A stretch of 64,000 bases of DNA from positions 192,001 through 256,000 of the forward strand of contig CAVYKI010000003.1 in assembly GCA_963769025.1 (NCBI GenBank), written 5' to 3'. The notes beneath the pieces are model-generated. The model was not told the origin of the DNA. It searched no databases and saw only the letters and a program-made list of their open reading frames with translations. Shown here one piece after another: positions 1-64,000 of the stretch. The DNA comes from an uncultured Verrucomicrobiae bacterium. GTDB taxonomy: Bacteria > Verrucomicrobiota > Verrucomicrobiia > Chthoniobacterales > Chthoniobacteraceae. The position numbers and the translations under genes are program-made. Position 1 is the first letter of the stretch, and the number at the start of each line of letters is the position of its first letter.

Positions 1-321
1 CCGGTGCCATCCATACATCCACGCATCAAAGACGAGGACAGCTCCGACGATTCGCACGGGAGCAGGAAGCGCGAACCAGTGCAGCAGACCGAACGCTTGT
101 GCTTCCGACCACACCGACGCCATCGACCACAACGCCACAAAGAGGATCCCGATCACCACGGCGTTCAGAACCCCGAAGAGCACATTGCGCAGTCCATGGG
201 CGGCCCTTTTGCCGCCGTGGAAAAAGGCGAAGAACGGCGCGATGCTCTCCCACACGAGCAGGGCGACCAGGATCGCGACGGCGCTCCACAGGCGAGCTTG
301 CGTCCAGTCCACGTCACTCAT
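1..321 (-). CDS. Sterol desaturase / fatty acid hydroxylase family membrane protein (3' part outside window)
   Basis: Hand translation of the minus strand from ATG at 321 (ATGA overlap with the arsS stop): MSDVDWTQARLWSAVAILVALLVWESIAPF...VFDAWMYGWHR. Several TM helices, ending at the start of the first His box. Absent from the ORF track because it runs off the edge. Confidence 0.75.
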   Translation of the reverse strand, partial: MSDVDWTQARLWSAVAILVALLVWESIAPFFAFFHGGKRAAHGLRNVLFGVLNAVVIGILFVALWSMASVWSEAQAFGLLHWFALPAPVRIVGAVLVFDAWMYGWHR

Positions 322-1292
322 TTCGCCGCGGCGGGCAGCGTGCTGCCGGAGTTCAAAGCGCCCGAGCAACTGCTCCCGGCGCCCGCCGTGCAGCCGAGGC
401 AGTGATTCGCGGTGAGGATGGGAAACGCGGCGAGGGATGAAGGGGTGACGTCCCAGAGGAACAGATCCTTGCCGTTGCGCTGCTGCATCCGGAGCATCTG
501 GTTGAAGTCACAGTCGAAGACCTCACCCCGCCAGCCGATGTTGATCGTGCTGCGGCACATGAGGCCCTCGACGGTGGCGGGATTGAAGCTGTTCGCCAGC
601 AGATCCATGTAGGCATCCCATTGCCCGTGCGCACGCAGTTCGGCGGCGAAGCGCGCGATGGGCAGATTCGTGATGGTGAAAAGGCGCGTGAAGATGATCC
701 CGTGGCGCCGCTTCAGTTCGCGCCGGTAGTCGTCCTCAAGTTCCGCCTGATCGGGCGGCAGCTTCGCACCGATGGGATTGTAAACGAGCGTCAGCGGCAG
801 ACGCGTGCCGTAACCCGCCGCGTTGAGCTTTTTCAATGCGCGGATGCTTTTGGCAAAGACGCCATCCCCGCGCTGCTGGTCCACGTTTTCCTCGAGATAG
901 CACGGGAGCGACGCGACGACTTCGACTCCATGCTGCGCGAGATAGCCGGGCAGATACGCGTGGGAATCCGTCTCGATGATGGTGAGATTGTTCCGATCGA
1001 TGACGTGCGAACCGGCCGAGCGCGCCGTCTCCACGAAGTAGCGGAAGAACTCGCTCAGTTCCGGCGCGCCGCCCGTGATGTCGACCGTGGCGGGCTTGTG
1101 CTCGGTGATCCACGCGCCGACGCGATGCGCCGTCGCCTCATCCATCATCTCGGTGCGATGCGGTCCGGCGCCGACGTGGCAATGCGTGCAGGTCTGGTTG
1201 CACTTCCGTCCGACGTTGATTTGCAGCGTGCGGAACGCACCGCGCTTCAGCGGGACGTTGTGCCTGGCGAGCTGTTCGTCGAAGCGGTTCAT
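318..1292 (-). CDS. arsS: Arsenosugar biosynthesis radical SAM protein ArsS (radical SAM plus Cys-rich C-terminal domain)
   Basis: CxxxCxxC motif (CNQTCTHCHV), DITGGAPEL, YDCDFNQ-like FDCDFNQML, and C-terminal HCLGCTAGAGSSC typical of the ArsS/DUF3641 family. Confidence 0.85.
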   Translation of the reverse strand: MNRFDEQLARHNVPLKRGAFRTLQINVGRKCNQTCTHCHVGAGPHRTEMMDEATAHRVGAWITEHKPATVDITGGAPELSEFFRYFVETARSAGSHVIDRNNLTIIETDSHAYLPGYLAQHGVEVVASLPCYLEENVDQQRGDGVFAKSIRALKKLNAAGYGTRLPLTLVYNPIGAKLPPDQAELEDDYRRELKRRHGIIFTRLFTITNLPIARFAAELRAHGQWDAYMDLLANSFNPATVEGLMCRSTINIGWRGEVFDCDFNQMLRMQQRNGKDLFLWDVTPSSLAAFPILTANHCLGCTAGAGSSCSGALNSGSTLPAAAK

Positions 1293-1309
1293 GTGCTCAT
1301 GCGAAACCG

Positions 1310-1765
1310 TTACATCCGCTTTTCCTCGATGTCATACACGTCGAACCAGACATAGACAGGGCGGTTTTTGGGGATGAACTGCGGGATGTAGCCTTCGAGG
1401 AACACCTGGAGTTCCATGGGCATGTCGCACACGCGGGTGCAGCGCATCTTGTTGTTCCATGCGACGATTTCGGCGGCGTCCTTGACCTTCGACTTTTCAA
1501 CGATCCACGCAGCGACCTCGGCATCGTCCGCGCCCGTGGCGACGAAGGCTTTGAATTCGTCCCCTGTGATCCCGGTGAAGCCGAGGAACATCTGGTCGAG
1601 CGGGCAATCGTAGTGATATTCGCCGTTCGTCCCCGCGAGCACGGCCCGGCATTTGTCGAGCGCCCGGCAGGCGACGACGAAGCCGCCGAGCGTTTCGCGC
1701 GGGCTTCGCGGGAAGGTCTTGGTGAGGTCGGGCGCGAGTTTCTTGAGTTTGTCGTTGGTGGTCAT
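1310..1765 (-). CDS. DUF5069-type uncharacterised protein
   Basis: Start at MTTNDK (ATG 1765); PDLTKTFPRSPRETLGG...ALDKCRA...GEYHYDCPLD...WFDVYDIEE pattern. Confidence 0.75.
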   Translation of the reverse strand: MTTNDKLKKLAPDLTKTFPRSPRETLGGFVVACRALDKCRAVLAGTNGEYHYDCPLDQMFLGFTGITGDEFKAFVATGADDAEVAAWIVEKSKVKDAAEIVAWNNKMRCTRVCDMPMELQVFLEGYIPQFIPKNRPVYVWFDVYDIEEKRM

Positions 1766-1787
1766 GGTGGTTTTTGGATTGGAGAAA

Positions 1788-2957
1788 TTAGCAGCAGCCT
1801 GTGCCTTCGCCGCCGGTGCGGCAGTTCGAGGGTTCGGTGGTGGCGTCGTATTCCTGGCCCTTGGTTTCCTTCGGATGGCGGAGCTCCGCGCGTTCGCAGT
1901 CAAAGGGCTGCGCCGTTTCCAGCGGGATGCCGGTAAGCGGTTCGATGAAGGCGAAGTGGTCGCGATACGGCGGCTTCCGGTAGAGGTTAAAGGTCTTGTC
2001 GCACACGGCGTAGCGTTTCCCCCGCTCCATCGCGTGACCGTCGTCGTCGAGCACTTTGAGGAACGGGCCTTTGTAAATCACCGCCTGGTTGCGCTCAAAG
2101 CATGGCCCTTGCTTGCCCTTCCATGCCTGGATGGTGACGCTGCGAAACTCGATGCCCTGCACCGTCTGCCATGGCGCGGTGTCGTATTTCAAAATCTCGA
2201 TGCCATGGAATCCGGCGTCCGCGAAAGCCCGGATGAAACCTTCCTCCGTATAGGCTCCGCTGATGCAGCCGCTCCAGAGAACCGGGTCGCGTTGCAAATC
2301 CTCCGGCATGTCTTCGTCGCTGACGATGTCGGAAATGACGGCGCGACCGCCGCGCTTGAGCACGCGGAAAATCTCCTCGAAGAGCTGCCGCTTCATGCGC
2401 GTTTCGACGAGGTTCAGCACGCAGTTGGAGACGACGACATCCACGGACTCGGTGGCGACCAGGGGACGCTTCACGCGCAGGTCGGCTGCAAGGTCGTCGG
2501 CCGCGAGATAGGACGCAGCATCGGCGATCGGATGCCGGCGCAACTCGGCATCGAGCAGTTCCAGATCCAGCGCGAGATCCTGGATGCGGCCTTTGCGAAA
2601 CTCGACATTCGCATAGCCGGTGCGCTCCGCGACGATGGGCGCATTGCGCCGCGCAACTTCGAGCATCGCATCCGTCATGTCCACGCCGATGACCTTGCCC
2701 GCAGGGCCGACGACCTGCGAGGCGATGAAGCAGATCTTCCCCGTGCCGCTTCCGAGATCGAGGACGGTCTCGCCGGGGTGCAGATGCTTCGAGGGATCGC
2801 CGCAGCCGTAGTCCTTCTCGATGACCTCGGCGGGGATGATTTTCAAATACTGCGGATCGTAGCTCACCGGGCAGCACAGCGCGGCCTCGGATGCGCCCGC
2901 GGCGGCGGCGTAGCGTTCACGGATGGCGGTTTCGGCGGAGGGTTCGGTTGTTTTCAT
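1788..2957 (-). CDS. arsM: ArsM-like arsenite S-adenosylmethionine-dependent methyltransferase
   Basis: LCCP, YGCGDP, VLDLGSGTG (SAM motif I), VVVSNCVLNL, WSGCISGA and a C-terminal CC; lies in an operon with arsS. Confidence 0.72.
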   Translation of the reverse strand: MKTTEPSAETAIRERYAAAAGASEAALCCPVSYDPQYLKIIPAEVIEKDYGCGDPSKHLHPGETVLDLGSGTGKICFIASQVVGPAGKVIGVDMTDAMLEVARRNAPIVAERTGYANVEFRKGRIQDLALDLELLDAELRRHPIADAASYLAADDLAADLRVKRPLVATESVDVVVSNCVLNLVETRMKRQLFEEIFRVLKRGGRAVISDIVSDEDMPEDLQRDPVLWSGCISGAYTEEGFIRAFADAGFHGIEILKYDTAPWQTVQGIEFRSVTIQAWKGKQGPCFERNQAVIYKGPFLKVLDDDGHAMERGKRYAVCDKTFNLYRKPPYRDHFAFIEPLTGIPLETAQPFDCERAELRHPKETKGQEYDATTEPSNCRTGGEGTGCC

Positions 2958-2976
2958 GCGAAAATGAGCGGTGGGG

Positions 2977-4501
2977 TCAGCGCCCACGGCGCCAGGCGAG
3001 CAACCAGGTGAACAAAGACTTTAAACGCGGAGTGAGTCGGGTGCGGTTGTATTGATCGGCCACTTTGCGGATGGCTTCCGCCTGTGTCGGATAGGGGTGG
3101 ATCGTGGCCGCGATTTTGCCAAGGCCGAGCTTGTGCGTCATCGCGAGCGTGAGTTCGGAGATCATGTCGCCCGCGTGTTCGGCGACGATGGTGGCACCGA
3201 GGATTTCATCCGTGCCCTTGCGCAGATGCACCCGCACGAAGCCTTCCGTTTCGCCATCGAGAATCGCGCGATCCACTTCGCTGAATGGCTGCGTGAACGT
3301 GGTCACTTCGATACCGCGTTCCTGTGCCTCCTTTTCATAAAGGCCGACGTGCGCAATCTCGGGCGAGGTGTAGGTAGCCCATGGAATCGTGAGCGCGCTG
3401 GTCTTTTTGCGGCCAAAGAACAGCGCATTCTGAATGACGATGCGCGCCTGGAAGTCGGCGGTGTGGGTGAACTGATGCGGCGAGCAGATGTCGCCTGCGG
3501 CGAAGATGCGGCTGTTGGCGGTGCGGAGGCGATCGTCCACCTTCACGCCCTTCCTGTCATACTGCACGCCCACGGCTTTTAGGTTCAGTCCCTCCACATT
3601 CGGCGCGCGGCCCGCGGCCACGAGGAGCCTGTCTGCGGTGATGTCGCAGCCACGGTCCGGCGAATCGATGATGATCCTCACGGTGCCGCCCTCGCCCTTG
3701 GAAATCGTCAACTCCCCGCCGCCGCCGAGCACCTGCACGCCGTCACGCTTCATGCGCTCCAGAACGATGGCCGAGGCGTCCGCATCTTCACGCGGGAGAA
3801 TGCCGCGCGTGCCCTGGATCAGGAATACTTCGCTTCCGAGGCGCGCGAAGCACTGCGCCAGTTCGCAGCCGATCGGCCCGGAACCGATCACGGCGAGGCG
3901 CCGCGGCAAGTCCGTGAGCGAGAACACGGTCTCATTCGTCAAATACGGCACTTCGCCCAAGCCACGGATCGGCGGCACCGCGGCACGCGCCCCCGTGGCG
4001 ATGACGGCGGTGTGATACTTCAACTCCGCGCCTTCCACCGCGACGCTCCCGCGATCCGTGAAGCTGGCCTGGCCGAGAAACACATCCACGCCCAGCGAGG
4101 TGAAACGCTTCACCGAGTCGTGTCGGCTGATTCCGGCGCGCAGCCGCCTCATACGCTCCATGGCGGCGGGAAAGTCCACTTTCACCTCGGAAGCCGTGAC
4201 GCCAAATCCATCGGCGTCACGCATGATGGCGGCGCGACGTGCCGCGCTGATGATCCCCTTGCTCGGCACGCAGCCGTAGTTCAGGCAGTCGCCCCCCATG
4301 AGATGCCGCTCCACGAGCGCCACCTTCGCTCCCAAAGCCGACCGCGCCCGCTGCAGTCACCAACCCCGCCGTCCCGCCGCCGATGACGACCAGATTGTAG
4401 GTCCCGGAAGGCGTTGGGTTCGTCCACTGGGCAGGATGCACATGCTGGATCAGCGCAGCGTTGTGCTCGTCGGCAGGGAGAATGAGATGCGGGGGTGGCA
4501 T
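2977..4501 (-). CDS. FAD-dependent pyridine nucleotide-disulfide oxidoreductase (mercuric-reductase-like, no C-terminal CC); one frameshift near 4335
   Basis: Joins ORF 4217..4501 (YNLVVIGGGTAG) to 2977..4335 (GGDCLNYGCVPSK, VIGSGPIGCE, HPYPTQAE); one extra T at 4334-4336. Confidence 0.85.
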
Positions 4502-4932
4502 GGACGAGTCTGGAGGAATGACGAGGTTTAACTCGACCTTCGCAATGACGCACGGCCGCCGTGAGGGATGTCATCCTCGAGGCCAGCCGCAGCGAGATTC
4601 AGCCGGCAGAGGCGGCCAGTTTCGCCGGTCTGCTCGGCGGGGAGGCGGGGAAATTCCGCACAGGGGTTCTGTTCACGTTCAGCGACAACGCCGGGAATCC
4701 CGGTCCCCGACCACCTCTTCCCGAGAACGCTTCGAGATTTCACCCGGTTCATTTCCCGACTCATGCACCGAAATTCACCGACCGCAAGGTTTCGAGGCCA
4801 CGCCCGCCCGCGTCGCTCGGCCTGCGGCAGACAGGCCGCGCCAGCGGTCTTGATGGGCTTTTCTCTTGCTCCTAAAGGGCTGCGCAGTGCAGATATCTGC
4901 TGACTTTCGTCCATATTTCACCAAACAAATTC

Positions 4933-5676
4933 ATGACCGTTTCTCCTGCCCGCAGTCTGCTCACCGGCACCGCAGCCATCCTTCTCGCTCTCACTCTCGA
5001 GGGAACCGCCCACGCGGCCATGATGACTTGGGGCACTGCTCAAGCCATCTCCGGCGACAGCGACGTGAGCACGAATGGCACGCTGGTCCGGGCGTTCAAC
5101 TTCGGCAACGGCAGCGTCGCCGCCACCACGGTCAATGGCACGCTGTTCGAAGCGTTCGGCTTCACAGTGGGGTTGACCACCAAGACGGTGGGCGATTTCA
5201 CCCTGGACCTTTCCACTGGCTTCTCTCCGACTGGCAGTGCCACCAGCGACACCGTTGCGCCTTTCACCGGCCTGAGCGCTTCCTACCAGACGCTGCTGGG
5301 GCAGACGGTGAAAGACTCCCTCGGTTCCATGTCCCTGACAATGGCCGGGCTGACGGTCGGAAAGACCTATGAATTCGAGTGGTGGGCCAACCGCTCGCAG
5401 GCAAGCGCGAACCCCTCTGCAACCGAGGCTATTGCGGGCGCCAGCGTCACCCTCACCGCAAATCCCGGGACAAACGCCAGCGTGCTCGGGCAGTTTGCGA
5501 TTGGAACCTTTGTCGCCGACACCACCAGCCAAGTCGTCGACTTCGCCGGCTTCTTCGACGAGGCCATGACGAATGGATTCCAGTTGCGCGACATCACGGC
5601 CGTTCCCGAGCCCGGCACCGGGATCTTCGGGCTGGCCTGCCTCGGCCTCGCCGCACTGCGCCGCCGGCGGCGTTAA
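4933..5676 (+). CDS. PEP-CTERM sorting domain protein
   Basis: Signal peptide, Thr/Ser/Gly-rich body, C-terminal VPEP + TM helix + RRRRR. Confidence 0.92.
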   Translation: MTVSPARSLLTGTAAILLALTLEGTAHAAMMTWGTAQAISGDSDVSTNGTLVRAFNFGNGSVAATTVNGTLFEAFGFTVGLTTKTVGDFTLDLSTGFSPTGSATSDTVAPFTGLSASYQTLLGQTVKDSLGSMSLTMAGLTVGKTYEFEWWANRSQASANPSATEAIAGASVTLTANPGTNASVLGQFAIGTFVADTTSQVVDFAGFFDEAMTNGFQLRDITAVPEPGTGIFGLACLGLAALRRRRR

Positions 5677-5684
5677 AAGCGCGG

Positions 5685-6416
5685 CTACTCGGCAAACAAC
5701 CGCGCAATTTCGTCCTGCATCGCCTGCGCGGCGGCGCGCGGGTCGGGTGCATTGCGAATCGGGCGGCCGACGACGATGTGATCGGCTCCGGCGAGGAATG
5801 CCTCCTCCAGCGACATCGTGCGCTTTTGATCATCGCTCCCCCGCTCGTTCGCGGCGCGGATTCCCGGCGTGATGATCAGCGGTCCGTGGCCGAGTTCGCG
5901 TCGCAGGCGCGACGCCTCCTGGCCGGAGCAGATGAGTCCGTCAATCCCCGCCTCCACCGCGCGGCGCGCGCGCATCGAGACGAGATCCTCGACGGTGCCG
6001 CTCCAGCCGAGTTCCGCGATGTCGCTCGCATCCAGGCTCGTGAGCACCGTCACGGCGAGCAGCTTCATCGCGCCCTTCACCGGCATCGCTCCGGCGTAAA
6101 TGGACGACACGCCGTGCAGCGTGCAGCAGTACGCGCCGCGCGTGGAAAGGTTCGCCACCGCGCCCCGGACGGTCGCGGGCACGTCGTAGAATTTCAGATC
6201 GGCGAACACCTTTTTACCCTGCGCCTTCAGCTCGTCGAGCACCTCGAAGTATTGCCCGCTCATGCAGAATTCGAGGCCGAGCTTGTAGAAGGTCACCGCG
6301 TCGCCGAGCCGGTCGATCCACGCGAGCGCGTCGGCCTTTGTCGGCACGTCGAGTGCGAAGATGAGGCGGTCCTGTGGTGCGATGGATTTTGTCGAGAGCA
6401 GTGAGCGGTCGGCCAT
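5685..6416 (-). CDS. pyrF: Orotidine-5'-phosphate decarboxylase
   Basis: RLIFALD, FYKLGLE, FADLKFYDVPATV, AVTVLTS, TPGIR, DDQKR, VVGRPI. Confidence 0.96.
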   Translation of the reverse strand: MADRSLLSTKSIAPQDRLIFALDVPTKADALAWIDRLGDAVTFYKLGLEFCMSGQYFEVLDELKAQGKKVFADLKFYDVPATVRGAVANLSTRGAYCCTLHGVSSIYAGAMPVKGAMKLLAVTVLTSLDASDIAELGWSGTVEDLVSMRARRAVEAGIDGLICSGQEASRLRRELGHGPLIITPGIRAANERGSDDQKRTMSLEEAFLAGADHIVVGRPIRNAPDPRAAAQAMQDEIARLFAE

Positions 6417-6534
6417 GGTGCGCAGCGAAATGACGGATGCCCGCGCGGGTGGCAATCGGTTTCCGCCTTGCGGGACATCGCGCGGGCGCTACTCTCCGCG
6501 GCCCCAAGGCCAGACCTCGGGTAAAAACACGTAA

Positions 6535-7824
<1,290 letters not shown>

Positions 7825-7849
7825 TCCCGCGATCAGATTTGCGGGCACA

Positions 7850-8600
7850 ATGACCAAGGACTCCCAAGCCGCAGCCACCCGAGAGCCGGACGCCCCGGCG
7901 CACAAGACGCCGCGGCACATCGCCATCATCATGGATGGCAACGGCCGCTGGGCGAAGGAGCGCGGGCTGCCGCGGCTGAAGGGCCATGAGCGCGGCGCGG
8001 CGACCGTCCGCGCCGTGACCGAGGAGTGCGTGGCGCAGGGCGTCGAGTTCCTCACGCTCTACGCCTTTTCCACGGAAAACTGGAAGCGGCCCGACGAGGA
8101 AGTGAGCGGCCTGTGGATGCTGCTCGAACATTTTCTCGCGCAGGAACTGCCGGTGATGATGAAGAACGGCGTGCGCCTCCGCACCATCGGCCGCACTGAC
8201 GAACTGCCCGAAAATACACGCGCAAAAGCTCGCCGAGACCATCGCGGCAACCGCGGACAATCCCGCGACGACGCTCATCCTCGCGCTGAATTATTCGTCC
8301 CGCACGGAACTGACCGACGCCGTCCGCACGCTCTGCACGGACGCTGCCGCCGGAAATCTCGATCCGGCGACCATCACGCCGGAGGTGATCGGCTCGCGCC
8401 TTTACACCGCGAATTTCCCCGACCCCGATCTGCTCATCCGCACCTCCGGTGAGATGCGGCTGTCGAACTTCCTGCTCTGGCAGCTCAGCTACGCGGAATT
8501 TTACATCACGCCGAAGCTCTGGCCCGACTTCGGAAAACAAGACTTGCGCGCCGCCATCGCCGAGTTTCACAAACGCGAACGCCGTTTCGGCGGAATCTAA
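7850..8600 (+). CDS. uppS: Undecaprenyl diphosphate synthase (isoprenyl transferase); one frameshift near 8225
   Basis: HIAIIMDGNGRWA and YAFSTENWKRP in one frame; PDLLIRTSGEMRLSNFLLWQ in the next; extra A in the AAAA run at 8224-8227. Confidence 0.93.
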
Positions 8601-8601
8601 A

Positions 8602-10020
8602 ATGCCCAAAGGTCAAACTGTCCTCGTTGTCGACCCCGATACGGACTTCCTCAGTTGGGCGGTGAAGCAACTCACCGTCTCAGAGTTGCGCGTACTTTCC
8701 GCGACGCATGCGGACGAGGCGTTCAAGATTTTCAGCCGGGAATCGCCCGACCTCGTCATCGCGGACACGCACCTCGAGCCTTACACCGGGCAGCAACTGC
8801 TCACGCGCATCCGCGAACACGACTCGAACGCATTCGTCCTGCTCATCAGCCAGTACGGCACCACGCAGGCCGTCATCGAGGCGATGAAGCTCGGCGCTTT
8901 CGACTTCCTCCGAAAGGAGAGCCTCCCCTTCAACTTCCGCGCCGTCGTGGAGACGACGCTCAAGGAGCAGCGCGCGACCAAAGCCGCCCGTGCCTCGCGC
9001 CCGCAACTTACCGTCGAGCAGCATCAGGACAGCATCGTCGGCCAGAGCGAGGCGATGCAGCAGGTCTTCAAGCTCGTCGGCCGCGTCGCGCACTCGGACG
9101 CGCCCGTGATGATCACCGGCGAGAGCGGCACCGGCAAGGAACTCGTCGCCCGCGCCATCCATCATTACTCGGCGCGGAGCGCGAAGAGCTTCATCGCCAT
9201 CAACTGCGCGGCGATCCCCGAGCAGCTGCTGGAGAGCGAGCTCTTCGGCCACGAGAAAGGCGCATTCACCGGCGCGACCGGCCAGCGCATCGGGCGCTTC
9301 GAGCAGAGCAACGGCGCCACGCTTTTCCTCGACGAAATCGGCGACATGCCGCTCACGCTGCAGGGGAAAATCCTCCGCGTCCTGCAGGATGGCGAACTGT
9401 CCCGCGTCGGCGGCAACGACGTCGTGAAGACGAACGTCCGCATCATCACCGCGACGAACAAGAACCTCGAGACGGAGGTCTCCTCGAAGCGCTTCCGCGA
9501 GGATCTGTTCTACCGGCTCAATGTCGTGCGCGTGCAGCTCCCGCCGCTGCGCCAGCGCATCGAGGACATCCGGCTGCTCGCCGAATATTTCGTGCAGCGC
9601 GTCTCCGAGGAAAAACATCTGCCGCGCCTGAAGCTCAGCGAGGAAGCCGTTCGCGTGCTCGAAGGACACTCGTGGCCCGGCAATGTGCGCGAGCTGGAGA
9701 ACACCATCCAGCGCGCCTGCGTGCTCGCGACCGGCGACATTTTGCTGCCAAAGGACATCCCGCTCGGCGTCGCCAGCAGCGAGCCGGTTCCGACCGGTTC
9801 CATTCAAAAGGAGGAAGCCATCGAGGCGCTCCTGCGTGTCGCGCAGAGCGATCCGACCATCGAGCTGCTCCCGTGGCTGGAGCGCGAATTCACCGTTCAC
9901 GCGATGCGGCAGACGCGCGGCAACCAGGTGCAGGCCGCAAAGCTCCTCGGCATCACGCGCGCGACATTGCGCAAGCGGCTTGAGCGATTCGGCATCACCC
10001 GCGAGCTGATCGTGCAGTGA
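8602..10020 (+). CDS. Sigma-54-dependent response regulator (NtrC family: receiver, AAA+, HTH)
   Basis: Receiver domain, GESGTGKE, GAFTGA, LFLDEIGD, WPGNVRELEN, Fis-type HTH (GNQVQAAKLLGITRATLR). Confidence 0.95.
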   Translation: MPKGQTVLVVDPDTDFLSWAVKQLTVSELRVLSATHADEAFKIFSRESPDLVIADTHLEPYTGQQLLTRIREHDSNAFVLLISQYGTTQAVIEAMKLGAFDFLRKESLPFNFRAVVETTLKEQRATKAARASRPQLTVEQHQDSIVGQSEAMQQVFKLVGRVAHSDAPVMITGESGTGKELVARAIHHYSARSAKSFIAINCAAIPEQLLESELFGHEKGAFTGATGQRIGRFEQSNGATLFLDEIGDMPLTLQGKILRVLQDGELSRVGGNDVVKTNVRIITATNKNLETEVSSKRFREDLFYRLNVVRVQLPPLRQRIEDIRLLAEYFVQRVSEEKHLPRLKLSEEAVRVLEGHSWPGNVRELENTIQRACVLATGDILLPKDIPLGVASSEPVPTGSIQKEEAIEALLRVAQSDPTIELLPWLEREFTVHAMRQTRGNQVQAAKLLGITRATLRKRLERFGITRELIVQ

Positions 10021-10811
10021 AGAGCTGGCTCTGGAACGGCAGCGCGTTCGAGCCATCAGCAGGTGTCCCGATTTCCGACCGCGGCTTCCGCCACGGCATG
10101 TCGGTCTTCGAGAGCATGGCGGTGCGGGATGGCGCGATCGAATTCTGGCCGCAGCACCAGCAGCGCGTGCTGACGGCCTGCGGAGAACGCGATTTTCCGA
10201 TGCCGGAGGCGGCGGTCGGCGCAGCGGGTCCGATCCTCGAAAGCGCAGGCATCAACGGATTCGCGCGCATCTACGTCACAGCCGGCGATGGCGGGCCAGC
10301 GTCGCCGGTCACGCAGCCGCGCGTCTTTCTTTTTGTCGAAGCGCGTGAGCCGGAACCCGAGGACTGCTGGGAACTCTGCTTCCACGACGATTTCTACCGC
10401 CCGATGTTTGGCGGGCTGAAGACTGGCAACTACTGGTTCAACACCGACGCGCTGACGCAGGCACGCGAGCGGAAGTTCGACGAGGCGCTGCTTTGCAATG
10501 ACTTCGGCGAACTCGTCTCGTCGTGCTGCGCGAATGTGTTCGTCGTGCAGGGCGACCGCATCCTCACGCCGTCGCGCGCCTCGGGATGCAGGAATGGCGT
10601 CGTCCGCGAGTGGGTCATCAAGCGCCGGAAAGTGGAGGAGCGCCGCCTGCGCCGCGAGGACGCGACGACCGCTGACGAGATTTTCCTGACAAACTCGTGG
10701 ATCGGCGTGATGCCCGTCGCCACGCTCGAAGGCCGCCCGCTCGGGCCACGGAGCATCAGCTCGAAGCTTGCCGCCGAGTTCGCGCAGCGGCGCGAAGGGT
10801 CGAAGGACTAG
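10017..10811 (+). CDS. Class IV aminotransferase / aminodeoxychorismate lyase-like protein
   Basis: DRGFRHGMSVFESM, LKTGNY, DEALL, ANVF, DEIFLTNS. Confidence 0.85.
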   Translation: MKSWLWNGSAFEPSAGVPISDRGFRHGMSVFESMAVRDGAIEFWPQHQQRVLTACGERDFPMPEAAVGAAGPILESAGINGFARIYVTAGDGGPASPVTQPRVFLFVEAREPEPEDCWELCFHDDFYRPMFGGLKTGNYWFNTDALTQARERKFDEALLCNDFGELVSSCCANVFVVQGDRILTPSRASGCRNGVVREWVIKRRKVEERRLRREDATTADEIFLTNSWIGVMPVATLEGRPLGPRSISSKLAAEFAQRREGSKD

Positions 10812-10826
10812 CGCGGCGCGGCGCCG

Positions 10827-12089
10827 TCAGAGCTGCGGGAGTTCCTCGCGGCCCATCTCGCGCTCCTCGCGCGTCGCCAGGGTCTTCACTTTCAGCCGCG
10901 GCCATTCATCTCCGACGACCACGGAAAGCCGCGCCCCGAGATTTTCGGCGGCTTGGAATTGCTTGCCGACCTTCGCCGGCGCGAGCGCGAAATCCGTGCG
11001 CTTGCCGGCGTCGCGCAGCTCCTGCACGAGCGCTAGCGCCTGCGGCCGCAGCTCCTCCTTGGCGATGACGACGTAAAGATCGCACGCGTGCTGCGCGGCG
11101 CACCACGCATCGAGCTTCGCCTTCGCTGCCGGGATTTCGTCGAGGAGATTCAGCAGCACCACGTCGCCCATGCCGAAGCCGAGCGCGGGCAGGTCCACCT
11201 TGCCGTCGCTCATCAGCGCCAGCAGCCGGTCGTAACGTCCGCCGCCGGCGAGCGCGCGCTCGTTCTTTGCGCGATCGAAGACCTCGAAGACGACGCCCGT
11301 GTAGTAAGCGAGCCCGCGCACGATGGCGTAGTCCACCTCGACGTATCCGCCGAGCCCGCGCGCCTGCAGGTCGGCTAGGATCGGCGCGAGTTCGGTCGTC
11401 GGTTCCTTGCTGCGCATGAAGCTGAAAAGCGCATCGCCCGTCATCCCGAATTTCGCCAGGGCCGCGTGCGTCTTCTCGGGGCCGGCGCGCTCGGCCTTGT
11501 CCACGATTTGGAAAAACTCGTATTCGTCGTCCGGCGTCAGCGCCGCGCCGTCTGCACGTTTCGCATTCGTCTGGAAAAAATCCTGCCACGCCGTGCGGCT
11601 GGAGAGCCGCACGACGAAATCATTTTCCGTCAGCCCGCACGCGCGGAGCATGTCGATCTGCACGGCGAGCAGCTCGGCATCCGCGGCAGACGATGCTTCG
11701 CCGATGATGTCGCAGTTGAGCTGGTAGAACTCGCGCAGGCGGCCGCGCTGCTGGCGCTCGTGGCGGAAGAAATTCGGGACGCAAAACCACTTGAGCGGCT
11801 TTTTGAAATCACGCTCCCGGGCGGCGACCATGCGGGCGAGCGTCGGTGTCATTTCGGGACGGAGCGCGCCTTTCACCGCGCCGGGCTCGGCGGTCACGCC
11901 GACGGTGAAAAGCTGGCCGACGAGTTCGCCGCCGCTCTTCTTTTCGTAAAGCTCCATGGACTCGACCACCGGGCCGTCGAACTCGACGAAGCCGTAGCGC
12001 CGCGCGACGGCGCGCCACGTTTCGAGCACGTAGTTTCTCCGCGCGCAGTCGGCGGGGTAAAAATCTCGGAAACCGGGAAGCTTGTCCAT
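10827..12089 (-). CDS. hisS: Histidine--tRNA ligase
   Basis: LPGFRDFYP, LRPEMT, FRHERQQRGRLREFYQ, VRGLAYYTG, GGGRYD, C-terminal anticodon domain. Confidence 0.96.
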   Translation of the reverse strand: MDKLPGFRDFYPADCARRNYVLETWRAVARRYGFVEFDGPVVESMELYEKKSGGELVGQLFTVGVTAEPGAVKGALRPEMTPTLARMVAARERDFKKPLKWFCVPNFFRHERQQRGRLREFYQLNCDIIGEASSAADAELLAVQIDMLRACGLTENDFVVRLSSRTAWQDFFQTNAKRADGAALTPDDEYEFFQIVDKAERAGPEKTHAALAKFGMTGDALFSFMRSKEPTTELAPILADLQARGLGGYVEVDYAIVRGLAYYTGVVFEVFDRAKNERALAGGGRYDRLLALMSDGKVDLPALGFGMGDVVLLNLLDEIPAAKAKLDAWCAAQHACDLYVVIAKEELRPQALALVQELRDAGKRTDFALAPAKVGKQFQAAENLGARLSVVVGDEWPRLKVKTLATREEREMGREELPQL

Positions 12090-12200
12090 AATCGTGGGCG
12101 GCGGAGGCTAGGCGGCGCGAACGGGTGCGCAAGGCGGAAGCGGGGCCCGCCGAAGATTCCGCTCCCCTGCGGGCGGGGATTCGTGCTCTTGGTAAGGGCG

Positions 12201-13229
12201 ATGCTCGGCCGCCTCACTCTCCGCCACTTTCGCTGCTTCGAGCAGTTTGAGACGGAGTTTGCGCCGGGGACGAATTTCATCGTGGGGCCGAATGCGCACG
12301 GGAAGACGTCGCTGCTGGAGGCCGCGTGCATCCTGCTACGGCTGCAGTCGCCGCGCATCAGCCAGCTCGCGCGGGTGATTCAGCACGGCCGGCGCGGCTT
12401 CGTGACGGATGGCTACCACGGCGCGCGGCACCTGCAGTTTTACTACAGCCCGCAGAAAAAGAAGATCGCGCTCGACGCCGTGGAGCAGACGAACGCCAAG
12501 GAGTGGCTGCAGATCGGGCGCGTCGTGTGGCTCGGGAATGATGACATCGAACTGGTGCGCGGCTCGGCGGAGAAAAGGCGGCGCTTCCTGGATTTCACCG
12601 GGATGCAGCGCGATGCGGGCTACCGGGCTTCGCTGCGATCGTTCGAGCACGCGCTGCGCTCGCGGAATCACCTGCTGAAGCAGCCTTCGCAGCGGTGGCG
12701 GGAGATCGCGGCGTTCGACCAGCCGCTCATCGAGCACGGCAGCTACGTGAGCGCGGCGCGGCGGAACCTGCTCGCCGAATTGGAGGCGGAGGCGGACGCG
12801 GCGCACTTTGCCATCAGCGGCAAGCGCGAGTCGCTGCGGCTCGAATACGCGGCTGGCGACGGAGGGGATTACGCGGCGGCGCTCGCGACGGCGCAACGCG
12901 AGGATGCGCGGCTGCGGCAGACGACCGTGGGGCCGCACCGTGACGACGTGCGCTTTTTTCTGAACGCCGGCAGCGCCGACGATGCGAGCGAAGGGCAGCA
13001 GCGCACGCTCGTGCTCGCGCTGAAGCTCGGCGCGGCACGGATGCTGGAGCGGCATTTCGGAACGCCGCCCCTGCTGCTGCTGGACGACATTTTCGGCGAA
13101 CTCGATCCGGAGCGCCGCAATGCGCTGCTCGCCGCGCTGCCGGAGAACGCGCAGCGGATCATCACGACGACCCATCTCGGCTGGATGCCGGACGCCGGGA
13201 CCGCGCACGTGCTCCGGCTCGGGCAGTAA
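12201..13229 (+). CDS. recF: DNA replication and repair protein RecF
   Basis: Starts MLGRLTLRHFRC; GPNAHGKTSLLEA, GPHRDD, SEGQQRT, LLLDDIFGELD. Confidence 0.92.
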   Translation: MLGRLTLRHFRCFEQFETEFAPGTNFIVGPNAHGKTSLLEAACILLRLQSPRISQLARVIQHGRRGFVTDGYHGARHLQFYYSPQKKKIALDAVEQTNAKEWLQIGRVVWLGNDDIELVRGSAEKRRRFLDFTGMQRDAGYRASLRSFEHALRSRNHLLKQPSQRWREIAAFDQPLIEHGSYVSAARRNLLAELEAEADAAHFAISGKRESLRLEYAAGDGGDYAAALATAQREDARLRQTTVGPHRDDVRFFLNAGSADDASEGQQRTLVLALKLGAARMLERHFGTPPLLLLDDIFGELDPERRNALLAALPENAQRIITTTHLGWMPDAGTAHVLRLGQ

Positions 13230-13286
13230 CGCGGCACTCCCACCGGCGCTATGGACAACCCTGGCGCCGCGTTGTTTAACGGCACC

Positions 13287-14057
13287 ATGACCCTCCGAAC
13301 CTTCCTCCTCACGACCATGCTCGCCGCCTCACTCCCCTCCTTCGCCGCTGAACCGGACACGCGCTGTTTCGAGATGCGCACCTACTACGCGCCCGCCGGG
13401 AAGCTTGACGACCTGCTGGCGCGCTTCCGCGACCACACGGTGAAGCTTTTTGAAAAGCACGGCATCACGAACATCGGCTACTGGGTTCCGCTCGATAACA
13501 AGGACAACAAGCTGGTGTACATCATCGCATTTCCAAATCGCGAGGCACGCGAGGGGAAGGACGGATCATGGAAGGCATTCGCTGCGGACCCGGCGTGGCA
13601 GGAGGCCCGCAAGGCTTCCGAAGTGAACGGGAAACTCGTGGAAAAAGTTGAGTTCGTGTTCCTGACCGCGACGGATTTTTCGCCGGCGATCAAGCCGTCG
13701 GTCGCCGGCCCGCGCGTGTTCGAACTGCGGACTTACACGACGACGCCCGGCAATCTCGGCCGGCTGCAGGGGCGTTTTCGCGATCACACGCTCGCACTAT
13801 TTGCGAAGCATGGGATGACGAACCTCTTCTACTGGACGCCGATGGCCGACCAGAAGGGCGCGGACAATACGCTGGTGTACCTGCTCGCGCACAAGGACGC
13901 CGATGCGGCGAAGGCGTCATTCGGGGCGTTCCGGGCTGACCCGGCGTGGGTCGCCGCGAAGGAGGCGAGCGAAAAGGCGGGCGGCGGATCGCTCACGGTG
14001 CCGGACGGGGTGAAATCGGAGTTCCTGAAGGCGATGGATTTTTCACCGGTCCGGTAG
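13287..14057 (+). CDS. Secreted tandem-NIPSNAP domain protein
   Basis: Signal peptide, then two repeats of FE(M/L)RTY...RFRDHT..LF.KHG.TN..YW...LVY...F.ADPAW. Confidence 0.88.
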   Translation: MTLRTFLLTTMLAASLPSFAAEPDTRCFEMRTYYAPAGKLDDLLARFRDHTVKLFEKHGITNIGYWVPLDNKDNKLVYIIAFPNREAREGKDGSWKAFAADPAWQEARKASEVNGKLVEKVEFVFLTATDFSPAIKPSVAGPRVFELRTYTTTPGNLGRLQGRFRDHTLALFAKHGMTNLFYWTPMADQKGADNTLVYLLAHKDADAAKASFGAFRADPAWVAAKEASEKAGGGSLTVPDGVKSEFLKAMDFSPVR

Positions 14058-14149
14058 GGCGAGGCGCACGGGGCGGGCGCAGCGCCATTGCGCGACGGCA
14101 GGGCTCTTGCTATACGCATGGCTTTTACAAGCCCCGATCGACCCGACGA

Positions 14150-14479
14150 ATGCCGACCTACGAATACGAATGTGAGAAATGCCAGGGCGCCTTTGAGTGC
14201 GTGCAGTCCATGAAGGACGACCCGTTCAAGACATGCCCGAAGGAACTTTGCCGCATGAAAAAATGGGGCAAGGGCAAGGTGCGGCGGCTCATGGGCACGG
14301 GCGCGGGGCTGATTTTCAAGGGCTCGGGCTTTTACATCACCGACTACCGCTCGGAAGGCTACAAGGCCGCGGCTAAGAAGGACTCCGCGGATTCCACGCC
14401 CGCCAAGCCCGCAGAGAGCAAACCCGCGGAGAGCAAGCCGGCCCCGCCGAGCCCGAAAACTCCAGCAAAGAAACCCTGA
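14150..14479 (+). CDS. FmdB family zinc-ribbon protein
   Basis: MPTYEYECEKC...CP...IFKGSGFYITDY followed by a low-complexity PAESK tail. Confidence 0.9.
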   Translation: MPTYEYECEKCQGAFECVQSMKDDPFKTCPKELCRMKKWGKGKVRRLMGTGAGLIFKGSGFYITDYRSEGYKAAAKKDSADSTPAKPAESKPAESKPAPPSPKTPAKKP

Positions 14480-14507
14480 GCACGACCGCTCCACCATCCC
14501 CTTCCCT

Positions 14508-15278
14508 ATGCAAAAGACCGACCCGCGCAGACTCGTCTGCACCCAGTGCAAACACGAAAACGAAATCGAACGCGTTTACTGCCACAACTGCGGAGAAAAG
14601 CTCGACCGTTCCCTGCTGCCGCAAATCGACGAGGTGAAGTCCGCCGAGGATCAGTCAAAGAACGCCAGGAAAATCAAAAGCATGATGAACCCCAACCGGT
14701 TCGCATTGGCGCGCAGCGTGAAGACGTTCGTCCTCCTCCTCATCTTCGCCGCGCTCGTCGCAGTGGCGTACCTCGCGACCCAGGCTCCTGCAAACGTGCC
14801 GCCGATGAAATCCGATCGCCTGGCGGACATCGAAGTGACCGAGGTGTGGAGCGGGATGATGAACACCCGCCCCGCGGTGTCCGTCGCGCTCAAGGAATTC
14901 GACGTCAACTCTTACCTGCGCAAGACCGTGAAAGGGGCTGACGGGGCGCTCGGGACGAAGTTCGAGCGGGCCTTTGCTCAGTTTGAACCGGGGGTCGTCA
15001 CCGTCGTCACCCAGCGCAACGCGTGGGGATTGCCACTCTACAACAGTGTTTCGTTCAAGCCCGTCCTCGCGGATGGAAAGTGGACCGCGGATGTCCAGAA
15101 GGTCGCCATCGGCAGGCTCATGATCCCCGGCAAGCTGGCGAAGCTGACGAAACTGGACACGGTCGTCCTCAGCCCGTTCTCGAAGGTTTTTGAAAGGGAG
15201 ATCAAACAACTCGATCGCCTGGCCACCATCGAGCCCGGAGAGAATGTGATCTCGCTGGCAACAAAGCCCGCGCAATGA
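14508..15278 (+). CDS. Hypothetical membrane protein with N-terminal zinc ribbon
   Basis: CTQC...CHNCG double CxxC, one TM helix (FVLLLIFAALVAVAYLA), soluble C-terminal domain. Confidence 0.75.
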   Translation: MQKTDPRRLVCTQCKHENEIERVYCHNCGEKLDRSLLPQIDEVKSAEDQSKNARKIKSMMNPNRFALARSVKTFVLLLIFAALVAVAYLATQAPANVPPMKSDRLADIEVTEVWSGMMNTRPAVSVALKEFDVNSYLRKTVKGADGALGTKFERAFAQFEPGVVTVVTQRNAWGLPLYNSVSFKPVLADGKWTADVQKVAIGRLMIPGKLAKLTKLDTVVLSPFSKVFEREIKQLDRLATIEPGENVISLATKPAQ

Positions 15279-16657
15279 CGCCGCGCCCGACGAGGGGCCG
15301 TTTCATTTTTCTGCAGCTCGCGCTGCTGTCCGTGGTGGCAGTCAGCTTCGCCGTGGACCTGAGGCACCGCAGCGTCAGCAGCTCCGGGCAGTTCGTCATC
15401 TACAGCGGTGACCGGGAGCTGCGCGGGCGGGTCGTCGGTTTTGTCGAGGAGATCAAGGCCGGCCTCCTCCGGGAGCTGCGCGAGGGCGACGACTGGAAAT
15501 TCCCGATCGTGGTCGCCATCGAGCCCGACCCGGAGCCGCAGGCGAACATGGCCCCGGTGACGATCACGCTTGTGAGCACCGTGGCCGGGCCCAAGGTGGA
15601 TGTCGCAGTCCGGATCGGCGCCGATCCCACGAAGGTTTTCCTGCAGCGGAACATCGTCCACGCGCTGCTGCTGGAACTGATCTACCGCGAGCGCCCGGCG
15701 TTCAAGGGCGGAGCGCGTTACGCCGAGCCGCCATGGTGGCTGGTGGAGGGATTGCTCCAGCGCATCCGCAGCCGCAGCGGCATGCGCGACCCGGACATTT
15801 TCAAGAGCATCGTGAACACCGAGAAGCTGCCGTCGCTCGAAAAACTGCTCACCCAGCCGCCGCTGCACCTCGACACTGCGGCCGGCGCTGTGGACCGGGC
15901 GAGCGCGCTCGCGCTGGTCGAGGCATTGCTGGCCCTGCCTTCCGGGCCTGCGAATCTCGGGCGCTTCATCCGGGCCTGGCCGGACGCCGGTGCCGATCCG
16001 CTCGCGCTGCTCGCGAAACATTTTCCCACCCTCGGCGCCTCGCCTCAGAGCCTCGTGAAGTGGTGGACGCTGCAGCTCGCAGCGCTCAGCAAATCCGAGA
16101 CGTTGCGCGGTCTCAGCCCGACGCAGGCCGATGCGGAACTCCGCGCATTGCTCACCTTCGAGATCTCCACCGGCAAGCCGCCGCGCGCCGAGCGCTTCGC
16201 GGTGGCGGATTTTGAAAAATACATCAAGCTCCCCGGCGCGCGTCCGGCGCTGCGCATCGCGCAGGTGAAGATCGCCACGCTGAGCACCAAGTCACACCTG
16301 CTTTTCCGGCCCATCGTCTCGGAATACGAGGAAGTGTGCGGCCTCCTCGCCAGCGGCAAGACGGCGGGAATCGCCGAGCGGCTCGCCCGGGCCGACCGGT
16401 TCCGCGCCACAATGCTGCAGCGCTTCGGCGACATCACCGACTACCTGAATTGGTACGAAGCCACGCAGACGCCGGGGAGCACGGGCGAATTCGACAGTTA
16501 CCTGCGCGCCGTCGAGAGGATCGAATCACAGAAGCCGCCCGTCATCCCCGTAAACCCGAAGATCGCCGACTACCTCGATTCGCTGGAACAGGAATTTGCG
16601 CCGCTGCGCCCGAACATGATCCCCGGAACGGATTCCCGCGGGAATGCCGGCCGGTAA
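15275..16657 (+). CDS. Hypothetical exported protein
   Basis: 460-aa ORF with N-terminal hydrophobic segment; ATGA overlap with the previous gene; typical codon usage. Confidence 0.72.
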   Translation: MTPRPTRGRFIFLQLALLSVVAVSFAVDLRHRSVSSSGQFVIYSGDRELRGRVVGFVEEIKAGLLRELREGDDWKFPIVVAIEPDPEPQANMAPVTITLVSTVAGPKVDVAVRIGADPTKVFLQRNIVHALLLELIYRERPAFKGGARYAEPPWWLVEGLLQRIRSRSGMRDPDIFKSIVNTEKLPSLEKLLTQPPLHLDTAAGAVDRASALALVEALLALPSGPANLGRFIRAWPDAGADPLALLAKHFPTLGASPQSLVKWWTLQLAALSKSETLRGLSPTQADAELRALLTFEISTGKPPRAERFAVADFEKYIKLPGARPALRIAQVKIATLSTKSHLLFRPIVSEYEEVCGLLASGKTAGIAERLARADRFRATMLQRFGDITDYLNWYEATQTPGSTGEFDSYLRAVERIESQKPPVIPVNPKIADYLDSLEQEFAPLRPNMIPGTDSRGNAGR

Positions 16658-16681
16658 TCCCCCGACCGCCGAACGCGTTCG

Positions 16682-17797
16682 TCACGAACGCACGAACAGC
16701 CAGTAAGCAGTCCCGCTGAGGATGGCCGCGCACGGGAGCGTCAGCAGCCATGAAAGGAGAATGCCCGAAACGACGCGGGGATCGGCCTGCCGCGTCGTGG
16801 CGCCGATGCCGAATAGCGCGCCCACGGAGACGTGGGTCGTCGAGACCGGCATCCCGAACATGCTCGCACCGATCACGAGAATGCCGGTGGCCAGGTTCGC
16901 GGAAAAACCCTGCCCGTGATTCATCGTGGTGATTTTGTGGCTCATGGTCTCCGCGACGCGGCGGGCGCCCAGCACGCCGCCGACAGCGATGGCGAGCGCC
17001 ACCAAAAGCAGGCCCAGCCGGATGTCGAACGCCTGCACGACGAGGAGCAAGGCGGCCATCTTCGGCGTGTCGTTCAGGCCGCGCGCGAAGCTCACGACGC
17101 CCGAGCTGACAAAATGTGCGGCGTCCATCGTCCGCTGGCAGTTCACGCCCAAATACGTGCCGGAGTAGCGCTCCGCGCATTGCTCCTCGCTGTCCATGAC
17201 CAAGGCCAGCCCATCGACGCGCTGCATGGCGAATACCGACGCCGGCTGCGGGATCGGGACGACCCGTTGCTCCGAGCCGATGCAGACGCAGGATTCCTTC
17301 GTGATGCCAAGCCGCAGGCGCACGAAGCGGAGCGCCAGGTAGATCAGCGCGCCGAGCAAGACCGCCAGCACGGGAGCGAGCAGCAACGGCAGAAAAAACT
17401 GCCTGCCGAGAACCGCGAAGCCCACGTGTCCGCCCACCGCAGCCAGACCGCTCCCGACAATGGCCCCAGTGAGGCCATGGGTCGTGGAAATGGGGAACCC
17501 GAAACGGGTGGCGAGGATGACGGTGAAACCGGCACCGAGCGCGACGGCCATGAGGAAAGGTTCCGAGCCCGCGAGCGCATCGGGCACGAGGCCCTTGCCG
17601 GAGAATTTTTTCAGGAGCGCCTGCGCGAGGAAAATGGAGCAAACGGAGCCCGCGAACGTGGTGATGGTGGCCCAGGTGATGGCCGTGCGGTAACCCGTCG
17701 TGCGACTCCCGAACAAGGACGCGACGCCCTTGAAATTATCGTTCGCGCCGTTCGAGAAGGCGAGGAAGGCGACTGCGATGAGGAGGATGATGGTCAT
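16682..17797 (-). CDS. PiT (PHO4) family inorganic anion/phosphate transporter
   Basis: NGANDNFKG, PISTTH, GLNDTPK, PVSTTH; multiple TM helices. Confidence 0.88.
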   Translation of the reverse strand: MTIILLIAVAFLAFSNGANDNFKGVASLFGSRTTGYRTAITWATITTFAGSVCSIFLAQALLKKFSGKGLVPDALAGSEPFLMAVALGAGFTVILATRFGFPISTTHGLTGAIVGSGLAAVGGHVGFAVLGRQFFLPLLLAPVLAVLLGALIYLALRFVRLRLGITKESCVCIGSEQRVVPIPQPASVFAMQRVDGLALVMDSEEQCAERYSGTYLGVNCQRTMDAAHFVSSGVVSFARGLNDTPKMAALLLVVQAFDIRLGLLLVALAIAVGGVLGARRVAETMSHKITTMNHGQGFSANLATGILVIGASMFGMPVSTTHVSVGALFGIGATTRQADPRVVSGILLSWLLTLPCAAILSGTAYWLFVRS

Positions 17798-17900
17798 TGG
17801 GGAGACGCGGCCATTCAGGCTGGCCGAGGCGCTGCTACACGGGACGTGCGGCTGATACACTGGAATCCGAAAGCATGCATGCGACTTCGATTTCTCATGA

Positions 17901-17929
17901 ATGACACTTGAGCGCCATCTGTTTGTAAC
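17901..17929 (+). promoter_or_regulatory. Pho-box-like 11-bp-period repeats upstream of the porin
   Basis: ATGACAC-ttga-GCGCCAT-ctgt-TTGTAAC at 17901/17912/17923, plus CTGTCAC at 17966; resembles the PhoB consensus CTGTCAT-N4. Confidence 0.4.
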
Positions 17930-17986
17930 ATGGGGGTGCCAGATTCACGCCGCACTCAAAACCACCTGTCACACAAAACTCCACTT

Positions 17987-19222
17987 ATGCTCAAAACCAC
18001 GCTTTCGCTGAGCCTCGCCTTCACCGCCGCCGCATTCGCCGGTCCGGCCCAGGTCACCAAGACCGAGGCCAAGGAAAAATCCGTTTACGATTCCATCTGG
18101 GATTCGCTGACGCTTTACAAAAACAAGGACGGCCTTTTCCTGAATGAATTCCGCATCACTGGCCGCGCGCACTTCGATTCATATTACACGGACTCGAACC
18201 TCGGCTGGGATCAGGACTGGACCGTGCGGCGCCTGCGCATCGGCGGAAAGGCCACGTTCTTCCAGAAGCTCGACATCCACGTGGAGGCCGACCTGGCCCC
18301 GCAGAACCTCGGCGGCGCGCTCTTCGTGGACGACCCGGTTTACCAGAAGCTCACGGATGCCTACGTGTCCTACAAGTTCAGCGATGCGCTGAAGCTGACG
18401 GTCGGCAAGCAGTCCGTGAAGTACACGCTCGATGGCGGCACTTCGTCGAACGAACTCATCACGATCGACCGCAACAACCTGGCGAACAACCTGTGGTTCA
18501 CGACCGAGTACATCAGCGGCGTGAGCGCGAGCGGAAAGCTGGGCAACTGGCAGTACAACACCGGCATCTTCTCCGGCGGCTCGATCTACGCGTCGCAGAG
18601 CGGATTTGCCAACAGCTCGAAGGAGTTCGGCAATTTCAACGGCGGCAACTTCTGGCTCGGCAGCGTCGGCTACGATTTCGCGAAGGCGCTGAACGTGAAG
18701 AAGGCGCTGCTGCGCGCGGACTTCGTCTATAACGACCCGAGCCCGCAGAGCAACGCGACGAAGAACTTCTCGCAAATCGGTTCGCTGACCTTCCAGTACG
18801 ACACCGGGCGCTGGGGCTTCTCGACGGATCTCGCGGCCGGCAACGGCTCGCTCGGGCAGAGCGACATGTGGGGCTTTGTGGCGATGCCGTGGTTTAACAT
18901 CACCGAGAAGCTGCAGGTCGTCGGCCGCTACACCTACATGTCCAGCGACAGCGCGGACGGGATCAGCTTCAACCGCTACGAAAATACGATGGCTGTGAAT
19001 ACGAACGCGAACGGCACATTCCGGACGAACGCGCTCGGCAGGGTGAGCTCGCAGCGCGGCGACGAATACAACGAGCTCTATGTCGGGCTGAACTACTTCC
19101 TCTACGGCCACAAGCTGAAGCTCCAGACCGGCTGGAACTACGCCTGGATGGGCGACAGCGCGAACAACGGCGGCAAGTACGCCGGCTGGACGTGGACGAC
19201 CGGGCTCCGCGTGAGCTGGTAA
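17987..19222 (+). CDS. Phosphate-selective porin (OprO/OprP-like)
   Basis: Signal peptide, VRRLRIG, DAYVSY, VGKQ, GLNYFLYGHKLKLQ, terminal W; first gene of the phoU-pst cluster. Confidence 0.85.
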   Translation: MLKTTLSLSLAFTAAAFAGPAQVTKTEAKEKSVYDSIWDSLTLYKNKDGLFLNEFRITGRAHFDSYYTDSNLGWDQDWTVRRLRIGGKATFFQKLDIHVEADLAPQNLGGALFVDDPVYQKLTDAYVSYKFSDALKLTVGKQSVKYTLDGGTSSNELITIDRNNLANNLWFTTEYISGVSASGKLGNWQYNTGIFSGGSIYASQSGFANSSKEFGNFNGGNFWLGSVGYDFAKALNVKKALLRADFVYNDPSPQSNATKNFSQIGSLTFQYDTGRWGFSTDLAAGNGSLGQSDMWGFVAMPWFNITEKLQVVGRYTYMSSDSADGISFNRYENTMAVNTNANGTFRTNALGRVSSQRGDEYNELYVGLNYFLYGHKLKLQTGWNYAWMGDSANNGGKYAGWTWTTGLRVSW

Positions 19223-19323
19223 TTTACGGGGTGCGGGATTCGCGCAGCCGCCGTTCGACCCGGCGCCGCCGAAACCGCACCTGTCCGTTCTCCGCTGTTG
19301 AACTCCACGACTGAAAGATTGCA

Positions 19324-19363
19324 GTGTCACAAGATTGGCTCCCGACTGCCACACAATCGTAAC
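19324..19363 (+). promoter_or_regulatory. Pho-box-like tandem repeats upstream of phoU
   Basis: GTGTCAC-aaga-TTGGCTC-ccga-CTGCCAC-acaa-TCGTAAC at exact 11-bp period (19324, 19335, 19346, 19357), ending 35 bp before phoU. Confidence 0.55.
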
Positions 19364-19398
19364 ATTCGTCCCGCAACCTCTCACCTTTCCAAAGCCTG

Positions 19399-20496
19399 AT
19401 GCCCTCGCACTACGAAGACTCACTCCAGAACGACATCGATCGGATCCGCAAGAAGGTCTCCGAAATGGCCCGGCTCGCGGAATGCGCGCTCGAAGCATGC
19501 CTGAAGGCGCTCGCCACCTGCGACCGACAAATCGCCTACGCGGTGATCTTGCGCGACCGGCGCATTGACGAGTTGGAGAAGGAGCTGGACCGGCTGTGCC
19601 TGGAGTTTCTCATCCGCCAGCAGCCCGTCGCACGGCATCTGCGGCTCGCATACATCACCATCCGCGTGAACCTCGAGCTCGAGCGCATCGGCGATTACGC
19701 GGAGAGCATTGCACGGCAGACGCTGAAGCTCGCGCGGATGAATGCGCAGATTCCCATCGAGCGTTTCCAGCAGATCGGCAGCCTCAGCATCCCGATGCTG
19801 CGCGACGCGGTGAAGGCGTTCATCGCGGGCGACGAGGCGCTCGCGCGGGATGTCATCACGCGTGAGGACGAGGTGGATGCGCTGCGGAATGTCATCAACA
19901 ACGAGCTGTTCCAACTGCGCGAGGACAACCTGATTCCGCTGGAGGCTCTGACGCCGCTGATGACCATCGCGCGCCGCTTTGAGCGCGTGTCCGACCAGGC
20001 CACGAACATCTGCGAGGAAGTCATCTACATGGTGACGGGCGAATATCCTCGCAAGCTCGGCGGCGACACGTGGCGCATGGTTTTCATCGACGATCGCCAT
20101 CACTGCCGCAGCCAGATGGCCGAGGCCATCGCCACGGCGCTCAACCGTCCGCAATTCGTCTTTGCCAGCGCGGGCCTGACCGCGACGGAGATCGATCCCG
20201 GCACTGTGGAATTCATGCGGAGCAAGGGCGTGGATCTCTCACACGCACAGAGCCGCAGCGTGGCACAGCTCCCGAATCTCGACGCCGCGCAAATCATCGT
20301 CGCGCTCTCGCCCGCGGCGAAAAAGGCATTCCCGAAACCGACCAAGGCCGTGTGCCTCGACTGGAGCCTGCCCGATCCATCGCTCCTCGCCGGAAACGAC
20401 GCGGAAAGGCGCGCGGCCTACGAGTCCGCCTACCAGTTTCTCCGCGAACACATCTCCGAACTCTGCGACGCCGTGCTCAGTGACAGCATCGGCTGA
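19399..20496 (+). CDS. phoU: Phosphate signalling protein PhoU fused to a C-terminal ArsC/LMW-PTP-like domain
   Basis: Two PhoU repeats (ELERIGDYAESIA, RFERVSDQATNICEEVIY), then CRSQMAEA, SAG, DWSLPDP of the LMW-PTP fold. Confidence 0.9.
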   Translation: MPSHYEDSLQNDIDRIRKKVSEMARLAECALEACLKALATCDRQIAYAVILRDRRIDELEKELDRLCLEFLIRQQPVARHLRLAYITIRVNLELERIGDYAESIARQTLKLARMNAQIPIERFQQIGSLSIPMLRDAVKAFIAGDEALARDVITREDEVDALRNVINNELFQLREDNLIPLEALTPLMTIARRFERVSDQATNICEEVIYMVTGEYPRKLGGDTWRMVFIDDRHHCRSQMAEAIATALNRPQFVFASAGLTATEIDPGTVEFMRSKGVDLSHAQSRSVAQLPNLDAAQIIVALSPAAKKAFPKPTKAVCLDWSLPDPSLLAGNDAERRAAYESAYQFLREHISELCDAVLSDSIG

Positions 20497-20519
20497 TTTT
20501 ACCAACAAACAAAGAATCC

Positions 20520-21434
20520 ATGAAACGAACATCCACACTCGCGCTCGCGACCCTCGCGGCGACGGCAATCTTCATCACCGGCTGCAACAAAAAGGGCGCA
20601 ACCGAAGGCGGAAAGTCCGGCACCGTCGCGCTGCAGAACATCGGCTCCGACACCATGGTGAATCTCGCCCAGGCATGGGCCGAGGCATACGCCCAAGTGG
20701 CGCCCGGCGTGTCCGTCGAAGTCTCCGGCGGAGGCAGCGGCATCGGCGTCGCGGCGCTCATCAACGGCACCTGCGACATCGCCAACAGCTCGCGCAGCCT
20801 CGAAAAGGAGGAGGAGGAAAAGGCCACCGCGAAATACGGCGGCAAGCATCCCGTCGAGCACCTCGTCGCCTACGATGCGCTGGCCATCTACGTGCATCCC
20901 AGCAATCCCCTGAACGAGATCTCCGTCGAGCAGCTCAGCGACCTTTTCCGCGACGGCGGCAAGATCAGCAAGTGGAGCGACCTCGGCGTCGCCGCTCCCG
21001 GCGGGCAGGACGAAATCGTGCGCATCAGCCGCCAGAACAACTCGGGCACCTACCATTACTTCCGCGAGGCGGTGCTCGGGAAAAAATCCGACTTCCGCCC
21101 CGGCTCGCGCGACATGTCCGGCTCGAAGGATGTCGTGGAACTCGTCGGCAACACGCCCGGTGCGATCGGCTACAGCGGCATCGGCTACCGGACGGACAAG
21201 GTGAAAGTCCTCAAAGTCTCGAAGAAGACCGGCGAGGCTGCGGTCGAACCAAGCATCAAGACCGCGCTCGACAAGAGCTACCCGATCGCCCGCCCGATGT
21301 TCATGTATGCGCCTCCGGGAGCGAAGCCCCAGGTGGACGCCTACCTGAAGTGGATCACCTCCGCGCCGGGCCAGGCGATCGTGATTGATAAGGGCTACAT
21401 CCCGCTCCCAGAGTTCGCGCCGAAAGACAAATAG
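20520..21434 (+). CDS. pstS: Phosphate ABC transporter substrate-binding lipoprotein
   Basis: Lipobox ITGC, GSDTM, GGGSGIG, DIANSSR, RQNNSGTY, YPIARP. Confidence 0.95.
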   Translation: MKRTSTLALATLAATAIFITGCNKKGATEGGKSGTVALQNIGSDTMVNLAQAWAEAYAQVAPGVSVEVSGGGSGIGVAALINGTCDIANSSRSLEKEEEEKATAKYGGKHPVEHLVAYDALAIYVHPSNPLNEISVEQLSDLFRDGGKISKWSDLGVAAPGGQDEIVRISRQNNSGTYHYFREAVLGKKSDFRPGSRDMSGSKDVVELVGNTPGAIGYSGIGYRTDKVKVLKVSKKTGEAAVEPSIKTALDKSYPIARPMFMYAPPGAKPQVDAYLKWITSAPGQAIVIDKGYIPLPEFAPKDK

Positions 21435-21451
21435 CAACCCCGATTTGAATC

Positions 21452-21491
21452 AAGGACGGGCGGTGACTTGCCAGCACCGCCCGCCTTTTTT
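21452..21491 (+). terminator. Intrinsic terminator / stabilising hairpin between pstS and pstC
   Basis: GGGCGGTG-acttgccag-CACCGCCC stem followed by GCC and TTTTTT. Confidence 0.75.
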
Positions 21492-21509
21492 CGTTCAGCG
21501 AAAGCCCTG

Positions 21510-22806
21510 ATGCACGCCCAGATCCAGACACCGCCCAAGCAGGCCGCCACGGTCGCCGTTCACACGGCGCTCGTGCTCCTCTGCGCCGCGGTCACGGTCG
21601 CGCTCGGGTGGTTCGCCGCCGGCGGCGCGCAGGCCCGCGCTGCGAACGGCTCATGGCTCGCCGAGGGCTGGCTGGGGCTGGGCGCATTTGCCGGATTCCT
21701 CGCGAGCGCCTTCATCGCGCGACGCGGACGGGTCGTGGAATGGGCCGGCATCCTCGCCTGGCTGGCTGTGCTCGCGGCATTCCCGCTCGTCCATGCGCTG
21801 TCCGGCCGATCGTTCCTGCCGTACTGCGGGCTCACCTTCGTCTTTCTCTTTGCCGCGCTGCATCTCGGCGGCTTCCTCGCGTCGGAGATCGGGGGCTTTG
21901 CGCACGACGGCTTCATCGAGCGCCCCATCCGCATCGCGGGCATCAGCGCGATCGTCTTCGTCTTCGGCATCTTCTTCTTCGTCTTCCGCGAAGGCGGCCC
22001 GATCCTCTGGGAAAAGGGGACGAACTTCAGCCTCTCGCAGTTCCTCAGCAGCCCCGATTGGTTTCCCACGTCATTGGGAAACAAACGCTACGGCGTGCTG
22101 CTGCTGATCATCGGCACGCTGAGCGTGACCGTCCTCGCGATCCTCATCGCCGTTCCGTTCGCGCTCGGCGGGGCGATTTTCCTCTCCGAGTTCTGCACGG
22201 GAAAGCTGCGCGAGTGGATGAAGATCATCATCGAACTGCTGGCCGCCATTCCCGAGCATCGTCTGGGGCTTCATCGGCATCACGGTGATCAATCCGCTGA
22301 TCATCAAACTGTTCGGCGTCTCCATCGGCCTGAACGTCCTGAACGCCGCATTCATCCTCGCCCTCATGGCCATGCCCATCATGGTCAGCATCGGCGAAGA
22401 CGCGCTCAAGGCCGTCCCGGACAGCTACCGCGAGGCCGCGACCGCGCTCGGCGCCACGCGCTGGCAGATGATTTACCGCGTGCTCCTGCCCGCGGGAAAA
22501 AACGGCCTGCTCGCCGCAGTCCTCCTCGGCGTCGGACGCGCGGTGGGCGAGACGATGGCCGTGCTCATGGCCACCGGGCATTCGATCAACAACCCGTTCA
22601 TCAAGGACGGCTCGTTCAATTCCGCGTGGATGTTTGAAAGCTGCCGGACACTCACCGCCACCATCGCCGCGGAACTTGGCGAAGCCAGCGAGCACAGCCC
22701 GCACTACCGGGTCCTCTTCATGATCGGCATCCTGCTGCTCGGCACCACCTTCGTCATCAATCTCGTCGCCGACCTCGTCGTGAAAGGCGTCCGCAAACAG
22801 AAATGA
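21510..22806 (+). CDS. pstC: Phosphate ABC transporter permease PstC with extra N-terminal TM region; one frameshift near 22252
   Basis: IELLAAIP / SIVWGFIG across the shift, EDALKAVPDSYREAATALGATRWQ, GRAVGETMAV. Confidence 0.9.
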
Positions 22807-23720
22807 GCACGCCCGCCGCCACCACGATCCGCGAACCGTTCACCGTCACCGACCACGTGCGGCGCAAGATGAAGCACGAGAAGATCGCCCGCGCCATCTT
22901 CGCGACCATGGTCGTGCTGATGCTGGTGCCGCTCTTCGCGATCCTCTACCACGTCATCTCGAAGGGCGCGCCGCTGATCGACTGGGATTTCCTGACCACC
23001 AATCCCCGGAAGGGCATGACGCAGGGCGGCATCTGGAGCGCACTCCTCGGCACGATCTGGCTCGTCATCGTGTCACTCGCGATCAGCGCCCCGCTCGGCG
23101 TGCTCGCCGCCGTGTACCTGAACGAATACGCGAAGGACAACTGGCTCACCCGCGTGGTGAACCTCGCCGTGGTGAACCTCGCCGGCGTCCCCAGCATCGT
23201 CCACGCACTCTTCGGCCTCGGCGCGTTCGTGCTCTTCTTTGAAATGGGCCGCTCCGTGCTTGCCGCCTCGCTCACGCTGGCGGTGATGACCATGCCCGTC
23301 GTCATCACCTCCACCCGCGAGGCGCTCGGCGCGGTGCCGCTGAGCTTCCGCGAGGCGTGCTGGAACGTCGGGGCCACCAACTGGCAGACCATCCGCAGCA
23401 TCGTCCTGCCCAATTCGATCAGCGGCATCCTGACGGGCGTCATCCTCGAAATCAGCCGCAAGGCCGGCGAGACCGTGCCCATCATGTTCACCGGTGCCGT
23501 CTTTTTCCGGAACATCGCCGAGGGCGACTTCTTCGCCTACAGCGTGAACGACCAGTGCATGGCCCTCTCCATGCACCTCTACACCGTCACCACGCAGGTC
23601 AACGGCGCGCCGCCCGCGCTGCCCTTCGCCGTGGCGACCGTGCTCATCGTCTCCATCATCCTGATCAACACGACCGCCATCTCGGTCCGCGCGTGGCTGC
23701 GCTCCCGCAAGAAATGGTAA
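22803..23720 (+). CDS. pstA: Phosphate ABC transporter permease PstA
   Basis: AAVYLNEYA, NLAGVPSIV, REALGAVP, AGETVP; ATGA overlap with pstC. Confidence 0.93.
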   Translation: MSTPAATTIREPFTVTDHVRRKMKHEKIARAIFATMVVLMLVPLFAILYHVISKGAPLIDWDFLTTNPRKGMTQGGIWSALLGTIWLVIVSLAISAPLGVLAAVYLNEYAKDNWLTRVVNLAVVNLAGVPSIVHALFGLGAFVLFFEMGRSVLAASLTLAVMTMPVVITSTREALGAVPLSFREACWNVGATNWQTIRSIVLPNSISGILTGVILEISRKAGETVPIMFTGAVFFRNIAEGDFFAYSVNDQCMALSMHLYTVTTQVNGAPPALPFAVATVLIVSIILINTTAISVRAWLRSRKKW

Positions 23721-23725
23721 CCTCG

Positions 23726-24490
23726 ATGTCCGACACCTTGAAAAAGATCGAAGTCGAGAATCTCCGGCTCAGCTATGGGGCAAAGGAGGTCATCCACGGC
23801 ATCTCGTTTCACATCGAGCCGAACGAAATCCTCGGCGTCATCGGCCCCGCGCAAAGCGGCAAGACCTCGCTGCTGCGGTGCATCAACCGGACGATCGAAT
23901 TCACCGCCGGCGCAAAGCCGAGCGGCGTCATCCGCGTGGACGGGACGGACGTGATGGACATGAGGAACGTGTACGAGCTGCGCCGTCGCGTCGGCATGGT
24001 CGCGCCGCTGCCGGTCGGCCTGCCGCTGAGCATCTACGACAACGTCGCCTTCGCCCCGCGCGCCGCCGGCATGAGGCGGAAGAGCGAGCTCGATGTGCTC
24101 GTGGAAAAATGCCTCACGCAGGCCGCGCTGTGGGACGAGGTGAAGGATCGGCTCGACTCGCTCGGCACGAAACTGAGCGGCGGCCAGCAGCAGCGACTCA
24201 CCATCGCGCGCGCGCTTTCGCACAGCCCGGAGATTCTGTGCCTCGACGAGTTCAGCATCGCCATCGACCCCGTGACCACGATGCGGATCGAGGACGTGCT
24301 CAAGGAGCTGAAGAAGGACATGACCATCATCCTCGTGACGAACCTCGTGCAGCAGGCCCGCCGCCTCGCTGCGCGCACGATGTTCCTGTGGAATGGCGAA
24401 ATCATCGAGCTCGGCCCGACCGAGCAGCTCTTCGGCGACAGCCCGAAGGACAAACGCACGTATGACTACGTGAACGGGATTTTCGGATGA
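23726..24490 (+). CDS. pstB: Phosphate ABC transporter ATP-binding protein, paralogue 1 (degenerate Walker A, Q-loop and H-switch)
   Basis: GPAQSGKTS, LSIYDNVAF, AALWDEVKDRL, LSGGQQQRL, CLDEFS, VTNL; alternative start at 23714. Confidence 0.88.
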   Translation: MSDTLKKIEVENLRLSYGAKEVIHGISFHIEPNEILGVIGPAQSGKTSLLRCINRTIEFTAGAKPSGVIRVDGTDVMDMRNVYELRRRVGMVAPLPVGLPLSIYDNVAFAPRAAGMRRKSELDVLVEKCLTQAALWDEVKDRLDSLGTKLSGGQQQRLTIARALSHSPEILCLDEFSIAIDPVTTMRIEDVLKELKKDMTIILVTNLVQQARRLAARTMFLWNGEIIELGPTEQLFGDSPKDKRTYDYVNGIFG

Positions 24491-25259
24491 ACGACCCGCA
24501 GCACAGCATCACCACCCGCGACGTGAAGCTCTGGTATGGAAAATTCCAGGCGCTCAAGGGCATCAACGTGGACATCAAGCACGGCAAGATCACCTCGCTC
24601 ATCGGCCCGAGCGGCTGCGGAAAGACGACGCTGCTGCGCTGCTTCAACCGCGTGAACGAGCGCTACGGCAACGTGACCACGACCGGCGAAATCAAGCTGC
24701 TCGGCAAAAACATCTACGACGCCGACGTCTCGCTCATCGAGCTGCGCAAGTCCGTCGGCATGGTCTTCCAGCGGCCGAATCCGCTGCCGCTTTCCATTTA
24801 CGAGAACGTCGTCTTCGGCCTGCGCATCCACGCGGATTCGAAGCCAAGCCGCAGCGATCTCGACGATGCCGTGGAAAAGGCGCTCACGGAAACCGGGCTC
24901 TGGGCGGACCTGAAGGATCGCCTGCACGACCGCGCCATCGGCCTCCAGCTCGAGCAGCAGCAGAAGCTCTGCATCGCACGCCTGCTTCCGCTGAAGCCGC
25001 GAGATCATCCTCATGGACGAGCCGTGCTCGGCGCTCGACGTGGACGGCACGCGCGCCATCGAGGAGCTGATGTGGAGCCTCGCGGGCCGCTACACGATCG
25101 TCATCGTCACGCACAACATGGCGCAGGCCCGCCGCGCGAGCAACGAGATGCATCTTCATGCTCATGGGCGAACTCATCGAGCACTCGCGCACCGAGGATC
25201 TTTTCCTGACCCCGCGGGACAGCAGGACAGCCGAGTACATCGAAGGCCGCTACGGATAG
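24487..25259 (+). CDS. pstB: Phosphate ABC transporter ATP-binding protein, paralogue 2 (degenerate signature); frameshifts near 25000 and 25148
   Basis: [47 protein letters not shown]; ends [14 protein letters not shown] at 25257-25259. Confidence 0.88.
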
Positions 25260-25324
25260 CCGCACAGGGAGCGGCCCCATTTTCCACTGGCGCAGAGGGG
25301 ACATGCGCAGTTCACTCCCGCCCA

Positions 25325-26041
25325 ATGTCCAAAGCGCTCCGCATCCTCCTCGCCGCCCTCGCGCTGGTCGGCCCGCAATTTTCCAAAGCCGCCAGCCCTC
25401 AGGAACCGCGCGAGCCGGGCGAATACATCATCATCGCCGGCGGCGTGGCGCTTCATGTGTGGGAAAAATGGAAGGCCCAGCCGCATGACAACTGGTGGGC
25501 GAATTTCGTCCGCGCCTCGCGGATCCGCATCGAGCAAATCCAGAAGGCAAACCCGGCCCAGCAGATCACCTGGCTGGTGTACCGGCCCGCGTACATCACC
25601 CGTTCGCGACAGGACAACCGCGACTACACGAATCTCATCACGAGCGTCCGTGACACGTTTCACGTCCGGCTGATGTGGTTTGAGTCCACATCGCAGCTTG
25701 TGAACTACATCAACCGCGGCCAGCCCCGGGATCGCGTGAAAATCAACGGCCTCGAGTACTTCGGCCACAGCAACAAGGCGTGTTTCCTGTTCGACTACTC
25801 CAACATCATCGACAGCGCCTCGAAGGTCTGGCTTCACGAAAATGAGCTTACGAAGATCAACCGTGGCATTTTCACACGCGACGCACTCGTACGGAGCTGG
25901 GGCTGCCACACGGGCGAAAGCATGTCGGCAAAATTCCGCTCGGCGACCGGCGTTCCCATGTGGGGCCTCACGGGCAAGAGCCAGTACCTGACCGAGGAAC
26001 TCCCCATCCCATCGACCGCCGCCGGCCGCTGGATACGCTGA
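25325..26041 (+). CDS. Hypothetical secreted protein with possible His-Cys dyad
   Basis: Signal peptide [24 protein letters not shown] and VRSWGCHTG motifs. Confidence 0.75.
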
Positions 26042-26073
26042 CGGCAACTTCCGCACGCTTTTCCAAAACTCCA

Positions 26074-27079
26074 ATGCAACTCCGCGATCTGCAGGCCATC
26101 TACGAAACACCATTCTTCGATCTCATCGGCCGCGCGCGGGAGGTCTATCTCGCGCATTGGAAAATGAACGAGGTGCAGCTCTGCACGCTGCTCTCGATCA
26201 AGACCGGCGGCTGCTCGGAGGACTGCGGCTACTGCGCGCAGAGCGCCCGCTACAACACGGGCGTGGAAGCGCGAGACGCTGATGGAACCCGACGCCATCG
26301 ATGGCCGTCGCGCATCGCGCGCGGGAAAACGGCTCGACGCGCTTCTGCATGGGCGCGGCGTGGAAGGGCGTGCGCGACGGCGACGCGAAATTCGAGCAGG
26401 TGCTCGAGCACCATGCGCGACGTCAGCAAGCTCGGCATGGAAGTCTGCGTCACCCTCGGCCAGCTCGGCGCTCGCCGAGGCGCGCAAGCTCAAGGACGCC
26501 GGCGTCACCGCCTACAATCACAACATCGACACCTCGCCGGAGCATTACCCGAAGATCGTCACCACGCACACCTTCCAGGATCGCCTCGAACACCATCAGC
26601 CACGTGCAGCACGCCGGCATGGACGTCTGCTGCGGCGGCATCATCGGCCTCGGCGAGACCGATCGACGACCGCCTGAAGATGCTCGAGGTGCTCACGAAC
26701 TTCGACCCCGCCGCCCGAGAGCGTGCCGATCAACTGCCTCATGCCCATGCCCGGCACGCCGCTCGAGGAGCAGCCGCCCGTGGATATCTTCGAGCTCGTG
26801 CGCCTCATCGCCACCACGCGCATCGCGCTGCCGCAGCGCCAAGGTCCGCCTCAGCGCCGGCCGCACGCGCCTCACCGCGAAGGCCAGGCGCTCTGCTTCT
26901 TCGCCGGCGCGAATTCCATTTTCTACGGCGACAAACTCCTCACCGCCGCCAACCCCGGCAAGGACGACGACCGCGCGCTGCTCCACGAACTCGACCTCAA
27001 GCCACAGGCCCCCTTCATCAGCGAACATCCCGCCGGAACCGAGCACGAGTGCGGCTCGCCGATGGCGTGCCTGACGTAG
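26074..27079 (+). CDS. bioB: Biotin synthase, interrupted by many frameshifts (probably sequencing errors)
   Basis: [70 protein letters not shown] distributed over all three frames. Confidence 0.92.
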
Positions 27080-27158
27080 CAAGGCCGGACTCCCTCCCCG
27101 TCTCGTCGGCCCGCCCGCCAAAGATGCCGCGCGGTCGCCAGTCCCGCCTGCCTTGAGG

Positions 27159-27233
<75 letters not shown>

Positions 27234-27407
27234 ATCTCAAGGGCGCGGAATGAAACGCCGCATGCCTCGGATGGCAAGCCGAATTCGGCAATTTTGGAAA
27301 ATGACGGGGTGAAACTCCGAAGTCGGGACATCGTCCGGCCGGTCACCGGATCGGTGCGATGCCGGGGCGCTTCATTCAAAAGCCACCGCCGATTTCCAAC
27401 AACGAGG

Positions 27408-27914
27408 TCACTTCGAGCCAGACTCCGGACCGCTGGCCTTCAGCTGCTTGATGACGTCCTTGAATTTGTCCGCGTTGCGGGGATCCGCGACGACACACGC
27501 GGTATGAGCGTCCAGCATCGCTTCCCGGGTGGAGGCGACGTCGCCGGGGTGGAAGATGGGCTCCGCGCGCTCCGCGGGCCTGCTGGAAGGAACCGGCTTG
27601 TCGCAAAAGAGCGGGTCGAGCCCGAGGCCTGCGAGCAGGTCTGCGTTGCGCTCGTTGCGATTCACCACCCAGAGCGCGCCGCTTCCGAGATCGCGAAGGC
27701 GGATGGCGAGACCCGCGAGCGTGCCCATGAAGGTCGAATCCATCGCCGGGCAGTTTTTCAAATCGACCACAAACTCCCGGCGGCCGTCCTCGATCGCACT
27801 GCGCGAAAAATCCTTGAGCGCCGGGCTGTTCTGAAACGAGCCCCTTCCTTCGACCCGAATCCAAACCTCTGGACCGCTCTCGGTGTCGGCGAAAATCGTG
27901 GGATGCAGGCTCAT
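27408..27914 (-). CDS. STAS domain protein (anti-sigma factor antagonist-like)
   Basis: IRVEGRGSF, VVDLKNCPAMDSTFMGTL. Confidence 0.88.
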   Translation of the reverse strand: MSLHPTIFADTESGPEVWIRVEGRGSFQNSPALKDFSRSAIEDGRREFVVDLKNCPAMDSTFMGTLAGLAIRLRDLGSGALWVVNRNERNADLLAGLGLDPLFCDKPVPSSRPAERAEPIFHPGDVASTREAMLDAHTACVVADPRNADKFKDVIKQLKASGPESGSK

Positions 27915-27996
27915 GAAGATTTACCAGAAACTTTCATCGCACCGAAACGGCTTCGGGTCAAATCACCGGTCCCGCCGGTCATTGCTCTGCGAGTCG

Positions 27997-28515
27997 TCAA
28001 TTCCACAGGAATGACTGGTGAAGTCCGACCGCTCGGCCGTTTTCGATCAAAAGAAGCCGCCATGATGTGATTTTCCCGCCCTCCTTATACTCATCGCCGG
28101 TGACAGTGAGCTTCGACTCCACCGAACCTTTCACCGCCGGGTAGCTCAGCTCCTTGGCCTGGACGTGCGAAGCTAGCTTTTCCTGCCGGTACTCGAGCCT
28201 GAGGACGATGTCGGCCTGGCGCTTCGCGCTCCACCAAATGTTGAAGTAGTAACCTTGCCGCTCGACGAGATCCACGTTCGTGATCGCCCCGTAGTTCAGG
28301 CGCTGGCGCTGGAAGATGAGCATCTGGTCCTCCGTCGGCTTTTCAAAGCGCGGGTCGTTCAGGAATTTCGTGACTTTGCGGAATGCAAAATCGTCACTCA
28401 GCGCGAGGGGCACGACGTTGGCACGGGCGATGGGAAGCTGTCGCAACGGTTCCTTTGGGGTCGTGCAGGCCGGGAGTGCTGCCGCCGCGAGAAGCGCGGC
28501 AAATAGGCGGGTCAT
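27997..28515 (-). CDS. Hypothetical lipoprotein
   Basis: MTRLFAALLAAAALPAC lipobox-like signal; 172-aa ORF. Confidence 0.72.
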   Translation of the reverse strand: MTRLFAALLAAAALPACTTPKEPLRQLPIARANVVPLALSDDFAFRKVTKFLNDPRFEKPTEDQMLIFQRQRLNYGAITNVDLVERQGYYFNIWWSAKRQADIVLRLEYRQEKLASHVQAKELSYPAVKGSVESKLTVTGDEYKEGGKITSWRLLLIENGRAVGLHQSFLWN

Positions 28516-28603
28516 GACTGCCGAGTAAAACGGGCGGGTCACGCCGTTGCAACGCCGTAAATTCCCTAGCGCCTCGCGTGAACCCTGCTACCCATCCCGA
28601 AGC

Positions 28604-29608
28604 ATGATGCACCCTCTGCTACGCACCGCGATCGCCGCCACGAGTCTCCTGGCGTGCGCGCATTCACGCGCGGCGGATCCCGCCGAGAACGCCACCAAGG
28701 CAGAGGGCGGTGACAGGCGCGATTACGTCCGCTACCTCGGCGACGACCGGCGCGGCAAACTCCAGACTGTCATCGTCACCATGAAAAAGGGGGACGTGCA
28801 GGTGGAACTCATCGGCGCTGTCCACGTCGCGGATCCGGGCTACTATAAGCAGCTCACCAAACTTTTCACCGGATACGAGGAGCTGCTCTTCGAACTCGTG
28901 GATGGCCAGAGAATGAAGCAGGATCTCGAACAGGCCGCCGCGCCCAAGCCACCGAAACGAGCCGCACCTGCCGGCCAAGGTGTGTTCCCGCCGGATGATG
29001 ACGCCGGGGAGGTGAGCGCAAAGGATCGCAGCCCGGCGTTCAAAATCATCAGCGCCTTCATGCAGGGGTTCGGCAAGTATTTTCACCTGCAATACCAGAC
29101 GGATGGCATCGACTATCACACGAAGAACTTCGTCCACGCCGACGTGAGCATGGATGAGTTCGAGCGCCTCCAGGCCGAAAAAGGCGAGTCGTTCGCGGAC
29201 CTCATCCGCAAGGCGATCGAAGCGCAGCTCGAGGTCGGCTCCGACCGGAATGCGGAGCCAAAGGGCAGCCAGCTCCTGCTAGCGCTGCTCGGCGATTCAA
29301 GCGGGCTGAAGGTCTCAATGGCACGCCAGCTCGCCGCCGCGGACGAACTCGTGGCCGTGATGGAAAGGGAAGACGGCGGCTCGGTCATCATCACCGAGCG
29401 GAACAAGAAAGCCCTGGCCGTCCTCGATCAGGAGACCGCCGCCGGGCGCAAGAATCTCGGCATCTTCTATGGCGCGGCCCATCTCGCGGACATGGAGACA
29501 GCGATGGAGAAAATGGGCTACCGCCGCACGGGCGAACGCTGGATGACCGCATGGGACATCAAGCCTCGCGCGGACGAAATCCGTCCCCCTTCCCCGACGG
29601 CGGAATAG
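28604..29608 (+). CDS. Secreted protein, TraB/GumN-like
   Basis: Signal peptide; LIGAVHVAD, LLFELV, IITERN, IFYGAAHL. Confidence 0.65.
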   Translation: MMHPLLRTAIAATSLLACAHSRAADPAENATKAEGGDRRDYVRYLGDDRRGKLQTVIVTMKKGDVQVELIGAVHVADPGYYKQLTKLFTGYEELLFELVDGQRMKQDLEQAAAPKPPKRAAPAGQGVFPPDDDAGEVSAKDRSPAFKIISAFMQGFGKYFHLQYQTDGIDYHTKNFVHADVSMDEFERLQAEKGESFADLIRKAIEAQLEVGSDRNAEPKGSQLLLALLGDSSGLKVSMARQLAAADELVAVMEREDGGSVIITERNKKALAVLDQETAAGRKNLGIFYGAAHLADMETAMEKMGYRRTGERWMTAWDIKPRADEIRPPSPTAE

Positions 29609-29693
29609 CGCGCCTTTCCGCGGGCGTCTGCCCACGCGCCCGGCACAAATCCCCGTGTCGCGCACAGGAATCGCTTTGGTCACTGGCAGCACC

Positions 29694-30155
29694 ATGCCCG
29701 AAGTCCTAGCCCTCAGCACTGCCCAGCCCGCGCGCACCCGCGGCGGCGAGCCATTCGTCGCATATCTCCGCGAACTGACGGAATGCTGGATCGGCGGCCT
29801 CGTCACGGACGAGGACTACGCCTACCAGCGCGCGGAAAAACTTGCCGCCCTCCTCCGTCCCACCCGCTTCCTGTGGATTGCGTCAGCCATCGGCGGATTG
29901 GTCATCGGCGCGCTTGCAGGCCCCGTCACATGGCATTTTACGAGCGACTGGCGCGCCACCGCAGGCGTCGCGACCGTCGCCGGGATGTGGGGCCTCACCT
30001 CGCTCGGGAGGCTGCTGCGGGAAAAATTCATCGAGCTCCAGCTCCGCGAACGGAGAAAGATCCTCGTGGCGCTTCTCGAAAACGATCTGCTGACCGCGAC
30101 TGAATTTGCCGACTACGACGACCGTCTGGCCGAAGACCGCACGGGCGTCATCTAG
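29694..30155 (+). CDS. Hypothetical membrane protein
   Basis: Two hydrophobic segments; fills the gap between flanking genes. Confidence 0.6.
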   Translation: MPEVLALSTAQPARTRGGEPFVAYLRELTECWIGGLVTDEDYAYQRAEKLAALLRPTRFLWIASAIGGLVIGALAGPVTWHFTSDWRATAGVATVAGMWGLTSLGRLLREKFIELQLRERRKILVALLENDLLTATEFADYDDRLAEDRTGVI

Positions 30156-30160
30156 GCCGT

Positions 30161-31987
<1,827 letters not shown>

Positions 31988-32099
31988 CCGCGCACCTACC
32001 CCGCGCCTGCGCGTTAAGCGAACGAAATCCTCCGGGTGTCCCTCGAAGACGCGCCGCGAAGCGGGCAAATCGTCCACGCCCCCGAACCGCCGCTCAGGT

Positions 32100-32609
32100 T
32101 CAGGCGACCCGGGCCATCATGCCGGATCCACTCGCGTGGACGGACACCACATCGCGCGGCTCAAGGGAACCTCTGTCTCCGGACCGCAGCCGGTGCCTGG
32201 CGAGTTCCAGCACGGCCATCGCGAGCCGAAAACCCGCCGAGGGACACGAGTGCCCCAGCATGCGAATCAGCACGCTCGTGATGGTCACCACCGTGCAATC
32301 CGTCACCGCGACCACGTCGGCGCTGTGGCGCTCATTTTTCAAAAGCGCCATCTCGCCGAAAAAGTCACCGGCCTTGAACCGCGTGCATCGGAGGTCGAAC
32401 GCATCCGGGAAACGGGTGACAGCCTGGGCCTCCCCCTCGGCCACCACGAACATCGCACCCCCGAGATCGTCCTTGAGGACAATCTCCATGCCCGCCGGAA
32501 AAAGGCGGGGCTCCGCGAGGTTGAGCAGGCCATCCATATCCGAAGGACTGAAGTCCCGAAACAGGGAGCAGCCCATCAGCTTTGAAGTCGCAGGATGATG
32601 CACCGTCAT
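32100..32609 (-). CDS. Cyclic nucleotide-binding domain protein
   Basis: LFRDFS, MFVVAEG, GDFFGEMALL, HSADVVA. Confidence 0.78.
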   Translation of the reverse strand: MTVHHPATSKLMGCSLFRDFSPSDMDGLLNLAEPRLFPAGMEIVLKDDLGGAMFVVAEGEAQAVTRFPDAFDLRCTRFKAGDFFGEMALLKNERHSADVVAVTDCTVVTITSVLIRMLGHSCPSAGFRLAMAVLELARHRLRSGDRGSLEPRDVVSVHASGSGMMARVA

Positions 32610-32677
32610 GCCTCTGACAGGAGCAGGACGGATACCGGATTGTGCATGAAATGAATCCGCACGATGCTCTGCGCCCA

Positions 32678-33451
32678 ATGGCGCGTTCCGATCTGCCCGG
32701 TGAGCCTCTCGAATGTCCGTATCCGCCCCGCATCGTCGCGGAGACGGACGACTTTCTCGTCGTGGACAAGCCGCCCTTCCTCCGCATCCACCCCAGCAAG
32801 CCCGACCAGACCGACACGCTCTGGAACGAACTCCGCGCACTGCTCGCCTACGAAATCGCGAACGGCGGACAGGTGAGCATCATCAACCGCCTCGACCGCG
32901 AGACGAGCGGGCTCGTCCTCGTGGCAAAGCATCGCGAGGCGGCGAAGAAATTCTCGCAGCTCATGGAAAGGCGCGGCATCGGCAAGGAATACCTGGCGCT
33001 CGCGTTTGGCTGGCCCGCGCAGGACGAATGGAGCGTGGATGCGCCGCTGCTGCGCCAGGGCGACATCCGCCCGTCTCCGATCTACCTGAAGCAAATGGTC
33101 CATCCCAGCGGCTCCGCGGCGCTCACGCGATTTCGAGTCGAGCGGCGCTTTGAAAAGGACGGCGCAAAGTTCGCACTCGTCCGCGCATTTCCTGAGACGG
33201 GACGGATGCACCAGATCCGCATTCACCTCGCGCACAGCGGGCACTCCGTCGTCGGCGACAAGATCTACGGCGCGGACGAGACGTGCTACCTCGATTTCAT
33301 CGAGACCGGCTGGACGCCCGCGCTCGCGTCGCGCCTGCTCCTTGCGCGCCACGCGCTGCATTCCTGCGCGCTCATCACGCAGGAACACGAATGGCGCACC
33401 CCTCTGTCGCCCGACCTCGCGGCGTGGTCAGACCTCCCACCGAAGGCGTAG
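32678..33451 (+). CDS. RluA family RNA pseudouridine synthase
   Basis: VVDKP, NRLDRETSG, KEYLA, TGRMHQIRIH, VGDKIYG, LHS. Confidence 0.93.
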   Translation: MARSDLPGEPLECPYPPRIVAETDDFLVVDKPPFLRIHPSKPDQTDTLWNELRALLAYEIANGGQVSIINRLDRETSGLVLVAKHREAAKKFSQLMERRGIGKEYLALAFGWPAQDEWSVDAPLLRQGDIRPSPIYLKQMVHPSGSAALTRFRVERRFEKDGAKFALVRAFPETGRMHQIRIHLAHSGHSVVGDKIYGADETCYLDFIETGWTPALASRLLLARHALHSCALITQEHEWRTPLSPDLAAWSDLPPKA

Positions 33452-33573
33452 CAAAAATTTTTGCGGAGGAACGCCGTGGATTTCCGATTCGCAGGGATCC
33501 GCTGTTGTATTTTCGGACACCAATGTCGTTTCCGACGACGTTCTTCCCAAGCCGCAAACGGATTCCGCGGCTT

Positions 33574-34944
33574 CTAGGCGGAACCGGCGACAGCCTCATT
33601 CCGCTTGAAATGCACCTCGAGCACGCGGCGTCCGTCGGCCTTTGTCACCGTCGCCTCGAAATCCTCGATGCGCGTCCTCTCGCCCGTCTTGGGCAGGTGG
33701 CCGATGAGCTGCGTGACGTAACCGCCGATGGTGCTCACCTCCGTGCTTTCGAGGTCGAGGCCGAGCATCTCGTTCAGCTCATGCAGGCTCAGCGTCGCCG
33801 CGACGACAAACTCGTCCTTGCTGACACGCCGCATCTCGGGCTTCTCCGCGTCGAACTCGTCCTGGATGTCGCCGACGAGTTCCTCGATCACGTTGTCGAG
33901 CGTGACGATGCCGGCGGTGCCGCCGAATTCATCCACGACCAGCGCGAGGTGCGCGTGCCGGGAGAGGAAAAAGGTGAGCAGCTTTTCCAGCGGCATCATC
34001 TCAGGGACGTTGTGCAGCTCGCGCTTGATGCTCGTGATGTCGGGCTTCGGCTCGCGCATGAGGCGCAGGAGATCCTTGATGTGGACGAGGCCGATCGTTT
34101 CGTCGAGATGCTCGCGGCAGAGCGGGAAACGCGTGTGCCGCGACTCCATCGCGCGCTTCAGGTTTTCCTCGAAGGTGTCCTCCGTGTTCAGGAAAACCAC
34201 CTCGCCGCGCGGCGTGGCGATGTCGCGGACGACGCGGTCGCGGAGGTCGAGGGCATTCATCAACAGGTCCTTGCCAATGGCGGAGACTTCGCGCGCATCC
34301 GCACTTTCCGCGAGGATGAGACGGAGTTCCTCCTCGCTGTGCGCCAGCTCGTGCTCGCTCGCGGGCTGGATCTTGAAGACGCTTTTCAACAGCCAGTTTG
34401 CGGTGCCGTTCAGGAAGGAAATCGCGGGCTTGAACAGCACGTAAAACCATCCGAGCGGCGCGGAAACCCACAGCGAAACCCCCACAGGCTTGCGGATCGC
34501 GAGGGACTTCGGCGCGAGTTCGCCGAGGACGATGTGCAGGAAGGTGATCGTCGAAAAGGCGAGGATGAAGCTCGTGCTGCGGATGACGGTCTCGCTCTCC
34601 ACGCCGAATCGGAAAAAGAAGGGGTGCAGCATGTGCGCGAGGTACGGCTCGCCCACCCAGCCGAGGCCGAGGCTGGAAAGGGTGATGCCGAGCTGTGTGG
34701 CGGAAAGGTAGGCGTCGAGCTGGCCCACGGCCTTGCGCGCGGTGCCTGCACGGCGGTTGCCCTCCTCTTCGAGCGCCTCGAGCTGGCTGGAGCGGACCTT
34801 CACGAGCGCGAATTCCGCCGCGACGAAGAAGCCGTTCAGCAGCACAAGCCCGAGGATGATGAGAATCTCGACGAGCATCCCGCCCAGCGAAGTCCACTCC
34901 CGCGCGAGATTGGCGGAGTCAGCGAGGATCGTGTGGAGCGTCAT
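33574..34944 (-). CDS. Hemolysin-family / CNNM (DUF21-CBS-CorC) metal transport protein
   Basis: NGFFVAAEFA, QLGITL, GELAPK, HTRFP, VVDEFGGTAGIVTLDNVIEELVGDIQDEFD. Confidence 0.93.
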   Translation of the reverse strand: MTLHTILADSANLAREWTSLGGMLVEILIILGLVLLNGFFVAAEFALVKVRSSQLEALEEEGNRRAGTARKAVGQLDAYLSATQLGITLSSLGLGWVGEPYLAHMLHPFFFRFGVESETVIRSTSFILAFSTITFLHIVLGELAPKSLAIRKPVGVSLWVSAPLGWFYVLFKPAISFLNGTANWLLKSVFKIQPASEHELAHSEEELRLILAESADAREVSAIGKDLLMNALDLRDRVVRDIATPRGEVVFLNTEDTFEENLKRAMESRHTRFPLCREHLDETIGLVHIKDLLRLMREPKPDITSIKRELHNVPEMMPLEKLLTFFLSRHAHLALVVDEFGGTAGIVTLDNVIEELVGDIQDEFDAEKPEMRRVSKDEFVVAATLSLHELNEMLGLDLESTEVSTIGGYVTQLIGHLPKTGERTRIEDFEATVTKADGRRVLEVHFKRNEAVAGSA

Positions 34945-34947
34945 GTT

Positions 34948-34988
34948 GAAAAAACAAACGAGCCGCGGACGTGGCGCCCGCGGCTCGT
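34948..34988 (-). terminator. Intrinsic terminator downstream of rpsN
   Basis: 11-bp perfect stem ACGAGCCGCGG / CCGCGGCTCGT (34958-34988) followed on the minus strand by TTGTTTTTT. Confidence 0.8.
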
Positions 34989-35010
34989 GAAAGTGTTCGG
35001 GATGGTGTTC

Positions 35011-35280
35011 CTACCAGCTCGACTTGGTCACGCCGGGGATGAGGCCGTTGGAGGCGAGTTCGCGGAATGCGATACGGGAAAGCTTGAACCGGCCCATGAA
35101 GGCGCGCTTGCGGCCCGTCGCGTTGCAGCGGCGGCTCAGGCGCACGGGGCTCGCGTTGCGCGGGAGCATCGAGAGGCCGATGTAATCGCCCTTCTTCTTG
35201 AGTTCAGCACGTTCCGCGGCGTACTTCGCCACACACTTGGATTTGCGTTTTTCGCGTTCGAGCCAGCAGGTTTTAGCCAT
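35011..35280 (-). CDS. rpsN: 30S ribosomal protein S14 (89-aa, zinc-independent form)
   Basis: MAK...LPRNASPVRL..RC..TGR...FRELA..GLIPGVTKSSW. Confidence 0.96.
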   Translation of the reverse strand: MAKTCWLEREKRKSKCVAKYAAERAELKKKGDYIGLSMLPRNASPVRLSRRCNATGRKRAFMGRFKLSRIAFRELASNGLIPGVTKSSW

Positions 35281-35346
35281 AGGAAAGTAATTTAGGAGCG
35301 CGGAAACTAGGAGCGCGGCCCCGGAAATCAAGCCCTAATTTTGCCC

Positions 35347-35811
35347 TTACATCATCCGGGCCGGGATCGAAAACTCCAGCCGTCCCCCGCCCTTTCGCAG
35401 CACCAGCACCTCGATGCAGGTGAGAGATGCCTTCCGGACGTTGATGCTCCCGCCGTCGGCGCCGAGCAGGTGCGCGATGAGCTTGCCGAGATCAGGCTCA
35501 TGTCCCACGAGCATGACCGCAGCCACCTTCTTCAGCCCGTCCAACTCCGCGAGGATCTCCTCCGGCCTCGCGCCGCACTCGAGCCACGATGCGGTCGTGA
35601 CCCCGACGTCGAGTTCCTTCGCCACCGGCTTCGCCGTCTGCTGCGCGCGGATGAGCGGGCTGGCGAAAATCACCTTCGGCTGAATCCCGTGCGCACTGCA
35701 GAACTGCGCGACCTTCCGCGCCTGCTCCACGCCCTTTTCCGAAAGCGTGCGCGCGGAATCGGTCGCCGCGTGGGTTTCGGCGTCGGCGTGGCGGAGGACG
35801 TAGAGCTGCAT
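35347..35811 (-). CDS. sixA: Phosphohistidine phosphatase SixA
   Basis: LYVLRHADA, SPLIRAQQTA, LVGHEPDL. Confidence 0.92.
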   Translation of the reverse strand: MQLYVLRHADAETHAATDSARTLSEKGVEQARKVAQFCSAHGIQPKVIFASPLIRAQQTAKPVAKELDVGVTTASWLECGARPEEILAELDGLKKVAAVMLVGHEPDLGKLIAHLLGADGGSINVRKASLTCIEVLVLRKGGGRLEFSIPARMM

Positions 35812-35818
35812 GCCGGGT

Positions 35819-36562
35819 TTACATCACGAGCCCGCCGTCCACCGTCAGCACCTGCCCGGTGATGTAGCCGGCCTCCGCGCTTGCGAGAAATGCGACCGCC
35901 GACGCGATGTCCTCGGGCTGCCCGAAACGCGCGAGCGGAATCTGCTTCACCACGCCGTCCTTGATCGCCTGCGTGAGCACCTCGGTCATGTCCGTGGTGA
36001 TGAATCCCGGGGCAACGGCGTTCGACGTCACGCCGCGGCTCGCGAGTTCGCGGGCGACGACCTTCGTGAATGCGATGAGCCCCGCCTTGCTCGCGGCGTA
36101 GTTCGCCTGCCCGGCATTTCCCATCAGCCCGGCGACGCTCGCGATGTTGATGATGCGCCCGCTGCGCTGCTTCATCATGCCGCGCACGACGCCCTGGTAG
36201 AAATTGAAAGCGCCCTTGAGGTTCGTCTCCATCACTGCGTCCCAATCCTCCGGCGACATGCGCATCGAGAGGCCGTCGCGCGTGATGCCCGCGTTGTTCA
36301 CGAGGATGTCCACGCGGGAAAAATCGGCCGCGATCTGCTCGCACAGCTTCTGCACCGCCGCGTGGTCGGCGGCGTCCACTGCGTAGCCCTTCGCGAGCCC
36401 GGCGTGCTTCGCGTTGATCTCTTCGGCGACGGTGAGCGCATTCGCCTCCGTGCGCGAGACGACCGCGACGCGCGCTCCTTCGCTCGCAAACTGGGTGGCG
36501 ATGGCCCGACCGATTCCGCGGCCTGCACCGGTGACGACTGCAACTTGGTTGGCAAATCTCAT
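35819..36562 (-). CDS. fabG: 3-oxoacyl-ACP reductase
   Basis: TGAGRGIG, NNAGITRD, GNAGQANYAASKAG, VAPGFITTDMT. Confidence 0.95.
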   Translation of the reverse strand: MRFANQVAVVTGAGRGIGRAIATQFASEGARVAVVSRTEANALTVAEEINAKHAGLAKGYAVDAADHAAVQKLCEQIAADFSRVDILVNNAGITRDGLSMRMSPEDWDAVMETNLKGAFNFYQGVVRGMMKQRSGRIINIASVAGLMGNAGQANYAASKAGLIAFTKVVARELASRGVTSNAVAPGFITTDMTEVLTQAIKDGVVKQIPLARFGQPEDIASAVAFLASAEAGYITGQVLTVDGGLVM

Positions 36563-36618
36563 GGGGCGGCGAGTCTCGAAAGCGCTCCCACTTTGTCCAG
36601 CGCGGAATCAGCGGGGTC

Positions 36619-36785
36619 ATCCGCAGATTGCTCAGATTTCCGCAGACGGAAAAATGAATCCGTCAAACGGCGGGGATGAAACCGCTGAAGGACACTCATG
36701 GGCTCTGATGTGGAAAGCGTTGCGGACGGCAGCCGATTCACCGGCCGGGCGAGTGCCCCAGTCAGTGCCTGCGGAATCTGCGGAT
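36619..36785. repeat. Short intergenic element bounded by 11-bp inverted repeats
   Basis: ATCCGCAGATT (36619-36629) ... AATCTGCGGAT (36775-36785), each end with internal CCGCAG/CTGCGG sub-repeats. Confidence 0.55.
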
Positions 36786-36794
36786 CCTCTCCGC

Positions 36795-37935
36795 CTATTC
36801 TTCCTCGTCGCTTGCGCCCTTCTGCCGGACCAGTCCGCGCAGTTTTCCCTCCATGAATTTCCCGATGTCGCCGTCCATCACCGCCTGGATGTTCGAAGTT
36901 TCCACGCCCGTGCGAAGATCGAGCACCTTTTGATATGGCTGGAAAACGTAGCTCCGGATCTGGCTGCCAAAGCTGATGTCCAGCTTCGCGCCGTAGGCGG
37001 CCTCGACCGCTGCGCGCTTCTTGTCCTGCTCCATCTGGTAGAGCTTGGATTTGATCATCTTCAGCGCCGTCGCCTTGTTCTGCGCCTGGCTGCGCTCGAC
37101 CTGGCACGCGGCGACGATGCCGGTCGGAATGTGCGTGATGCGCACCGCCGTCTCCACCTTGTTCACGTTCTGCCCGCCTTTTCCTCCCGCGCGATAGGTG
37201 TCCACGCGGATGTCCACCTCGTTCACTTCGATGGGTGCGTCCTCCTTCATCTCCGGCACCGCATCCACGCTCGCGAAACTCGTGTGCCGCCGCTTGTTCG
37301 AGTCAAACGGCGAAATGCGCACCAGCCGGTGCACGCCGCGCTCGCACGCGAGGTAGCCGAACGCGTACTCGCCCTCAATGCGCAGCGTCGCGCCCTTGAT
37401 GCCCGTCTCCTCGCCGAGCTGGATGTCCACCGTCGAGACCTTGAAGCCGCTGCGCTCCGCCCAGCGCGTGTACATGCGCATGAGCATGTCCGCCCAGTCG
37501 CACGACTCCGTGCCGCCGGCGCCGCTGTGGATGATGAGGAAGCAATTGGCCCGGTCTGCCGGTCCCGAGAGGAATTGCAGCAGCTCGAACTGCTCCAGCT
37601 CCGCGACCAGCGCCGCGTGATCCTTCGCGACATCCGCCGCCGCGGCCGTCTGCTGCGCCGGGTCCGTCTCGGCCTCGGTGAGTTCGATGAGCACCTCCAG
37701 ATCCTCCACCTTCCGCTCGAGCGCGAGCAGCGGCTCCACCTTTTTCTTCAGCCCCGAAACTTCCTCGATCGTGGCCTGCGCGCGCTCCTGGTTCCCCCAG
37801 AAATCCTGCCCCGCCATGAGCGCATCCAGCTCGCCGATGCGCGCCTGCAGTTTCGGGACGTCAAAGAAACCTCCGCAGCCCGGCCACGCGGGCCTTCAGT
37901 GCGGAGGAGTCGAAAAGAGAGGAGTCAAATGCCAT
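36795..37935 (-). CDS. prfB: Peptide chain release factor 2 with programmed +1 frameshift
   Basis: MAFDSS...LRRFL-stop, then +1 frame; GAGGTE, SPF, GGQ motifs. Confidence 0.96.
37860..37874 (-). promoter_or_regulatory. prfB autoregulatory frameshift cassette
   Basis: Minus strand GGAGG-TTT-CTT-TGA-C: internal Shine-Dalgarno plus the CTTTGAC shift site. Confidence 0.93.
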
Positions 37936-38117
37936 GGGAGCGCGGACGATACGCGCCGCTCCCAATGTGGCGAGGGAAAAGCTTTCGCGTCCATCGCCGG
38001 CGAGAGCGCAGATTTTGCAACCGTGCCCGACACCCGCGAAGGCGCGGCGGAGTGGCGCCACACGCACGGGAATCCCCTCCCCTTGCATTCCCGCACATGC
38101 CCGGGATACTCCCGCCC

Positions 38118-39443
38118 ATGCATTCCCCGGCACTGCGCGCCCTGATCACCGTTCGCGAATCCGCGATACCGGTCCTGCGCGCGTTAACGCTCGGCCTTGC
38201 GCTCCTCGCCTGCGCACTCCTGCCGCTGCGGGCGGACCCGCCACCGATTGCGGGCCTGCTCGATCCGAAGACGGCGGCGGAGGCATGGAATGTGATCCGG
38301 CTCGCGACGAAAAATATCGAGCGGCTCCTCGATGAAAACCGGCTGGCGGAAATCCCGGTGCAGGCGTCGTTTTGCAGCCCGGCGCTGCGCACGCTCGCAC
38401 GGGTGGTGACGGACGCCGCCGCCGCCGAGCACGTGGGCTTGCAGACGAAGCGCGCCCTCGGCTGGCTCGGTGCCATCGCGCGGGCTGCGGGTGAAAACAA
38501 TCCTGCGAGCACCAGGGAATCGCTCGGGAAGCTCCGCTTCCTGCTCGATGACATCGCGCGGTCGTTCGACCCGAAGGAGGTGGGCGCCGACATTTTTTTC
38601 TGCCCGATGCACTCCGACTTCCGCTCGGAAAATGCGAAGACGCCCTGTGCGAAATGCGGCATGGACCTTCTCACGCGGCGCATCCCGTACAGCTTCATCT
38701 ACACGAAGCCCGGCGAACCGTCGGTCCACATGACCTTGATCGCGAGCGGCCCGGTGGAGGCGGGCAAGCAGCTCACGGTGAAAGTCCGCATGGCGAAGGC
38801 GGACAAGTCGCCCGTCCTTCACGCCGATCTCCTGGAGATGCACACGCAGCCCATTCATCTGCTCATCGAGGAACCGGGGCTGGGCGATTACCACCACGAG
38901 CACCCCGTGCCGACGACGGTGTCCGGCGAGTACGAGTTCACTTTCACCCCGAAAAAATCCGCGCCCTACCGCATCTGGGCCGACATCGTGCCCGAGGCCA
39001 CGGGCGTGCAGGAATTGCCGTTCGCGGACCTGCCATCCACGGGCACCGCGGCGCCGGCTACTGACACGGCGAACCGGTTCACGTCATCGGCGGGCGGCTA
39101 TCAATTCACGCTGACCCTCGCCGGCGGAAATGACGAACCGGCCAAGGCGCAGCAGGCCCGCAACATGACCATCCACGTCGCCGATTCCGCCGGCAAACCC
39201 GTGACGCAACTCGAGCCGGTGATGAACGCATTCGCCCACCTCGTCGGGTTCTACGGCGACTACCAGGCGGTCGTCCACCTGCACCCGACCGGCGGCGATG
39301 TGCTGAACGGCTCCCTGCGCGGCGGACCCACGCTCGGCTTCATTTTCTTCCCGCCAAAGGCAGGCTTCATCCGCCTCTACTGCCAGGTGAGCATCGGCGG
39401 GGAGATGCTTTTCGCGCCGTTCAATGTGAACGTGGTGCCGTGA
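38118..39443 (+). CDS. Exported heavy-metal-binding-domain protein
   Basis: FFCPMH...CAKCGMDL heavy-metal-binding motif followed by two His-rich beta domains (MHTQPIHL...YHHEHP; AFAHLV...VHLHP). Confidence 0.8.
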   Translation: MHSPALRALITVRESAIPVLRALTLGLALLACALLPLRADPPPIAGLLDPKTAAEAWNVIRLATKNIERLLDENRLAEIPVQASFCSPALRTLARVVTDAAAAEHVGLQTKRALGWLGAIARAAGENNPASTRESLGKLRFLLDDIARSFDPKEVGADIFFCPMHSDFRSENAKTPCAKCGMDLLTRRIPYSFIYTKPGEPSVHMTLIASGPVEAGKQLTVKVRMAKADKSPVLHADLLEMHTQPIHLLIEEPGLGDYHHEHPVPTTVSGEYEFTFTPKKSAPYRIWADIVPEATGVQELPFADLPSTGTAAPATDTANRFTSSAGGYQFTLTLAGGNDEPAKAQQARNMTIHVADSAGKPVTQLEPVMNAFAHLVGFYGDYQAVVHLHPTGGDVLNGSLRGGPTLGFIFFPPKAGFIRLYCQVSIGGEMLFAPFNVNVVP

Positions 39444-39463
39444 TGCCGCGCGGCTCCGGGCGG

Positions 39464-40195
39464 TCAGTGCGTAATCACGTCGTCCTCGGTGTACATCTCC
39501 CGGTCCGGTCCGGCGGAGCGGATTTCCATGCTCGTGCGGGATAGCTGGTGGAAGAAATACGGCGTGCCCCACCGGTCCATGAGTTCGCCATTCGCGTTCA
39601 ATGCCTGGCCCTCGGGCGGCCCGAACGTCGCGCCCTTCGGATTGCCGCCCATCACTGCCTTCATGATCTCGGCATTGGTGCCGACAGGGTTTTCCCCCAA
39701 CCGCGTGCGGTAGTCGCGGAGCATCAGGGTCACCTTATCCGTTTCGATCGCCCCGGCCTTCCTGTCTTCATCCCCGGCGAGGGGATCGCCCGGGGACATG
39801 CGTGCCCGCTGGATGCCCGAGGCGACCGTCGCCGGTCGCTGCATTGGCACCCCGGCGGGAGCCGCCGTGGACCGTTGCCCCGAAGGCATCGCAGCCACGG
39901 TTCCTGTGCTCCGGGTTGGCCCAGCCTGCGCAGGCGGTGAAAGTGGCGACGACGGCACAGGGAGCGTGGCTGCGGGATTCTGGACGGCGAGCACTGGCGG
40001 GGATTTCGACCCGTCATTTTGCACGGCGGACGGCTCGCCGGGATTTACCACTCCCGCGCCCGCCACGGGCCGGGGTGCAGTCCCGCCGTCGTCGGGAACA
40101 CCCCGCCAGTCGCGGAAAAATGCCATCAGCGCGACGACCAAGGCGACCGTCGCGAGGAGCGCGCCGACCCGGAGCTTTATCGAGATGCTGCGCAC
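39464..40195 (-). CDS. Membrane-anchored protein with Pro-rich linker and GspG C-terminal-like domain
   Basis: N-terminal TM; C-terminal DRWGTPY...IRSAGPD...TEDDV resembles the GspG DPWG.PY...S.GPDG...DDI tail; GTG start 6 nt after the DUF1501 stop. Confidence 0.7.
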   Translation of the reverse strand: MRSISIKLRVGALLATVALVVALMAFFRDWRGVPDDGGTAPRPVAGAGVVNPGEPSAVQNDGSKSPPVLAVQNPAATLPVPSSPLSPPAQAGPTRSTGTVAAMPSGQRSTAAPAGVPMQRPATVASGIQRARMSPGDPLAGDEDRKAGAIETDKVTLMLRDYRTRLGENPVGTNAEIMKAVMGGNPKGATFGPPEGQALNANGELMDRWGTPYFFHQLSRTSMEIRSAGPDREMYTEDDVITH

Positions 40196-40201
40196 AACGG
40201 C

Positions 40202-41836
40202 CTACGCCATGAAGCCCAGGTACCCGCCTGCGTACGAGCCCGGGAACCGCGTGAGATTTGGGAAGACCGTCGTCATTTCCGTGCCGCTCAGGCCAAACCA
40301 CTTTGCAAGCGTGGCCGAGTATTGATCGACGGAGGTCGTGGGGATCCATCGCCCGGTGCTGGTGTCATCCGGGCCACCCACGGTGAGGGTCGGGAAGGTG
40401 CCGTACGTCTGCCGGCCATTGACGGCCCCACCCACGACAAGATGGTGGCTGCCCCAGCCATGGTCGCTCCCCAGGCCGTTGGCCGGGAAGGTGCGGCCGA
40501 AATCGCTGGCGGTGAAACAAGTGACGTTGTTCACGAAATTCGCCGAACCCTGCGCGACGCCGACCTGCTTGATGGCCTTCATGAACGAGCAGACGCACTG
40601 GCTGATCTCGGCCAGCAAATTGGCCTGGGAGCCGATGACGACCGCCGCGTCGTTGGTCGTCGTCTGGCCGGCGTTGGCCGTCTGCCCTGTGTGCGTGTCG
40701 TAGCCGCCCACGGTTACAAAAAAGATCTGCCGCTTCATCCCGATGCCGTTGCTCACGCCAGCCGCGCGGGAACTGCCTTCGATGATCTGGGCGACCATCT
40801 TGAGCTGCTGCATGAGGCCGGAGGTGAAAGTGGAGCCGCCATTGGGAGTCACCACCTGATGCGCGGTGCCCGTCTTGCTCCAGTTTGCGATGGTGGACCA
40901 GTACGTCGGGATCTGCGAGCTGGTGAGGGCCAGGCTCAGGCCCGCGCCGGTATCAATCGTCGCCTTCAATGCCTTGGCGTAGCTGCTCGTGTAGGGATTG
41001 GCGTGGGCGTTATTGATGCCGAGGATGTTGTTCAACGCTATCTGCCTCGCAGCCGTCGCAGACGTGGGGCTGTTGGGATTGGTGACCGAGACCACTCCGG
41101 TCGTTCCCACCGTATATTGCTGGGCAAAAGCGCCGATTTGGAACGTGTTCGCCCCTGCGATCGTGATGCAGGTCGAAAGCGCGTCCAGCGCGTCGTTCGG
41201 GACCGGCTGCTTGGGGTTTGCCGAATGCACGATGTCGGCGATCCGTCCGCCCCAGCCAGTCGCAGGCGGTTGATCGGGGATCGAAGTCTGCCACTGCGTC
41301 ACCTGATCGGCGTGGGAGAAAAGCTGCGGCGGTTTCGCGATCGAGTTCGCCAGGTACTGCGCCTTGGTCATGGGATAGACCAGCGTTCCGGAATTGAGGA
41401 TCGCGCCGACGTTGCCGATGTCGTCGAACCCGGGGGCCTTGTTAAACATCTGCTGCAACTCGAACATCGCCGGGTGCAACCCGTACTCGCGCCCCGCGCC
41501 GTCGATGTAATTGCCGCCGCCCGCCTTCGTGAGCTGCAGCGCCCTGGCGGTGCTGCCGTCGGCGTTCGGGATGGCCAGCACGGGCGTCCGAATGTTCGCG
41601 AAGCTCGCGTATTCCCCGGCGACGGTGGGGATGATCATGTTGTTGGAATCGTTGCCTCCGGCGAGAAAGATGCACACGAGCGCCTTGTAGCCCGTCGTGT
41701 CCGCGCCCATCGCCGAATTGATCAGGAACAGATCGCGGAAACAATTGTTCATCGCCGCCGTGCCGATGCTCGCGCAGGCCGCCTTGCGGATGAATGCGCG
41801 GCGGCTCATCGCCGCCAGGATGCTGTCGTTTTTCAT
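40202..41836 (-). CDS. DUF1501 domain protein, Tat-exported
   Basis: SRRAFI Tat motif, [55 protein letters not shown]. Confidence 0.92.
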
Positions 41837-41843
41837 GGGAGGA

Positions 41844-44800
41844 TTATTTCTGAACTGCGTATTCGGCTGAGGTGACGATGAGATGGATGATCGCCCTCAC
41901 ACGGTCACGCATCTGCTGGTTCGTCGGCGTGGGCGTCGTGTAGGGGAAGTAGGTGGTGTTCGCGACAAAGTTTTGAATCTGCGTTTTTGTCTCGGCGACC
42001 AGCGGCCCTCCCACCAGAAGGGCGGCGAGTTCGTCGATCAGGGCCGGGATGCCCACGTTCGATGTCTTCGCCGGAACCAGGAAGGGCTGAATGCTCATCA
42101 CCACCGACCCGCTGCCGTTGTTGAAGCTGCTCAGCCCGTTGAGATTTCCGTTCCCGCCCCCCGTGCCGATGAACACGTTGGTCAGGCTGTTCGTGAGGTT
42201 CATCACGTTGGTATCGGTCGTAAGCTGGAACTCGGGCGAGTCGAGGCCCTGGTTCGAGAGATCGCCCGGGAATTTGTAGTCGGGCAGGAAGTAGTTGAAC
42301 ACCGTCGGGGCGTTCAGCGGGGACTGGGTGAGGGACCCCTCCGTGTTCCCCACGTTGAAGGTGCTTTGGTTGATGGTCACTACGCCCGAGCGTCCCGTCG
42401 GCGCCGGCGCCAGCGGGTAAAGCGTGACGCCGTTGTTGGACCCGGAAGGCTTCGGATAGGTGCCGAGGGCTGAGCTCACGGGCAGATACGAAGTCTTGAA
42501 GTGGTCGTCGTCGGCCGTGTTCGTGATCGTGTATTCGCCGTCCGACAACGGCGTGGTCACAACCGGCACATCGACCCACACATTCTGCCCCACGAGCATG
42601 CTGTGGTTCACATTGGTATTGAACTGGACAATCGTATTGCTGGTTTGCGGCGTGTAGCTCGTGCTGACCTTCGGCATGAGGACATTTCCGGTCCTCGTCG
42701 CCGTCGGCACGTCGGCGGTGGCGACCGTGAACGAGGTCGTTCCCGTCGCGGACTGCACCTCATAGACGCCATCCGTCGCGACAGGGCCGAACGCGCCGGT
42801 CGCCGTTCCCGCAGCGGTCGGGCTCGCGGTGCACTGCGCCGGGACCGTGAAGGTGTCCGCATCGAGAACCGTGACCGTGTGGGTCTTGTTGATCACGTTC
42901 AGGCTGGTGACGCCGCCGCTGATGAATGTGCCGCCGGTGACTCCGCTGATCGCGATCGTGTTCCCCGTCGCCAGCCCGTGCCCGGCCTTGGTGATGGTCA
43001 CGGGATTCGTCGCCGCCATGCTGGTCAGCGCGAGCGAGGCGTTCCGGGTCAAAACGCCGAGATACACCTTGCTCTTCAGCGTCGTCGTTCCGCTGTTTGC
43101 CGCGGGAATGACGACATCGGTCTGCGGCCCGCCGGTGTTCACGGTCATGATGCTGCTCCCCGCGTTCTGCGTGTAGGTCACATTGACCATGCCGGTCGCA
43201 TTCACATCCAGGGTGTTGCCTCCGACGATGCTGCCAGTATTGGCCGACGAGGCCACCGCACAACTGGACGCGATCGTAAAAGAGGACGGATCCACAACGG
43301 TGACCGGGAAGGTGCCGTTGATGGTCGGAGTGAAAGAGCCGCCCGAGACGCCGGAGATGGTCACGCTGCTTCCATCGCTCAGTCCATGCGGCACCACCGT
43401 GGTGACGACGCACGGATTGCTGACCTCGCGCCATGTGGTGTAGCTGGTGGGGACGGCGGTGCAATTGACTCCGGTGACCGTGAACGTGTTGGGGCCGGTG
43501 CTGACGACCGACAGGTTGGTCGCGTTGATGGTGCCGGCGAACGTTCCACCGACGACGCCGTTGATGGTGACGCCGGTCGTGGTGCCCGCGGACAGGCCGT
43601 GCGGGGTCGTGGTCGTCACGGTGCACGGGGAACCGATCGAGATGGATGCGACCTGAAAGACGCGGGACGTCGTAATCGGGACCGTAAAGGTGTCGGGCCC
43701 GGTCACTGTCGCCGTGATCCCGGCGTTGATGGATGCCGAGAAATTCCCGGATAGGCCGGTGGGCCATACCGTCCTCGTCTGCCCCACCGTCCCCAAGCCA
43801 TGAGGCTTGGTGGTGGTGATCACCGTCGGATTGCCCGTGCCGATGCTGGCGATGTCGAGGTGCGTGGCGGCGATGGCCAGCGTGGCACTCGTGGTGTAGG
43901 TCGTGCTCGTGGGATTGTTGTAGGGATTTGGCGGGGTTGTCTGCGTGTAGTTGCCCAGGAAATTCAGGCTGACGCTGAACGATGCGCTGAAATCGTTCGG
44001 CGTGCTCGTGACGAGGCGGAGCTTGTTGGAATTCACACCGGTCAACTGCGTGTAGGTGCCGGTGTAGGAGGCCGCCGGAAACGCCCGCGCGGGTCCGGTC
44101 AGGCGGAGCATCGGCTCACGCTGTTTGCCGAACTTGTTCGGGAATTCGGGCGTTACCGCGCGCTTCGCCATCCAACAGGATCTGCCGCACGACTGCCGCC
44201 ATGTCTCCGCGGACACCGGAACCGTTGTCCTTGAACTTCTGCACCACGCGGTAGAGGTAGCCGGGGCTCGGATCGCTGGTCACCAGCCGCTGGATGAGCT
44301 GCCGGCAGATGTAAGGCGGGACGTTGTCGTTGTTGACGATGTTATCGATGGCAACGTCCAGCTCCTTGAGTCCGAACTGGTCGTACGGATGCGGCAAGGT
44401 GGTGCCGGTGCTGTCCGCCTGCGAACCGGTGACGACCGGAACGACGTTGTTGGCAAACGTGGGCGAAACGACCGTCGCCCCGGTGACCGTTCCGGTGCCG
44501 CTCGATGGCGCGGTCGTGCAGTTGACCGGGACGGTGAATGTCTTCGCCCCCGTTACGGTCACCTGGAAGCTCGCATTGATCGCTCCGCCCGGGAAAACCC
44601 CGCCGCTGACACTCGCGATCGTGACCGTGTCGCCGGTCGTCAATCCGTGGACCGTGGACGTGGTCACCGTGCAAGGGTTCCCGATCGCGACGCTGGTGAC
44701 GCTCACCCTCGGCGTCAGCCCGGTCGCAGCCGGGGTGACTACATTGTCCAGCAGCAGCTTGGCATTGATATCATGGTAGTTCGGCACGAGGACCATCGGA

Positions 44801-47800
44801 TTCAGGGTGTCTGCAGCCGGGCTGAAGCTGGTCGGGGCGCGTCCGTTCCCCTGGTTGGCCTGCGCGTAGTTCCAGCCGGTGAGCAGCGCAGACATGCCGA
44901 GGACGCTCGACTGGCTGTAGGTCGGGATCAGGTTTGCATTGGAATCGAGCACGAGCTTCCCGTCGTCCCACATGCGGTTCAGGCCGATGGAGAAGAGCTG
45001 CAGGATTTCCCGCGCGTAGTTTTCATTCGGGTGCCGGCCGATGGTGGGATCGCCCTTCTGGTTTGCCCGCATGTCGAGGTACAGGCCCATCGCGGGCGTC
45101 AGCGTGACGGCCTTTAGGATGCCGCGGAAATTGCCGCTGTTCGCCAGCCCGGGCGTGGGGAGGCAATAGTCCACGAGCTGATCGTAGTAGTCCGCGAGGA
45201 TGCGCCCGTTGTTCTGCAGAGGGCCGGTGTCGTCGGCCCACGAGACCACCAGAATCTCGCTCAGCGCAAATGCCAGCCGCTGGCGCAACTGGTCCGGTCC
45301 GGTGATCGAATATTTCCACCACGCGTTCGTGAAGAGCGATGACGGGTAAGGCGAATTGATGTCCGCCGTGAGGCCGTTGACCACGTCTCCCGAGGCATAG
45401 CTCGCGGGCTGCAGGAGCTGGTCGTCGATCCACGCCGAAAAGCCGTTGGCCTTCACGTACGCGACATCCGATGGGCTCGCACCGAAGGTGGCCTGATTCA
45501 GGAACCGCGCAGCGGCCGCACCCGTGGAGTCCGAGGCGACATCCGTCATCGCACGCGCCGGGTAGAGCGCCGGACTCGGCGGCGTCTGCGAGCCATCGAC
45601 CAAATGCAGGTTCCCGCGAATTTCCCCGCCGGGGAACATGACGGAGTGGACGTTGATGTACACTTTTCCCTTCTTGAGCGCATCGAGGAGCGTGTCGCTC
45701 CCGGTGTTCAGGAATGACCCGAGGGCGGCCAGGTCCCAGATGAGTCCGCCGTCCGGAGTCCGGAGCTCAGGCTGCACTTCCGCCGAGTCGATGTCGTAAA
45801 CGATCTCCCCGTTCGGGTGGATGACGTTGCCGCCGTCGGTGTAGCCGTCCACGTGCAGATGGTAGTTGGTCTTCGGCGTCGTGAGGTTCTGGTAGTTAAA
45901 ATACAGGATGGCCTGAGTCCCGGCCGCGTTCACCCGGAGGTTCGCCGAGCCGCTGCCCTTCGTGCTGACTGCCCCCTGCGGGCCGAGGTTTGCGGAATAC
46001 AAGCTGCCTCCCGTCGCCACCAGGGCGGGATAATCATATGGCTGGAAGATGTAGCTCGGCACCGTGCCGCTGCGCGGGTAACCGTCCAACGCGGCTCCGC
46101 CGTTCGGAATCTGCGTCGTTGCACCGGCCGCATTGGGCGCCGCCGCAGTGGAAGGAACGGTCCCAATGTCATCCTGGCACCAGCCCATCGAGACGTAATC
46201 GTCCGCCCCGCCGCCCGGCGTATTATGCAGGACGTCGAAGTAGTATTTCTGGCCCGCCTTCAAGGACAGCCATTGGGTCTTCTGCGTCGGGAAAACACTC
46301 CAGACCCTCTTCCCCGTGTTCCCCGAGACGGTCGCACGGCGGACGCGATTCACGTACTCCGCGTCGTTGGAAATCCACAGCTCCGCCGAGTTGTTCGCGG
46401 CCAGCCAGAAATAGTAGTTCCCGGTCTTCGGAGGGACGATGTAGCCGCGCAGACGCCGCACCGTGGCGCTCGCGTAATTCGTGTCATCGTCCAGCGTGGA
46501 AATCGTGCCGTCCGGCGTGAAGGTCCCGTTCGCCGCGACATCCTTCTCACGCGTGAGGCTGCCGGTCGGATAGATGGTGATGATGACAACGGAACTGCCG
46601 GTCACGGTGCCGGCCGCCGCGTTCGTCGCGTTGATCGCGACATTGTAGGTGCCCGCGAGGGTCGGTGTGCCGGTGATGGCGCCGCTCGCGTTCATGCTCA
46701 GGCCGGGCGGCAGCGGCGCGCTGCTCGCATCCACTGCGTAAGTCACGGCCCCGCTGATGTTCGGAGCGACGACGTTGAAGCTGAACGGAACGTTCTCGTA
46801 GCCCACCGCGACGAGCGAATGCGTGAGCGCCGTCATTTTCTCCGCCACGGCACCCTCCGGGAAGAGGCGGTTCTGCGGAATGATTTGCTTCGTCTGGCTC
46901 GCGCTCCACCAGTAGAGGCGCGCCTCCGCGCTTCCGGTGCCGTTGTAGTACTCGATGACGATGTCGTACGGAACCCCTCCCGTGAGGTTGATCGTGTTCA
47001 CGTAGTCCGTGGCACCCTGTGCGGCCCACCGGTCGATGAGCAGCACGCCGTTCACCCACACCTTCGCACTGTCGTCGCTGCGGAAGTCGATGGAGTACTT
47101 CTCCGTGTACTGCGGGAGGATCTGGCCGGTCCAGCGGACCGAGAAAGCCCCGGTCGTCGAGGCATCCGACATCCCGGTCGGACCGGCCGTCGCACCCCAT
47201 CCGTTGACGCCGTTGGTGAAGTCCACCGTCGCATCCGTGCGGGTCATCTTCGCCGTCCCGGCAAAAATGGTCGTCTGGGTCGTGTAGGTGGAGCTCGATG
47301 TGTTGTAGTACCTTCCCGTCAGCCCGGTGCCGTTGGCGAGGCCCGCCGGATTGATGACCACGCTGGCGCTGTTCGCGGCACCGAGGCTGTAGTCCGTGCC
47401 GGCCATGGCCTTGACGATTGCCGTCACGTTCGTTTTCCGGGCACCGTGGTACCTCGGGTTCACGCTGAAAGTCTGTGCGGTCGCCCCGAGCGAACTGAAG
47501 GTGACCGATGACGGCAGGCTATCGTAATCCGTGCCCTCCGTCGCTGTGCCGGCCTTCTGCAGCGGTACCGTGATGGGCGTCTTGGCGGTGAGCGTGCCGA
47601 GCTTGGTGATGCCACGGGAGACGGTGATCGAGCCCACTTCCTCCGGTGCCGTGATCGGATCCGCCGGCTGCGTCGCGTTCGCCTTGTTCACCGTCACGGT
47701 GACCCGATTCAGCGAAGCCAGGGCCTCGGGAATCGCGGCGGAATCCAGCGTCTGGCCGTCGGTCATCTGCGTACCCGTGTTGTATCCCAGGATTTTCTTC

Positions 47801-48366
47801 GCCCAGTCACTCACGCCGCTGCCGCTGGAGTCCTTGTCGTCCACCAGGATCCGGAAAAACGTATTCGCGGCATAGGTCACCACGATCTGTCCCGGGTTGC
47901 CGTCCCCGACCAATTCCGAGGGCGTCTGTGCCGGAACCACCCAGCTCGCGGGATTCGAAAGCGTCGTCGTCGATTGCGCCCGGTACCGTTTGCCGTTCTC
48001 GGTGGGAAACTGAAGGGTCACATTCGAACCGCTCGCCGTGATGCTCGAAATCTTGATCGTGTTGCTCCTGCTGAACGGATTCGTGCCCGCGGCCAGCTCC
48101 TCCTTGTTCTTGATACCGTCCCCATCGTCATCCGCATTCATCCACGCGGTGTTCAGCCCCTGCGCTGGATCGCCACTGGTGTAAAGCTGGCCATTCGAAA
48201 CGGCGAACTTCATCTGCCAGACCTGCTGGTTGATGGAGTTGACATCCGCGTGCGCGAACCGGGCAAATCCGAAAAGAACCAGAGCCGCCAAGGCGAGCGC
48301 ATTCAGGATGCGAGCCGAGCGCTGCAGGACCGGGACGCGATTACGGGGGAAGGAGGGTACTTTCAT
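41844..48366 (-). CDS. Large secreted DUF1800 family protein (Calx-beta-like, two PA14, Ig-like, CHRD, DUF1800 with inserted repeats); one frameshift near 44155
   Basis: [42 protein letters not shown] in ORF 44116..48444; [24 protein letters not shown] in ORF 41844..44216; FSVRWTG and RLRGYIVPP (PA14); YINVHS..PGGEIRG (CHRD). Confidence 0.88.
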
Positions 48367-48996
48367 GGTGCAGTGAGGTACAGCCCCCGGAGCAGCGACG
48401 GCGGGCAACCGGCAGTGGGGGAGGGGGAATCGCCTTTTGGGCAATTAGTTGTGGAAAGTATTATGCGGAAACCATCCAGCAAGATAAAAGATTTCACATA
48501 ACGATTACGACACGATTGCCGAAACCCACCACTCTCCCACCCGGGGCATGCGTGGGAACGGCGGACGGATGCTTCCCTGGCCTTCGCCGCACGAAGCCAA
48601 CCACGCGCCCGAAGCCTGCACCTCTTCGCCGTCCCTTACATCGCTAAAACGTTCGAGGCGTGAGCGACGCACCCCCTTTCTCGGCTGCGACTACGGCGGC
48701 AGGCAGGGGCGCGAGATCGCCCCGTCCGAGAATGTCGTGTGGAGCTACGCGTGCATGGATCCGGCGTACTGGGAGTCGGCCTCGCGAACGGCGCCTGCGC
48801 AAACTCCGGATAAAAAGATCGTCCGTCAGTGCGGCGATCCCGCAATGTGACAAAGCGAAATCCCCGGGACCCGGCCCGGAGCGCGGGGTCAGCGGCAAAG
48901 ATTGCGGCACCGCGCGATTTCCGCAGAGAAGGTGGCGTCGGTGAAAGGCACGGTTTCTCCGCTGGCGGACTCGCATCGCAGAGATACCTTGCGCTC

Positions 48997-49641
48997 ATGT
49001 CGGACGCCCGCCCGGATCCCCAAGTCACCGCGACCCTCCACTCGCGTGTCGCGCAGGCGATCCTCGAGGTGATCGGGCACATTCCCGGGACCGAGGAAAG
49101 CGAGAGCCATGCTCCCTGCGACCAGGCCCGGCGCATTGCCTCCGCCGCCGCGACGCGGGCGGCCCTCGCCGCCGGGGGGCTGGCCACATTCCCGGGGCCC
49201 GCGGGTTTGCTCACGCTCGTCCCGGAACTCCTCGCGGTCTGGCGCGTCCAGACCCAGATGGTCGCGGACATCGCGGCCATCTATGGGAAAAAATCCGCGC
49301 TGACGAAGGAGCAGATGCTCTACTGCATGTTTAAGGCGACGGCGGCAAAGGCGGTCGGCGAACTGGTCGTCATCCTCGGCGAAGGCGTGCTGATCCGGCG
49401 CCAGACGTTGCGGGTTCTCGAGCGCGTCGCACGGCGGGTCGGGATCAAAGTCACCCAAAATCTCCTGGGCAAAGGCATCGCGCGCTGGATGCCCATCGTG
49501 GGAGCCGTGGGCGTGGGCGCCTACACTTTTTACGAAACGCGGAAGGTCGCGCAGACTGCGATCGGGCTCTTTGACGCGGCCATCGAAGTCGAGACCACGG
49601 TCTCCCCCGTCGCGCCGCCCATCATCGGCTCGAAAAACTAA
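48997..49641 (+). CDS. EcsC-like protein
   Basis: PGPAGLLTLVPEL, QMVADIAAIYG, RWMPIVGAVGVG. Confidence 0.7.
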   Translation: MSDARPDPQVTATLHSRVAQAILEVIGHIPGTEESESHAPCDQARRIASAAATRAALAAGGLATFPGPAGLLTLVPELLAVWRVQTQMVADIAAIYGKKSALTKEQMLYCMFKATAAKAVGELVVILGEGVLIRRQTLRVLERVARRVGIKVTQNLLGKGIARWMPIVGAVGVGAYTFYETRKVAQTAIGLFDAAIEVETTVSPVAPPIIGSKN

Positions 49642-49652
49642 CCAGCGGCCGC

Positions 49653-50964
49653 TTACCGGGCCTCGACGCGGAAGCAAAAATTCTCCGCGCTCGCGGCACC
49701 CTTGCGGTCGCGGACGATGGTGAAGACGCGATAGTTCCCCGGCTTCGAGGGCGTGCGGATGACCGCCTCGCTTTTGTCGGCACTGACGACGGCATCGGGG
49801 AACGACGGCGGTTCCGATTCCTTGTCTCCGCCGACTTTCAAATCCGTGCTCTCGGCGGTGACAGTCCACTCCCAGACTAGTTCGTCGCCATCCGGATCGG
49901 TCGCCTCCGCACGCACCGTGCAAAGCTGGCCCGGCGGAAAGATGGCTTCCTTCAGTTCCGATTCGAAGCGCGTCACCCGCGGACAGCGGTTCGCAGGCCA
50001 TTTGTCCGTCCACGCGCGGCACATCGCGTCCACCTGCGGGAGCTTCTCGCCCGTTTTCAAAAACATGCCGTACCACGTCGAGGTCGTCTCCTGCTTCTGC
50101 CCCCACACGAAGCAATAGCTCCCGAGGCTGATGTCCGCGGCATCCTCGATCATCGTCTTCTGCGTGGAAAAATAGGCCGCGGCCTTGTCCCGGCTGGCCG
50201 GCTCGATGGGCGTGCCCCATTTCGTCTTCGGCACCTCCCAGTGTCCCGACGGGCCGAACTCCGCGAGCACGAACGGCTTCTTCCAGCCCGCCGCCTTCAC
50301 CGCCGCCGCCGCACCGCCCGCGCCCGAGTAGGCGTTCACGCCGAGGATGTCGATGTTCGGGTAGTGTTCGAGAATGCCCTTCACTTTCGTCGGTGCCGCG
50401 CCCGCGATGACGGTCATCACCGGGTGCGCGGGATCCTCCGCCTTCACGATGGCCGCGAGCTCGTTCAGTTCCTTCCAGATGCGCGGATCGCGCCCGTCGG
50501 AAGTCGGCCCTTCCATTTCGTTCCCGAGTCCCCAGACCAGCAGCGCGGGATGATCCTTGTACTTGCGCACCGCAGCGCGGACCGCATCGCGCTGTCGCTG
50601 GATTTGCGCCGGATCGGAGTAGTTGAAGCCGTGGCGCTCGTGGGCGACATGGATGCCCGCGGCGATCGTGATGCCGAGTTCCGCGCACCGGTCGATGAGC
50701 CGTTTGCCATCCACCTTCTGCTCGAGCGACTCGATGCCCCACGTGCGGATCGAGTTCCCGCCATGTTCCTTCAAAAGCGCGAGGTGACTCGAGCCTACCC
50801 GCCCCGCGGATGAAATACGGCTGGCCGTCGCGCAGCAGGACGAAGTGCCCCTTGTCGTTCTTGCCGACTTTCACCGTCGCGGCATCAGCGCCGCTCAGGC
50901 TGCACATCGTCGCGCAGACAACCGCGATGCCGCCAAAAAGCCGTGCCGGGGAAAACGAACTCAT
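49653..50964 (-). CDS. Secreted clan GH-A (GH2-like TIM barrel) glycoside hydrolase; one frameshift near 50796
   Basis: Signal peptide, LLRDGQPYFIRGAG, GGNSIRTWG, WGLGNEME (acid/base), VLAEFGP (nucleophile), WGQKQE. Confidence 0.85.
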
Positions 50965-51008
50965 GGTCCGGGTGAAGTCGGCGGATTTCTCGGTGCCTCG
51001 GACGCGCC

Positions 51009-51473
51009 TCACTTCAGCGAGTCAAACTCCAGCGCCTTGATGCGCGCCTTCGCGCCTTCCGCCGGTTTCCAGAACCAGCCCTTCGTGTCCCAGCATTGCG
51101 CGAAGGGAACCTTCTCCACGAGCTGCTTGTAAGCCGCGAGCGCCTCCGCGCCCTTGTTCTGCTTTTCCAGCGCCTGGCCCATGATGAACAGGCACGTGCC
51201 CACGTCGTTGAGCGCCCACAGTTTCGCCACCGCGTCCTTGTCGCCGGTCACCGGCGCCTTCAGTTCCTTCTGCATGTCCACCGCCTGCTTCTCATACATT
51301 TCCACGCACTTCTTCGCGTAGGCGACGGCATCCGGGTAGTTGTTCGCATTCAGCGCGCCCCACGCCTTGCCGGTGATGGTCGCCGAGGAGTGGTCACCAA
51401 AATCCAACTGCGCCTGCGCCGACAGCGCGGTGAAGATGGCGATGACGAACGGGAGGATGCAGGTGTGTTTCAT
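51009..51473 (-). CDS. Secreted helical (TPR-like) protein
   Basis: Signal peptide; KAWGAL, WALNDVGTC, AQCWD.KGWFWKPA. Confidence 0.8.
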   Translation of the reverse strand: MKHTCILPFVIAIFTALSAQAQLDFGDHSSATITGKAWGALNANNYPDAVAYAKKCVEMYEKQAVDMQKELKAPVTGDKDAVAKLWALNDVGTCLFIMGQALEKQNKGAEALAAYKQLVEKVPFAQCWDTKGWFWKPAEGAKARIKALEFDSLK

Positions 51474-51751
51474 TGGGGAATGGATCTGTGCTTGGAGTTT
51501 GGGAAAAGTGCCCGGGATCACGCTGAACATTCGGTTCGTCAGCGCACAGACCCAGAGCCGGCGGGAACCAATACCGATCGCCGTATTCTTGCAACATCAG
51601 GCTGCCCGCGGATGCGCTTTTATCGCCGGACGCACCTTCAGCCAGACAGAGCAAGCTCCGGTGGCAGCGCGTGGGAAAAAAGGCCAACAAGGGGCAGCAT
51701 CGGCCAATTTCCGCGGAGCGGAGGCGCGTGTTGCCGTGCTGAAGTGTAATT

Positions 51752-53264
51752 ATGAAACGCTTTCCCATATTCCTCACCGCACTCCTCGCACTCCTCGCGA
51801 CCTCCTTCGCCGCCGAACCGCCCTCTCCGACCACCGCCCCGCTGCCCGGATCGGAGGCCAAAGGCACCGACCCGGAAATTATCGGCGAGGAAAAGGCCGT
51901 GCTCACCGCCGCGCCGAATGTGCCGCCGCCGATCAAGCGCAAGCACTCGACGAAGGTCACGGTGGAGCTCGAGGTGGTCGAGGTGGTGAAGCGCATGGCC
52001 GATGGCGTGGATTATCTTTTCTGGACGTTCGGCGGCGAGGTGCCCGGACTTTTCATCCGCGTGCGCGAGGGCGACCTCGTGGAGTTTCATCTGAAGAATC
52101 ATCCGAGCTCGAAGATGCCGCACAATATCGACCTGCACGCGGTCACCGGGCCCGGCGGCGGCGCGGCATCGTCATTCACGGCGCCCGGACACAAGTCGCA
52201 GTTTTCTTTCAAGGCGATCAACCCCGGGCTCTACGTCTATCATTGCGCGACCGCGCCGGTCGGCATGCACGTCGCGAACGGCATGTATGGCCTCATCCTT
52301 GTCGAGCCGAAGGAAGGCCTGCCGGCGGTGGACCGCGAGTTCTACGTGATGCAGGGGGAATTTTACACGCAGGGCAAATTCGGCGAGGAGGGCCTGCAGC
52401 CGTTCGACATGGAGAAGGCCGTGGACGAGCGCGCGAGCTACGTCGTTGTTCAATGGCGCGGTCGGCTCGCTCGTCGGCGACAAGGCGCTGAAGGCGAAGG
52501 TCGGCGAACGCGTGCGGATGTTTGTCGGAAACGGCGGGCCCAACCTGCTCTCGTCGTTCCATGTCATCGGCGAAATCTTCGACAAGGTGTACCAGGAGGG
52601 AGGCGTGAAAGTTTCGCAGGAGCAGGTGCAGACCACGCTCGTGCCCGCCGGTGGCTCGGCGATTGTGGAGTTCGGCCTGCAGGTGCCGGGCACTTACATC
52701 CTCGTGGATCACTCGCTGTTCCGCGCGTTCAACAAGGGCGCGCTCGGCATGCTGAAGGTCGAGGGCGACCCGAACCTGATCGTGTATTCCGGCAAGGAAG
52801 TGGACGCCGTCTATCTCGGCGAAAGCGCGCTCGCCGGGCCCGGCGCCGGACAGAAGCTCGCGGAGATGGAGGCGCAGATGAAAAAGGCGATCGCCGGCGA
52901 CCCGAAGATCGCGGCGATGGGCAAGGAGATCATCATGGAAAAAGGGAAGCGCGTTTACACGCAGGTGTGCTTTGCGTGCCACCAGCCCGAGGGCCAGGGC
53001 ATGCCGGGCGTCTTCCCGCCGCTCGCGAAGTCCGACTGGCTCATGGCCGACAAGACCCGCGCGATCATGTCGCTCATCAAGGGCCTCAGCGGACCGATCA
53101 CCGTGAACGGCCAGACCTACAACGGCGTGATGCCGCCCTCGATGCTCAACGACGAACAGATCGCCAGCGTGCTCACCTACGTGCGGAATTCGTGGGGCAA
53201 CACCGGCGACATCGTCACCGTCGAGGAAGTGAAAAAAGTCCACGCCGAGAGTTCCAGCCAGTGA
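51752..53264 (+). CDS. nirK: Copper-containing nitrite reductase (AniA-type) with C-terminal cytochrome c; one frameshift near 52446
   Basis: [46 protein letters not shown], then CFACH and a GVMP axial Met. Confidence 0.95.
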
Positions 53265-53266
53265 CG

Positions 53267-54052
53267 ATGCGCTTCGCAAGGATCGTCCTTTCTGTCTGTG
53301 CGGCTCTTTGCGCCTTCGCGCCTTCGCGTGACACCCGTGCCGCGGTGCCCGGCATGGCGCCGGTGCCCGGCGGAAAATACACGCCGCTTTTCCGCGGGGA
53401 AAAAGACGCGAAGGAGATCGCCGTCGCGCCTTTCCTCCTCGACGAACGGCCGGTGACAAACGGCGAGTTCCTCGCATTCGTCCGCGAAAACCCGAAATGG
53501 CAGCGCTCGCACGTGAAGCGCATCTTCGCCGACGAGCGCTACCTCGCGCACTGGGGCGGCGACCTCGATCTCGGAAAGGCGGACGCCGCGCAGCCCGTGA
53601 CCTACGTGTCGTGGTTCGCCGCGAAGTCCTTCGCCGCATGGCGCGGCAGGCGGCTGCCGACGACGGTCGAGTGGGAGTTCGCAGCCGGCGCAGGCTTCAC
53701 CGTCGCCGACGGCACGAAGGACGCCGAGTTCCAGAAGGCCGTCGCGCGTTGGTACTCCACGCCATCGCCCGACGTACTCCCCACCGTCGGCAGCGGACGC
53801 GCGAACATTTTCGGCCTCCGCGATCTCCACGGCCTCGTGTGGGAATGGACGAGCGATTTCAACAGCGCCATCGTCACCGGCGACGCGCGCGGTGACACGG
53901 GCCTCGAGCGCAATCTTTTCTGCGGAGCCGGATCATTCGGCGCAAAGGACACCGGCAATTTTCCCGCGTTCATGCGCTTCGGCCTCCGCAGCAGCCTGAA
54001 GGCCAGCTACACCGTCCACAACCTCGGCTTCCGCTGCGCGAAAGACCCATGA
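53267..54052 (+). CDS. Formylglycine-generating-enzyme-fold protein (NirV-like)
   Basis: [40 protein letters not shown]; directly follows nirK. Confidence 0.88.
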
Positions 54053-54678
54053 AAATCCTCCTTTTCCTCATCGCCCTCCTGCCCTGCGTCGCCTTGGCTG
54101 CCGACCCGCCAACGCTAAAAAAAGACGCCGACCTTCCCCCGTGCTGCCGCCCCGCCCTCCCCGCCGGAAAGCCGACCGACCGCTCGCTCTACCAGCTCGA
54201 ATCCACCTGGACCTCCGACGTCGGCCGCAAGCTGCAACTCTCCGTCCTCCGCGGCCGCCCGCAGATCCTCGCGATGTTCTTCACCCACTGCGAATACGCC
54301 TGCCCGATCCTCGTCAACGAGATGAGGAAACTGGAGGCAGAGCTGCCCAAGGACGTGCTCGCGAAAGTGGACTTCCTGCTCGTGAGCTTCGACACGAAAC
54401 GCGACACGACCGAGGCGCTTGCCGCATACCGCCGCAAGGAGCACCTCTCGACCGGTCGCTGGACGCTGCTGCGCGGTGAAAATGACGACGTGCGCGAACT
54501 CGCCGCACTCCTCGGCGTGAACTACGCCGCCGATTCCCGCGGCCAGTTCGCCCACTCGAACACCATCACGCTTCTCAACGCCGAGGGCGAAATCGCCTTC
54601 CAGCACAACGGCCTGAACCAGGATCCCGCATCGCTCCTCACCGCCATCACGAAGGCGGCGGCGAAAGCCCGGCGATAG
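54049..54678 (+). CDS. SCO family copper chaperone
   Basis: [10 protein letters not shown] (CxxxC), VSFD, conserved His (FAHSN); ATGA overlap with the previous gene. Confidence 0.92.
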
Positions 54679-54815
54679 GCCGCATTTTCGGGCAATCGGG
54701 CTTTCGCGCTTGCGCCGCAGGCGGTGGTTGGGAAATGTCTCCGGTTCCCGGCCGGGACCATGTTTCCGGGCTTCCGGGTTGACCCACTTTTTCACCACCG
54801 AAACACCGCCCTGCC

Positions 54816-55945
54816 ATGCCCGTTGTCGCAAAAGGTCTCGAAGGAATCATCGCCAACTCCACCCGTCTCTCCGACGTGCTCGGAGACGTCGGCCAGCTCA
54901 TCTACGCGGGCTACGACATCAATGAACTCGCGGGAAAAGTGTCCTTCGAGGAGGTCATCCACCTCCTGTGGTACGGCGAACTCCCGAACTGGCGCCAGCT
55001 CAACACGCTGACCGAGGAGCTGCGCAGCCACCGCGAGCTTCCCCGTGGCGTCATCGATTTCCTCACCTCGGCCCCGAAGGACGCGGGACCCGATGGATGT
55101 GATCCGCACCGCGATCTCGATGCTCGGCCTCTACGATCACCATCTCGATGACACCTCGGTGGATCGCAATCGCGAGCGCGCCATCAGCATCACCGCGCGG
55201 ATTTCCGTCATCGCCGCGTACTACCACCGCGCGCGCATGGGCAAGAAGCTCCTCCCCATCCGCAAGGATCTCGGCGAAGCCGCGCACTTCCTCTACCTGC
55301 TCACCGGCGAAGAGCCGAGCGCCGAGGCCGCGCAGACGCTCGACGTCGCCTACGTGCTCCACGCCGACCACGGCATGAACGCCTCAACGTTCAGCGCGCG
55401 CGTCACCATCGCGACGCTGACGCGACATGTATTCCGCCATCACCTCCGCGATCGGCACGCTGAAAGGCCCGCTGCACGGCGGCGCGAACGAAGGCGTCAT
55501 CCACATGCTCCAGGAGATCGGCAGCGAGGCGAATGTGGACGCATGGGTGGACAACGCGCTCGCGCAGAAAAAGAAGATCATGGGCATCGGCCACCGCGTC
55601 TACAAGGTGCTCGACCCGCGCGCGCCGCACCTCCGCGCGATGGCCATCAAGCTCACGGAAAAGCACGGCGAGCCGAAATGGCTGCGCATGAGCGAGCGCA
55701 TCGCGACGATCATGAAGGAGAAGAAGGATCTGAATGCGAACGTCGATTTCTACAGCGCCACGGTCTATTACTCGCTCGGCCTGCCGACGGACATGTTCAC
55801 GCCCATCTTCGCCATCTCGCGCACCGCGGGCTGGACCGGCCACGTCCTCGAACAGCTCGCCGACAACCGCCTCTACCGCCCGCTCAGCGAATACACCGGC
55901 CCGGCCGTCGGCAAAAAGGTCGTCCCGCTCGCGATGCGGGAATAG
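54816..55945 (+). CDS. gltA: Citrate synthase; frameshifts near 55085 and 55421
   Basis: KGLEG, LHADHGMNASTFSAR, LKGPLHGGANE, MGIGHRVYK, ANVDFYS. Confidence 0.94.
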
Positions 55946-55960
55946 TCGGCGTCAGCGGCG

Positions 55961-57100
55961 CTATTCCGCGTCGGCGCCCTTCCCGTCCTTCTCCTTTTCC
56001 TTCCGCTCCTCGCGGCCGCGCTCGATGGCCTTCTTGCCATCCGGCTTCGGAAATTTCGCGAGCTTCCCGCGGACGATCTCCGCGCGCAGCGTGTCGCGCT
56101 CCTCAGCCTGCAGTTTTTGCTGCGAACTTTTCTGCAGGTGCGCCGGCTGCGTCTCCATGAAGAGCTGATCCACCAGCAGCCGCCCTTCCTCCGGGAAAAA
56201 GCCGAGGTCCGTGCCGAGCTTCAGGCAGCTCAGCAAATTCAGCGCTTCCTTGCTCGCCATGCTGTGCGCGTGGCGGAGGATTCCGTACGCGCGCCCGATG
56301 TTGTCGAGCAGCAGCGTCGCCCGCTTGTCGAGGAGGCTCGCCCGCGCGTTCTGCTCGTGCTGGAGGATCTGCTCGATGACCTTGTTCAGCCGCATGAGGA
56401 TCTCGTCCTCCTTTTCGCCGAGCGTCGTCTGGTTGGAGATCTGGAAAAGATTCCCGAGCGCCTCCGTGCCCTCGCCGTAAAGCCCGCGCACGGCGAGCCC
56501 GACCTTGTTCACCGCGCCGATGACCTGGTTGATCTGCTCGCTCAGCACGAGGCCCGGCAGATGCATCATCGCGCTCGCGCGCATCCCGGTGCCGACATTC
56601 GTCGGGCACGCGGTGAGAAATCCGTACTGCTGGTGAAATGCGAAATCGAGCCGCTCGCCGAGCGCCGTGTCCACCTTGTCCACGAGCTTGAAGACGTTCC
56701 TCAGCTGCAGCCCGCTGCGGATGCCCTGGATGCGCAGGTGGTCCTCCTCGTTGATCATCACCGAAAGCGTCTGCTTGCGGTTCATCACCACCGCCGAGCC
56801 GATGCCCTTCGCCGCGTGCTCGCGCGAGACGAGGTGCCGCTCCACGAGCACCTGCTTTTCCAGCGCGCTGAGATCCTGCGAATACGCCGAATACGCATCC
56901 GCCATCTCCGGCAGCGACTCCACCTGCGGCTTCACGCATTCGAGCACCGCGATGCGGTCCGCCTTCTTCGCCCAGCCGGGGAATGAAAAGTTGCGCAGGT
57001 TCCGCGCGAGCCGCACGCGGCTGCTGATGACGATGTGGCTCTGCGGCCCGTCGCCGCTCAGCCACTCGCCGGATTCCGTGAGGATGTTGTGCAGCGCCAT
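55961..57100 (-). CDS. mcsB: Protein-arginine kinase
   Basis: ISSRVRLARNL, LVERHLVS, MINEEDHLR, CPTNVGTGMRAS, VRGLYGEG, QISNQTTLG. Confidence 0.95.
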   Translation of the reverse strand: MALHNILTESGEWLSGDGPQSHIVISSRVRLARNLRNFSFPGWAKKADRIAVLECVKPQVESLPEMADAYSAYSQDLSALEKQVLVERHLVSREHAAKGIGSAVVMNRKQTLSVMINEEDHLRIQGIRSGLQLRNVFKLVDKVDTALGERLDFAFHQQYGFLTACPTNVGTGMRASAMMHLPGLVLSEQINQVIGAVNKVGLAVRGLYGEGTEALGNLFQISNQTTLGEKEDEILMRLNKVIEQILQHEQNARASLLDKRATLLLDNIGRAYGILRHAHSMASKEALNLLSCLKLGTDLGFFPEEGRLLVDQLFMETQPAHLQKSSQQKLQAEERDTLRAEIVRGKLAKFPKPDGKKAIERGREERKEKEKDGKGADAE

Positions 57101-57102
57101 GG

Positions 57103-57600
57103 CTAGGTCCCTCCGGCGTTGCCCGGCTCGAACTGCTTGATCTTGTCGCGCAGTTCCGCGGCCGTCTCGTATTTCTCGTCGTCCACCGCCTTGCGCAGTT
57201 CGCGCTGCAGCCGCTTCAGTTCCTCCGCGTGCTGGCGCGCCTTCAGCAGACGCTGCGGCACCTTGCCGACGTGCGTCGTGCCCTTGTGCATGCCCTTCAG
57301 CATCGCCTCGAGCCCCTCGGCGAAGACCTCGTAGCAATTCGAGCAGCCAAAGCGCCCCGTCTTCTTGAAATCCGCCTGGCTGAACCCGCACATCGGGCAC
57401 TTCTGCCCCACGCCGCTGCGCTCCATCTCCTCCGACGCGCCGAGCCCGAGCAGCATGTCCGCGAGCGCAAATCCCTTCGGATCCGTCACGCCCTTCTCCT
57501 TCGAGCAGCCGTCGCACAGGTTCACCTTCTGCATCTTCCCATCCACGATCTGGGTGAGAAATACCGTGGCTGTCTTCTGTTTGCAGACGTCGCAGTTCAT
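57103..57600 (-). CDS. mcsA: McsA (zinc finger plus UvrB/UvrC motif) kinase activator
   Basis: Four CxxC pairs, HVGKVP, EKYETAAELRDKI. Confidence 0.93.
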   Translation of the reverse strand: MNCDVCKQKTATVFLTQIVDGKMQKVNLCDGCSKEKGVTDPKGFALADMLLGLGASEEMERSGVGQKCPMCGFSQADFKKTGRFGCSNCYEVFAEGLEAMLKGMHKGTTHVGKVPQRLLKARQHAEELKRLQRELRKAVDDEKYETAAELRDKIKQFEPGNAGGT

Positions 57601-57673
57601 TCCGAGGAAAAGATGGAACCGTCCCCGCCAAGGTCAAGCACTTCGCGCGACCGGAGGCGGAAACGGCGCGCGC

Positions 57674-58558
57674 CTATTCGTAAACCGGCGTCCCCGTCGA
57701 GTGCGCGATCTCGCGGAATTTCGCGACCACGCGCTTCGTGATCGGCCCCGGCTTCCCGTCGCCGAGCACCCGCTGATCCAGCTTCACCGCCGCGATGACC
57801 TCCGCCGCCGTGCCGGTGAGGAAGCACTCGTCCGCCGTGTAAATGTCGTGCCGCGTGAGATCGCGCTCGCGCAGCGGGATGCCGAGCGCCTCCGCGATTT
57901 CAAACACCACGCGCCGCGTGATTCCATCCAGCGCCCCCGCGCTCAGCGGCGGCGTGGAGATCGCACCGTCGCGAATCACGAAGATGTTGTCGCCCGTGCA
58001 TTCCGCCACGAGCCCCTGGTCGTTCAGCATCAGCCCTTCCTCCGCGCCCGCCTGGATCGCCTCCACCTTCGCCATGATGTTGTTGAGGTAGTTCAGCGAC
58101 TTCACCTGCGGCGGCAGGATGTCGTGCCGCGGACGCCGCGTCGCCACCGTCGCCATCACCAGCCCGTTTTCATAAGCGCTCTCGGGATAGAGCTGGATGC
58201 TCGCCGCGATGATGAACACGGACGGCTTCGGGCACTTGTAAGGCGAAAGCCCCATCGGCCCCACGCCACGCGTCACCACCGTGCGGATGTAACCATCGCG
58301 AAGCCCGTTCGCCTTCACCGTCTCCACCGTCGCGCGCATCATCTCCTCCGGCGTCATCGGGATGTTCAGCAGCAGCGCCTTCGCGCTGTCAAAAATCCGC
58401 CGCGTGTGCTCCTCGAGCCGGAAGACGCGCCCATTGTAAAACCGGATCCCCTCAAAGCACCCGTCGCCATAAAGCAGCCCATGGTCGAACACGGAAACCT
58501 TCGCCTGCGATTCAGGCACAATCTTTCCGTCGAGGTAAATGAGCAGTTCTTTGGTCAT
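57674..58558 (-). CDS. ilvE: Branched-chain amino acid aminotransferase
   Basis: DHGLLYGDGCFEGIR, VKSLNYLNN, ECTGDNIF, LDGITR, DECFLTGTAAEV. Confidence 0.95.
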   Translation of the reverse strand: MTKELLIYLDGKIVPESQAKVSVFDHGLLYGDGCFEGIRFYNGRVFRLEEHTRRIFDSAKALLLNIPMTPEEMMRATVETVKANGLRDGYIRTVVTRGVGPMGLSPYKCPKPSVFIIAASIQLYPESAYENGLVMATVATRRPRHDILPPQVKSLNYLNNIMAKVEAIQAGAEEGLMLNDQGLVAECTGDNIFVIRDGAISTPPLSAGALDGITRRVVFEIAEALGIPLRERDLTRHDIYTADECFLTGTAAEVIAAVKLDQRVLGDGKPGPITKRVVAKFREIAHSTGTPVYE

Positions 58559-58752
58559 GCGGGTCGCGGACGGTGGCAGCGTGCGCGCCGAATTCAAGCG
58601 GCGACATGCAAAACGCCCGAAAGACTGCCGCCCCGTTACGCTCCCAAAGCAACGCGCCCCGGCAGGATCGACGCCGGCCGCTTCACGTGGCCGAACGATT
58701 GACCCACCCCCTCCCCTTTGCTTATCCACTCCCGGCGGCTCCCCCTTTCCGC

Positions 58753-61605
58753 ATGGCCACTCCCCAGACCGAAATCCTCATCACAGTCTCCGGCACCGAA
58801 CACGGCCGCCACATCCTTCCGCCCGGCGTTTACGTCCTCGGCCGCAACCCCGACTGCGACATCCGCGTGGACGCCGACCTCGTCTCCCGCCGGCACGCGC
58901 AGCTCACGCTCAATTTCGACAACGCCCTCATCGAAGACCTCGGCAGCAGCAACGGCACGCTCGTGAACGGCAAGCCCGTCGCCGGGAACACGCGGCTGTG
59001 GCCCAACCAGAAAATCCAGATCGGCGCCGCCACCATCGAGCTGCACCGGCTGAAGACCGAGTCCACCCCCGACATGTCGCTCGCCCCGACCGCCGAGGTC
59101 GTGCAGCGCGTGCTGCCGGAGGAGTTCCTGCGGGAGAAAAAATACGACATCGGCGGAGTCGTCGCGCAGGGCGGCATGGGTGCCATCCTCGACGCCAAGG
59201 AAGCCACCATCGGCCGCACCGTCGCCATGAAGGTGATGCTCGACTCGAATTCCCCCGACGACCTCCTGCGCTTCATCCACGAGGCCAAGGTCACCGGCCA
59301 GCTCGACCATCCCAACATCGTCCCCGTCTATGAGCTGAGCGTGGATGAAAACGGCCAGGTCTTCTACACCATGAAAATGGTGCGCGGCATCACCTTGAAA
59401 AAGGTGATCGAACTGCTCGCCGCGGGCACCGAGGCCACGGTGAAAAAGTATCCCGCTCCCCGTGCTGCTCACCGTCTTCCAGAAGGTCTGCGACGCGCTC
59501 GCCTTTGCGCACAGCAGGCACGTCATCCACCGCGACCTGAAGCCGGAAAATATCATGCTCGGCGACTTCGGCAGCGTGCTCGTCATGGACTGGGGGCTGG
59601 CGAAGATCCTCGGCAAAAAGGACGCGCCTTCCGCGGGCAACGTCGCATCGGCGCGCGACTCCGCGCCTGCCTTGGATGCCACGATGGCCGGCACCATCAT
59701 GGGCACGCCGCAATACATGGCCCCCGAGCAGGCGCGCGGCGAGGTGGAGACGATGGACCACCGCGCGGACATCTACGCGCTGGGCGCGATCCTCTACACC
59801 ATCCTCGCCCTGCGCCCGCCCGTGGAGGGCACCGACGCCTGGGACATCGTCGGCAAAGTCGGCCGCGGCGAGATCGACCCCTTGGTAGGGCCGCCTCGCC
59901 GAGGCGGCCCACTTCCCGCCTCGTCCTCTCACGCAAACGCGAAAGCAAGCGTGGGCGCGCCCGGCGGTCGCGCCCTACCCCGCAGCGTCATCCCCGAGTC
60001 GCTCGCCGCCGTGGTGAAGAAGGCCATGGCCCTCCACCCGTCCGCGCGCTACCGCAGCGTCGAGGAGCTGCAGGCCGACATCCTCGCCTACCAGAACGGC
60101 TTCGCCACCGGCGCGGAGCGGGCCGGCTGGTTCAAGCGCGCCAGCCTCGCCATCAAGCGCAACAAGGCCGCCTCCATCGGCGTCGCCGCGGTGCTGCTCA
60201 TCGGCGGCGGGTTCGGCACGAAGGCCCTCCTCGAAGGCCGCCGCGCCGAGCAGGCCCTCGCCGACTTGAAAAAGAGCGCCCCCGCGCTGCTCCAGCTCGC
60301 CGAGAGCGAAGCCGACTCCCAGCGCTTCGACAGCGCGCTGGGAGAAGCTCGACGCCGCCCTCGCGCTGGACCCCGCGCTCCACCGCGCCCGCTGGCAGCG
60401 CGCGTGGGTGCTCCTCGCCCTGGAGCGCTGGAGCGAAGCCGCCGACGCCCTGCGCCTCGCGCAACAACACGACCCGGCCGGCGCGAAGCTCGCCAGCATC
60501 CTCCCCGCCGTGGAGAAAGTCGCCGCCGCCCCCGAGGCCGGGCGGTGGAAAAGCGACGCCGCCCGCGAGGTCTTCGCGCATCTGCAAACCGTCGCAGCCA
60601 CCGGCCCCGCGCTCGCCTTCTCGGGCAAGCTCAAGCTCGGTGCCGAGGAGCGGCGCAAGCTCGCCGACCAGCGCCTGCTCGCGGCCTTGGGTAAAGGGAA
60701 CTACACCAAATTCAGCGTAGACAATGATGGCCTTGTTGCCGTCGACGTGAATGGCAGACCGCTCCGGTCTCTTGAAGCCTTTCGAGGGCTTGCCAATCGA
60801 CAATCTAAATGCCAGCGTACCACACTCATTACCGACCTGGAGCCGTTGCGCGGGATGCGCCTCCAAGTGCTGTCCATCGAAGCTTGCAAGGCATCACGGA
60901 CCTTACACCACTTCGCGGAATGCCACTGCGCTCGCTGAACCTTGAATGCTACTCCTGTCCGCGATCTTTCACCGCTCGTTGGCATGAAGCTGTCAAAGCT
61001 CAACGCGTTCAACAGCCAGGTCGCCGATCTCACGCCGCTGGCCGGAATGCCACTCACGATTCTGGATCTCTCAGGCACGCCGGTTACTCGAATCGAAGCA
61101 CTCCGCGGCATGCCACTCACCAACTTGAAGGTCAGTTCGCGCGTTGTGGATTACTCCCCGTTGAAAGGCGCACCTCTCCAGGCCCTCTTCATCCAGGGGT
61201 GCAAACATCCCGATCTCTCCTTCGCCAAAGGAATGCCGCTACGCTCACTTTTCGCTCCCAGTTCAAGCTTTTCTAACATTGAGGGGCTGCGTGGGCTGCC
61301 GCTCGAAGACCTCAATTTGTCCTACACACCCGTCACCGACCTCTCCCCATTGGCAGGGCGCCGTTGAAAGATTGAACCTTCGCGGCTGCAGGAAGCTCAC
61401 CGATTACACCCCGGTGCTCACGCTGCCCCGGCTCGAACGGCTGCATTGCGACGTGCTGCCCGCGGCCCTGCTGCCGCTGCGCGAGAGCGCGACCTTGCAG
61501 AGCATCGAAGCCGACGCCTACCCCGGCGAAGGCTCCCAAGGCGCGCGCCCCGTCGCCGATTTCTGGCGCGCCTACGACGCCCACCAGGCGGCGCAGAAGA
61601 AGTGA
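58753..61605 (+). CDS. FHA domain - Ser/Thr protein kinase - TM - TPR-like - LRR protein (~950 aa after repairing several frameshifts)
   Basis: FHA (LGR, VSRRHA, DLGSSNGT); kinase (QGGMG, VAMK, HRDLKPEN, DWG, YMAPE); hydrophobic segment; about ten ~21-aa repeats of type V.DLSPL.GMPL..L.L. Pieces lie in successive frames. Confidence 0.85.
59884..59979. repeat. GTAG-type REP doublet (REPIN-like), in frame inside the kinase domain
   Basis: GGTAGGGCCGCCTCGCCGAGGCGGCCC (59884-59910) and, inverted, GGTAGGGCGCGACCGCCGGGCGCGCCC (59953-59979); total length 96 bp. Confidence 0.75.
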
Positions 61606-61646
61606 GCCCGGCTTGCCTTTGCGAGCGTGAACGGTAGGTTTCGCCC

Positions 61647-61856
61647 ATGAGCTTCAGTGAGATTCTCGATGAATTGCCGCATCTCAGTCCGCAGGAGCGG
61701 CTGCGTGTGGCGGAGCAGGCGCTGGCGCTGGATGCGCTCTCCGCAGAGGATGAATCAGTCGTCCGGGAGCGGCTTGCCGAACATGACCGGGCACCGGGGA
61801 CGGCGATTCCTCTGGATGATTTCCTCGCGCAGTTGCGCACGCGCCACGGGCTGTGA
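61647..61856 (+). CDS. Addiction-module antitoxin
   Basis: 69 aa, LSPQERL...VRERLAE...AIPLDDF pattern; GTGA overlap with the toxin gene. Confidence 0.8.
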   Translation: MSFSEILDELPHLSPQERLRVAEQALALDALSAEDESVVRERLAEHDRAPGTAIPLDDFLAQLRTRHGL

Positions 61857-62161
61857 GCTGGCGTGTGGTGGTGCGTCCGGAGGTCCGTGTGGATCTCGAC
61901 GAAGCAGCAGCGTGGTATGATGGCCAGCGCGCCGGGCTGGGAAGGGAGTTTGTCGCGGCAGTGGCGGGCGTTTTTCCTGAGTTGTCGGAGAACCCGTTTC
62001 TGAATTCGCGACGGCATCCCACGCGGCACATCCGCTGGCGCTACCCCGAGCGCTTCCCGTATCGGATCATCTATCGTGTGGATGAAGCAGACAATGCCGT
62101 GGTGATCGTGGCCGTCCTGCACGCCGCAAGACATGACCGCCGCTGGCGTGAGCGGCTGTAA
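61853..62161 (+). CDS. RelE/ParE family toxin
   Basis: DLDEAAAWYD..RAGLGREF, RFPYRIIY, IVAVLHAAR. Confidence 0.9.
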   Translation: MSWRVVVRPEVRVDLDEAAAWYDGQRAGLGREFVAAVAGVFPELSENPFLNSRRHPTRHIRWRYPERFPYRIIYRVDEADNAVVIVAVLHAARHDRRWRERL

Positions 62162-62268
62162 CGAATTCGCCGAACACTCCACGGGCGCCCACGCTGCTCC
62201 GGCTCGAACGGCTGCATTGCGGCGTGCTGCCCCGTCGAAGGCCCAACGCGCGCGCGCCGACGCAGCGT

Positions 62269-62964
62269 TCAGCCGGCCACGGGCGCCGCTCCGTCCACGA
62301 TGAGGCCGTCGCGCATTTCCAGCGTGCGGTCGCCGCGCCGGGCGAGCGCGCGGTCGTGCGTCACCACCACGAGCGTTTTCTTTTCGGCACGCACGAGATT
62401 CAGCAGCAGTTCCACGATGCTGCCGCCAGTGGCGGAGTCGAGATTGCCCGTCGGTTCGTCGGCGAAGATGACCTCGGGATCGTTGATGAGCGCGCGCGCG
62501 ATGGCCACGCGCTGCTGTTCGCCGCCGCTGAGTTCCGCGGGCAGATGCTGCAGCCGTTCGCCGAGCCCCACGCGCCCCAGCGCGGCCTCCGCCGCGGCCT
62601 GCCGCCCGTTGCCGCCGATGAGCGCGGGGAGCATCACATTTTCCAGCGCCGTGAGCTCCGGCAGCAGGTGATAGGCTTGGAAAATGAAGCCGAACTTCGT
62701 GTTCCGCAGCTTCGCGAGATTCGCCTCGGACTGCGAATACACGTCGGTGTCGCCAAATTTCACGACGCCTTTCTCGGGACGTTCGAGGCCGGCGAGCGTG
62801 TAGAGCAGCGTGCTTTTTCCAGCGCCGCTCGCGCCGCAGAGGAAGAGCGATTCGCCCGGCGTGATGTCGAGCGTGATGCCGCGCAGCACCTCGATGGTGC
62901 GTTCGCCCATCTTGAACGAGCGGAAAAGTTCGCGTGCGGAAATGTGGGCGGCTGGCTGGTTCAT
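62269..62964 (-). CDS. ABC transporter ATP-binding protein (LolD-like)
   Basis: GASGAGKST, GFIFQAYHLLPELTALENV, LSGGEQQRVAIARAL, ADEPTGNLD, VTHD. Confidence 0.92.
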   Translation of the reverse strand: MNQPAAHISARELFRSFKMGERTIEVLRGITLDITPGESLFLCGASGAGKSTLLYTLAGLERPEKGVVKFGDTDVYSQSEANLAKLRNTKFGFIFQAYHLLPELTALENVMLPALIGGNGRQAAAEAALGRVGLGERLQHLPAELSGGEQQRVAIARALINDPEVIFADEPTGNLDSATGGSIVELLLNLVRAEKKTLVVVTHDRALARRGDRTLEMRDGLIVDGAAPVAG

Positions 62965-63126
62965 CGTGCGGCGCGCACCGTAAGCGCCGCCGCGCGCAGC
63001 GGCAACCCCTGTGATGTGCGAGCGAGCTGGAACGAAGTGCGGAAAGAATCATGCACTCGCGCCGAAGCGTCTCATCCGGAGTCGCGAAATGTGCCCCGGT
63101 CGGAAGCCCCGACCGACAGGCCGTGG

Positions 63127-64000
63127 CTATTGCAGCTTCGGAATGCCCTTGAGCGCGTCCTGAATCTGCTTTTGCACCTGCGCCTCGATGTCGTCACCGA
63201 TGGCGTCCGGGGCCTTCTTTGCGGCGGGATCCGGCGCACCGTCGCCGCCGCTCCAGTCGAGGCCTTCGGTGAAAATCTTCACCACGCTGCCTGCCGCCGC
63301 GGGCTGGACCATGATCGTCAGCTTCGCATCGCCCTGCTCGCGCTTGAGGATCGCACTCTTTTTCCCCATCAGATTCCCCGCGCCGTCCTTCCAGCCCTGC
63401 GCTTTCAGGTTCGCCGAAAACTCCTTTGCAACCGTCTCGACCGGCGACGCGCTGGAAAACTGGATCTGCTTCACGAGCGCTTTGAATTCCACATCGGTCG
63501 CGTCCTTCGGGAAGGGCAGCTTCCGCGCGGGGATGAGCGGACCGGCCGCAGCCTTGGGCGCCTTGATCGCCGGTTCGCGCGGTTCGTTCGCAGCCGGCTT
63601 TGGCGCCGCCGCAGGAGCGTTGCGCAGCTTCGCCGGCAGGGGCGCGGCGAATGTCAGTTCCACCTCCCACTTTTCGCCAAACGTATCGAGTTCCTTCCCC
63701 GTGCTGACACGCCCGCTCACATTCCCGCCCGCGATCTTAAAATCGACCATCTTGATCTCGCCGAGCGAGTTGAACCCCTGCTTCTCGTGCGCGCTGTGGG
63801 CCACCTGGCAGCCGAAAATCCCGCCATCGTGAAACACGCGCAGGATCAGCGCGCTGCCGAGCTTCCCGAACACCGCGTCGAACCCGGGCTTCTTCGCCTT
63901 CGCAGGATCCTTCTCCGTGAAAATCAGCGAGATCGCCTCCTTGTCGTTGAACGGCTCGTGTTCCTCCACCGTCACGAACTTGATCGCCGCGTTCTTGCCG
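63127..64000 (-). CDS. Hypothetical protein (5' end outside window)
   Basis: Frame is open to the window edge; normal codon usage; Pro/Ala linker between domains. Confidence 0.75.
   Translation of the reverse strand, partial: GKNAAIKFVTVEEHEPFNDKEAISLIFTEKDPAKAKKPGFDAVFGKLGSALILRVFHDGGIFGCQVAHSAHEKQGFNSLGEIKMVDFKIAGGNVSGRVSTGKELDTFGEKWEVELTFAAPLPAKLRNAPAAAPKPAANEPREPAIKAPKAAAGPLIPARKLPFPKDATDVEFKALVKQIQFSSASPVETVAKEFSANLKAQGWKDGAGNLMGKKSAILKREQGDAKLTIMVQPAAAGSVVKIFTEGLDWSGGDGAPDPAAKKAPDAIGDDIEAQVQKQIQDALKGIPKLQ

Follow-up and report, generated by a model that had tools for sequence, protein, structure and literature searches.

A PhoU protein joined to an arsenate reductase-fold domain without redox cysteines heads a pst cassette in Verrucomicrobiota

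In bacterial phosphate homeostasis, it has long been asked by what route the signal reaches PhoU, and a natural PhoU carrying a fixed extra domain of known ancestry offers a convenient handle on PhoU signalling. One such protein is encoded in the 64,000-nucleotide stretch of Verrucomicrobiae DNA analysed here (the window), and it raises the question of what an arsenate reductase-like domain stripped of its redox cysteines does at the end of a PhoU. Domain and fold matches confirm that the open reading frame at 19399 to 20496 is a full PhoU joined to a domain of the ArsC/low-molecular-weight phosphatase (LMW-PTP) fold, with the following parts.

19399..20496, + strand: PhoU/pseudo-ArsC fusion gene, 365 amino acids, ATG start
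19399..20046, + strand: PhoU part, residues 1 to 216, a six-helix bundle
20068..20493, + strand: ArsC/LMW-PTP-fold domain, residues 224 to 365, lacking all three redox cysteines (profile, sequence and fold matches)
20089..20112, + strand: altered P-loop D231-D-R-H-H-C-R-S238, which reads C-T-G-N-S-C-R-S in ArsC
20374..20379, + strand: Asp326-Pro327, equivalent by alignment to the general-acid Asp105-Pro of ArsC

Residues 9 to 215 match the NCBIfam model phoU_full (TIGR02135) with 166.2 bits, passing its cut-off of 130.25, and Pfam PhoU (PF01895) is matched in two repeats with 128.9 bits. In an AlphaFold2 model of the fusion (mean pLDDT, 94.5), the N-terminal half superimposes on Aquifex aeolicus PhoU (1t72; Foldseek TM score on the target, 0.95; rmsd, 1.8). 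Each repeat carries an E/D-x3-D motif, E95-R-I-G-D99 and E195-R-V-S-D199; in alignment A1, no variation is seen at E95, R96, D99, and R196, and conservation of D199 is 90% or more. The protein therefore resembles canonical PhoU (Escherichia coli; 1t72; 4q25 of Pseudomonas aeruginosa) in its two repeats, its six-helix bundle, both motifs, and its linkage to pstSCAB, and its alignment with E. coli PhoU spans 224 residues at 30% identity. Unlike canonical PhoU, it has an extra 140-residue domain, and its gene is the first rather than the last in the operon. Further, it shares 54 to 63% identity with fusions from Myxococcota but only 28 to 35% with the plain PhoU proteins that other genera of its order encode. 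Excerpts of a published study state that A147 and R148 of E. coli PhoU are required for PhoR binding (PMC4423584); these residues align with the turn between helices 4 and 5 of the fusion, at about residues 141 to 145, outside the cis interface predicted below. An L-A-R motif at residues 148 to 150 was considered as their counterpart and rejected, because the BLASTP alignment places them at that turn.

The C-terminal domain descends from a thioredoxin-type arsenate reductase. Residues 229 to 331 match Pfam LMWPc (PF01451) with 33.9 bits, above the gathering threshold of 23.2, and residues 230 to 353 match the arsC_pI258_fam model (TIGR02691) with an E value of 2.2e-14 and 53.8 bits, far below the equivalog cut-off of 174.3. 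A phmmer search of the PDB with residues 222 to 365 retrieved the ArsC proteins of Synechocystis (2l17; 5.5e-10) and Bacillus subtilis (1jl3; 2.7e-9), and Foldseek matched the modelled half to the ArsC structures 8p6m and 1jl3 with TM scores of 0.87 to 0.88, with LMW-PTPs also among the matches. With thioredoxin-coupled ArsC (Staphylococcus aureus pI258, 1jl3, 2l17, 8p6m) the domain shares its fold, the position and length of the P-loop, the Arg-Ser after the loop, the Asp-Pro general-acid turn, and the SQMAE start of a helix. It differs from ArsC at Cys10, Cys82, and Cys89, for which the phmmer alignments give Asp231, Ser304, and Ala310, and, in this copy, at Gly12 (Arg) and Asn13 (His). The same alignments equate Cys236 with Cys15, Arg237 with Arg16, Ser238 with Ser17, and Asp326-Pro327 with Asp105-Pro, so that the P-loop Arg-Ser and the general acid are present. 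The codons were read directly from the window DNA, and the changes listed in a first-pass annotation of this DNA (FID-DRHH-CRS, VALS, and AFP, with RS and DP retained) are literally there. In place of the C-x5-R-(S/T) signature with the catalytic Cys of the LMW-PTP fold, the fusion has D-x5-R-S, and the Cys82/Cys89 disulfide relay is likewise gone: Cys is not among the six commonest residues at positions 304 and 310 in 148 close relatives. Because all three cysteines are absent, arsenate reduction by a thiol relay is closed to the domain, and to this extent the same annotation was right to call it catalytically dead. Residue 234 is His (CAT) in this copy and Asn in 146 of the 148 relatives; contigs of relatives have an A at position 20098 that yields the Asn codon.

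Loss of the catalytic residues has not been followed by decay. Against close relatives, dN/dS is 0.11 to 0.18 for the ArsC-like domain and 0.07 to 0.12 for the PhoU part; the domain is thus kept under purifying selection and is no decaying remnant, and it qualifies as a pseudoenzyme. Relaxed selection, which would have told against the earlier proposal, was looked for in these comparisons, and conservation was found. In the 148 close relatives, Asp231 is kept in 147, Asn234 in 146, Cys236 in 143, Ser238 in all, Trp322 in 147, Asp326 in 143, and Pro327 in 145, and since these residues persist at a domain identity of only about 50 to 65%, constraint on the pocket exceeds that on the remainder of the domain. 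Arg237 is less stable, occurring in 124 of the 148 and changing state at least seven times on the tree. Position 232 is Glu or Asp in 110 of the close relatives and in 51 of 102 diverse fusions. Position 233 is His or Arg in 120 of the 124 proteins with Arg237 and Asp or Glu in 21 of the 24 without it, the Arg-less subtype having the loop D-x-D-N, and the charge of the pocket therefore appears, from these aligned residues, to switch as a unit. The raw counts fail as a significant association once relatedness is allowed for: of six independent pairs, three to four change in the same way and none in the opposite way (median p, 0.25).

Among the 102 diverse fusions, the nucleophile position is Asp or Glu in 84 and Cys in only 5, of which 3 have the whole set of Cys10, Arg16, Cys82, and Cys89; a retained catalytic Cys, which would have spoken against the earlier proposal, is therefore confined to a few members, and the refutation tests set out with that proposal mostly turn out in its favour. 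That proposal did not survive as a rule of Cys loss with Arg retention, since the P-loop Arg is present in only 16 of the 102 (Leu in 42). Asp is found at position 326 in only 28, and Cys236 is mostly lost. The pattern of lost Cys and kept Arg, as read from the alignments, is limited to the subfamily of this protein, and the selected trait is Asp at the nucleophile site, beyond the mere loss of Cys. The full-length fusion is kept across two phyla. P0158, P0203, and P0221 retain Cys10, Arg16, Cys82, and Cys89, and P0205 retains the three Cys with Arg16 lost; the four group with stand-alone ArsC at 99% SH-aLRT in the domain tree, a quick tree of 140 columns in which 59 of 119 forks are unresolved. 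The Cys-bearing fusions may represent either the ancestral state or separate fusion events. P0158, from a deltaproteobacterial MAG and named "phosphate signaling complex protein PhoU," has the same two-domain architecture and length as the fusion studied here, but its ArsC domain is apparently intact, whereas ours lacks Cys10, Cys82, and Cys89. ArsC also differs in that the Asp form of the domain has never been found alone: no true stand-alone Asp-type domain was found among the close short matches. All 19 of these (identity of at least 51%) begin inside the fusion or at internal Met codons and were rejected as truncated gene calls, and P0284, another candidate, is an N-terminal PhoU fragment.

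The surroundings of the gene tie it to phosphate import.

16682..17860, − strand: PiT/PHO4-family phosphate transporter gene, divergent (PF01384, 215.9 bits)
17930..19222, + strand: phosphate-selective porin O/P family gene, upstream (PF07396, 58.3 bits)
19325..19363, + strand: Pho-box-like array of the hexamers TGTCAC, TGGCTC, TGCCAC, and CGTAAC
20520..21434, + strand: pstS, 23 bp 3' of the fusion gene (PBP_like_2, 149.2 bits; TIGR02136, 231.5 bits, over its cut-off)
21468..22806, + strand: pstC, in two frames in the assembly, with a break near 22249-22262
22803..23720, + strand: pstA (BPD_transp_1; syntenic in relatives)
23726..24490, + strand: pstB1 (TIGR00972, 277.8 bits, under the cut-off of 343.2)
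24487..25259, + strand: pstB2, in three frames in the assembly, with breaks near 24999 and 25148

The fusion gene heads a cassette, fusion-pstS-pstC-pstA-pstB1-pstB2, that is common to Verrucomicrobiota and Myxococcota; of 42 fusion loci, 41 have pstS after the fusion gene. The cassette is horizontally mobile, and the fusion serves it as its PhoU. No other PhoU was found in this genome, which is 83% complete, and the fusion is the sole PhoU in four of the five other fusion-bearing genomes of the order sample. A role in PhoU control of Pst, as the first-pass annotation proposed, fits these observations. The two ATPases are asymmetric: pstB1 has an intact LSGGQ signature and replaced Q-loop Gln and H-loop His, and pstB2 has canonical Walker A, Q-loop, Walker B, and H-loop motifs and a degenerate signature, LQLEQ. 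The contigs of relatives have one base fewer at 22249 in pstC and at 24999 and 25148 in pstB2, and for these three frame breaks an assembly error (the assembly consists of 13 contigs) is no less likely than real mutation. No sequencing run of this strain turned up among those screened (best share of sampled words, 0.14), and no RNA run was listed.

The hexamers, which resemble the Pho-box consensus, are spaced at 11 bp and lie 36 bp upstream of the fusion start codon. Four hexamers at the same spacing lie upstream of the fusion gene at three other loci (L019, L021, and L027), despite diverged flanks, and a genome-wide Pho-box search returned this array as its single match at the stringency used. 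Canonical PhoU binds PstB and the PAS domain of PhoR and represses the Pho regulon; the genome has a PhoR-like gene (297 bits) and a PhoB-like gene (252 bits), each under its equivalog cut-off. We infer from the array that PhoB may bind here, and the cassette is probably Pho-regulated. A promoter scan gave 0 promoter-like sites, and there were 9 terminator-like sites against 6.7 expected.

Docking of residues 224 to 365 on residues 1 to 216 gave a score of 0.72, compared with 0.00 for the best control; a score of 0.72 is attained by 116 of 157 solved complexes and by 2 of 215 mismatched pairs, a calibration that is approximate because our own alignment was used. The runs agreed in at least 73% of contacts, with a partner pLDDT of at least 87. 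In the docking model, the domain would pack by its last helix and the edge of beta-4 (residues 316, 318, 320, and 350 to 364) against the start of PhoU helix 2 (residues 43 to 54). The listed contacts include no P-loop residue, residues unnamed in the list being merely uncertain.

What, then, is the domain for? Our leading reading, held tentatively and at somewhat less than an even chance, is that it is a noncatalytic input module of PhoU that most likely binds an anionic ligand and biases PhoU action. In the subfamily of this protein, basic residues (Arg233, His234, His235, and Arg237) would surround Asp231, with Ser238 and Asp326 kept; candidate ligands would be phosphate, arsenate, and phosphorylated or acidic groups on a partner, and a filled pocket would bias the action of the PhoU bundle on the two ATPases of the asymmetric PstB1/PstB2 pair and also on a PhoR-like kinase. 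For the basic-pocket subtype, the sensor idea is plausible. Against an anion-binding module, an anion hole with a carboxylate at its base is unfavourable for anions; Arg237, which in ArsC and LMW-PTPs is the main oxyanion ligand, changes state repeatedly; Asp326 is found in little more than a quarter of the diverse fusions; and in this copy His replaces the Asn234 that is otherwise conserved. In addition, the premise of the first-pass annotation, that phosphate sensing by PhoU is unexplained, stands only in part and is partly dated by a 2025 study, excerpts of which report that purified canonical PhoU1 with Pi shifts SenX3 towards phosphatase activity (PMC12301784), so that PhoU may need no extra sensor domain. 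A bolder version, which we consider doubtful, makes the dead pocket a true cytoplasmic receptor for phosphate or arsenate, whose occupancy, or an acyl-phosphate on Asp231, would set the grip of PhoU on the degenerate PstB1/PstB2 ATP site; the internal oxyanion load would then govern both the throttling of the importer by itself and its signal to PhoR, with the basic and acidic pocket subtypes tuned to different ligands. A serious rival to the sensor idea, somewhat unlikely in our estimate, is a ligand-free docking role, in which the domain would be kept only as a folded module for protein contacts that braces PhoU or docks it to PstB1/PstB2, PhoR, or another partner, and Asp231 would plug the anion hole itself by satisfying the backbone amides and helix dipole of the empty P-loop. 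The acidic residue at the nucleophile site is the only polar feature kept family-wide, as this role would have it; the majority of diverse members lack Arg237, Asp326, and Cys236, and even among close relatives Arg237 has been lost repeatedly; the remaining near-universal residues (Phe229, Ala241, Ala258-Gly259, and Trp322) look like core; docking predicts a defined cis interface; and the domain is always accompanied, in the loci compared, by the asymmetric PstB pair. However, Asn234, Cys236, Ser238, Gln239, and Asp326-Pro327-Ser328 of the close-clade pocket are at least 95% conserved, and this conservation, together with the tendency of the pocket charge to switch as a unit, suggests that the pocket itself is used.

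The remaining explanations concern the pocket chemistry or deny the domain a function. PhoU proteins bind metals via E/D-x3-D motifs, which this protein has, and Asp231, Asp/Glu232, and the Asp233 of the Arg-less type, at the end of beta-1, might bind Mg2+ or Mn2+; the frequent acidic residue at 232 and the D-x-D-N loop point that way, but the loop of this protein is net basic and none of the family and structure matches of the domain points to a metal site, making this improbable. About equally improbable is a reaction at Asp231 as nucleophile or phospho-acceptor, which through an acyl-phosphate would give a slow phosphatase or a covalent mark of phosphate status, acting on either PhoR~P or PhoB~P, or else on a small phospho-donor. 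The subfamily does have a residue at the nucleophile position together with Arg237, Ser238, and the general acid Asp326, and a PTP1B mutant with Asp in place of the Cys (C215D) has been characterised and reportedly retains weak activity; yet Arg237 and Asp326, needed for catalysis, are dispensable across the family, and no natural enzyme of the LMW-PTP fold is known to use an Asp nucleophile. That the domain has no function, being left over from a former PhoU-ArsC fusion and on its way to loss, might be argued from its missing catalytic residues, the odd N234H in this copy, and the frame breaks in the adjoining pstC and pstB2. This is close to refuted by the low dN/dS and the retention of the full-length fusion in two phyla; moreover, of 94 columns that are at least 95% conserved, this copy departs at one, the family median being 1, and each frame break amounts to one additional base, absent from relatives.

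The domain recalls, we presume, the STYX-type members among the pseudophosphatases of the Cys-based phosphatase superfamily, in which the fold outlives the nucleophilic Cys, presumably for binding. Those proteins are eukaryotic and usually occur alone or in phosphatase tandems, whereas the fusion has a conserved Asp and is attached to a bacterial transport regulator. Within the LMW-PTP family, Drosophila members were once classed as pseudophosphatases, according to excerpts of one paper (PMC7772506). A literature search that drew on partial texts, with subscription journals outside its scope, returned no description of a PhoU-ArsC fusion, and the matches listed for pseudophosphatases and ArsC held nothing bacterial of this kind. 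The family is a clean bacterial case of an enzyme turned pseudoenzyme by a conserved Cys-to-Asp replacement, with a recognisable pocket, clear point mutants (Asp231, Arg237, and Asp326), and natural Cys-bearing, basic-pocket, and acidic-pocket variants. The fusion is also the marker of a separate kind of Pst importer, which moves horizontally and in which one ATP site is crippled. Should the domain prove a passive scaffold, what is left is a point of annotation, as the names plain PhoU, arsenate reductase, and tyrosine phosphatase would all be unfit. Databases name the fusion proteins plain PhoU, and some of the truncated fusion gene calls bear the names arsenate reductase or tyrosine phosphatase.

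The ArsC-like domain that ends the PhoU protein encoded at the head of the pst cassette is neither an arsenate reductase nor a remnant. By Pfam profiles, this fusion has two PhoU repeats (PF01895, 128.9 bits) followed at residues 229-331 by an LMWPc domain (PF01451, 33.9 bits against a cut-off of 23.2), and NCBIfam scores it as a full-length PhoU (TIGR02135, 166.2 bits; cut-off, 130.25) and, below threshold, as a thioredoxin-type ArsC (TIGR02691, E = 2.2e-14, 53.8 bits versus 174.3). In a PDB sequence search, its last 144 residues matched the ArsC proteins of Synechocystis (2l17, 5.5e-10) and B. subtilis (1jl3, 2.7e-9). The gene and its surroundings are as follows:

17930-19222: porin O/P gene, preceding the fusion gene
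Upstream of the fusion gene, divergent: PiT-family transporter gene (profile match)
19325-19363: Pho-box-like array, four TGTCAC-related hexamers at 11-bp spacing, 36 bp upstream of the fusion start codon
19399-20496, plus strand: PhoU/pseudo-ArsC fusion gene, open reading frame with ATG start, 365 aa
23 bp downstream of the fusion gene: pstS, followed by pstC, pstA, pstB, and a second pstB-like gene
21468-22806: pstC, in two frames, break near 22249-22262
23726-25259: PstB pair, PstB1 then PstB2
24487-25259: pstB2, two frame changes before its conserved end, near 24999 and 25148

Alignment to the ArsC PDB sequences, with codons read from the DNA, showed that the nucleophile Cys10 is replaced by Asp231 and the relay residues Cys82 and Cys89 by Ser304 and Ala310, and an arsenate reductase identity was rejected on these grounds. 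Cys236 (ArsC Cys15), Arg237-Ser238 (Arg16-Ser17), and Asp326-Pro327 (Asp105-Pro) are retained. The structure prediction that the first-pass annotation had proposed as a check (AlphaFold2, 99-sequence alignment; mean pLDDT 94.5, pTM 0.69) recovered both folds; Foldseek aligned the N-terminal half with PhoU structures (1t72, TM 0.95) and the C-terminal half with ArsC structures (8p6m, TM 0.87; 1jl3, TM 0.88). The claim that a PhoU is joined to a Cys-less ArsC domain is thus borne out by profiles from Pfam and NCBIfam, ArsC alignments, codons, and fold matches alike.

Among 148 distinct close relatives of at least 340 aa (151 before duplicates were removed), Asp occupies the nucleophile position in 147, and Asn234 (146), Cys236 (143), Arg237 (124), Ser238 (148), Trp322 (147), Asp326 (143), and Pro327 (145) are largely kept, while Cys is not among the six commonest residues at 304 or 310. 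Against close relatives, dN/dS is 0.11 to 0.18 for the ArsC-like part and 0.07 to 0.12 for the PhoU part (medians over 246 unsaturated pairs, 0.283 and 0.249, respectively); these values show that selection on the domain is not relaxed, and we give a mere remnant almost no credence. In a diverse set of 102 usable representatives (5 of 107 were dropped, their P-loop region being missing or unalignable), the nucleophile position is Asp in 78, Glu in 6, Ser in 7, Cys in 5, Gly in 3, and another residue in 3. Near-universal residues are Ala241 (102), Trp322 (98), Phe229 (96), Ala258 (90), and Gly259 (88), but Arg237 is retained in only 16, with Leu in 42, and Asp326 and Cys236 in 28 and 31, respectively. 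The first-pass annotation had read the protein as a PhoU with a candidate built-in oxyanion sensor that lost its cysteines and kept its Arg. The loss of cysteines stood, with Cys10 in only five diverse representatives and the full Cys10/Arg16/Cys82/Cys89 set in three of these (P0158, P0203, and P0221), as did the absence of relaxed selection; Arg retention holds among close relatives and fails as a family rule.

Two readings of the domain remain close. It may be an anion- or phospho-ligand input module, a reading to which we assign somewhat less than an even chance. In the subfamily to which this protein belongs, conservation is higher across the entire pocket than elsewhere in the domain, and the P-loop is net basic. 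Charges at 233 and 237 tend to change jointly, residue 233 being His or Arg in 120 of 124 proteins with Arg237 and Asp or Glu in 21 of 24 without it. However, independent contrasts do not bear this coupling out as significant (three or four of six go the same way and none the opposite way, p ~0.25), Arg237 has undergone at least seven changes of state among close relatives and is rare family-wide, and an Asp in the anion hole works against anion binding. One report (PMC12301784) also describes canonical PhoU alone as responsive to Pi, which counts against a ligand pocket. A ligand-free scaffold with a self-plugged P-loop ranks close behind and suits the finding that the sole family-wide constant is an acidic residue at the nucleophile site. 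A metal site appears improbable, and Asp-based chemistry ranks just below it.

The two domains are predicted to contact each other in cis. Folded as separate chains, residues 1-216 and 224-365 reached a score of 0.72 (best of three controls, 0.00). In calibration, 116 of 157 solved complexes attained this mark, compared with 2 of 215 mismatched pairs; these counts are approximate here because the alignment was our own. Across docking runs, contact agreement was at least 73% and partner pLDDT at least 87. Since PhoU and ArsC were matched only as separate entries in sequence and fold searches, this result is unlikely to be the memory of a solved complex. Confident contacts join PhoU residues 43-54 (start of helix 2) to 316, 318, 320, and 350-364 (beta-4 edge and last helix); P-loop residues are absent from the contact list, on which an unlisted residue is uncertain rather than absent. 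E. coli PhoU A147/R148, required for PhoR binding according to PMC4423584, align to fusion residues ~141-145, outside the predicted interface.

In the source genome (83% complete by marker genes), no PhoU-domain gene other than the fusion was found, and the sole strong PstB and PstS matches there are those of the cassette. The genome also encodes a PhoR-like kinase, scoring 297 bits over nearly its full length, and a PhoB-like regulator at 252 bits; both fall under their equivalog cut-offs. The four hexamers upstream of the fusion gene are laid out like a Pho box, from which it is reasonable to infer that the operon headed by the fusion gene is under PhoB-type control. The array is retained in relatives with diverged flanks, and no second copy was found in the source genome at the stringency searched. 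Identity of the porin is 79-81% at the relatives' loci L003, L004, and L011 but falls to 30-35% at those of further close relatives (L005-L010), and the porin is hence no fixed part of the cassette. Two further LMWPc genes in the source genome, G000:C3:1088908-1089297 (72 bits) and G000:C9:276097-276309 (57 bits), are presumably ordinary ArsC or LMW-PTP genes.

The two PstB proteins are unequal: PstB1 has the signature LSGGQ and lacks the Q-loop Gln and H-loop His, whereas in PstB2 the Walker A, Q-loop, Walker B, and H-loop motifs are canonical and the signature, LQLEQ, is degenerate. ABC ATPases usually dimerise head-to-tail, so these motif losses imply that the pair would form one consensus, competent ATP site and one crippled site. 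Relatives' contigs have one base fewer at 22249 in pstC and at both 24999 and 25148 in pstB2; the pstB2 of L039, a Myxococcota MAG locus, changes frame once, at another position. The breaks are either assembly indels or real frameshifts, and long-read indel errors are compatible with an assembly of 13 contigs; a search for sequencing runs from this strain found none. The fusion itself departs at 1 of 94 highly conserved columns (family median, 1), where Asn234 (ArsC Asn13) is His, shared only by the homologue P0106; the codon is CAT (20098-20100), and close relatives' contigs have A at 20098, giving an Asn codon.

When homologues as long as the full protein were scored by their match to the C-terminal domain, 287 proteins emerged, and both Pfam domains were present in 118 of the 120 listed. 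Exhaustive searching of representatives yielded 181 clusters at E <= 1e-30; among the best 150 of these, 107 were at least 335 aa long. The 42 full-length fusions in species-representative genomes belong to Chthoniobacterales/Verrucomicrobiota, Myxococcota (mostly Polyangiaceae), and unclassified MAGs; one MAG each from Deltaproteobacteria and Magnetococcales are among the named sources of fusions. Databases name them PhoU, "PhoU-like phosphate uptake regulator," or "phosphate transport system protein." We found no description of the architecture in the literature searched; it is apparently undescribed in searchable papers, yet abundant in databases.

The cassette carrying the fusion is a mobile Pst cassette with asymmetric ATPases, marked by the pseudo-ArsC PhoU. 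In the source order, 148 of 151 sampled genomes had a PhoU match; among the matches listed, which leave aside 49 weaker ones, six carried the full fusion (5/5 in genus g1, including the source genome, and 1/1 in genus g5) and the remainder a plain PhoU of ~230 aa at 27-35% identity. The PhoU part of the fusion is 54-63% identical to Myxococcota fusions, and between the two phyla PstB is 72-81% and the C-terminal part of PstC 69-74% identical. In 41 of 42 loci the gene after the fusion is pstS, and 32 show a second pstB; of the 10 that do not, 9 stop at a contig end before that point and L046 lacks pst genes. A check of five genomes, Myxococcota or unclassified, showed a plain PhoU beside the fusion in three, the fusion only in one, and a further contig-end fragment in one. 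In a Myxococcales MAG, a second, ordinary pstSCAB (L030:5-3429, minus strand), 39-45% identical to the cassette's proteins, lies a few kilobases from the fusion cassette, which can thus be an addition rather than a replacement. About 740 bp between pstB and pstB2 in L007 (6760-7503) and L011 (10808-11551), absent at other loci, may be an extra gene or insertion.

Short close homologues considered as stand-alone Asp-type domains were all truncated gene calls, and the nearest genuine stand-alone relatives (at most 36% identity) are ArsC proteins with the canonical C-x-x-N-S-x-R-S loop. A quick domain tree of poor resolution (122 rows, 140 columns) unites all 19 stand-alone ArsC proteins and four Cys-bearing fusions in one group with 99% support. 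Ser/Gly forms adjoin this group, and the Asp forms split into two deep groups, one of 28 rows that contains this fusion and one of 63 rows. This topology is consistent with the Asp forms having arisen from an active PhoU-ArsC fusion; as the tree is not securely rooted, Cys-bearing and Asp-type proteins might also represent separate fusions. The homologues P0158, P0203, and P0221 (also P0205 and P0164) are PhoU fusions whose ArsC domain retains catalytic cysteines and may be active reductases that are tethered to PhoU, an arrangement that would tie arsenate detoxification to the phosphate importer.

What the first reader, a model, noticed from the sequence alone, without database searches (positions are those of the whole stretch)
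58753..62260. Receptor-like FHA-kinase-TM-LRR locus with signs of ectodomain exchange
Seen: cytoplasmic-type FHA and Hanks kinase domains, a hydrophobic segment, then TPR-like and LRR regions. The LRR block differs in composition, a decayed copy of the gene's 3' end lies downstream, and a TA pair sits between. Inference: a bacterial analogue of LRR receptor kinases whose sensor end is replaced by recombination at conserved flanks, with the TA pair stabilising the incoming segment or acting as an effector. This would be a diversifying surveillance system.
Basis: partly seen in the sequence, partly recalled or inferred. Interest (0 to 1): 0.75.

Follow-up and report, generated by a model that had tools for sequence, protein, structure and literature searches.

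The report
Mosaic bacterial LRR receptor kinase gene
A soil or freshwater Verrucomicrobium carries a membrane receptor kinase with an outer leucine-rich-repeat sensor, one of a large gene family whose sensor halves are reshuffled between copies by recombination at conserved stretches; its toxin-antitoxin neighbour looks like a passenger.

Summary
Window 58753-61605 (+) encodes one protein: FHA, Hanks kinase, one membrane helix, a helical TPR-like stalk, an internalin-like LRR solenoid and a conserved tail. A ParE-type TA pair follows (61647-62161), then a 75-nt decayed copy of the gene's own 3' end (62184-62258).

The roughly 9 frameshifts are most likely assembly errors. rpoB of the same genome is in 9 pieces.

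The gene, TA pair and remnant form a 3.66-kb insertion (58605-62261) between lolD and ilvE, which are adjacent in 4 relatives.

Exchange of the sensor half is supported:
- Kinase and ectodomain trees conflict (AU p from 1e-39 to 0.014; one window-specific test gave 0.06).
- Against its nearest ectodomain relative, dS is 0.13-0.15 in two flanks and about 1.0 in the LRR block and kinase.
- A metagenome contig has the same flanks around a different 670-nt LRR block.
- Positional orthologues in two congeners have unrelated ectodomains.
- Orphan 3' ends lie just behind three other family genes or contigs.

No evidence shows the TA pair to be part of a system, and no dedicated diversity-generating machinery was found. 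LRR dN/dS is about 0.28. I read it as a new variant of a known kind.

The parts
58605..62261 (.). 3.66-kb insertion (upstream region, kinase gene, TA pair, 3'-end remnant) between the lolD stop and the ilvE 5' leader
   Evidence: In G005, G003, G015 and G011 homology to the window ends at 58598-58609 and resumes at 62262-62306. lolD and ilvE are adjacent there.
58753..61605 (+). Receptor-like Ser/Thr kinase gene, read through about 9 single-base indels. Pieces: 58753-59451, 59453-60343, 60345-60785, 60787-60813, 60816-60887, 60890-60946, 60948-61352, 61354-61602; stop codon 61603-61605
   Evidence: Three-frame reading. Frameshift-aware alignment to intact relatives. Intact relatives of 890-940 aa have the same domain order.
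58831..59025 (+). FHA domain (residues 27-91)
   Evidence: PF00498, 69.5 bits against a cut-off of 20.7. The GR, SxxH and NG motifs are visible in the translation.
59152..60100 (+). Hanks-type kinase domain, with one indel near 59452
   Evidence: PF00069, 33.0 bits (N-lobe piece) and 80.8 bits (C-lobe piece). The VAMK lysine, HRDLKPEN, DWG (in place of DFG) and APE are visible.
60176..60232 (+). Single predicted membrane helix (residues 476-494 of the read-through protein)
   Evidence: Highest Kyte-Doolittle 19-residue window, mean 1.8.
60251..60640 (+). Juxtamembrane outer helical (TPR-like) segment; conserved left flank and recombination zone
   Evidence: 90-98% nt identity to G022:C268 and to L111 gene 2; dS 0.13. 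Covered at 90% identity or more by contigs of 4 of 4 metagenome runs laid. Helices 1-157 in the model.
60791..61330 (+). Variable LRR block (units of about 22 residues), GC 0.57; holds 5 of the 7 frame switches placed (by-eye reading about 6 of 9 indels)
   Evidence: LRR_4. dS 1.0 and dN 0.28 against G022. Little or no cover at 90% identity in 4 metagenome runs. One contig replaces 671 nt with 670 other letters.
61375..61602 (+). Last LRR plus conserved C-terminal tail (FW..YDA motif); conserved right flank
   Evidence: 92-98% nt identity to G022 and L111 gene 2; dS 0.147. Copies of it occur as orphans in other genomes.
61647..61856 (+). Putative antitoxin (69 aa)
   Evidence: PF09720, 19 bits, and TIGR02574, 24.1 bits, both below cut-off. 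Its stop overlaps the start of the toxin gene.
61853..62161 (+). ParE/RelE-type toxin (102 aa)
   Evidence: PF05016, 42.1 bits against a cut-off of 23. No NCBIfam match. 80% aa identical pair at G015:C74 in another context.
62184..62258 (+). Decayed, truncated copy of the gene's 3' end (orphan), ending 3 nt before the end of the insertion
   Evidence: 92% identity over 49 nt, then 75% over 32 nt, with a 56-nt gap. Also 92% identical to the G045:C6 orphan.

Best explanation
The locus encodes one functional-type receptor Ser/Thr kinase. The FHA and kinase domains are inside the cell. One helix spans the membrane. A helical stalk and an internalin-like LRR horseshoe are outside.

By inference from the domain families, a ligand bound by the LRR surface changes kinase activity. 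The FHA domain reads the resulting phospho-threonines.

The gene belongs to a large paralogue family in this Verrucomicrobiota genus. Family genes are mosaics: homologous recombination between copies (tandem, dispersed, and from other strains) swaps the outer half or the LRR block. The exchange happens at three conserved nucleotide stretches: the end of the kinase with the membrane helix, the first outer helices, and the last LRR with the tail.

Replacement from the 5' side leaves the old 3' end as an orphan just behind the new stop codon. In this genome the copy arrived as, or grew into, a 3.66-kb insertion between lolD and ilvE.

The ParE-type TA cassette came in with the incoming tail, or landed between the stop codon and the orphan. 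It is a passenger. The frameshifts are assembly errors.

Shown: the anatomy, the insertion, the mosaic structure and the orphans. Inferred: signalling, the direction and order of the exchanges, and the passenger status of the TA pair.
For: Anatomy.

Assembly errors:
- rpoB is in 9 frame pieces.
- Citrate synthase is in 3 pieces.
- The C12 paralogue needs 7 or more frame switches in 1.4 kb.
- A related metagenome contig lacks the extra base at 60343.

Insertion: 4 of 16 fetched ilvE loci have lolD directly adjacent. Homology to the window breaks at 58598-58609 and 62262-62306.

Incongruence:
- The best kinase match is G015_C126 (68%), whose ectodomain is 29% identical. The best ectodomain match is G022_C268 (77%), whose kinase is 57% identical. 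G012_C34 is 43% identical in the ectodomain and 29% in the kinase.
- The ectodomain alignment rejects G012_C95+G022 (p 1.4e-39) and G012_C94+G014_C4+G004_C183 (p 7e-4). The kinase alignment rejects G012_C95+G012_C94 (p 3.6e-12).
- The 32-row kinase alignment rejects one clade of the 7 carriers of this ectodomain type (p 0.0012). It also rejects window+G022+G007_C51 (p 0.014).

Sharp breakpoints:
- G022_C268 against G007_C51 is 79-100% identical (mostly 90% or more) over nt 46-1260 and about 40% after that.
- G012_C94 against G012_C95, in one genome, is below 60% in much of the cytoplasmic part (windows reach 63-80% locally) and 92-99% at nt 1565-1900.

Window against G022 (dS by segment): FHA 1.28, kinase 0.82, first outer helices 0.13, LRR 1.0, C-terminus 0.147. 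The differences between segments give chi-square p 1e-19 and 1e-8. The housekeeping region mcsA-ilvE of G022 is only 78% identical to the window. The flanks are therefore more alike than the genomes.

Alternative allele: an X1 contig holds 60488-60706 (10 differences) and 61378-61472 (0 differences), with 670 other letters in place of 671.

Positional orthologues: G000:C12 and G045:C6 share the downstream flank at 88% but have unrelated 3' halves.

Orphans directly behind a resident stop codon: G045:C6 (96%), L112 (91%), and an X1 contig that runs from 61603 back to 61434.
Against: - In the 7-row set the kinase alignment does not reject window+G022 as sisters (p 0.06). The p 0.014 test used a group named after the tree had been seen.
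- Most relatives are short-read MAG contigs. Assemblers can join paralogues wrongly at shared repeats, so some mosaics (G012_C94/95, G022 against G007) could be partly artefacts.
- The direction of exchange is unresolved. The flanks may have been homogenised rather than the LRR replaced.
- Stronger constraint on the flanks would give the same picture at protein level. Only the dS figures argue against that, and they rest on one pair with sequencing errors in the window.
- Five of the 7 frame switches placed (by eye, about 6 of 9 indels) lie in the 570-nt LRR block, so real decay there is not excluded.
- No reads of this organism were found.
- No expression or binding data exist.
Confidence: 0.7

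Rival explanations
1. It is a decaying pseudogene in a recently inserted piece of DNA. The frameshifts are real, the remnant and the TA pair are debris, and nothing here works.
For: There are about 9 indels, 5 of the 7 frame switches within 570 nt of the LRR block. The locus is an insertion absent from 4 relatives. Family debris exists elsewhere: an FHA-to-tail fusion in G045:C386 and orphan fragments.
Against: rpoB has 8 frame breaks in 3.7 kb and citrate synthase has 2. The C12 paralogue has an even higher density. No stop codon lies inside any frame piece (one search printed 0 stops in 954 residues). Several indels sit in short runs of one base (seen by eye). A related contig lacks the extra base at 60343.
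Confidence: 0.12
2. It is an ordinary paralogue family without exchange. The pattern comes from uneven selection (conserved stalk and tail, fast LRR) together with ancient domain shuffling.
For: At protein level the first outer helices are the best conserved part in 10 of 10 further homologues tested, and the LRR is among the least. LRR dN/dS is 0.28, which indicates purifying selection. The architecture is common: 102 of the 120 best hits carry a kinase domain, nearly all with LRR_4.
Against: Synonymous divergence differs 7-8 fold between neighbouring segments. Breakpoints are sharp, including one between near-identical kinases with unrelated outer halves. Positional orthologues have unrelated 3' halves. 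Orphan 3' ends lie behind resident stop codons. AU tests reject congruence.
Confidence: 0.1
3. It is a dedicated diversifying surveillance system. LRR cassettes are exchanged on purpose, and the TA pair acts as stabiliser or effector.
For: Exchange at conserved flanks is real. The junction between tail and TA is conserved at 79% in G019. In G011 tail fragments flank an antitoxin-like ORF. The LRR module is also joined to TIR domains in P0068 and P0112.
Against: tblastn with this TA pair over all fetched loci found it beside a family gene only in the window. The TA pair sits in unrelated contexts in G015, G042, G018 and G002. There is no second copy of the LRR block in the genome to serve as a template, and no long inverted repeats. 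The orphans hold only the conserved end, not variable LRR units, and their edges are ragged.
Confidence: 0.08

Closest known systems
Bacterial transmembrane Hanks-type Ser/Thr kinases with extracytoplasmic sensor domains (PknB/PrkC with PASTA, PknD with a beta-propeller; named from my own knowledge)
   Same: A kinase inside the cell, a single membrane helix and a C-terminal outer sensor domain. The Pkinase match and catalytic motifs are present.
   Different: The sensor is a TPR-like stalk plus an internalin-type LRR, and there is an N-terminal FHA domain. A 2005 survey (PMC1262709, passages read) mentions one LRR-bearing kinase in Pseudomonas aeruginosa and FHA-kinases in cyanobacteria. In the passages I read it did not mention this combination or its recombination.
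Plant LRR receptor-like kinases and R-gene clusters
   Same: An outer LRR and an inner Ser/Thr kinase joined by one helix. A large paralogue family with tandem copies and chimeric genes.
   Different: The domain order is reversed: the kinase is N-terminal and there is no signal peptide. The LRR class is internalin/SDS22-like with about 22 residues per unit. Common descent was not tested. PMC3268121 (passages read) searched 884 bacterial genomes for the plant-type order.
Polymorphic toxin loci (Rhs, CDI) with displaced orphan C-terminal ends
   Same: A new 3' part replaces the old one at a conserved stretch. The old end stays as an orphan just downstream, and a small gene pair travels with the new end. 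For the general scheme I saw only the abstract of PMC3482391, in the listing.
   Different: The exchanged part is a binding domain, not a toxin. The orphans carry only the conserved end. The TA pair is not an immunity gene for the exchanged part.
Listeria internalins, Roco LRR domain
   Same: The fold of the LRR solenoid. InlA matches with TM 0.50-0.53, rmsd 2.2-3.0 A over about 260 residues and 23-25% identity.
   Different: Here the LRR is the outer domain of a membrane kinase, not a surface-anchored invasin or a cytoplasmic GTPase partner.

Membership tests
Hanks-type (eukaryote-like) Ser/Thr protein kinase, PF00069 | Profile match above the curated cut-off | tested here: met
   33.0 and 80.8 bits on the two frame pieces against a cut-off of 31.7. 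Intact relatives score 109-117 bits.
Hanks-type (eukaryote-like) Ser/Thr protein kinase, PF00069 | Catalytic residues: ATP-binding Lys, HRD Asp, DFG Asp, APE | tested here: met
   VAMK, HRDLKPEN, DWG at the DFG place, and APE were read in the translation. The alignment to the DFG position was done by eye.
FHA domain, PF00498 | Profile match and phospho-threonine-binding residues (GR, SxxH, NG) | tested here: met
   69.5 bits against a cut-off of 20.7. The motifs are seen. The motif list is as given in PMC1262709.
Leucine-rich repeat, internalin/SDS22-like class | LRR profile match and a solenoid fold with units of about 22 residues | tested here: met
   LRR_4, 31.6 bits against a cut-off of 27. 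The model of the relative's ectodomain has about 12 strands at 21-22 residue spacing. Foldseek matches InlA and Roco at E 1e-13 to 1e-14. The model is of the relative, not of the window protein.
Plant-type LRR receptor kinase | Order: signal peptide, LRR, membrane helix, kinase | tested here: not met
   The order here is FHA, kinase, helix, LRR.
Type II toxin-antitoxin pair, ParDE/RelE-like | Toxin profile match | tested here: met
   PF05016, 42.1 bits against a cut-off of 23. No NCBIfam match.
Type II toxin-antitoxin pair, ParDE/RelE-like | Upstream small antitoxin gene with an overlapping stop and start | tested here: inconclusive
   A 69-aa ORF ends at 61856 and the toxin starts at 61853. 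Its matches (PF09720, 19 bits; TIGR02574, 24.1 bits) are below their cut-offs.
Polymorphic toxin system (Rhs/CDI type) | Variable C-terminal toxin domain with a cognate immunity gene | tested here: not met
   The variable part is LRR. No toxin domain was found in the gene.
Polymorphic toxin system (Rhs/CDI type) | Displaced orphan 3' ends downstream of the main gene | tested here: met
   Window 62184-62258, G045:C6, L112 and an X1 contig.
Diversity-generating retroelement target | A template repeat copy of the variable region, and a reverse transcriptase nearby | tested here: not met
   No second copy of 60650-61330 was found in the own genome at DNA level. A reverse transcriptase was not searched for.
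Shufflon or invertible-segment switch | Inverted repeats flanking alternative 3' segments, and a site-specific recombinase | tested here: not met
   The longest inverted repeats in 58000-63200 are 30 nt or less and 71-93% complementary, with no pattern. No recombinase ORF was seen.

The most novel reading that the evidence does not exclude
PVC bacteria keep a population-wide pool of interchangeable LRR sensor blocks for their receptor kinases. The conserved nucleotide flanks act as landing pads, so a cell can pick up a new recognition specificity by transformation and homologous recombination. This would parallel R-gene and receptor-kinase diversification in plants and C-terminal swapping in polymorphic toxins. 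The orphan ends are the scars, and small TA cassettes ride along. The targets would be variable outside molecules such as phage, predator or neighbour surface proteins.
Probability: 0.3. Interest if true: 0.8.

Novelty: new variant of a known kind. Interest (0 to 1): 0.58.

Why it matters
Kinase-plus-LRR membrane proteins are numerous in Verrucomicrobiota and Planctomycetota. A search with the ectodomain found 2413 proteins at E 1e-10 or better among the 8000 candidates scored. Four literature searches turned up no study of them in the library held.

If the outer LRR half is exchanged between copies and strains at fixed flanks, these bacteria have a cheap way to change what their kinases recognise. 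That makes the family a candidate recognition system for variable partners. It also offers a natural set of chimeras for asking how an LRR ectodomain controls a bacterial kinase.

The work also gives a practical warning. In this genome, frameshifts are assembly noise and should not be read as gene decay.

Tried and rejected
1. Synteny of the closest kinase homologues (G015:C126, G003:C4, G014:C11) with the window. None of the window's neighbours lies beside them, so they are not positional orthologues.

2. The ilvE upstream site as a general hot spot for this family. Among 12 further ilvE loci, only G004 has a distant kinase there. Rejected.

3. The 3'-end fragments as a defined mobile element. 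Their edges are ragged: starts run from 61376 to 61537, and ends cluster at 61537-61550 and 61603-61607. I read them as scars. The four copies in G011:C111 lie beside no kinase gene and remain unexplained.

4. An RNA family or terminator that would explain the nucleotide conservation. The only Rfam match is below its gathering score (ctRNA, E 0.1). Terminator-like sites are no more frequent than in shuffled sequence, 4 against a mean of 3.9.

5. Reads of the organism, to check the indels. No run holds more than 0.13 of the sampled words. The four runs laid cover only conserved parts. The uncovered parts are not evidence of anything.

6. A diversity-generating retroelement or a shufflon.

The pieces were then found from coordinates and by an alignment routine guided by stored proteins.

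8. One search failed because a stop codon lay in the chosen range; I repeated it with other coordinates. One search failed on a search term and was reworded.

Full report
**What is there**

On the + strand, 58753-61605 reads as one long gene if the frame is changed about 9 times by one base. Pfam finds the following on the frame pieces:
- FHA, 69.5 bits
- Pkinase, 33.0 and 80.8 bits on two pieces
- LRR_4, 31.6 bits

The strongest hydrophobic stretch is residues 476-494 of the read-through protein, about 60176-60232.

Intact relatives of 890-940 residues in other genomes of the genus have the same order: FHA, kinase, helix, weak TPR matches, LRR_4, and a conserved tail with an FW..YDA motif.

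An AlphaFold2 model of the nearest intact ectodomain was built from 8 aligned sequences (pLDDT 88.7, pTM 0.76). It shows nine helices followed by a solenoid of about 12 short strands. Foldseek places the solenoid with the Roco LRR and internalin A. For InlA the figures are E 1e-13, TM about 0.5, rmsd 2.2-3.0 A and 23-25% identity.

The kinase keeps its catalytic motifs and the FHA domain keeps GR, SxxH and NG (read). Because FHA and kinase must be cytoplasmic, the LRR is outside. This is an inference.

**Downstream of the gene**

A 69-aa ORF (61647-61856) overlaps a 102-aa ParE-type toxin gene (61853-62161). The toxin scores 42.1 bits on PF05016. The antitoxin matches are below their cut-offs.

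Then comes a decayed copy of the gene's own end. 62184-62232 is 92% identical to 61413-61461. 62227-62258 is 75% identical to 61518-61549, with 56 nt missing between them.

**The frameshifts**

- rpoB of this genome is found in 9 pieces in different frames.
- Citrate synthase in the window is in 3 pieces.
- The paralogue on contig C12 needs at least 7 switches in 1.4 kb.
- The genome has 13 contigs but only 83% marker completeness.
- Several indels in the gene sit in short runs of one base (seen by eye).
- A related metagenome contig lacks the extra base at 60343.

I conclude that the breaks are assembly errors. One caveat remains: 5 of the 7 frame switches that one search placed (by eye about 6 of 9 indels) lie in the 570-nt LRR block. 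No reads of the organism were available.

**The locus is an insertion**

The mcsA-ilvE region was found in 30 of 30 genomes of the genus. I fetched 16 of those loci.

In 4 of the 16 (G015, G003, G005, G011), lolD lies directly next to ilvE. In those four, homology to the window stops at 58598-58609 and resumes at 62262-62306.

So 58605-62261 is extra in this genome and lies on the opposite strand. It holds 148 nt of upstream sequence, the kinase gene, the TA pair and the remnant. The remnant ends 3 nt before the right edge. I saw no clear target duplication. The other 12 loci have other neighbours, and only one has a distant kinase.

**A large family, with modules in different combinations**

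The C-lobe-to-helix piece finds 1-18 matches per genome in 24 of 24 congeners at E 1e-20 or better.

The window's type of ectodomain occurs in 8 genes of 6 of 30 genomes. These carry three kinds of inner part:
- FHA-kinase
- kinase without FHA
- cyclase-kinase

Ranked against the window protein, the two halves disagree:

| Partner | Kinase identity | Ectodomain identity |
|---|---|---|
| G015_C126 | 68% | 29% |
| G000_C12 | 68% | 29% |
| G022_C268 | 57% | 77% |
| G012_C34 | 29% | 43% |

**Trees**

In the 32-row kinase tree the 7 carriers of this ectodomain type need 5 changes. The kinase of G022_C268 is almost identical to that of G007_C51, whose ectodomain is unrelated.

AU tests gave the following:

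| Alignment | Group tested as one clade | p-AU |
|---|---|---|
| Ectodomain | G012_C95 + G022 | 1.4e-39 |
| Ectodomain | G012_C94 + G014_C4 + G004_C183 | 7e-4 |
| Kinase (7 rows) | G012_C95 + G012_C94 | 3.6e-12 |
| Kinase (7 rows) | window + G022 | 0.06 |
| Kinase (32 rows) | all 7 carriers | 0.0012 |
| Kinase (32 rows) | window + G022 + G007_C51 | 0.014 |

The 0.06 result does not reject window+G022 as sisters. The group in the last row was named after the tree had been seen.

**Breakpoints and synonymous divergence**

Nucleotide identity in 90-nt windows shows sharp steps:
- G022_C268 against G007_C51: 79-100% (mostly 90% or more) over nt 46-1260, then about 40%.
- G012_C94 against G012_C95, in the same genome: below 60% in much of the inner part (some windows 63-80%), and 92-99% at nt 1565-1900.
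- Window against its C12 paralogue: up to 93% until about 60230, then about 40%.
- Window against G022 and against L111 gene 2: 90-98% at 60256-60640 and 61375-61540, but 58-82% in the LRR block and the kinase.

For window against G022 the codon figures are:

| Segment | dS | dN |
|---|---|---|
| FHA | 1.28 | 0.549 |
| Kinase | 0.82 | 0.321 |
| First outer helices | 0.13 | 0.05 |
| LRR | 1.0 | 0.28 |
| C-terminus | 0.147 | 0.108 |

The segment differences give chi-square p of 1e-19 and 1e-8.

The mcsA-ilvE region of G022 is only 78% identical to the window. The odd feature is therefore that the two flanks are much more alike than the genomes are. That points to recent transfer or conversion of the flanks, or to replacement of the block between them. 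The direction is open.

The low GC of the LRR block (0.57, GC3 0.65) is shared by G022 and other members. It is a family trait.

**Evidence from outside the genomes**

No run holds the organism. In 4 of 4 runs laid at 90% likeness, contigs cover the kinase core, 60336-60707 and 61328-61575, but hardly any of the LRR block.
- One 984-nt contig carries 60488-60706 (10 differences) and 61378-61472 (0 differences), with 670 other letters in place of 671.
- Another contig runs from 61603 back to 61434.

At protein level, 10 of 10 further homologues show the first outer helices as the best conserved part (58-92%). The LRR is at 44-67%.

**Orphans and in-place replacement**

Copies of the last 60-190 nt of the gene occur in several settings:
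- Right behind the stop codon of a different family gene in G045:C6 (96% identical to the window) and in L112 (91%).
- With this TA pair in G019. The tail-TA junction is 79% identical over 61554-61965.
- As four fragments around an antitoxin-like ORF in G011:C111, with no kinase gene nearby.
- In a few other intergenic places.

If the TA cassette (61610-62161, delimited by homology to TA loci) is removed in thought, the window's remnant would follow the stop codon by a few bases, as in G045:C6.

G000:C12 and G045:C6 are positional orthologues. Their downstream flank is 88% identical, but their 3' halves are unrelated, and G045 also holds an orphan of a third type.

Tandem copies with near-identical 5' ends (G007:C51, L111) give an obvious substrate for unequal recombination.

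**The TA pair**

tblastn over all fetched loci finds this pair beside a family gene only in the window, and beside the orphan tail in G019. In G015, G042, G018 and G002 it lies in unrelated contexts, once next to another TA pair.

I therefore read it as a mobile cassette that rode in with the tail or landed behind the stop codon. That it helps the insertion persist is plausible but untested.

**What it is not**

- There is no second copy of the LRR block in the genome.
- There are no meaningful inverted repeats.
- No known RNA family matches, and there is no excess of terminators.
- LRR dN/dS is about 0.28.

I therefore see no evidence for dedicated diversity-generating machinery.

**Caveats**

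Most relatives are short-read MAG contigs, and assemblers can switch between paralogues at shared repeats. The window's own mosaic is less exposed to this if, as its error pattern suggests, it comes from long reads; that is an inference. The same arrangement of flanks and LRR block in three separate assemblies (window, G022, L111) also argues against an artefact.

**Taxon and literature**

Record titles of three related loci name Verrucomicrobiota MAGs.

I read passages of a 2005 survey (PMC1262709). It lists an LRR-bearing kinase in Pseudomonas aeruginosa and FHA-kinases in cyanobacteria.

I also read passages of a 2011 paper (PMC3268121). It searched 884 bacterial genomes for plant-type LRR kinases.

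Searches found no paper on these Verrucomicrobial proteins or on their recombination. The library is not complete.

**Verdict**

The gene is a receptor-type LRR kinase. Exchange at conserved flanks is real at family level and very likely for this copy. The TA pair looks like a passenger, and a purposeful surveillance system is not shown.

Noticed in passing
window 54816-55945: Citrate synthase is split over three reading frames. This is the same indel problem as in rpoB of this genome, so gene calls in this assembly will be fragmented.
   Followed up: partly
L047 about 1724-1950 (G015:C35): A palindromic insert of about 218 nt, resembling a miniature transposable element, lies in the lolD-ilvE spacer. 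It is flanked by an 11-nt direct repeat and sits at the same spot where the window has its 3.66-kb insertion.
   Followed up: no
L083 1853-2416 (G045:C386): An FHA fragment is fused in frame to the family's last few tail codons, with another 3'-end fragment just downstream. It looks like a family gene reduced by a large internal deletion.
   Followed up: no
L085 3387-4614 (G011:C111): Four closely spaced fragments of the family's 3' end and an antitoxin-like small ORF lie between purH and an oxidoreductase gene, with no kinase gene nearby. This is not explained by simple displacement.
   Followed up: partly
P0068, P0112: Proteins that combine TIR, FHA, an FGE-sulfatase domain and LRR_4 share this LRR module. 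The module is thus also joined to immune-type signalling domains.
   Followed up: no
L025/L109 (G007:C51) and L111: Tandem arrays of two to three family genes whose first 150 nt are about 91% identical. These are a ready substrate for unequal recombination.
   Followed up: partly
window 55961-57600 (- strand): McsB-like protein arginine kinase and McsA-like genes lie next to ilvE. This neighbourhood is conserved across the genus (30 of 30 genomes matched the mcsA-ilvE stretch).
   Followed up: no
G000:C12:433880-436131: The paralogue has a much shorter outer part: helices, about one and a half LRR units, and the tail. It also has an even higher density of frame breaks than the window gene.
   Followed up: partly
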